Part shown: one piece after another, positions 1-31,102 of the stretch
How positions within the stretch are numbered: the stretch's first letter is position 1
Layout of the letters: the number at the start of each line of letters is the position of its first letter
Assembly: GCA_013044305.1 (NCBI GenBank)
Contig: JABEUT010000247.1
Location: 1-31,102 of the forward strand
DNA: 31,102 nucleotides
Source: Bacteroidia bacterium
GTDB taxonomy: Bacteria; Bacteroidota; Bacteroidia; JABEUT01
Reading direction: 5' to 3'
Translations under genes and position numbers: made by a program
Notes under the pieces: generated by a model
Database searches by the model: none
What the model saw: the letters and a program-made list of their open reading frames with translations, nothing else
What the model was told of the DNA's origin: nothing

Positions 1-177
1 CGCTTTTACATTATTCATTACCTGCAGTGTTTCATTTTTTATGGTATCGTTTATCATTTCACCGCTCACGGCGTTTTTACCTACCTGTCCGGAAACAAAT
101 ACCAATCCCGTGGCGGCTATGGCCTGGCTGTATGGTCCTATAGGTTCAGGTGCATTTTTTGTTACGATTGTCTTCAT
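1..177 (-). CDS. ridA: RidA/YjgF/UK114 family enamine/imine deaminase, 5' part (runs off the left edge; absent from the ORF track)
   Basis: Manual translation from ATG at 177: MKTIVTKNAPEPIGPYSQAIAATGLVFVSGQVGKNAVSGEMINDTIKNETLQVMNNVKA. It contains the RidA signature AP.PIGPYSQA...VFVSGQ. Confidence 0.9.
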   Translation of the reverse strand, partial: MKTIVTKNAPEPIGPYSQAIAATGLVFVSGQVGKNAVSGEMINDTIKNETLQVMNNVKA

Positions 178-228
178 GTTTGCAAAATGTTTTTTTGGGG
201 GATTCTTGTTTGATAATTTTATCGGGTG

Positions 229-236
229 CAAAGTTA
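229..236 (-). promoter_or_regulatory. Bacteroidota sigma70 -7 box (TAACTTTG) upstream of ridA
   Basis: Exact match to the TAnnTTTG consensus, 51 nt upstream of the ridA ATG, in an intergenic region. Confidence 0.6.
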
Positions 237-288
237 AGCTACTTTTATAACCTTGCCGCTCTTCAAAGGATGAATAAATACGGGTTTG

Positions 289-333
289 AATAAATAAATA
301 ACCGCCAGCCCGTTTCCGGCATGCTGGCGGTTA
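289..333 (-). terminator. Intrinsic terminator of the NHL-repeat gene
   Basis: Perfect 11-bp stem (299-309 with 323-333) enclosing a ccg-GAAA-cgg inner hairpin. It is followed on the minus strand by TTTATTTATT and lies 20 nt after the stop at 354. Confidence 0.8.
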
Positions 334-353
334 ATGTTGAAAGGCTAATTATG

Positions 354-1715
354 TTATTCAATAAATACTTTGCTTGTATAGTTGTCACCCGCTTCGGTTT
401 GCACCGATATGATGTAAATACCCTGCTGCCTGCCGCTTAAGTCAATTGAATACAGTGAGGAGTTAAACGTTGCCTGCTGTTTATAAACCTGTTCGCCGAG
501 GGTGTTGTAAACCTGAATGAGGGCCTTGCCAATTATGCACGGGGCAGACAACGTAACTATGCCGCTGCTCGGGTTGGGGAACACTTTCAGGTAACTGCCT
601 GCCGCAGAGGCTTCATCTATTCCTGCCGTTGACATCACCACCCTAATCCTCGATTCGTTAATTCCCGCGATATACAAATTGCCCGAGGGCGCCACAGCAA
701 CCGCTCCCACCAGATCCAGAGCTGCGGCGGTAGGGGTGCCTCCGTCGCCCGAATAACCCGATGACCCGTTTCCGGCAAAGGTGCTGATGATGCCGCTGCT
801 TTTTGCTATCATGCGTACGCGGCTGTTCCAGTTGTCGGCAATGTAAACGTTTCCGGATGCGTCAAGGGCAACTCCTGTAGGGTACCACAGTTCGGCCGCC
901 GTTGCCTGGCCGCCGTCGCCGGCAAAGTTTCCGTTCATGGTATCGCCGGCTATGGTTGAGATGATGCCTGTGGATTGATTCACAAGCCTGATTTCATAAT
1001 TGTTCTGGTCGGCTATATACAGGTTTCCGCTTGCGTCCACTGCTACTCCGAACGGGCAGTTAAGCCGCGCTGCCGTTGCCTGACCGCCGTCGCCGAATCC
1101 GCCGGCAATGTTTGATCCTGCAACTGTGGATATTTTCCCCGATGACGAAGCCACTTCGCGTATCACATGGTTTGCCGAATCGGCAATATACAGGTTCAGC
1201 GAGGCGTCTACTGCTACACCGCTGGGCCCTTTCAGGCTGGCTGCTGTAGCAAGGCCTCCGTCGCCTGCATATCCGCGTGTCGCGCTTCCCGCCACGGTGG
1301 TTATCATGCCTCCTGCCACTGCGCGGATGCGGTTGTTGCCGCAGTCGGCAATATATACTACTCCGTTCTTATCAACGGCTACTCCTGCAGGATAATAAAG
1401 TTTGGCGGCAGTGGCAGCGCCGTTGTCGCCCGAAAACCCGGCTGCACCGGTTCCGGCAATGGTGGTTATAATGCCTGTGGAGAGGGTAATTTTGCGCACC
1501 CTGTTATTTTGCTGGTCGGCAATATAAATGTTGCCCGATGCGTCGGCTGCCACTCCTCTGGGCTGGTCAATTTCGGCTGCCGTAGCCTGACTGCCGTCAC
1601 CGCTGTAGGATGCGGTTCCGTTTCCTGCCGCGGTAAAAATTTTGAATTGCGCCCGCGCCACTGTCAGCTGACAGGTAAGCAGGGCAAGAACGAAATGGAA
1701 CATATTCTTTTTCAT
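354..1715 (-). CDS. Secreted NHL-repeat (six-bladed beta-propeller) protein with a T9SS type-A C-terminal sorting domain
   Basis: Signal peptide ending ARA|Q; six repeats of AG...GDGGxATAAxLxxPxGVAVDxxGNxYIADxxNxRIR; C-terminal VFPNPSSG...GIYIISV...SKVFIE sorting domain. Confidence 0.9.
   Translation of the reverse strand: MKKNMFHFVLALLTCQLTVARAQFKIFTAAGNGTASYSGDGSQATAAEIDQPRGVAADASGNIYIADQQNNRVRKITLSTGIITTIAGTGAAGFSGDNGAATAAKLYYPAGVAVDKNGVVYIADCGNNRIRAVAGGMITTVAGSATRGYAGDGGLATAASLKGPSGVAVDASLNLYIADSANHVIREVASSSGKISTVAGSNIAGGFGDGGQATAARLNCPFGVAVDASGNLYIADQNNYEIRLVNQSTGIISTIAGDTMNGNFAGDGGQATAAELWYPTGVALDASGNVYIADNWNSRVRMIAKSSGIISTFAGNGSSGYSGDGGTPTAAALDLVGAVAVAPSGNLYIAGINESRIRVVMSTAGIDEASAAGSYLKVFPNPSSGIVTLSAPCIIGKALIQVYNTLGEQVYKQQATFNSSLYSIDLSGRQQGIYIISVQTEAGDNYTSKVFIE
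636..1628 (-). repeat. Six tandem NHL repeats of about 56-58 codons each
   Basis: The repeat units are visible in the translation and as recurring ccgtcgcc / ggcaatataaat-like DNA motifs. Confidence 0.85.
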
Positions 1716-1757
1716 GATTTTAATGCTTTAAAGGTTGTTAAAACAAATTTGACAAAG

Positions 1758-1765
1758 CAAAGATA
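1758..1765 (-). promoter_or_regulatory. -7 box (TATCTTTG) for the NHL-repeat gene
   Basis: Exact TAnnTTTG match 42 nt upstream of the ATG at 1715. Confidence 0.65.
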
Positions 1766-1809
1766 TAAATATAATGATAAGACGGGCACTATTGAACCAA
1801 ATTCCTAAT

Positions 1810-2907
1810 CTACAGGCTGTACATCTTTCCCGGGTGCGACACCAGTATTCCCGAAAATTCAAGCGAAAGGAGGTGTGCCGAAATGTTGCCCGGTGTAATG
1901 TTCAGTTTCAAGGCCAGGTCGTCAATATACATAGGCACTCCGCTTGCTTTAAGCGTTTCAACTATAGCAGCCTCTTCCGGCGGCAGGTTCTGAAAAAGTT
2001 CGGTTTGCCTGTTGTGTTTGTTTTTTTCTTCTTTCCAGCCCAAGTGGTTAATTACGTCTTCGGCAGATTGTACGAGGGCAGCCTTGTTGCGTTGTATCAG
2101 GTTGTTGCACCCGCGGGAGTATATATCGTCTGCTTTGCCCGGGCACGCTATCACTTCGCGGCTGTAAGAAAAAGCGATATCGGCTGTTATAAGGGCCCCG
2201 CCTTTTTCTTTCGATTCGATTACAAGCGTGGCATCCGACAGGCCGGCTATGATGCGGTTGCGCTTGGGGAAATTTTCGCGGTTGGGTGGTGTATTGCTCA
2301 AAAATTCGGTTACTATTCCGCCGCTTTGCAGCATCCTGTTTGCCACGTTGGTATGTTCGGCAGGATAGATGATATCTTGTCCGTGTGCAACCACCGCTAT
2401 AGTATTCAACCCGGCATCCAAAGCGCTCCGGTGTGCACAAATATCTATTCCGAAAGCAAGTCCGCTGACGATGAGCGCCCCGGTTTCTTTTAATCCCTCA
2501 ACAATTTCGGCGGTCATTCTTTTGCCGTATGCAGTGGCATGGCGCGTTCCCACTATGGCAATCACGCGGTCGGCTGAAAGCGGCGAGCTGCCTCTGTAAT
2601 AAATCATAAGAGGTCCGTCGTCGCACTGCTTCAACCTGATGGGGTAATCCTTGTCGGTGTAAAAAATAGGCTTTATGCCTTCCTTTTCAATTATTTTAAT
2701 TTCCTCAAGTGCACGGTCCAACACTTGTTGTCTGGTAATAGCATCGGCTGTTATTTCGCCTATACCCGGTATCATCAGCAGGTTTTCTTTCGTTTCCTTA
2801 AAAACCGCTTCACTGCTGCCGCAGTAGGCAATAAGGTTCTTGGCGGTAATGTCGCCTACAAACGGAATCAACGTAAGCCCGATATTATATTGCAGTTCAT
2901 TATCCAT
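1810..2907 (-). CDS. dprA: DNA-processing (DNA-protecting) protein DprA
   Basis: Motifs YPIRLKQCDDGP, IAIVGTRHATAYG, IVSGLAFGIDICAH, FPKRNRIIAGLS, ES..KGGALITA and a C-terminal winged helix (LLSLEFSG). The start is placed at MDNELQY (2907) rather than the ORF-track start at 2946. Confidence 0.95.
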   Translation of the reverse strand: MDNELQYNIGLTLIPFVGDITAKNLIAYCGSSEAVFKETKENLLMIPGIGEITADAITRQQVLDRALEEIKIIEKEGIKPIFYTDKDYPIRLKQCDDGPLMIYYRGSSPLSADRVIAIVGTRHATAYGKRMTAEIVEGLKETGALIVSGLAFGIDICAHRSALDAGLNTIAVVAHGQDIIYPAEHTNVANRMLQSGGIVTEFLSNTPPNRENFPKRNRIIAGLSDATLVIESKEKGGALITADIAFSYSREVIACPGKADDIYSRGCNNLIQRNKAALVQSAEDVINHLGWKEEKNKHNRQTELFQNLPPEEAAIVETLKASGVPMYIDDLALKLNITPGNISAHLLSLEFSGILVSHPGKMYSL

Positions 2908-2913
2908 TGACGG

Positions 2914-2921
2914 CAAAAGTA
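2914..2921 (-). promoter_or_regulatory. -7 box (TACTTTTG) immediately upstream of dprA
   Basis: Exact TAnnTTTG match ending 6 nt before the ATG at 2907. Confidence 0.5.
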
Positions 2922-2953
2922 AAAAATTGAGTGCAGCAGGAAACAAAATACCT

Positions 2954-2961
2954 TACCTTTG
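2954..2961 (+). promoter_or_regulatory. -7 box (TACCTTTG) for the DUF6913-like gene, divergent from dprA
   Basis: Exact TAnnTTTG match 61 nt upstream of the ATG at 3023. Confidence 0.6.
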
Positions 2962-3022
2962 AAATAATTAAGCCGGGGCTCCTGCTTACCCTCCTTGTAA
3001 ATGTTTAATCAGTATATCAGAG

Positions 3023-3604
3023 ATGCCATTTTTAAATAACATACGCTGCCGCATAGGAAAATATTATCTCGGAAAGGAACTGGGGCGCCTAAGCCATACC
3101 CCTGCCATGGTCAGCCTAACGCAGGCAAAAAAAGTTGGTATAGTTTTTAATTCGGATAGCATGGAGAACACGGAACTGGTGAAAAAGTATTTCGACTACC
3201 TTTCCGCACTCGGCAAAAAGGTAAGCGTGCTTGGTTATATAGCAGCCAAAAAACCCGACGAATGCCTTGACTGGTGGCCCGGCCAAACCTATATCACCCG
3301 TAAGGACCTTAACTGGTATTATAAACCGGATAAAAATATAATTGATAACTTTGTAAGAGGTGCTTACGACCTGCTTCTTGATTTGAATGTATCGGAAGAA
3401 ATACCACTGCTGTACGTAACTGCTTTTACTATGGCCGGATGCAGGGTCGGTAAATACAACCAACACTTACTGAACCTGTATGATGTGATGATTGAAACGG
3501 ACCAGAGAAAAACACTGAAATATTTTTTAAGGAATGTCGATAAGTATATGGAGAGCATAGATAAGGGGCAGAAACTGAACGAACCCGAACCTCAACACGC
3601 TTAG
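3023..3604 (+). CDS. Conserved Bacteroidota protein, DUF6913-like
   Basis: 193 aa ORF with an upstream promoter. The pattern KKVGIVF...YDLLLDL...PLLY...A.CRVG...YDVMI resembles this family from recall only. Confidence 0.6.
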   Translation: MPFLNNIRCRIGKYYLGKELGRLSHTPAMVSLTQAKKVGIVFNSDSMENTELVKKYFDYLSALGKKVSVLGYIAAKKPDECLDWWPGQTYITRKDLNWYYKPDKNIIDNFVRGAYDLLLDLNVSEEIPLLYVTAFTMAGCRVGKYNQHLLNLYDVMIETDQRKTLKYFLRNVDKYMESIDKGQKLNEPEPQHA

Positions 3605-3644
3605 AATAAATAGAGTAAATTCAACTCAACATCTTGAACCGATT

Positions 3645-4793
3645 ATGGACAAAAGCATGAACCTGCCGCCGCACTTGCAGAAAAAAGTGGACGAAGCTGC
3701 AAAGGAAGCAGAGGAAAGAATGGAAATAGAATACGATTTGCGCAACAACCCGTTGTATAAGAACTTCTTTTCGCGCTACAACCCTGCCGACGTGGAAGAA
3801 TTCATTAAGGACTATGCAAGCAGAAAGGTGAGCTGGATGAGCTGGGGGCGGAATTTTTACCAGCAAAAAGAAGATCAGCAGCTTCGCAATCTCTTTCTGG
3901 CCGAAAACTGCCTGTGGCAGATACAACAAAAAAAACTTTTCAATCTGCAATGCCAGTGGAGGGCAGAGAAGATAAAGCTGCGCGGCATAAGCTCCACCGC
4001 CGATTTCAGGTACTGGGAATACCATATTAAACGCTGTTCCTTTCTGCCGCCCATTACCCAGTGGGAGTTTGAACTATTTATGGATTTTATGCTAAGCGGG
4101 GAAAACGAAATAGACCCCTGGGAAAACGATGGGATGTTCGAGTGGCAGGATTACGGCAAGTTCGTAAAGGAGGCAAAACTTTCCGACAACAGAAATGATT
4201 TAGTGCTCCCACTTTGGTACGCTTATTTCGACAACAGGATGGGCACCGGTTCGCTGATGTTGTTGCCGGACCTGCGCGGCGAAAAAGAAGAGAAGTACAT
4301 CAGGCTCTATAATGAAAACAGGAACAAGACGGCCGGCGAAAAAGAGGCATCCGGATCTAACCCCTTGAAGCGCGACGACTATCTTTCGGCATGGGAACCA
4401 AAGCAGGTGGAGGAGTTCATAAGTTTGTTCGAAGATAAACTCATCCTGAAGTACTACCATTTTTATCATGATAAAAGCAACAAACCTATGGATGCGGCCG
4501 ATGAACTGGCACAGGAAGCCTTCGACGAGTTGCGCGAGGTGGACGAGCCTGTTTCCATACGTGCCGGAAGCGACTGGCGCGAGTCACTCATTGATGCCTG
4601 GGAAGAATATAGGAATAAGCAAATTGTAAAACTGCTGCCTCTTGTATATGATGAATACCTGCATAAGCAAAACCTCGGAATTTCGTACCAGAAAGAGGAA
4701 AATCCGGCGCTGGCGGCACAAGTGCGCGAGTGGAAAGCCATCATTATTAAAGGAAGGGAAATAGCAGGCGAAGCTTCGGATATGGATTTCTGA
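3645..4793 (+). CDS. Hypothetical protein (382 aa, acidic, Trp/Tyr-rich, predicted cytoplasmic)
   Basis: Long ORF 40 nt after the upstream gene with protein-like composition. No motif, signal peptide or TM segment was recognised. Confidence 0.75.
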   Translation: MDKSMNLPPHLQKKVDEAAKEAEERMEIEYDLRNNPLYKNFFSRYNPADVEEFIKDYASRKVSWMSWGRNFYQQKEDQQLRNLFLAENCLWQIQQKKLFNLQCQWRAEKIKLRGISSTADFRYWEYHIKRCSFLPPITQWEFELFMDFMLSGENEIDPWENDGMFEWQDYGKFVKEAKLSDNRNDLVLPLWYAYFDNRMGTGSLMLLPDLRGEKEEKYIRLYNENRNKTAGEKEASGSNPLKRDDYLSAWEPKQVEEFISLFEDKLILKYYHFYHDKSNKPMDAADELAQEAFDELREVDEPVSIRAGSDWRESLIDAWEEYRNKQIVKLLPLVYDEYLHKQNLGISYQKEENPALAAQVREWKAIIIKGREIAGEASDMDF

Positions 4794-4903
4794 ACAATGT
4801 TGCAATTAAGGTATCCGGTCTTCAATGAAAAAGAGCAAGGTTCGAATAGATATTACACAAAACATGCGGGTGCTTAGGCCCGGCCGCATCCCAATATTAT
4901 GAT

Positions 4904-6796
4904 ATGTGCGGAATAGCAGGATTTTCAGGTAAGGGAGACGAAAGCGATTTGCGGCGCATGATTGGTACCATAGCTTACCGCGGTCCCGATTATCAGGGTG
5001 TGAGCCATAGGGGAGATGCCGGATTGGCACATGCAAGGCTCAAAATCATTGACCTTAGCCTGGAAGCCAACCAACCTTTCTTTTCAGGCGACGGCTCGGC
5101 GGCAATAGTATTCAATGGTGAAATATATAACTACCACGAACTGAAACAGGGCCTGCTGAAAACAGGCAAATACAATTTCCGCACCTCCTGCGATACCGAA
5201 GTGCTGCTCTGCCTCTATCTGGAGTATGGCACAGCCATGTTCAGCATGCTTAGCGGCATGTTTGCTTTCGGCATATACGATTTCAGGAGCAAAAGCCTTT
5301 TGCTGGCAAAAGATCCTGCCGGTAAAAAGCCACTATACTATTCCCTTGCCGGCGGCACCCTCGTTTTTGCTTCAGAACTGAAAGCGGTCATCGCCCATCC
5401 TTCCGTTTCGAAGGAATTGAATCCGGACGCACTGAATGAATATCTCACATACGATTACGTTCCAACCCCGTCCACCATCTTCAAAAACATTTACAAACTC
5501 GAGGCCTCGCATTATTTAATATTCAGGGATGGAAAGATAATGGAGTATAAACCGTACTGGAAGCTGAACTATGGGCGGCCGCATTCAGTTGACGGACTGT
5601 CGCCCGACACCGCCGCCGAAAAGCTGGGTGGGCTGCTCGATGCCGCAGTAAGGCGCCGCCTGATGAGCGATGTTCCGCTCGGTGTATTTTTAAGCGGAGG
5701 CATAGACAGCAGCGCAGTTGCATGGTATGCGCAGAAAAACTCGGCCTCACCGGTAAAAACATTTTCAATAGGTTTCAGCGAAAAGAGCTACGACGAAAGC
5801 GATATTGCGCGCCTTGTCGCCAGCCATATAGGCACGGAGCACCATCAGGAAATCCTGTCGGCGCAGCATTCCCTCGAACTCATACCAGAAATAATTCCGA
5901 AACTCGACGAGCCTTTTGCCGATCCATCCATTATACCTACCTATTTCCTTTCCAAGATAACCCGCACCCATGTTACGGTTGCCCTAGGCGGCGACGGCAG
6001 CGACGAACTGCTGGCAGGCTACCCCACCTTTATTTCGAACAGGTTCCTCAACCTCTTCAGCGCGGTTCCCAAGCCCCTGATGCGTCTGCTCGGCCACTGC
6101 GGGAACATGCTTCCGGCAAGCGATAAAAATATAAGTTTCGATTTCAAGGTAAGGCAGTTTCTCAAAGGCTTTGAATCGGACAAAAACGATGTTCACACCC
6201 TTTGGCTCGGAAGCTTTACCCCAGCCATGAAGCAGCAGCTGTTCACCTCCGGGGCGCTTGCCCGGATCACCAATGACAACGGTCTACAGCGCATAGCCGA
6301 ATATTTGAAAGAAGCAGGAGACGCAGGCAGTTTCGAAAAGATACTGTATGTGTACTTCCGAACCTATTTGCAGGACGACATACTGGTAAAGGTAGACCGC
6401 TCGGGCATGTACAATTCATTGGAAATAAGGGCACCGTTCCTTGACCGTACGGTGGTGGAGTTTATCAATTCGCTGCCCGCCAGTTACAAGATACGGGGCT
6501 TTACTGTTAAATACCTGCTGAAAAAACTGATGCGCGACAAACTTCCCGCACAGGTAACGGAACGTGCCAAAAAGGGATTCGGCATACCGGTTTCGCTTTG
6601 GCTGCGTAACGAACTGAAAGGTACCATGGAGCAATACCTGTCAGAAGATAAAATAAAGAAGCAGGGCTTATTTAACTATTTTTACATTGAAAATTTAAAA
6701 AAAGAACATCTTTCGGGGAAACGAAACCACCGTAAGCTGCTTTGGAACCTGATGATTTTTGAAATGTGGTGCGAAAATTATTTAAAAGGGTCTTGA
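4904..6796 (+). CDS. asnB: Asparagine synthase-like glutamine-hydrolysing amidotransferase (glycan-associated AsnB type)
   Basis: N-terminal MCGIAG nucleophile, HRGPD-like YRGPD, HARLKIID, FNGEIYNY, LSGGIDSS, DEPFADPS, LGGDGSDELLAGY, KVDRSGMYNSLEIRAPFLD and RAKKGFGIP. Confidence 0.92.
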   Translation: MCGIAGFSGKGDESDLRRMIGTIAYRGPDYQGVSHRGDAGLAHARLKIIDLSLEANQPFFSGDGSAAIVFNGEIYNYHELKQGLLKTGKYNFRTSCDTEVLLCLYLEYGTAMFSMLSGMFAFGIYDFRSKSLLLAKDPAGKKPLYYSLAGGTLVFASELKAVIAHPSVSKELNPDALNEYLTYDYVPTPSTIFKNIYKLEASHYLIFRDGKIMEYKPYWKLNYGRPHSVDGLSPDTAAEKLGGLLDAAVRRRLMSDVPLGVFLSGGIDSSAVAWYAQKNSASPVKTFSIGFSEKSYDESDIARLVASHIGTEHHQEILSAQHSLELIPEIIPKLDEPFADPSIIPTYFLSKITRTHVTVALGGDGSDELLAGYPTFISNRFLNLFSAVPKPLMRLLGHCGNMLPASDKNISFDFKVRQFLKGFESDKNDVHTLWLGSFTPAMKQQLFTSGALARITNDNGLQRIAEYLKEAGDAGSFEKILYVYFRTYLQDDILVKVDRSGMYNSLEIRAPFLDRTVVEFINSLPASYKIRGFTVKYLLKKLMRDKLPAQVTERAKKGFGIPVSLWLRNELKGTMEQYLSEDKIKKQGLFNYFYIENLKKEHLSGKRNHRKLLWNLMIFEMWCENYLKGS

Positions 6797-6841
6797 GATG
6801 ATAACCGAAGGGCAGCATACCCAATCCATAAGCAGTCAAAG

Positions 6842-7792
6842 ATGAAAATACTGATTACAGGCTGTGCAGGCTTCATCGGAAGTCATGTAACGGAACTTTT
6901 CCTTAAAAAAGGCTTTACCATAATTGGTATAGACAACTTCGACCCCTTCTATTCCAAAGAACAGAAGCTGCAAAACCTGAACCATGCAAAGGAATACAAA
7001 AATTTCAGCTTTTATGATCTGGATATAAGCGATCGCGGATTCGCTTCGGCGTTACCCGGCGGTATTGAATTCGTCATCCACCTTGCCGCAAAAGCGGGAG
7101 TGCGCCCATCCATCGACGCCCCTTTTGATTATGTGGACACAAACATAAACGGCACCCTGAACATGTTGGATTATATGAGGAAAAACGGAGTAGGGAAGAT
7201 GATATTCGGTTCGTCAAGCAGTGTTTACGGCAACAACAAAAAAGTGCCTTTCTCGGAGTCCGATGTTACCGATGACCCAATTTCGCCCTATGCCTTCACC
7301 AAAAAATCCTGCGAGTTGCTCAACCATACCTATCACAAGTTATACGCAATTAGCATACTTAATCTTCGCTTTTTTACGGTTTACGGCCCGCGGCAGCGCC
7401 CCGACCTCGCCATCCGCAAATTTACCGAACACATGCTGGGCGGCAAAGCCATACACCTTTTCGGCAACGGTCAAACAGCCCGCGATTACACCTTTATCAG
7501 CGATATATGTAACGGAATTTTCAATGCCTTCAATTATATGAATGCGCAGGGCATTCTTTTTGATACGCTGAACATAGGCAACCATAGCCCCGTTAAGCTT
7601 ATTGATATGGTAAATGCCATTGCGGAAGCCCTCGACAAAAAGCCCCAGCTTATATTCGACCCGATGCAGCCCGGAGACGTGGACATTACTTATGCGGATA
7701 TAAGCAAGGCGCAAAAGCTGATAGATTACCACCCGCGCGTACCCCTTAATGAAGGGATAGCAAGCTTCGTGGACTGGTACACGGGATTGTAA
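6842..7792 (+). CDS. NAD-dependent NDP-sugar epimerase (UDP-glucuronate 4-epimerase-like extended SDR)
   Basis: GCAGFIG Rossmann motif, HLAAKAGVRPS, SSSSVYG, the YxxxK motif (YAFTK), RFFTVYGPRQRPDLA and QPGDVDITYAD. Confidence 0.88.
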   Translation: MKILITGCAGFIGSHVTELFLKKGFTIIGIDNFDPFYSKEQKLQNLNHAKEYKNFSFYDLDISDRGFASALPGGIEFVIHLAAKAGVRPSIDAPFDYVDTNINGTLNMLDYMRKNGVGKMIFGSSSSVYGNNKKVPFSESDVTDDPISPYAFTKKSCELLNHTYHKLYAISILNLRFFTVYGPRQRPDLAIRKFTEHMLGGKAIHLFGNGQTARDYTFISDICNGIFNAFNYMNAQGILFDTLNIGNHSPVKLIDMVNAIAEALDKKPQLIFDPMQPGDVDITYADISKAQKLIDYHPRVPLNEGIASFVDWYTGL

Positions 7793-7858
7793 TTTTTTTT
7801 CTGCTGATTAAAGGCCTGCGCCTGTTTACCGAATTGTACCTCAATAGCCGGATATTTT

Positions 7859-7866
7859 TAGATTTG
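7859..7866 (+). promoter_or_regulatory. -7 box (TAGATTTG) for the OPT operon
   Basis: Exact TAnnTTTG match 29 nt upstream of the ATG at 7896, with a TTG element about 22 nt further upstream. Confidence 0.55.
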
Positions 7867-7895
7867 CAATAAATTAGCAATTATCCAACAAAATT

Positions 7896-9878
7896 ATGGC
7901 AGAAGAAAAAGAACCCTTCAAACCTTTTGTTCCGGCAAGCGAACTAATGCCGGAATTCACTTTGAGGGCCATTATCATGGGAGCGATATTCGGGGTTATT
8001 TTCGGAGCGGCGTCAGTATATCTGGGTTTAAAGGTAGGGCTTACGGTAAGTGCCTCCATTCCGATAGCTGTACTCGCCATTTCAGTATTCAAGAGGCTGG
8101 GCAATGCGAGTATCCTCGAAAGCAATATTGTGCAAACCATAGGCTCTGCCGGTGAGAGTGTGGTCGCCGGATCATTGTAAAAAGAACATGCACTGCTCTT
8201 TCTGGCAGGCGGTAAGGATTACTTTCACTATTTCCAGATCTTTGTCCTGGCGCTTGCAGGGGGTACCCTCGGCGTGCTGTTTATGATACCCTTGAGGCGC
8301 TCGCTGATAGTTAAGGAACATGGCAGGCTGCCTTACCCGGAAGGCACCGCCTGTGCCGATGTGCTTATAGCCGGCGAAAAAGGCGGCAAGCTGGCACAAA
8401 AAGTATATTACGGGGTTAGCCTCGCTTTTCTTTACAAGGTGCTCATGTCTGTTTTCGGTCTGTGGAAATCAATACCTGCTTATGTTTTCGGCCGCAATTC
8501 CGCCCTGCCCAATGCCACGATTAGCGGCGAAATAACACCCGAACTGCTTGGGGTAGGCTATATCATAGGGCCCCGCATTGCAGGTATCATGGTTGCCGGC
8601 GGCGTTCTTTCCTGGTTTGTGCTCATACCGCTTATTACATTGCTCGGCAGCGGACTTACTTCTGCATTTCCGCCGGAAACAACACAGCTTATTTCACAAA
8701 TGAGCGCCGATGATATTTGGGGGCGTTATATAAGGTACATAGGGGCAGGCGCAGTAACATTCGGTGGGTTGTTCACGCTCATCAAAACGCTGCCGACCAT
8801 AGTCAATGCGTTCAGCGATTCATTCAAGGATCTGAAGGAGAGCAGGAGCAAATCGCAAACCGTAACCAGGATGCGCACAGAAAGAGACATACCCCTGGTA
8901 TATGTGCTGGTCGGGAGCGTGGCGCTAATTGTCCTAATGGCACTGATACCCAAAAACTTGATGCCTACCAATATACTTTCGTCGATAATGATAGTGATCT
9001 TCGGCTTTTTTTTCGTTACCGTATCTTCGCGTATAGTAGGGCTGATAGGTTCCTCATCCAATCCCATTTCCGGCATGACCATTGCCACACTTATGGCTAC
9101 CTCGCTTATTTTCGTGGGCATAGGATGGACAGGAGATGTTTACCAGCCTATAGCCCTGGTGGTAGGTTCCATCGTCTGCATTGCCTCGGCAAATGCCGGC
9201 GCCACCTCACAGGATCTGAAAACGGGCTATATTCTGGGCGCCACTCCGGTAAAGCAGCAGCTGGGACTTATCATCGGTGTGCTTGCTTCTACTGTGGCGA
9301 TAGGCTTTACCCTTACGCTGCTCAATAATTCAATCGGAATAGGAGTGCCTACCGCAGATCATCCTCATCCCCTGGGCGCACCGCAGGCAATACTCATGTC
9401 CACTGTCATTAAGGGCTTGTTAAGCCATAACCTGCCTTGGGGCCTTGTGCTTACAGGCATGGGAATATCAGCAGTTATGGAACTCTGCGGCATCAGTTCG
9501 CTTGCCTTTGCAGTGGGGGCATACCTGCCGCTGTCGAGCACCACGCCCATATTTGCCGGTGGCGTGGTAAAGTGGCTCGTGGACAGAAAGAACAAAGCAA
9601 AAGAAGCCGAATCCGATATCGGGCCGGGGGCTTTGTTCAGTTCGGGGCTGATAGCAGGCGGAGCCATCACAGGTATCATCATAGCCATACTCATTGGTAT
9701 AAAAACAGGCACCGGCGCAGACGGCAAAAGCATCACCCTTGCCGATATGCTAAATACGGGCTTTGGCGACGGCATGGGCGCATGGGGCGATCTGATAGCC
9801 CTCGGATTTTTTGCTCTCCTCGCCGCTATTCTTTATAAATTTGCAACCGGAAAAAGAGAAGAAGGAACACTGCGCTGA
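7896..9878 (+). pseudogene. OPT-family oligopeptide transporter (660 codons) interrupted by an in-frame TAA at 8178-8180
   Basis: The ORF-track pieces 7896-8180 and 8274-9878 are in the same frame. The codons between them read ...[56 protein letters not shown] motifs seen: [47 protein letters not shown] and APQA.LM. Confidence 0.85.
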
Positions 9879-9879
9879 C

Positions 9880-10329
9880 ATGCAAAAAAAGAAAAGCCGC
9901 AAAAATCTGCTTGAGCTTCTTGAACTGAACAAGCCCATAGGCATAGGCTCCCTTATATTATCCGAAGACGACATTATGGAATTTGCAAAGGCGAACGACC
10001 CGCTGGAGTTTCACCTGAACAAAAAAGCCGCAAAGGAAAGTATTTTTAAAGGCCTGGTGGCGAGCGGCCCGCAGGTATTCATGACCCTGCACAAAACGGG
10101 ATGGATACCTGTTTTCGGACATACGGTGATTTGCGGACTTGAAGTAAACAACTGGAAATTCCTGCTGCCTGTATATGCCGGGCAACCTGTAAAAGGAACA
10201 GCTACCCCCACTTTTATAAAGATTAATAAAGAAAAAAAGCAGGCTGTTGTGGTTTGGACATATGAGTTTACAAATGAACGGGCAGAAGTGGTGCAGACAC
10301 TCGAGACTGTATTGCTACATAAGTTATAA
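9880..10329 (+). CDS. MaoC-like hotdog-fold dehydratase
   Basis: I.EFA...DPLEFHL...AAK.S.FKGLVASG and ...W.FL.PVY.G motifs. The start is placed at ATG 9880, 1 nt after the OPT stop. Confidence 0.8.
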   Translation: MQKKKSRKNLLELLELNKPIGIGSLILSEDDIMEFAKANDPLEFHLNKKAAKESIFKGLVASGPQVFMTLHKTGWIPVFGHTVICGLEVNNWKFLLPVYAGQPVKGTATPTFIKINKEKKQAVVVWTYEFTNERAEVVQTLETVLLHKL

Positions 10330-10365
10330 CTGCGGAGGAAGATTCCGCAAAGTTCACGGTTGACA

Positions 10366-11193
10366 ATGGCAATGATAATCGGACATAGAGGCGCTCGCGG
10401 AGAATATCCTGAAAATACCACAGAGGGCTTTCTTTATGCAGCCTCGTTGGGCATTTGTGGGATAGAAATGGATGTATGTATTACCGCCGATAAAAAGGTG
10501 GTAGTAAGCCACGAACCTTGGATGAACCCGGCAATTTGCATTAAACCCGATAAATCAAGGATAAGTTTTTTACGCAGGAAAAATTTATACCGGATGAATT
10601 ATGAAACCATCCGGCTTTACGACTGCGGGATTAAAGGCAACCGCGCCTTTCCGCGGCAGCGGAAAATGCACTCCTGCAAACCTCTGCTCGGCAATGTGAT
10701 TCAGGATACGGAAGATTATATATTGGCGAACAGGCTTAAACCCCTTGTTTACCTCATTGAAATAAAGAGCAAAAAGATAAGCGACAAGCTGCTGCACCCG
10801 CCGCCTGCCGAATTTATGCAGCTTGTAATGCAGGAGCTGATGCCCTTCGGCATACAAAACCGCATCATCATACAGTCTTTCGATATGAGGCCCTTAAAAA
10901 TCATACGACGGTCGTATCCTGCCTTCGGAACCGGAATGCTGGTATATAGCCCTCGGATTATTAATCGTCGTTTAAAAACACTCGGCTTTGTGCCCGATAC
11001 CTGCGGGGTGAATTATAAATATCTTACGGAAAAATGGATTGACTGTATTCATGCTGCCGGCATGAAAGCGCTGGCCTGGACTGTAAATGAGAAGGCTGAT
11101 ATTGAACATCAGCTCCGGCTGGGCGCCGACGGAATAATATCTGACTATCCTGAAACGGCAAAGTACGAAGCGCAAAGATTCACTGCCGCCTAA
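10366..11193 (+). CDS. Glycerophosphodiester phosphodiesterase family protein
   Basis: IIGHRGARGEYPENT, EMDV..TAD..VVVSH, IEIKS, IIQSFD and AWTVN...GADGIISDYP. The start is ATG 10366 or 10372. Confidence 0.92.
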   Translation: MAMIIGHRGARGEYPENTTEGFLYAASLGICGIEMDVCITADKKVVVSHEPWMNPAICIKPDKSRISFLRRKNLYRMNYETIRLYDCGIKGNRAFPRQRKMHSCKPLLGNVIQDTEDYILANRLKPLVYLIEIKSKKISDKLLHPPPAEFMQLVMQELMPFGIQNRIIIQSFDMRPLKIIRRSYPAFGTGMLVYSPRIINRRLKTLGFVPDTCGVNYKYLTEKWIDCIHAAGMKALAWTVNEKADIEHQLRLGADGIISDYPETAKYEAQRFTAA

Positions 11194-11846
11194 TTACCTG
11201 CGAGTGCGCCTACAAAGGGGTTGTTCTCCTTTTCGAAACCTATGGTGGTAGGCATTCCATGACCCGAATACACCGTAACATCGTCGGGCAGCGTAAACAG
11301 GCCGGACCTGATACTGCGGAACAGGGTGCCGGAATCGCCACCGGGCAGATCCGTTCTGCCTATGCTTTGGTTAAACAATACATCGCCGCACCACAGCTTT
11401 TTATCTTCGGCGGAATAAAAGCATAAGCTTCCGGGTGAATGTCCGGGAGCAAAGATCACCTCCAGTTTTATTTCTCCAAAAGTTACTGTGTCGCCTTCGT
11501 TAAGCCACCCTGCCGGCTCGGGTGAAGGCGCAACACCATGCAGTCCGTATATTTCGCATGTGGCAACAAGCGAGTGGAGCAGGTGCAAATCGCCGGAGTT
11601 CATATAGGGTGCAAGTCCGTATTTACGGAATACAAAATCGTTTCCCAGAATATGGTCCAAATGGCCATGTGTAAGAAGCAGGCGCACGGGTTTTAAGTTC
11701 TTTTCCGTAATAAAATCATGCAGCTTAGCCTCCTCCTGTCTGTTGCAGCACCCGGGGTCAATTATAGCCGCCTGACCCTGGCCATCGTATAATATATATG
11801 TATTTTCGGCAAAGGGATTAAATGTAAAACTCTTCTGCTGGAGCAT
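11190..11846 (-). CDS. MBL-fold metallo-hydrolase (glyoxalase II / YcbL-like)
   Basis: FNPFAENTY, IIDPG, THGHLDH, PGHSPGS, GDVLF..SIGRTDLPGG and GHG..TTIG.EK..NPF. The start is placed at ATG 11846. Confidence 0.92.
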   Translation of the reverse strand: MLQQKSFTFNPFAENTYILYDGQGQAAIIDPGCCNRQEEAKLHDFITEKNLKPVRLLLTHGHLDHILGNDFVFRKYGLAPYMNSGDLHLLHSLVATCEIYGLHGVAPSPEPAGWLNEGDTVTFGEIKLEVIFAPGHSPGSLCFYSAEDKKLWCGDVLFNQSIGRTDLPGGDSGTLFRSIRSGLFTLPDDVTVYSGHGMPTTIGFEKENNPFVGALAGN

Positions 11847-11942
11847 ATTCTTAGTTAATATATGGATGATGCATCGGTACTTATGTATGGCCTGAAAAAC
11901 AGGTTGGCAGCCCTGCCAAACCCTGAAAGCCTGCCAATGGCG

Positions 11943-11950
11943 CAAAATTA
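11943..11950 (-). promoter_or_regulatory. -7 box (TAATTTTG) for the MBL hydrolase
   Basis: Exact TAnnTTTG match in the divergent intergenic region, about 96 nt upstream of ATG 11846. Confidence 0.45.
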
Positions 11951-11976
11951 GTAAATTAGCCGTTCAAATTAATTTC

Positions 11977-14900
11977 ATGGCATCGCGCCTGCGCCTTTTC
12001 ATTCTGCTTTTCTATTCCATCTTTCTGCTCGATGGGTTCACGGCTCATTCCCAGTTTTATTCGGGATCGTATATGCAGTTTGGCAAAAACAGGGTGCAGT
12101 ACGACCACTTCGACTGGGTGTACTACAACTATGGCGCCTATAAGGTGTACTTTTATACAGGCGAGGAGAAACTGGCAAAATATGCTGGCGAGCGTACAAA
12201 AAATATCCTCAACGACGTATCTAACTTTATGGACTATACACCTGACGGAGAATTTCAGGTGATAGTATATGATAAGGAATCGGAGTACAAGCAAAGCAAT
12301 ATAGGGCTTACCGCAAGTGAACAATACAACACCGGCGGGGTAATACCCATGGTGGGGCGTAAGGTGGTTGTGTATTTTGAAGGAGACCACAGAAAACTTG
12401 ACGAGCAGATACGGCTGGGCGTAGCACGCGTACTGTTCCGTGAAATGATGTATGGTGGCAGCGTGGGCAACATTATAAGGAGTTCGGCAACCCTGAACAT
12501 ACCGGCATGGTTCGAACAGGGATTTGAAAACTATATGGCCTATGGCTGGAATACGAGGCTGGACAACATACTCCGCGATAAAATGCTGATGGGGCGATAC
12601 AAGAATATAAGCCATCTTGCCGGAACCGACGCCACCAATGCGGGTATCTCCCTGTGGAACTACATAGTGCAAACATACGGCGAATCGGTTATTCCTAATA
12701 TATTGTACCTAACCCACAGCACCCACAGCATTGAAACGGCTTTTAACTTTGTGCTCGGAACAAACCTTAAAACCCTGATGAGTGACTGGCATTCATACTA
12801 CCTGACCGAATACCGAAAGGATTATCCTGAAGACAATTTGCCGGACAAAAAGGCTATCATTAAAAAGCCCAAAACTCCCTGTATATATTATAATCTGAAG
12901 CCAAGCCCCGACGGCAGGTATGTGGTGTATTGCACCAATCAGCTCGGAAAAGCCAAGGTGTGGCTCTACGATATGCAAACCAAAAAGCGCAGAAAAATAA
13001 TAAAGCAGGGGGAAAAGATAGACAGGGTAACCGATATCTCCTATCCTCTTATAGCCTGGCATCCGAGCGGAGAACTGTTTTCACTTATCATGGAAAAGCA
13101 GGGCTATATTGATCTGTACACCTACACGCTTGCCGACCATAAACTTCAGTCGAGAAGGATAGTAGACTTCCAGAAGATACTTGATTATGCCTATTCCGAC
13201 GACGGAACCAAATTCGTAATGTCGGCGGTGCAGAACGGGCAATCCGATATTTTTGTATTTACGGCTGCATCTAACGCCTTCGAAAAAATTACAAACGATG
13301 TGTACGACGACCTGAATCCCCGCTTTATTGAACACTCCACTAAAATTGTGTTCAGCTCAAACCGCCCCGACGACACCCTCCGCAGCGGCGGCGACTATAA
13401 GAATATGCAGATGAACAACGACATTTATATTTACAACTACGAAGCCCATTCCCGTATCCTCCGCCGCATAACCGATGCACCCGGCGTAGATGAATCCGAT
13501 CCTGCGCCTTTCGGAGGCAACTATATCAGCTATTTGAGCAATGCCTCGGGCATAACCAACCGTTACCTGGCATATACCGACAGCGCCATCAGCTTTATAG
13601 ATACATCGGCGCACTACCGTTACATCGTCCACTCATACCCGGTTACGGCTTATACCCGCAGCATACTGGAACAGAACATATCCCCATCTTTGAAAAATTA
13701 TGCCGAAATAATCCTATACAAAGGCAAGTACCGGATGTATATGGACACATTGGCGGCGGAACCCACCGCCTACCTGCCCGAACAGCCCAGGTACAGTTAC
13801 TTTATGAGCCAGTGCAATGCCGAACAAAGGAAAAAACGCCGCTACGATTCAGTAGAACGGATTATGAAAAAGGATAGCCTGCTGATTATTAAGTCCATTC
13901 AGCAGGCTCCGCCCCCAGTAATAAAGCTGGTTCTTCCGCCGGATACGGCGCGCCCAAAACCTAAAGATACGAGTCATGTAAATCCCGGCGCCGTAAGGGT
14001 AAACATCAACGACTACACATTTGAACCCTCGCCGGTATTCCGCCAGCCCGCCATTGCGCCTGTACCGGCTGTGGCAGCGCAGCCTGCTCCAAGGCAGGAT
14101 ACCACGCCCGTGAAGCATGCCGATTCAGCAGCCCGCAAAAAAGTGCTCGACAAGCAGAACTACTACGTGAGCTTTTCGCCCGACTTTATAACTGCCCAGC
14201 TCGACAACAGCTTTTTAAATCAGTATTACCAGCTATACAACGGAGGCGCCGGCCCCATTTTTGAAAACCCCGGGGTAGGGGTGTTCCTGCAGGCCGGCTT
14301 ATCGGACCTGTTCGAAGACTACCGCATAGACGGAGGCGCGAGGCTGTCAACCGACTTCAGCAACAACGAATATTACATGAGTTTTTCCGACTACTCGCAC
14401 CGGCTCGATAAGCAACTGATACTGCACCGTGCAGCCAATACCTATGCTCTGGACAACGGCTACACCGACAAGGTATATACATACGACGGCACCGGTATTG
14501 TGCGCTGGCCTTTCAGCGAAGTGGCAAGGATAGAGGCAAGCGCAGGCCTGCGCGAGGATAAAAGCATAACCCTTGCCCAGGACATACCAAGCCTCGAAAC
14601 CCCTATTGGTTATGCCTTAACCCCGAACAGCGAACTTGCTTTTGTGTACGATGCCACCCTGCCCGTGGAAATAAACATTCAGTATGGGTTGCGGGCGAAA
14701 GTTTTTATGCAATATTACCGGAACCCGGGCGGCTTTGCGAACAGCAATCTATATGTTTTTGGATTCGATGCGCGGTACTACCAGAAAATAAGCCGCGACC
14801 TGATCTGGGCCAACCGCTTCTCGGGCAGCACCACGCAGGGGCAGGAGCAACTGATTTATTTTCTGGGAGGGGTAGACAACTGGTTTATTCCCAATTTCGA

Positions 14901-15360
14901 CAACTCCATCAACGTTGATCCCAACCAAAGGTACGTGTATCAAACCCTTGCCACTCCTATGCGCGGGTTCAGCCAGAACATCAGGAACGGAAATAATTTT
15001 GTGCTGTACAACAGCGAACTGCGCTGGCCCATATTTCATTATCTGGTCAACAGGCCCATCAAGTCAGATTTGCTCAACAGCTTTCAGGTGCTTGCGTTTA
15101 CCGATATAGGTACGGCATGGACCGGCTTAACGCCGTACTCAAACGAAAATTCTATAAATCAAACCATAGTCGGCGCACCGGGTAATCCTATAACAGTAAT
15201 ACTGTCGCAAAAGCAGGATCCATTTGTAGAAGGACTGGGCTGGGGCGTACGAACGCGGGTGCTTGGTTATTTTGTAAGGGTAGATGAGGCCTGGGGTATC
15301 AATAACGGCAATTTCAGGGTGCCGCCGGTATGGTATATATCTCTCGGTTTGGACTTTTGA
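11977..15360 (+). CDS. Large exported protein: degenerate zincin-like domain, TolB/PD40-like propeller and an Omp85-like C-terminal barrel
   Basis: Signal peptide ending AHS|Q; FGKNRVQY N-terminus; PAWFEQG motif; propeller motifs PSPDGRYVVY, AWHPSG, YAYSDDGTKFVMSA and PRF....KIVFSSNR; barrel-like MRGFSQNIRNG and N.ELRWP; C-terminal WYISLGLDF with terminal Phe. Confidence 0.7.
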   Translation: MASRLRLFILLFYSIFLLDGFTAHSQFYSGSYMQFGKNRVQYDHFDWVYYNYGAYKVYFYTGEEKLAKYAGERTKNILNDVSNFMDYTPDGEFQVIVYDKESEYKQSNIGLTASEQYNTGGVIPMVGRKVVVYFEGDHRKLDEQIRLGVARVLFREMMYGGSVGNIIRSSATLNIPAWFEQGFENYMAYGWNTRLDNILRDKMLMGRYKNISHLAGTDATNAGISLWNYIVQTYGESVIPNILYLTHSTHSIETAFNFVLGTNLKTLMSDWHSYYLTEYRKDYPEDNLPDKKAIIKKPKTPCIYYNLKPSPDGRYVVYCTNQLGKAKVWLYDMQTKKRRKIIKQGEKIDRVTDISYPLIAWHPSGELFSLIMEKQGYIDLYTYTLADHKLQSRRIVDFQKILDYAYSDDGTKFVMSAVQNGQSDIFVFTAASNAFEKITNDVYDDLNPRFIEHSTKIVFSSNRPDDTLRSGGDYKNMQMNNDIYIYNYEAHSRILRRITDAPGVDESDPAPFGGNYISYLSNASGITNRYLAYTDSAISFIDTSAHYRYIVHSYPVTAYTRSILEQNISPSLKNYAEIILYKGKYRMYMDTLAAEPTAYLPEQPRYSYFMSQCNAEQRKKRRYDSVERIMKKDSLLIIKSIQQAPPPVIKLVLPPDTARPKPKDTSHVNPGAVRVNINDYTFEPSPVFRQPAIAPVPAVAAQPAPRQDTTPVKHADSAARKKVLDKQNYYVSFSPDFITAQLDNSFLNQYYQLYNGGAGPIFENPGVGVFLQAGLSDLFEDYRIDGGARLSTDFSNNEYYMSFSDYSHRLDKQLILHRAANTYALDNGYTDKVYTYDGTGIVRWPFSEVARIEASAGLREDKSITLAQDIPSLETPIGYALTPNSELAFVYDATLPVEINIQYGLRAKVFMQYYRNPGGFANSNLYVFGFDARYYQKISRDLIWANRFSGSTTQGQEQLIYFLGGVDNWFIPNFDNSINVDPNQRYVYQTLATPMRGFSQNIRNGNNFVLYNSELRWPIFHYLVNRPIKSDLLNSFQVLAFTDIGTAWTGLTPYSNENSINQTIVGAPGNPITVILSQKQDPFVEGLGWGVRTRVLGYFVRVDEAWGINNGNFRVPPVWYISLGLDF

Positions 15361-15393
15361 GGATAGTATATGTCTGCTTTCTTTGTTTTATAT

Positions 15394-15738
15394 TCAGTTA
15401 AAAAATACAACTGCCAGCGTTATTAATAGTACAGCGTTGAGAATGAGAGTTGCAAAGGATTTAAGAAATTTCCAAATCATAGCACAATAAACGAGCAAGC
15501 TCAAGCAGGTAATTCCGGTAATCATATATGCCCAATGCGAATTTTCGCGGATACCTGTAAAACATGCAATTTGTATTACACCGCAGGTAATTAAAATATG
15601 ACCATCCATTAATAGGCGGAGCAGTTCGCGATTAAATTCTTTTCCAAATTCGCTTCTCAATACGAAAATGTCGTGCAGAATACCATTAATTACATTCCAC
15701 GCACCAACAAGCATTGCTGCAATAGTTAAAAATAACAT
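15394..15738 (-). CDS. Small integral membrane protein (114 aa, probably 3-4 TM segments), function unknown
   Basis: This is the protein-like C-terminal part of ORF-track 15394-16125, starting at ATG 15738, 32 nt after the MFS stop: MLFLTIAAMLVGAWNVINGILHDIFVL...LLRLLMDGHILI... Confidence 0.7.
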   Translation of the reverse strand: MLFLTIAAMLVGAWNVINGILHDIFVLRSEFGKEFNRELLRLLMDGHILITCGVIQIACFTGIRENSHWAYMITGITCLSLLVYCAMIWKFLKSFATLILNAVLLITLAVVFFN

Positions 15739-15770
15739 ATATGCAGAAAATATAAGCTCTGCTGCATAAC

Positions 15771-16982
15771 TTACACAGTTGCCTTTTCTTTTAGGAATGT
15801 ATCTTTTAAAGGACCGATTACAAGGGCCAAAGTAACCGCCATCAGTGCAAGCATCATATAAATGGAGTTGGTCCAGAAGGTATGCCCCGCATCCACTACA
15901 GGCATAAGGATAATCAGCACCACACCTCCCGCATTGCCCATAAGCATAAGGATACCCGTGGCCGCACCTGCTTTCTGAAAACCGGCCGTTTCTTCGCACA
16001 TGGAAAGCATAAGGGCATATCCCGGCAGGAAGAAAAAGCCGAGCAGGCAGCCCATTACATATACCATGTTTATTGATTTTATGGTACACAGCGGGTAAAT
16101 AATCGCCAGCGCAATAAGGCAGCATACGGCAAGAAATGGCTTGCGTGCCTTTACCTTATCGGATATGGTAGGAATAAGTACCGAACCCACGATACCCCCG
16201 AGGATAAGAAACGCCCCTACCAATCCGATCTGTTCCTCATTCAGTCCGTTGGGTTTAAGCAAAGGCTCCGTCCAGCTCATAAGCCCGTTGAATACGCCAA
16301 TGGCAAGGAAGGAGATGATAAAAAGAATGTTCAGGTTCCTGCTCTTAATCAAAGATTTTATTTCACTCATTGCGCTTGTTGCCGCACTTTCCTGCGTTAT
16401 TTTGTTGTTTTCCCTGCCAAGCCATACGAAAATGAGCGTAAAGGCCACCGACAATCCGGCAAAAACCACCAGCATGTTGTGAAAACCCATACTGTCGTTC
16501 AGGGCTGGCGACAAGCCCATGCCCAGTGCCATGCCTATAAGCAGTCCTGCCGTGCCTATGCCTGTAGCCATGGCTGTTTCTTCCCTGTCGAACCAGTCGG
16601 CCACAAGTTTGGAAATGCCGTTGATGACGTAAGGCTGGCCTACAGCTATGCCGTACTGGCCTATTTCAAGCATGGTAAAACTGTGGTCGAAACAGCGCAG
16701 GCAGGCAAACAGGGCTGAAATGATGCTGCCGAGGATAATAACGTAACGGTAGCCTTTTTTATCTATGAGCGTGCCCGAATGCATGGAGAGCAGGACATAA
16801 ACAAGAGGAAACGATAGCATAAGGAAGCCGAAACTGTCCTTGCTGATTGCGTATTTGCTCTCGACAAATGATTCAAGCGGGGCGAAATTGAGCCAAAGCA
16901 TTTGAGTCATGGCGGCAACGCCGAAAAATGCCATCAGTACCGCCCACCTGAAAGGTTTTTTCTCTTTGTTTTCTGCATTCAT
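15771..16982 (-). CDS. MFS transporter (about 12 TM segments)
   Basis: RWAVL...WLNFAP N-terminus, motif-A-like SGTLIDKKGYR, ADWF..EE.AMATG, and a second-half ISDKVKARK repeat. Confidence 0.9.
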   Translation of the reverse strand: MNAENKEKKPFRWAVLMAFFGVAAMTQMLWLNFAPLESFVESKYAISKDSFGFLMLSFPLVYVLLSMHSGTLIDKKGYRYVIILGSIISALFACLRCFDHSFTMLEIGQYGIAVGQPYVINGISKLVADWFDREETAMATGIGTAGLLIGMALGMGLSPALNDSMGFHNMLVVFAGLSVAFTLIFVWLGRENNKITQESAATSAMSEIKSLIKSRNLNILFIISFLAIGVFNGLMSWTEPLLKPNGLNEEQIGLVGAFLILGGIVGSVLIPTISDKVKARKPFLAVCCLIALAIIYPLCTIKSINMVYVMGCLLGFFFLPGYALMLSMCEETAGFQKAGAATGILMLMGNAGGVVLIILMPVVDAGHTFWTNSIYMMLALMAVTLALVIGPLKDTFLKEKATV

Positions 16983-17191
16983 GTTTGTAAAAACTTAATT
17001 GGTTGGAACGGTAAACATAATAAAAAAAGATAAAATGCTGTACAGGTTGATACAAAGGACATAATGCCAAGGCAAGACACTGTGTCTGAAAATGGAAATA
17101 AATAAACTTATGCCGCTTTGTCATTACCGGCGTAATTTTTTTGAAGGCTGGCCGTACCGGTGAACAGGACTCTGCATTTACCCAATTCTTC

Positions 17192-17199
17192 TATATTTG
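17192..17199 (+). promoter_or_regulatory. -7 box (TATATTTG) for the M28 peptidase
   Basis: Exact TAnnTTTG match 43 nt upstream of ATG 17243. Confidence 0.6.
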
Positions 17200-17242
17200 C
17201 GGGTCTTTTCAATAACATATTCTTTAAATTATCCATAACAAA

Positions 17243-18487
17243 ATGAAAAAAGCGACTTTAGTTTTTATTGCCCTGCTTGCCTGCGGCATTAACGCGCAAA
17301 GCCAGGAGATAAGCGAAAAAAACATCAGACAAACCATAGGATACCTTGCCTCCGATAAATTGCAGGGCAGGGCAACATCATCCCCGGGCGAAAGGCTGGC
17401 TGCGGAATATATTGCCAACCTGTTTAAAGAATATAAACTGGTGCCTAAAGGCGACAGCGCCGGTTCATATTACTTTCATTTTAAGTGCCGGTATAATCCC
17501 GACAAAACCGACACCGTACCCGATCATGCCACGGAGCGCAACGGCACCGATGTGATAGGTTATTTAGACAACGGAGCCCAATATACCATTGTGATAGGAG
17601 CGCACCTCGACCATCTGGGACTGGGCTATGATGGCAACTCGCTTGACCCGAATCCCAAAGGGAAAATTCATCCGGGAGCCGACGATAACGCTTCGGGAGT
17701 GGCAGGAGTGCTGGAATTGGCCAGGTATTACAGTTCTCAAAATAAAAAGGGAAACTATAACTTTCTTTTCACCTGCTTTTCGGGTGAGGAGCTGGGCCTG
17801 TTCGGATCAAAAAAGTATTGCGAGAAGCCTACCATCGACCTGTCGAAGGTGGACCTGATGATAAACATGGACATGATAGGAAGGCTAAATGATTCAACCA
17901 AAAGGCTTATCGTTTACGGTGTGGGAACCGCCCCCGGACTGGTCAGGCTCATAGATTCGGTACCATCGGCCTTTTCGATAAAAAAGGATTCGGCCGGAAT
18001 TGGGCCCTCCGACCAGACGTCTTTTTATCTGAAAAATATTCCTGTGCTGTTCTTCTTCACCGGCGAACATTCCGACTACCACAAACCCTCTGATGTTGCC
18101 GCCAAAATCAATTATCCCGGCGAAAAGCAGGTGCTTGACTATATTATTAGGGTAGTGGCCGCCATTAATGCAGAACCAAAACTGGTATTTACGCCCACAA
18201 GAAACACCGAGATTGGCCGGAAGGCTGCAAAGTATAAAGTGACTATGGGGGTGATGCCCGACTATTCCTTCGATGGCGAAGGGATGAAAATAGACGGTGT
18301 TACCGATGGCAAGCCAGCATCTAAGGCCGGTATTAAGCAAGGGGATATAGTGATTCAGATGGGCGACCTGAAGATCAAATCAATGATGGATTATATGAAG
18401 GCGTTGTCGGCTTTCAAAAAGGATGAGACTACCGATGTGGTGCTGATGCGTAACGGCAAAAAGATAACAGTAAAGGTTACGTTTTAA
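17243..18487 (+). CDS. Exported M28-family aminopeptidase with a C-terminal PDZ domain
   Basis: Signal peptide; Zn-ligand motifs GAHLDHLG, GADDNASG, SGEELGL.GS, NMDMIG and YHKPSD; PDZ region MGVMPDY...DGV....PA.KAGI..GD. Confidence 0.92.
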   Translation: MKKATLVFIALLACGINAQSQEISEKNIRQTIGYLASDKLQGRATSSPGERLAAEYIANLFKEYKLVPKGDSAGSYYFHFKCRYNPDKTDTVPDHATERNGTDVIGYLDNGAQYTIVIGAHLDHLGLGYDGNSLDPNPKGKIHPGADDNASGVAGVLELARYYSSQNKKGNYNFLFTCFSGEELGLFGSKKYCEKPTIDLSKVDLMINMDMIGRLNDSTKRLIVYGVGTAPGLVRLIDSVPSAFSIKKDSAGIGPSDQTSFYLKNIPVLFFFTGEHSDYHKPSDVAAKINYPGEKQVLDYIIRVVAAINAEPKLVFTPTRNTEIGRKAAKYKVTMGVMPDYSFDGEGMKIDGVTDGKPASKAGIKQGDIVIQMGDLKIKSMMDYMKALSAFKKDETTDVVLMRNGKKITVKVTF

Positions 18488-18499
18488 TCTTCGTGTCCG

Positions 18500-19246
18500 C
18501 TAATTGTCCTGTCCCGCAGGCTGGCTTGAGGATCCGCCTTCGGTTGCCTTTTTCTTGGCAAAAGTGTAAATAAAGTTTAGCTGAAAAGCGAGGTTGTGCC
18601 CTGCCTGCCACGAACCATAATAAGGATAGAACCTGTTTACCGACGGTGAGTTTTCGAATACGGAGTTTATGGAATTCAGATAGCGGAAGTCAATGGCAAA
18701 ATTATCGGACACATCGTACCGGAAACCTACAGATAAGCCAAAATTAATCGGTGCATACTGAACGTTGTAGGCGGTGCTTACATAATGTTCGGCGCTGCTT
18801 GCATATACAATTCCGAATGCCTCATAATAGTAAGCGGCCAGAATTCCCAGATTGGCTCCTGCCTCAATCTCAAACTTGTCCGTAGGCTTGCCGCTAAGGT
18901 TGAAGTGTATCTTGTGCCTGTAAAGTACCGTAATATCAACGTAGTTCAGCCTTAATGTATAATAGCCTGTGTCAATAATCTGCTGTGCGGAATCCAATAT
19001 GGGGTTTACCTTGCTCCCTTTCAGGTCATAGGTAAGCTCCATTTCCAGGGTGTTCCGGTCGTTCAGCTTAACGTCAAGCAAGCCCCCGAAGGAAAGGCCC
19101 AGATGCTGAAAGGAGTTGCCCGAGGTAACTCCGGCGCCATTCACGCTGGTAACCATGCCTCCGAGTATCAGGCCACCGTTGAAGACCTGCGCGTGGCTTA
19201 TATGGGCCGCTATAACTGTAATTGCTATCAGAACAATGCGTTTCAT
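18500..19246 (-). CDS. Outer-membrane beta-barrel protein (PorT/OmpA-like 8-stranded family)
   Basis: Signal peptide ending SHA|Q, alternating amphipathic strands, EL.Y..KG...L.Y..I, and a final strand FQLNFIYTF. Confidence 0.8.
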   Translation of the reverse strand: MKRIVLIAITVIAAHISHAQVFNGGLILGGMVTSVNGAGVTSGNSFQHLGLSFGGLLDVKLNDRNTLEMELTYDLKGSKVNPILDSAQQIIDTGYYTLRLNYVDITVLYRHKIHFNLSGKPTDKFEIEAGANLGILAAYYYEAFGIVYASSAEHYVSTAYNVQYAPINFGLSVGFRYDVSDNFAIDFRYLNSINSVFENSPSVNRFYPYYGSWQAGHNLAFQLNFIYTFAKKKATEGGSSSQPAGQDN

Positions 19247-19291
19247 TCAATATAGTTTTGGAAGGTGCATCCGGAATTATTAATTGACATT

Positions 19292-19299
19292 CAAAATTA
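19292..19299 (-). promoter_or_regulatory. -7 box (TAATTTTG) for the OM beta-barrel gene
   Basis: Exact TAnnTTTG match 45 nt upstream of ATG 19246. Confidence 0.55.
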
Positions 19300-19436
19300 C
19301 AAAATATAAGGTTTGAGGGATGGGTAGTATCTATCGAATTATCTTAGATGTGGGTACTTTGCAGGCTTATTTTTTTCATACTGCATTGGTGGCTTAATGT
19401 TGCGGCGCCCCTTATCTGCGCTTGACCGTTGCAAGG

Positions 19437-20534
19437 TTATGCCAAAAAATCGGACAATATTTTTACAATTCGCCCCGTGGCTTTACCATCCCACAAGGGA
19501 GGTATTGCCCCTTTTTTATAAGTATTTTGTTGTACCTGTTCTATCCGCTCTTCAATCACCTCTCTTTGGAATGGTATAAGTTCATTGGTGCCAAGTTCAA
19601 CCGTTGACGGGCGCTCGGTGTTGGAGCGCAACGTAAGGCAAGGCACCTGCAGGTAGGTTGACTCCTCCTGTATGCCACCGCTGTCGGTAACCACGAGCAG
19701 GCATTCTTTTACAAGTTTTTGGAAGGCAAAGTAATCAAGCGGGCCTGTAAGCAATAGGTTCCGGTTTTTCTTAAAAATACTTAGAAAGCCATGTGCCTCC
19801 ATATTTTTGACTGTACGCGGGTGCACCGGAAAAACAAGCTTAAGTTTGCCGGTAATAGCTTCAATTATACCGGCTAATTTCGACAAGCCTTCCTTTGAGT
19901 CGACTGTTGCCGGGCGGTGCATGGTCATAAGCACATATTTTTTAGTTTCAAGCCGGTGTTCGTTCAGCACAGGCGTTTCATCTATCCTTTTCGAAAAGGC
20001 CACAAGGGTGTCAATCATGGTGTTGCCCACAAAGTGAATCTTATGCTTCTGGTGCTGTTCGTTCACCAGGTTGTCATAGCCGCTCTGCTCGGTAACAAAA
20101 AAGATATCCGACAGGTCATCGGTGAGCTTACGGTTGAATTCTTCGGGCATGGAATAGTCGAAACTGCGCAATCCGGCTTCAAGGTGGGCGAGCCTCACTC
20201 CCATCTTGTTGGCGGTGAGGGCTGCAGCCAGGGTAGTGTTCACATCGCCCGGAACGATCATGATATCCGGCTTATACTGCAGGACCGTTTTTTCAAGTTC
20301 AGTCATTATTTCAGCCATTTGAGCCACAGGGCTGCCCTGTTTTATATTCAGGAACATATCAGGCTGCATATTGAACTGCTCGAAAAAAGCAGTGGACATG
20401 GCTGGATCGGAGTGCTGCCCAGTGTGAACTATTTTGCATTCAAGGTGAGCATACTCCCTTACCACTGAAGGGAATTGAGTTACCTTAATGAAATTGGGCC
20501 TTGTGCCTACTACGATAAGGATTTTCTTTTTCAT
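19437..20534 (-). CDS. wecB: UDP-N-acetylglucosamine 2-epimerase (non-hydrolysing)
   Basis: GTRPNFIK, HTGQH, HLEAGLRS, MPEEFNR, GNTMIDTL, TMHRP and TDSGGIQEE...TLR..TERP. Confidence 0.92.
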   Translation of the reverse strand: MKKKILIVVGTRPNFIKVTQFPSVVREYAHLECKIVHTGQHSDPAMSTAFFEQFNMQPDMFLNIKQGSPVAQMAEIMTELEKTVLQYKPDIMIVPGDVNTTLAAALTANKMGVRLAHLEAGLRSFDYSMPEEFNRKLTDDLSDIFFVTEQSGYDNLVNEQHQKHKIHFVGNTMIDTLVAFSKRIDETPVLNEHRLETKKYVLMTMHRPATVDSKEGLSKLAGIIEAITGKLKLVFPVHPRTVKNMEAHGFLSIFKKNRNLLLTGPLDYFAFQKLVKECLLVVTDSGGIQEESTYLQVPCLTLRSNTERPSTVELGTNELIPFQREVIEERIEQVQQNTYKKGAIPPLWDGKATGRIVKILSDFLA

Positions 20535-21574
20535 GGTGTGTGAATTACGGGCAGGGTTATTTTCCTTCGTTCCTCGTCTATAATATCTTCATACTTTTCC
20601 CCTCCTTTTATAATGCGGTTAATACGAAGCAAGGTATCGAATATACGGCATGCCATAGGCTCCAAATCCATTTTCCACAAAGAGCCCTCGGTGAGTGTGC
20701 CGCCAAACCTCATTTTGAATTTTTGTATCCCCTCCAGTTTGGTGCCCGATACATTGCTTAACCTTGTTCCGGCAAAATCGTAGCGCTTCACTCCCTTTGT
20801 TTTCAGCAGCCTGATAGCCTCCCAATGTAACAGGTTCATACTTCCGGTAATTTCTACTTTAGCGGCCGAGGCGCCATATAAATAAAAAGCTCCATAGTCA
20901 GTGTAAGGAATGAGCACAGCCCCCTGTGACTTACCTTGCCAGTACACAGTACCGCATAAAATCATATTTTTCAGGTACGTTGTCATTGCCTGAAAATATT
21001 CAATGGGTTCACAATACATGGATGCCCGCTCCATAGTTGAGCGATATAATGCATAAAAATCTTTCAGAGTTTCGATACCCCATTTAATTTCCACGCCTTC
21101 TTTTGCCGCATTCCTTATTACATTGCGGTGCTTGGGATGCATCCGGGAAAATATTTCATCTTCCGTAGAGTTTTCAAGGTTAATGACATAAGTGCCGAAC
21201 GGACAAAATGCTGAATCATCGGGAACGGCATTAAAAACGCAGTAGCTGAACGATTGTATCACCCGTATGCCTGCTTTTTCCTTTTTGACAAGCGTTATAA
21301 AATCGTTGAGGAATATTTTTTCGTCACTTGAACTTAATCTTTCGCCCGACAAGGTTACCGGAGGGAAGATAATCTGCAAAAGCCGGAATGTTTTAACGGT
21401 ATAGCAGCTAACCGGCATTATCGCATCAGAGGTTTTGCAATAGAAAAGCAGGTAGTTTTTTTTCAATACCTTCTCTGTAAATTCGATGAATTCTTCTGTA
21501 AAATGGTAAGAGAATCTGGTTGTTCCGAGGCCTTTGATAAACTTATTGATCTCGCTATTTTGCAATATTTCCAT
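20531..21574 (-). CDS. FemAB/FemX-like tandem-GNAT protein, putative aminoacyl- or acyl-transferase acting on a glycan
   Basis: TY.I.L...EDEIF..M..KHRNVIR.A.K.GVEI, FYLYGAS, LLHWEAIR.....G...YDFAG and G...FK..FGG motifs of the FemAB superfamily. Confidence 0.75.
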   Translation of the reverse strand: MEILQNSEINKFIKGLGTTRFSYHFTEEFIEFTEKVLKKNYLLFYCKTSDAIMPVSCYTVKTFRLLQIIFPPVTLSGERLSSSDEKIFLNDFITLVKKEKAGIRVIQSFSYCVFNAVPDDSAFCPFGTYVINLENSTEDEIFSRMHPKHRNVIRNAAKEGVEIKWGIETLKDFYALYRSTMERASMYCEPIEYFQAMTTYLKNMILCGTVYWQGKSQGAVLIPYTDYGAFYLYGASAAKVEITGSMNLLHWEAIRLLKTKGVKRYDFAGTRLSNVSGTKLEGIQKFKMRFGGTLTEGSLWKMDLEPMACRIFDTLLRINRIIKGGEKYEDIIDEERRKITLPVIHTP

Positions 21575-21597
21575 CCTATTTTCCTATTTTCTTCAAA

Positions 21598-22854
21598 TTA
21601 TACGAGCAGAGATTCAAATTGAGTAGCAAGGTTCGTGAATTCAAAGCGGGAATTATCGAAATTCCTGTACGAAAGTTGTTCGAACTTTTCATTATTCATT
21701 ATCCACTCCAGCATATCACCAATGGTTTCGTTGGTAAACTGCGCCCCAATGCCATTACGGGTAATAAAGTCGCTCACCTCACCTTTAGGGCCAATTATGA
21801 ATATTTTTTTTCTAAGCGCAATATAATCCATCAGCTTGGTATTAAACTGAATATCCTCGTGTCCAAGATCAGTAATAAAAAGGGCGGCGGAAGCCTGATT
21901 GAGAATAGTCAATGCCTCGTTCATTGGTTTTACGCCATAATATTTAAAAATCCGCTTATCGGCCTTCTCGAATATAGCCAGGTTTTCCTGTCCTATGTGC
22001 CCGCAGAATTCAAATGTTACTTTTCGTTTTAAAAGCAGTTCCCTGTTGTTATTAATATAATTTGTAATGCTCTGGTTGGTGTCTGCCGTTTTCAAATAAA
22101 GTGAGCCGTTGTAAACAATCCTGAAACCGTCAGTTTCGGGAATTGGCTGATTTTTCAGGAATGCGTAATCGGCGCCGTCGAACCCGTTTGTAATAGTGAC
22201 AAATTTTTCATCGTAGCCTTTCATGAACCCAGAAAGGGATTGAGTTAATGTGCGCGAAATGGCTACAACCCGGTCTGCATTTTCAAGCGCGCTTCTCTCC
22301 ATATCCTGTTCACATTTTACCCTGGCCGAAGGAAGGCTGCTCATATTCACGCGGTGAAAATCGGGATGTTCAGCCCATGGATCGCGGAAATCCAGTATCA
22401 CGTTCAGCTCCGGAAACTTTTTTTTCAGCGAGGTGATATCAAACAGATACCTGTAAGGTGGTGCAGAAGCAATGATGTTGGTAATGTTTTCGCTGCCAAT
22501 GAGCCGCGAAACACAGTCCTGTAATCCGCTTCCCCATCGTATTGAACGGTCGTAGATATTGCCCTTTGTGAAATACTTCATATATGCGGATGCGAGCCTG
22601 TAATTTATTTTTTGCTGTAAGTTTTTTTTGTCAAAGTGTGTAAGAATGGGCGGGTAATTGCCGGGTATGCGATGCACTGTTAATCCATTCCAGCTTTCGC
22701 TCCCATACTTTCCCGACGATGATGGAGAGGCGGTTACAAGGTGAACCTCATGCCCTTTTTTCACCAGTTGTTCGCCAAGTTTAGACCACCTTCTGCCGCC
22801 TACGCCCGTAGCCGGAGGAAAAGTGTAAGACACAATCACGACCTTTTTCCCCAT
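21598..22854 (-). CDS. Glycosyltransferase family 4-like (GT-B)
   Basis: Y.FPP..G.GG.RW, SAPPY, DFRDPW, ITNGFD, I.YNGSLY and NTKLMDYIAL.K motifs. Confidence 0.85.
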   Translation of the reverse strand: MGKKVVIVSYTFPPATGVGGRRWSKLGEQLVKKGHEVHLVTASPSSSGKYGSESWNGLTVHRIPGNYPPILTHFDKKNLQQKINYRLASAYMKYFTKGNIYDRSIRWGSGLQDCVSRLIGSENITNIIASAPPYRYLFDITSLKKKFPELNVILDFRDPWAEHPDFHRVNMSSLPSARVKCEQDMERSALENADRVVAISRTLTQSLSGFMKGYDEKFVTITNGFDGADYAFLKNQPIPETDGFRIVYNGSLYLKTADTNQSITNYINNNRELLLKRKVTFEFCGHIGQENLAIFEKADKRIFKYYGVKPMNEALTILNQASAALFITDLGHEDIQFNTKLMDYIALRKKIFIIGPKGEVSDFITRNGIGAQFTNETIGDMLEWIMNNEKFEQLSYRNFDNSRFEFTNLATQFESLLV

Positions 22855-22859
22855 CGCGC

Positions 22860-24017
22860 CTACTTTTTTTCCAAAGTCCTTAACATGACCTCGAAGGGTT
22901 TTAGAACTCCTATTACTTTATAATATTTTTTCCAGTATGAGGAAATGTTTGCATATTCCTGATGCTTGTGTGCCGGCTCCTTCATGTAGGATTCCCAAGA
23001 GGCATCGGTAAAACCTAATTTTTTCTTCACATATTCAAAATCTTCAACAAATAATGATTCGTCGACATAGGTTGGGTTGTTCATTTCCTGTAATGCTTGC
23101 TCCCTGCTGATTTGTCCGGAACATATTAATGTTGATAAATGAAACTGGCGTTTATCAATATGAAACTTTTGTGGAAGTATGTACCCCTGATAAAAGCGTG
23201 TGAACACGGATTCGTAATGCTTACCTCCATAATCGCTCCAGTTCAGTTTCTCGGTTATAATTTCCTTGGCTTTTGCTTTGTCGTATTCCATGTAGTTCAG
23301 TAATGCTATCCTGTGAAAACGCTTGGTCAGTTCATAATACGAATACACCCAAGGGGACAAATGCGGAAAGGTTTTCATGGGCATCTTACCAAATTTTGAA
23401 TGAATTGCTTTTATATTGATAATATCCATTTTAGAGTGTACCCAGCTTTTTGGCATATATGTACCTTCAGTAACCAGATTGTGACCGCTTAATATATTAT
23501 GAATATTATATTTTATAGCAATCAAATACATGGATATCATCAGGGCATAATCGTAGGGGAGTTCAATATCCACAACTCCCGCCTTGAAAAATGAAATTTG
23601 TATATCCCTGAATTCATCCCAGTTCAGAACAACGGTATGCAAATCATAATTGGTCTTTTTTATTATGTTCTCGATATTCCTGACCGATGTTTCAGTATTC
23701 CAGCCGTTATCGCAATGAACTAACAGGATGCGCAATCCCTGCTGATATGCCATGTAGGCGAGGTACGTACTGTCAACCCCTCCGCTTACACCCATTATTG
23801 CATCATACTGTTTGTTTTTACCTTCCCGCACCAATTGAGATATAAGGGTATTGAAATTATGTTGGCGTTCAGGTTCCTTCGGAAGTTTTGCCGCCCCATC
23901 ATCATAATTCCTACAATGGTTGCATACACCCTTATCATCCAGCACAAGATCCGGATCGCTCCCACTGTCCATAATGCAACGAACACAACTTAAAATTTCC
24001 TTCCGTTCCATAATCAT
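22860..24017 (-). CDS. N-acetyl sugar amidotransferase (WbuX/WbpG/PseA-type PP-loop ATPase)
   Basis: N-terminal CxxC...CxxC (CVRC...CNHC), PP-loop VSGGVDSTY, DNGWN, GGKHYES.FT.FYQ and LS.LICSGQISREQAL. Confidence 0.9.
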   Translation of the reverse strand: MIMERKEILSCVRCIMDSGSDPDLVLDDKGVCNHCRNYDDGAAKLPKEPERQHNFNTLISQLVREGKNKQYDAIMGVSGGVDSTYLAYMAYQQGLRILLVHCDNGWNTETSVRNIENIIKKTNYDLHTVVLNWDEFRDIQISFFKAGVVDIELPYDYALMISMYLIAIKYNIHNILSGHNLVTEGTYMPKSWVHSKMDIINIKAIHSKFGKMPMKTFPHLSPWVYSYYELTKRFHRIALLNYMEYDKAKAKEIITEKLNWSDYGGKHYESVFTRFYQGYILPQKFHIDKRQFHLSTLICSGQISREQALQEMNNPTYVDESLFVEDFEYVKKKLGFTDASWESYMKEPAHKHQEYANISSYWKKYYKVIGVLKPFEVMLRTLEKK

Positions 24018-24784
24018 ATTCGTTCGTACAACATATTCAGTTCTCCCTGCGATGGATAATTGATAAGAATGGAATCGGTAGATTTGCCCACATACACGAA
24101 CATGCTTCCTGCGGCAACAGCCGAGGCGTGTCCGTTATTTATTGCCTTAAACAGGTCTTCCATTCCTCCGGCTCCCCCGCAGGCTATAACCGGAATTCCT
24201 ACAGATGAGGTAATCTGACTTAAAGTCTTCAAGTCGTATCCGGTTCGCATACCGTCGCGGTTGATGCAGTTTAACAGAATTTCTCCGGCGCCTGCCTCTA
24301 CTGCTGCTTTTGCGGCTGTCAATGGGGTGTGGGGAACTCTTATTTTTCCTCCGTGTGAATAAACTCTTGTGTTGCCTCTCGAATTAATTGTATAGTCAAT
24401 GGATACCACAACACTCTGCCTGCCATATTTTTCCGAAATATTTTTAACCAGGGAGGGCGCTTTATAAAAATGCGTGTTAATGGCTACCTTCTCCACCCCG
24501 AGACTGAAGATTTTTGCCGCCTGTTCTAGGGTTGTAATTCCACCTCCATAGGTCATCGGCATAAAGCATTCGGCAGCTATTTTGCCCAGAAACCGGTAAT
24601 CGGGCTCTCTTTGTTCCTTAGTAGCATCAATGTCAAGCACAATTATTTCATCCACTTTTTTGTCATTGAATATTTTTACCGCATTCACAGGGTCTCCGAG
24701 ATAATTACGCCTTCCGAACCTAATGGTTTTGCATAAACCGGTGCCTGCTAATAGTATGAGCGGAATTAGCCTTGGAATCTTCAT
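24014..24784 (-). CDS. HisF-like cyclase subunit of the glycan amidination trio (WbuZ/AglZ/HisF2-type)
   Basis: RLIP.ILL....L.KT..F....YLGDPVNAVKIFN.K.VDE, YGGGI, GAGEILLN.I.RDG...GYD and A.AAGSMFV. Confidence 0.9.
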   Translation of the reverse strand: MKIPRLIPLILLAGTGLCKTIRFGRRNYLGDPVNAVKIFNDKKVDEIIVLDIDATKEQREPDYRFLGKIAAECFMPMTYGGGITTLEQAAKIFSLGVEKVAINTHFYKAPSLVKNISEKYGRQSVVVSIDYTINSRGNTRVYSHGGKIRVPHTPLTAAKAAVEAGAGEILLNCINRDGMRTGYDLKTLSQITSSVGIPVIACGGAGGMEDLFKAINNGHASAVAAGSMFVYVGKSTDSILINYPSQGELNMLYERI

Positions 24785-26790
24785 AAATGAAGTATAAAGT
24801 TATTTAAAATATTAAGTCCGAAGCTGTGGCTTTTCTCGGGATGGAACTGCACCCCCATAATATTTTCGCGGGCGAAGGCGCATGCAAAGGTTATGCCGTA
24901 GGTGGCTGTAGCTATGGAATAGGGTGTATCGTGGCTTATGTAGTAAGAATGCGCAAAATAATACCTGGGGTTATTGCCGGAATTTCTAAACAAAGGATGG
25001 TTTTTTTCAATGTTGATGTCCATCCAGCCCATGTGGGGTACCGGTAATTTGGCGTTGTCATTAAAACTAAATTTTTTCGTTTGGGCGGGAATCCAGCCCA
25101 GCCCGTCAGCATTTCCCTCCTCGCTGTGCAAGGTAATCAGTTGCATGCCAAGGCAGATACCCAGCACGGGCGTTTTTTCTTGCAGCACTTTCCTGTTCAG
25201 AATTTCCGAAAGCCCCGACTCCTTGAGGTTCTGCATGCCCTTTGCAAAAGCGCCAACTCCCGGCAGTATGATTTTGTCTGCCGCATGAATGGCCTCCACC
25301 GCAGAGGTAATTAGGGAGTTGTAGCCGAGTCTGCGGAGCATGTTTTGAATGGATGCAGGGTTTCCCAGCCCATAATCCACAATTACAACGTTCGGTTTTT
25401 TGGCATGCGGTGGTGCAGTTTTGAGCATAACATGTTGCTCGCGGGTGCGGTTTGCCAAGGCATTTCTATTAATGACAAAAGGCGATTCCGGCAGCCCTGT
25501 TTTTTCAAAGTATTTATCAACCGGCAGATTTAAAAACAGCTCAATCTTTGAGAAAAAGTCCGTTTTATCATGGGCACAGATATTTTTGATGCTAGTCAGC
25601 ACTTTCCCCATTCCTTCTTCTTCAAAAGGCATCATGAGGCATTTAAAGCCGTAGTACAAGCGTTCATAAACCACACTCGAAAACATGCTGATACCCAGCA
25701 CTGACTTATCAAAACATGCGGAAGAAAAGACCTCGCCCTCATAAATTGAGAAATCAAGTCCGGAGAAAAAATCATTATAATGCTTCAGCATGGCATCCCT
25801 GTTTTCGGGAGTTTTTTCTCGCGGGTGTGGAAATACCAGCAGCTTTATTCCCGCGTTCCTTTTAAGGTATTCGGCAAGGTAGAGCATTACTGTATTCTCA
25901 TTTTTCTCAAAATTCCATTCATCCAAGTCGCCATGCTCCGAGCGCTGATATGCCGCAGATGAGTAAAATCCGATAACATTCATGCCTGAAGCAGGGTCTA
26001 TAGGTTTATTATAATATTTTGCAGTATGATGAATGTTTTCCGGTCCCCACAACTCAATGTTTTTAACCTGTATGGTATCGCTGTATAATTTAAGTTCCTC
26101 AAGCTGGAAGGTGTCGCAAAGGATGAGGGTATCGCATGCCACAATGATTTTGTTCCAAAACTTAAGAGGAGTGGAAGAACTTATTTTTTTTACGGTGATG
26201 CCGGAGTTTTGCAAGGCGATGGAGGTAATGTTTGAATCTTTCTCATAAATGGAATAGAAATATAAAGTACGCACATGCTGCCTCTTCAATAATTTTTGCA
26301 GATTGACAAGTTCAATGTATTCCCAAAAGATAAGCCCTGTTGAACCCTTATATTTTTCAAAAAGCGACACAGGCAGCAGAAAAATAGCAAGAATGCATTC
26401 AAAAATTACCTGCAGAACCTTGTCCCCAAGCCTGAAATAGCCGAGAAGCCTGTTTTTCCATATACTGCCGGCAGGTTTTTCCTTCAGAAAAAATTGCAAA
26501 TGGCCCAGTCTTTGATTCTCACCCTGTTCAAACCAAGGAGAATCGTAGAAATAAAGACCGCCTCCAGAATAAATATGGCAAGCGTCTTCTGCGCGTATTT
26601 TTTTTGCAAGGATTGCGTGCGCAAATGCCTTGAAGAAAAAGACAAAACTTTTGTTATTGGCGTCTGACAGGCGGTAGCTTAACCCAAACAGTCTGGCAGC
26701 GGCAAGCGAATATTTTCCTTTGCCGTCCTTATCAAAATATCGGCTCCAAAACACCCTTAAAAAGAGCAACAATGTCTTGCTGTAAATCAT
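24781..26790 (-). CDS. Fusion protein: about 440 aa GT-B-like putative nonulosonate transferase plus a C-terminal HisH-like (WbuY-type) glutaminase
   Basis: Single 669 aa ORF. From residue 467 the sequence is HisH-like: VIVDYGLGN, ILPGVGAF, GICLGMQ, PHMGW, YFAHSY and QFHPEKS. The N-terminal part has IGFYSS, VFPHPRE (His322-Pro323) and SMFSSVVYE. Confidence 0.8.
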   Translation of the reverse strand: MIYSKTLLLFLRVFWSRYFDKDGKGKYSLAAARLFGLSYRLSDANNKSFVFFFKAFAHAILAKKIRAEDACHIYSGGGLYFYDSPWFEQGENQRLGHLQFFLKEKPAGSIWKNRLLGYFRLGDKVLQVIFECILAIFLLPVSLFEKYKGSTGLIFWEYIELVNLQKLLKRQHVRTLYFYSIYEKDSNITSIALQNSGITVKKISSSTPLKFWNKIIVACDTLILCDTFQLEELKLYSDTIQVKNIELWGPENIHHTAKYYNKPIDPASGMNVIGFYSSAAYQRSEHGDLDEWNFEKNENTVMLYLAEYLKRNAGIKLLVFPHPREKTPENRDAMLKHYNDFFSGLDFSIYEGEVFSSACFDKSVLGISMFSSVVYERLYYGFKCLMMPFEEEGMGKVLTSIKNICAHDKTDFFSKIELFLNLPVDKYFEKTGLPESPFVINRNALANRTREQHVMLKTAPPHAKKPNVVIVDYGLGNPASIQNMLRRLGYNSLITSAVEAIHAADKIILPGVGAFAKGMQNLKESGLSEILNRKVLQEKTPVLGICLGMQLITLHSEEGNADGLGWIPAQTKKFSFNDNAKLPVPHMGWMDINIEKNHPLFRNSGNNPRYYFAHSYYISHDTPYSIATATYGITFACAFARENIMGVQFHPEKSHSFGLNILNNFILHL

Positions 26791-27893
26791 CTGCTTTGGC
26801 GTACTTTTTTTGCTGAATGACTTTGTGCCCGTAATTTAGCGGCTGACGAATTTTTTTTCACATTTACTTTAACAGGCGTTCCGGCCTTAATATCTGTAGG
26901 CGATTTTGTATTCAGCAGAACCTGATAGTACCGCGGATGCAAGCCCAGGTTCGGGCGTACAACCCCTATGTTGTCTTTGGTGAACTTTTCTCCCATGCGG
27001 ATGTCTTTTGAGGCGTAAATGGAGCGCTTAAAGATTAAGCTTTTCAACTCCGACGGTCCCAGTTTGTACGATACTTTACCCAGCGAAAAGAAAGCGTTGC
27101 CGGTTTCGGTAACAAGGGTTTTCATTTCATCGGGTTCCATGGAAAAGGCGGCATCTACCCCTCCTTTATTCCTGCCGAGGCAAAAATGCTTTTCAATAAG
27201 ACATGCACCCAGAGCAGCCGCCGCCACCGATACGCCTATTCCAAGGGTGTGGTCTGATAAGCCGATAAGGCAACCGAATTTCTTCCGCATATCTGCCATT
27301 GTCTTAAGGTTGGCATGCTTTGGAAGCGACGGGTAGGCGCTTGTGCATTTGAGCAGAATTAAGTTTTTGCAGCCACTGCCGCGCAGTATTGCTACCGATT
27401 CGCGAATGTCTTCAAGGCTTGCAACGCCTGTGGACATGATAACCGGTTTACCGGTAGCCGCCACCCTTTTCAGCAGAGGGTGGTGCGTATTTTCGAACGA
27501 TGCTATTTTGTACACGGGCACATTCAGTTCCTCCAGAAAGTCTACCGCCGTTTCGTCAAACGGGGAGCTGAACCATATTAATCCCTTTGATTTTGCTCTT
27601 TCCGTTATCTTTTTATGCCATTCCCAAGGAGTATAGGCCTGTTTATAGAGCTGGTGCAGGTCTTTACCCAGCCATAGTGAATTCCTGTCGCTGATCGTAT
27701 AAGCCCCTTTCATGGTGATGGTATCTGCCGTATAGGTCTGAATTTTTATCGCATCCGCCCCGGAGCGGGCGGCGGCATCAACAATGGCAAGGGCCTGCTT
27801 AAGGCTGCTGTTGTGGTTGCCCGACATTTCGGCGACAATAAAAGGCTTATGTCCGTCCCCGATAATTTTGTTGCCAATTTTTATCGTGTTCAC
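26787..27893 (-). CDS. pseI: Pseudaminic acid synthase-type nonulosonate synthase with a C-terminal SAF/AFP domain
   Basis: FIVAEMSGNHN, GADAIKIQTYTADT (PseI-clade motif), YTPWEWH, KIASFE, LKCTSAYP, GLSDHTLG, IEKHF and RS.YAS.DI. GTG start overlapping the upstream TGA. Confidence 0.88.
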   Translation of the reverse strand: MNTIKIGNKIIGDGHKPFIVAEMSGNHNSSLKQALAIVDAAARSGADAIKIQTYTADTITMKGAYTISDRNSLWLGKDLHQLYKQAYTPWEWHKKITERAKSKGLIWFSSPFDETAVDFLEELNVPVYKIASFENTHHPLLKRVAATGKPVIMSTGVASLEDIRESVAILRGSGCKNLILLKCTSAYPSLPKHANLKTMADMRKKFGCLIGLSDHTLGIGVSVAAAALGACLIEKHFCLGRNKGGVDAAFSMEPDEMKTLVTETGNAFFSLGKVSYKLGPSELKSLIFKRSIYASKDIRMGEKFTKDNIGVVRPNLGLHPRYYQVLLNTKSPTDIKAGTPVKVNVKKNSSAAKLRAQSHSAKKVRQSR

Positions 27894-28384
27894 CTGTTTG
27901 TGTAGGTTTTGGTAAGTTTAATGCAAATTATATTCCCTTCAATCACCTTTTGTTCATTGCCGAAGCCTGCCTTTCTGAAAATGGAGTATGACCGGGTGTT
28001 CTCCGGTTTTATGTAGGCCGTAAGGTTTTCATTCGGGTTTCGGTTCAGGTAATCATCGGTGGCGAGTTCTATCATTTTTAATCCGAGTGATTTGCCTCTG
28101 TATTTTTCATCTATGGATATTCCTACGGTTGTCTCCATCTTCTTCCTGTCTATGCGTACCTGTCCGACCGGAATGTTATCCTGCTGAATGAACAGGTACA
28201 TCCTGCAGTTTTCCGAAAGGATATTTGAACGGAACCATTTTACATGGTCAATGTATTTTATTTTTGATGAAGTAAATGAATTTTCGCGCACGAGATCTTC
28301 ATTAGCCCAGTGGAAATAGGTGTCCACATCACCGGGTGCGGCAAACCGGAATGATATATGGATTGGATGTTCCTGTGTTGTCAT
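27890..28384 (-). CDS. GNAT N-acetyltransferase, PseH-like
   Basis: W.NE..VRENSF....I.Y.DH.KWF, P.GQVRID, I..KYRGK.LG and N..S...F.KAGF. The start is placed at ATG 28384, 1 nt after the PseG stop. Confidence 0.85.
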   Translation of the reverse strand: MTTQEHPIHISFRFAAPGDVDTYFHWANEDLVRENSFTSSKIKYIDHVKWFRSNILSENCRMYLFIQQDNIPVGQVRIDRKKMETTVGISIDEKYRGKSLGLKMIELATDDYLNRNPNENLTAYIKPENTRSYSIFRKAGFGNEQKVIEGNIICIKLTKTYTNR

Positions 28385-28385
28385 A

Positions 28386-29354
28386 TTACAAAGCCCTAAA
28401 CAGATTAAGAAGCCTTTCAGGCGATTTCCCGTCAATTATTTTGCGCTGATGACTTTGTTTATTCAGGCACCTGTTTATAGCCTGTTTCAGCTCGTCTGCC
28501 TCAAAGTTACCGGCGCTTTCAAATGCGCCCAATGACTTAAAACCTTCAAATATACGTCTTTGGTTTGCAACATACATGCCAGAAATAACTTTGCAGCCGG
28601 CGGCAAGGGCCTCAAACAAACTCCCGCTTGCAGGCACAATACATAACTGCGTTTCGGATAACAGTTGAGCCACTTTTTCTTCAGATACTGCATGATGTAT
28701 TACCACCCTGCTGTCGTTTTTTGCTTCTGCCTTAAGGCTTGTCAGATGGCCGTAAGAGGCTCCGGCAAGTACTCCAATATGTTTGAGAAGCATAAAGGTT
28801 TGTGCAATTTTAAGGGTTTTCAAGGTAAGGTTGAGCGGGTCGCTGCCACCGAACGATATCAGCACCGATGCAGTAACTGCAGGCTCGGGTATGGCACTTG
28901 CTTTTTTCAGGAACGATCTGCGCAGCAAGGCATAAGCGGGTCCGAGTGCAAATTTTGTGTAGGGTTGCGCATTATAATCTGCGTCAGTTATTCCCGGTGC
29001 ATGATTTATGATTAAATCGGCAGCAAACTTTCCCTTTGCCAGATCGTCTATACAAACAAGTTTCCCGCACCTGTCCCTTACAATAAGCTGGTATTCTCCC
29101 GTGAAGTCATAGCCATCGAGCACTGCAATGTCATTCTTGTTCAGCAAAGTAAGAAACTCCTCTTCATCCTTTATCGGTTTAAAGGCAAAGCCGTTCGTTT
29201 TAAATTCCCTACTTAATTCCTCCGGCGCATCCTTACATACAAAGGTTATGGTGACCTCTTTTTCGAGCATTTGTCCCAACGCAATGCACCTTACCAGATG
29301 CCCCAGTCCGATCGATTTTCCTCCATCGGCACGTATGTACAGGTTTTGTTTCAC
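28386..29354 (-). CDS. pseG: UDP-2,4-diacetamido-2,4,6-trideoxyhexose hydrolase (PseG/SpsG type)
   Basis: IRADGG..IGLGHL.RC.AL, VLDGY, IDD, DLIINH, LGP.YALLR, ISFGGSDP and VANQ. GTG start overlapping the upstream TGA. Confidence 0.88.
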   Translation of the reverse strand: MKQNLYIRADGGKSIGLGHLVRCIALGQMLEKEVTITFVCKDAPEELSREFKTNGFAFKPIKDEEEFLTLLNKNDIAVLDGYDFTGEYQLIVRDRCGKLVCIDDLAKGKFAADLIINHAPGITDADYNAQPYTKFALGPAYALLRRSFLKKASAIPEPAVTASVLISFGGSDPLNLTLKTLKIAQTFMLLKHIGVLAGASYGHLTSLKAEAKNDSRVVIHHAVSEEKVAQLLSETQLCIVPASGSLFEALAAGCKVISGMYVANQRRIFEGFKSLGAFESAGNFEADELKQAINRCLNKQSHQRKIIDGKSPERLLNLFRAL

Positions 29355-31102
29355 AGCAATTTTCTGAAAACCGGTTTGGCCGGCCTGCCTGTCAGGTATT
29401 TTTCATATCCTTCTGTCAAAGCCTTTTTATACACTTTCAGTGCCTCGCCGAAAGCCTTGGCAAAGTAATACATATCATTATCCGTGTGCGAGAGGCATGG
29501 CACAAATGCTCCGTAAAACAGCACCCCCCGTTTAATCATTTCCTGCATCATCAGTGTCCTGTAACCCTGCGATACATTGCCGTCTGCATCCTTGAAAACA
29601 AACAGGGGCATCCATTCACAGGGTATTATGGTTATATATCCTTCCATGCCCAAATCGTGCAAAAGGCTTTTGCATATCCCTGTCAGGTTGCGGCATAGTG
29701 TATGATTCTTTTCAATCACCTTTTTCTTCTTGAATACATCAATGGTTGCCAATGCCGCAGCTAAGGCATGGGTTTCGGCGCCATGGGTGGTGGAGATTAA
29801 AAATACTTTCTCTTCGCCTGTCTTTGTTATTCCGCCCAGTTCCATTATTTCTTTTTTACCTGTAAGGGCGCAAAATGAAAAGCCGTTGGCAATTCCTTTT
29901 CCCCAGGTGGCAAGGTCGGGCACAATTCCGTATTTAGCCATGGTTCCGGGTAAATGTGTTTTGAAACCTGTTATCATTTCATCCGCAATAAAAACAGCGC
30001 CGTTCTTCCGCGTCAGTTCAATAGCTTGTTTTAAAAAGTCGGACACCCCGGTTTTGCAGTCGCATCCGTTGCCGCAGATATTTCGTTCGGGTTCGGTAAT
30101 CACGCAGGCTATTTTACCCGGAAATTTTTTGAATAGGGCCTTCAGCGATTCGATATTGCACGACTGAAATGTTACCGAAAGGTTTGCTATTTCATCGGGT
30201 ACCCCTTTGTTACACACAGTTTTGCCAATAAACCAATCGTCGTAACTGTAAAATGGGGAGTCGGACGGAAACGCAATCAGCTTCCTGCCTGTTTTTGCCC
30301 GTGCCAGCTTCACGGCGGCGGTGGTAACGGTGGCGCCGTTCTTGGCAAATTTTACCATATCATGGCCGGGTATGAGCGCCAGGAATTTTTCGGCTGTGGT
30401 TTTCTCAATAACCGAAGGGCGCTGAAAGTTCACCCCCTTTTTTAGTTCGTTGCGAACACTGGCAAGAACTGGCTCGAAGGCATGGCCGAGGCTGACCGAT
30501 GTCAGTCCCATGCTGCAATCAAGAAATTTGTTGCCGTCTATATCCCACACGTATGCTCCCTTGCCATAGGCAATGGCGGCAGGCGAACGCTCCGGATACT
30601 GATCGTCGCCTTTGGAATAGGTGTGGGCTCCGCCCGGTATCAGCCCGTGTATGGTTTTGCGGTACAAGTCCGATTTTGTAAACCGCGTGATACGGCGCAA
30701 TTTTATCTCGTCAATCCTGCTTTTCATATATCCTGAATTTCTTGTTTTACCATTGTTTAATGCTTGGAGGCGGGGATGTTTTAGCAAATAATGGGCATAT
30801 TCCTTCCAGCTTTTGTTCGCGCCAAGATGTTCTATCAGGTTTTTTATCACCGAATAATCTTCCCTGTAATCTACCGTCAGGCGCAGAGCAGAATAGTCTG
30901 TCCTTGCAGTCTCCGGCATGTTTTTTTTAAGCGGGTATTTTTGTTTGATGAAGGGAGTTACATGCTCCTTGTCGGATGCTGATTTTGCATGTTGCCATGC
31001 CTCTTTTAAAGCGCTGTATGAGAAGACCTCCACGTCTGTGCCATCAGGATAGCTTCCATGCAGGTCGGTGGAGTAATATTGCAGTTTATGTTTCACACAA
31101 TA
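29351..31102 (-). CDS. SpsF-like cytidylyltransferase (C-terminal part only) fused to a GSA-aminomutase-like class III PLP aminotransferase; 5' end lies beyond the window
   Basis: The frame is open to the edge (YCVKHKLQY...). SpsF-like YPDGTDVEVF...EHVTPFI...RLTVDY.ED is followed by IPGGAHTYSKG, WD.DGN.FLD, VKFAKNG...TTAAV.LARA, ADEMITGF and the PLP lysine in TWGKGIANG. Confidence 0.85.
   Translation of the reverse strand, partial: YCVKHKLQYYSTDLHGSYPDGTDVEVFSYSALKEAWQHAKSASDKEHVTPFIKQKYPLKKNMPETARTDYSALRLTVDYREDYSVIKNLIEHLGANKSWKEYAHYLLKHPRLQALNNGKTRNSGYMKSRIDEIKLRRITRFTKSDLYRKTIHGLIPGGAHTYSKGDDQYPERSPAAIAYGKGAYVWDIDGNKFLDCSMGLTSVSLGHAFEPVLASVRNELKKGVNFQRPSVIEKTTAEKFLALIPGHDMVKFAKNGATVTTAAVKLARAKTGRKLIAFPSDSPFYSYDDWFIGKTVCNKGVPDEIANLSVTFQSCNIESLKALFKKFPGKIACVITEPERNICGNGCDCKTGVSDFLKQAIELTRKNGAVFIADEMITGFKTHLPGTMAKYGIVPDLATWGKGIANGFSFCALTGKKEIMELGGITKTGEEKVFLISTTHGAETHALAAALATIDVFKKKKVIEKNHTLCRNLTGICKSLLHDLGMEGYITIIPCEWMPLFVFKDADGNVSQGYRTLMMQEMIKRGVLFYGAFVPCLSHTDNDMYYFAKAFGEALKVYKKALTEGYEKYLTGRPAKPVFRKLL

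Follow-up and report, generated by a model that had tools for sequence, protein, structure and literature searches.

The Fusion Gene and Its Reading Frame

What does a class III aminotransferase do in a locus for pseudaminic acid (Pse), a sugar of bacterial surfaces that resembles sialic acid, and what does its linkage there to a cytidylyltransferase mean? The gene that raises this question lies at one end of the analysed window, which is an entire contig (C138) of 31,102 bases. Positions 29351-31102 of the minus strand form a single open frame of 583 codons that runs past the contig end and in which the C-terminal half of an SpsF-type cytidylyltransferase leads, in frame, into a complete class III aminotransferase. 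Alignment to homologues places the SpsF-type half (COG1861, Pfam CTP_transf_3) with its linker at 30689..31102 (minus strand), and 29354..30688 (minus strand) encodes the aminotransferase domain, a class III (fold type I) PLP enzyme that falls in the PRK06209/NF004856 family. The latter is matched by Pfam Aminotran_3 (PF00202) over fusion residues 175-473 (E 1.4e-35) and by NCBIfam NF004856 (PRK06209) over residues 139-582 (538.2 bits, cut-off 486).

Searched alone, fusion residues 1-138 gave no Pfam match. In full-length homologues, whose PF02348 (CTP_transf_3) match spans residues 5-175, their gap-free counterpart is residues ~117-250, and the alignment includes the invariant motifs YPDG.D.E.F, EHVT and R.T.D; the SpsF-type domain of our sequence is therefore limited to its C-terminal half. 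About 115 N-terminal residues lie beyond the contig end, including the nucleotide-binding loop (GITQARIGSSRLPGKVL in homologues). This loop (ARxxSxRLPxK) and the DCPL motif are found in all full-length homologues aligned and fall past the contig end in our sequence. The PLP lysine in TWGKGIANG and the aspartate in DE(M)ITGF have aligned counterparts in HemL and do not vary within the family. The open frame, the domain matches and the alignment to homologues confirm that the cytidylyltransferase-aminotransferase fusion proposed in the initial annotation is real and beyond chance, and the lysine that it had placed in WGKG is conserved across the family alignments. The existing gene call for the contig (P0002, 449 aa) covers the aminotransferase only and hides the fusion. 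The gene is part of a common cassette and, in this window, a truncated copy.

The Fusion Belongs to a Pseudaminic Acid Locus

The TGA stop codon of the fusion overlaps the GTG start codon of pseG in the sequence GTGA (29351..29354, minus strand). The overlap, which had been pointed out before, is visible in the junction sequence (...TTGCTGTGAAACAAAAC...), and the two genes are predicted to be translationally coupled. The pseG gene (UDP-sugar hydrolase; 28386..29354, minus strand) scores 187.3 bits on TIGR03590 (cut-off 153.6). It is followed on the same strand by a gene for a PseH-like GNAT N-acyltransferase (27890..28435; PF13302, E 1.8e-10), whose product stays below the PseH cut-off (35.7 bits on TIGR03585 vs. 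93.1), and by pseI, the pseudaminic acid synthase gene (26787..27893; 466.8 bits on TIGR03586, cut-off 340), which clusters with the PseI-type clade among neighbouring NeuB genes. An acetamidino (amidotransferase) trio occupies 22860..26790, also on the minus strand, and consists of an unknown domain fused to HisH (24781-26790; TIGR01855 HisH at residues 468-666), AglZ/HisF2 (24014-24784; 324.9 bits on NF038364, cut-off 310) and WbuX (22860-24017; 255.8 bits on TIGR03573, cut-off 203.2).

A search of this assembly retrieved no cassette-type aldo-keto reductase (AKR; see below), no PseB above cut-off, no CTP_transf_3 match elsewhere and no other piece of the fusion gene. Two fragments of AKR genes, at the ends of contigs C309 and C195, were considered as the partner and rejected, being dissimilar to the cassette reductase. 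The reductase, pseB and pseC are unassembled in this genome.

The Aminotransferase Domain Is neither HemL nor PseC

By its NCBIfam name, the second domain would be a true glutamate-1-semialdehyde (GSA) 2,1-aminomutase serving tetrapyrrole synthesis: NF004856 is labelled an equivalog of that enzyme, and the fusion passes its cut-off. We give this reading practically no probability. On the hemL model TIGR00713, the fusion reaches 170.1 bits, where 527.3 are required, and the genome has a separate true hemL (C20:7931-9187) that scores 547.5 bits. The domain is only 26-28% identical to real HemL proteins from this and a related genome. In the alignment with HemL, the GG(V)NSPVRAF motif is replaced by GGAHTYSKGDDQ (SPVR to TYSK), the (Y/F)EAGF motif is without its Glu (YGAF in the fusion), nine residues are deleted in the gating-loop region, and a C-terminal extension of ~25 aa is present. 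That Glu is said, in a structural paper on GSAM, to keep alpha-keto acids out of HemL. The altered substrate motif, the lost Glu and the gating-loop deletion would fit an open site and ordinary transamination. A HemL function is further contradicted by the fusion to a cytidylyltransferase and by the location of the genes, always in nonulosonate loci.

The nearest solved relatives are nevertheless HemL structures (PDB 2e7u, 3l44 and 2gsa; E about 1e-40), with which the domain shares the common fold and the PLP lysine and aspartate, while differing in substrate motif, Glu, gating loop and the presence of a cytidylyltransferase partner. The PDB matches also include the aminoglycoside C-6′ aminotransferases 7lld and 7lm0 (E about 1e-19), which we take to be of the NeoB/BtrB type, as well as isoleucine 2-epimerase and a GenB2-type 6′-epimerase.

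A Pfam scan of the fusion gave Aminotran_3 only and no DegT-family match, in agreement with the earlier assignment of the domain to class III rather than to the DegT/PseC type. A role as substitute for PseC was rejected, since true PseC (473 bits on TIGR03588) is encoded as a separate gene in 60 of the 71 informative related loci, i.e., those with at least three genes upstream.

The Cytidylyltransferase Domain Is Unlike PseF

The cut-off of the PseF model TIGR03584 (205.7 bits) is reached neither by a split-form SpsF-type protein (36.3 bits) nor by the cytidylyltransferase domain of the fusion (at most 33 bits in genome searches), while true PseF from related loci scores 284.8 bits. A 100% complete genome that has the fusion (G037) encodes no PseF above cut-off, and most loci are without it. 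A true PseF is also encoded in nine of 79 loci; the SpsF-type domain is therefore not a mere replacement for PseF, and activation may come before or after tailoring. Nonulosonate-pathway cytidylyltransferases unlike PseF have precedents in SpsF of Bacillus subtilis and FlmC of Caulobacter, which, however, are stand-alone proteins without reductase or aminotransferase partners. When Pse-dependent flagellin glycosylation was reconstituted in E. coli with six genes, the sixth encoded FlmC, which does not resemble PseF; the result applies to the set as a whole (PMC7591256).

A Conserved Reductase-Cytidylyltransferase-Aminotransferase Trio

Homologues with both domains are numerous: more than 100 full-length proteins of 695-705 aa, 60-66% identical, were retrieved with E < 1e-237, and of the genomes sampled from the class, about one in nine has the aminotransferase. 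Cultured carriers include Flavobacterium cauense R2A-7, F. suncheonense DSM 17707, F. saliperosum, Rhodocytophaga aerolata KACC 12507 and Danxiaibacter flavus. A conserved gene order, PseB-PseC-(GNAT)-AKR-SpsF/AT-PseG-NeuB, emerges from 80 related loci. In 60 of the 71 informative loci, and in 35 of 36 among the fused forms, an aldo-keto reductase is encoded upstream at a distance of at most four genes. The gene-neighbourhood analysis proposed in the initial annotation thus places the homologues in nonulosonate loci with a co-occurring aldo-keto reductase, and the upstream partner oxidoreductase that it predicted is found in the relatives, though not in this assembly. Nor was the absence of a link to nonulosonate loci, or a GSA aminomutase identity, either of which would have spoken against that interpretation, borne out on sequence; overall, the interpretation is supported.

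The partner reductase is itself found in fusions. Among 30 longer homologues of this AKR, 27 are AKR+CTP_transf_3, two are AKR+NeuB, and one, of 1017 aa, is AKR+CTP_transf_3+Aminotran_3, with a domain order that matches the gene order. In a FastTree tree of the aminotransferase domain, the fused/split state switches ~13 times. Short-chain dehydrogenases (SDRs) occur in only eight of the 80 loci, the constant third component being the aminotransferase. Acyl-group genes (FkbH-like, SDR, MBOAT, ATP-grasp, formyltransferase) are present in several loci and differ between them, whereas the trio is constant. PIG-L-type de-N-acetylases are encoded in 15 loci and not in this window. In some split-type loci, a divergent NeuB gene lies within the cassette, a hint of a function at the condensation step or ahead of it.

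A Putative Pathway to a Third Amino Group

We infer the chemistry, the carbon that is aminated and the order of activation and tailoring from these data and from known systems. In the reading that we favour, and whose chances we put at about even, the fusion is the two-domain enzyme of a three-part Pse tailoring cassette that yields a CMP-activated 8-amino nonulosonate. The SpsF-type domain would load the nine-carbon sugar onto CMP, and the partner aldo-keto reductase, acting as a dehydrogenase, would oxidise a secondary hydroxyl to a ketone, most likely the C8-OH beside the C9 methyl. The class III domain would then aminate the resulting methyl ketone at the expense of an amino-acid donor, giving a CMP-activated 5,7,8-triamino-3,5,7,8,9-pentadeoxy-nonulosonate, which the extra acyltransferases of the loci could N-acylate afterwards. 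C8 appears the most likely site of amination on the basis of likeness in architecture to the following systems.

EpaA (CTP_transf_3 + Aldo_ket_red; GenPept SBS22546.1) and the SDR EpaB, from Acinetobacter baumannii prophages, convert Pse5Ac7Ac to its 8-epimer, as established by NMR (Sharar et al. 2025, PMC12053666). As in our cassette, CTP_transf_3 is tied to an aldo-keto reductase and one further enzyme acts with them on pseudaminic acid; however, that enzyme is a short-chain dehydrogenase and the outcome 8-epimerisation, whereas here a class III aminotransferase is present. The cytidylyltransferase is fused to the reductase in EpaA and to the aminotransferase here, and the AKR precedes the cytidylyltransferase in the fusions that we found but follows it in EpaA. 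The two systems are likened by architecture. For ElaB/ElaA/ElaC of A. baumannii KL49, the same has been proposed on CMP-Leg via a CMP-8-keto intermediate, based on knock-outs, crystal structures and docking (PMC13656337). There, too, a cytidylyltransferase and an oxidase make a CMP-8-keto nonulosonate on which a further enzyme acts, but the sugar is legionaminic acid, the oxidase is of the Gfo/Idh/MocA type, the reductase is an SDR, and there is no aminotransferase (PMC13656337). The feature common to EpaAB and ElaABC, a cytidylyltransferase coupled to an NAD(P)-dependent oxidoreductase, is found in the relatives of our locus, while a second oxidoreductase (SDR) is not constant, being limited to the eight loci mentioned above. 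By analogy, the transaminase would occupy the place of the second reductase. AciB and AciE of acinetaminic acid synthesis are likewise SDRs.

The replacement of a sugar hydroxyl by an amine through a dehydrogenase and a class III enzyme is known from the aminoglycoside C-6′ aminotransferases (7lld, 7lm0), although their similarity to our domain is distant and their substrates are pseudo-oligosaccharide 6′-aldehydes, not nonulosonates. KdnB/KdnA of Shewanella make 8-amino-Kdo by oxidation and then transamination at C8. Here, too, the two reactions take place at C8 of a 2-keto-3-deoxy sugar acid, but they are carried out by an iron alcohol dehydrogenase and a DegT-like aminotransferase, and C8 of Kdo is a primary alcohol. 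8-Amino-Kdo is cited as a sugar in PMC3210612.

Alternative Functions

The aminotransferase could also aminate a carbonyl made by the reductase elsewhere, at C4 of the nonulosonate or in an N-acyl aldehyde or ketone (e.g., 3-oxobutanoyl, oxidised glyceroyl), which we regard as rather unlikely. The preferred substrates of class III enzymes are aldehydes and omega or omega-1 ketones, and several loci have acyl-group machinery of the FkbH-like, SDR, MBOAT, ATP-grasp and formyltransferase kinds. Forms of Pse that bear 3-hydroxybutanoyl or glyceroyl have been described (PMC5378307; PMC3210612). Yet, it is these acyl-group genes that vary and the trio that is constant; the fusions to the cytidylyltransferase and to NeuB link the trio to the sugar core, and the relatives that have been tested work at C8. 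Fusions among the three activities, which recur and in one case unite all of them, suggest consecutive steps on one substrate and argue against a division of labour in which the SpsF-type domain merely replaces PseF, while the reductase and aminotransferase produce some other small compound for later attachment, such as an amino-alcohol or an acyl donor. Such a division would agree with the missing PseF in most loci and in the complete genome G037, and with the example of FlmC as a PseF-unlike cytidylyltransferase (PMC7591256), but nine loci retain PseF as well, and we consider it quite improbable.

Finally, the fold includes epimerases, among them the isoleucine 2-epimerase and GenB2-type PDB matches, and the class III domain might use PLP to epimerise or racemise the sugar at a free amino group (e.g., at C7), which would yield a stereoisomer rather than an extra amine. 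De-N-acetylases of the PIG-L type, which could free the amine, are encoded in 15 loci; they are, however, missing from most loci, this window included. Since an epimerase would not need the constant oxidoreductase partner and the closest sequence relatives are aminomutases and transaminases, we hold such a function to be very unlikely.

Relation to Known 8-Amino Sugars

To our knowledge, 8-amino nonulosonic acids have so far been described from a single fish pathogen. From Flexibacter (Tenacibaculum) maritimum, which belongs to Bacteroidota as well, an O-antigen with an 8-amino-pentadeoxy-nonulosonic acid of manno configuration has been reported (PMC3210612). No assignment of genes to this sugar was found in the literature, and the T. 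maritimum O-antigen papers make no mention of the cassette. A literature search likewise revealed no paper on the cassette, SugarBase has no entry on it, and the Tannerella forsythia Pse paper shows no such genes. The trio might be the gene set, missing until now, behind 8-amino nonulosonic acids (5,7,8-triamino sugars), a suggestion that we make tentatively, with somewhat less than even confidence. We know of no 8-amino sugar reported from Legionella pneumophila serogroups 6 and 12. The same genes are present in these serogroups (PMC3694923), a case that counts against amination at C8.

Nonulosonic acids shape the recognition of bacterial surfaces by phages, immune systems and lectins, and the ways of tailoring them known to date are N-acyl changes and epimerisation at C8 or C7. 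If the favoured 8-amino pathway is correct, a gene set that adds a third amino group would account for an orphan sugar structure, and roughly one Bacteroidia genome in ten, along with members of several other phyla, would encode 8-amino nonulosonates for the cell surface. Polymers linked through amides, as in T. maritimum, would become possible with the extra amine, and glycobiologists would gain an enzyme pair for making 8-amino pseudaminic acid analogues. A large protein family appears to be misnamed "glutamate-1-semialdehyde aminomutase" in the database.

The Fusion Gene and Its Surroundings

The fusion gene lies at the edge of one entire contig (C138, 31,102 bases) of a draft genome that comprises 335 contigs and is 84.7% complete. 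Its open frame of 583 codons runs on the minus strand from the contig end at position 31102 to a TGA at 29351-29353, and the stop codon shares a GTGA overlap with the GTG start of pseG. Residues 139-582 (29354-30688) were identified as a class III aminotransferase (Pfam Aminotran_3, E 1.4e-35), and the fusion scored 538 bits with the NCBIfam model NF004856/PRK06209, whose cut-off is 486. A Pfam search with residues 1-138 alone gave no match; this stretch gave an ungapped alignment with residues ~117-250 of full-length homologues, in which residues 5-175 are Pfam CTP_transf_3. Therefore, only the C-terminal half of the SpsF-type cytidylyltransferase domain is present in the window, while ~115 residues, among them those of the nucleotide-binding loop, are cut off by the contig end. 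The collection's gene call (P0002, 29354-30700, minus strand) conceals the fusion: it begins at an internal codon, describes a 449-aa aminotransferase alone and omits 134 in-frame upstream codons whose translation aligns with the SpsF-type domain. Both the open frame and the occurrence of the two domains in full-length homologues confirm that the fusion reported in the initial annotation is real.

Downstream, the same strand carries pseG, a PseH-like GNAT gene and pseI. An acetamidino trio (a HisH fusion, an AglZ/HisF2 gene and WbuX) and genes for a GT4 glycosyltransferase, a FemAB-like protein and WecB are also located downstream on this strand. An unannotated domain of ~460 residues precedes the fused HisH glutaminase (24781-26790, minus strand).

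We have searched the assembly for the cassette aldo-keto reductase, the fusion N-terminus, pseB and pseC, and none of them is assembled. C-terminal and N-terminal aldo-keto reductase fragments are present at the ends of two other contigs (C309:5380-5886 and C195:4553-5029, respectively) and may be halves of one assembly-broken gene; they do not match the cassette reductase and were rejected as candidates for it.

The Aminotransferase Is Distinct from HemL

The NCBIfam label of NF004856, an "equivalog" model, is glutamate-1-semialdehyde aminomutase. Identity with HemL, which the initial annotation had named as grounds for abandoning its proposal, was rejected: the fusion aminotransferase scored only 170 bits with the hemL model TIGR00713 (cut-off 527), and a proper hemL (547.5 bits) is located elsewhere in the genome, on contig C20. 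Cassette enzymes were aligned with this HemL and one HemL from a related genome. The PLP lysine and aspartate are kept in the cassette enzymes, which show four consistent differences: they have GGAHTYSKGDDQ in place of the HemL sequence GGVNSPVRAF, the YE(V/A)GF motif is without its Glu (YGAF), the gating-loop region is nine residues shorter and the C-terminus has ~25 extra residues. From structural work on GSAM, we take the HemL Glu to exclude alpha-keto acids and the gating loop to trap the diamine intermediate. Loss of the Glu and of the loop residues would be in keeping with an ordinary transaminase whose site is roomier. Since members of the NF004856 family sit in nonulosonate loci, lack the HemL substrate motif and occur alongside a real hemL, the name glutamate-1-semialdehyde 2,1-aminomutase is probably wrong for the whole family.

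A Conserved Cassette in Nonulosonate Loci

Open reading frames were called in 80 related loci with 10 kb flanks, the proteins were clustered and cluster representatives were annotated. The order that recurs starts with PseB and PseC, frequently followed by a GNAT; next come an aldo-keto reductase (~287 residues, PF00248), the SpsF-type cytidylyltransferase, the aminotransferase, PseG or a double GNAT, and lastly a NeuB-family synthase. Among the 71 loci in which three or more genes lie upstream, the cytidylyltransferase and aminotransferase form an abutting gene pair in 35 and a single fused gene in 36. The aldo-keto reductase was found no more than four genes upstream in 60 of the 71, including 35 of the 36 fused forms, matching the upstream oxidoreductase partner that had been predicted from the window. 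Taken together, these comparisons support that prediction and the amination role proposed with it. When the fused and split states were mapped by parsimony onto a FastTree tree built from the aminotransferase domain, ~13 changes of state were counted, an approximate figure since some nodes are weak.

Fusions found elsewhere link the cassette parts. Among 30 longer proteins homologous to the cassette reductase, 27 combine a reductase with a cytidylyltransferase (512-578 residues), and one (P0133, 1017 residues) joins reductase, cytidylyltransferase and aminotransferase in a single polypeptide whose domain order is the gene order. In the remaining two (P0130 and P0131, 649 aa), the reductase is fused to a NeuB synthase that includes a SAF domain.

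The architecture is widespread. In a search of 5.8 billion proteins, the matches listed included more than 100 proteins of 695-705 residues with 60-66% identity along the full length of the query; PF02348 and PF00202 are present in all of them, and many come from Flavobacterium. Several large ESM Atlas clusters show this architecture too, with members from Pseudomonadota, Thermodesulfobacteriota and other groups. NF004856 was above its cut-off in 34 of 301 sampled genomes of the same class and in none of eight sampled same-genus genomes, a patchy spread as expected for surface-glycan loci. In a wider same-genus sample (n = 17), six genomes (G004, G005, G006, G011, G014 and G017; loci L006-L011) have only a stand-alone relative without the fusion (~452 aa, 36-38% identical); those of G006 and G011, when re-scored with NF004856, reached 365-374 bits, below the cut-off. 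The same-genus stand-alone relative shares with the cassette a shortened gating-loop region and loss of the HemL Glu, and it has TLAK at the position of TYSK in the cassette.

The Role of the Cytidylyltransferase

No PseF (TIGR03584) was above the cut-off in the four genomes searched. One of these, G037, is 100% complete and carries the fusion, and there the SpsF-type domain is the sole candidate for sugar activation. The same suggestion was made for an SpsF-aldo-keto reductase fusion in Vibrionaceae (PMC7371886). The gene for the Caulobacter cytidylyltransferase FlmC, which has no similarity to PseF, was co-expressed with five others in E. coli, and the six genes together gave pseudaminic-acid-dependent flagellin modification (PMC7591256). 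In nine of 79 loci, a true PseF (cluster c25, 284.8 bits; e.g., L046:14595-15305) is kept beside the SpsF-type enzyme. Thus, the SpsF-type domain is not merely a PseF substitute, and some loci have two nonulosonate-activating enzymes. Tailoring could come either before or after the sugar is loaded onto CMP.

A C8-Amination Model

An 8-keto-9-deoxy nonulosonate is a methyl ketone, a substrate type of class III amine transaminases. The aminotransferase domain would convert this ketone at C8 to an amine, and the expected product would be an 8-amino sugar. The assignment to C8 is suggested by analogy of architecture with two systems. EpaA of A. baumannii (CTP_transf_3 and Aldo_ket_red, 542 aa), together with the SDR EpaB, converts Pse5Ac7Ac to its 8-epimer, as established by complementation and NMR (PMC12053666). 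In KL49 strains, ElaB is the proposed Leg5,7Ac2-activating cytidylyltransferase, ElaA (Gfo/Idh/MocA) is proposed to oxidize the CMP-sugar at C8 and the SDR ElaC to reduce the 8-ketone from the other face, a scheme based on knock-outs, crystal structures and docking rather than enzyme assays (PMC13656337). The first two parts are common to these systems and the cassette; where theirs have a second reductase, the cassette has an aminotransferase. We regard the gene as one truncated copy of a variant, common but uncharacterised, of the known nonulosonate C8-tailoring modules. The cassette itself is an attractive assay target; the copy in the window adds little beyond one more occurrence.

A sugar of this type does occur in nature: a 5,7-diacylamido-8-amino-3,5,7,8,9-pentadeoxy-nonulosonic acid of manno configuration is a component of the O-antigen of Flexibacter (now Tenacibaculum) maritimum (PMC3210612). 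No genes assigned to this 8-amino sugar were found in the literature searched. We know of no 8-amino sugar reported from Legionella pneumophila serogroups 6 and 12, although their O-antigen locus contains PseG together with the aminotransferase and the cytidylyltransferase of the cassette, as well as HisFH, an aryl-alcohol dehydrogenase and a WbuX-like gene (PMC3694923).

Many loci house extra N-acyl machinery (a second GNAT, a formyltransferase with a PIG-L deacetylase, or an ATP-grasp enzyme; in the window, the FemAB-like protein), which could acylate a third amine and could equally vary N5 and N7. In Chitinophagaceae-type loci (L049:3464-5209, L072:5457-6269 and L023:1648-3093), genes for an FkbH-like protein, an SDR and an MBOAT acyltransferase are inserted between pseC and the cassette, and their products may make an N-acyl group of the glyceroyl type. 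In one split-form locus (L013, G031:C1:640000-659900), an SDR, not an aldo-keto reductase, adjoins the aminotransferase, with a formyltransferase-like gene upstream and a DUF4910/DUF2172 aminopeptidase-like protein downstream.

A deeply divergent NeuB-family clade of 12 members (L085:8679-9656, L058:8643-9623, L073:8634-9614 and nine others) falls below both the NeuB and the PseI cut-offs. Nine of the 12 come from split-type loci where the gene is flanked by the reductase gene on one side and the SpsF-type gene on the other; most but not all of these loci also encode an ordinary PseI-type synthase downstream. This position inside the cassette hints at a connection with the condensation step, and the C8-amination model does not account for such a connection. 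As a lead only, one ESM Atlas cluster contains GSA-aminomutase-like proteins fused to a GNAT.
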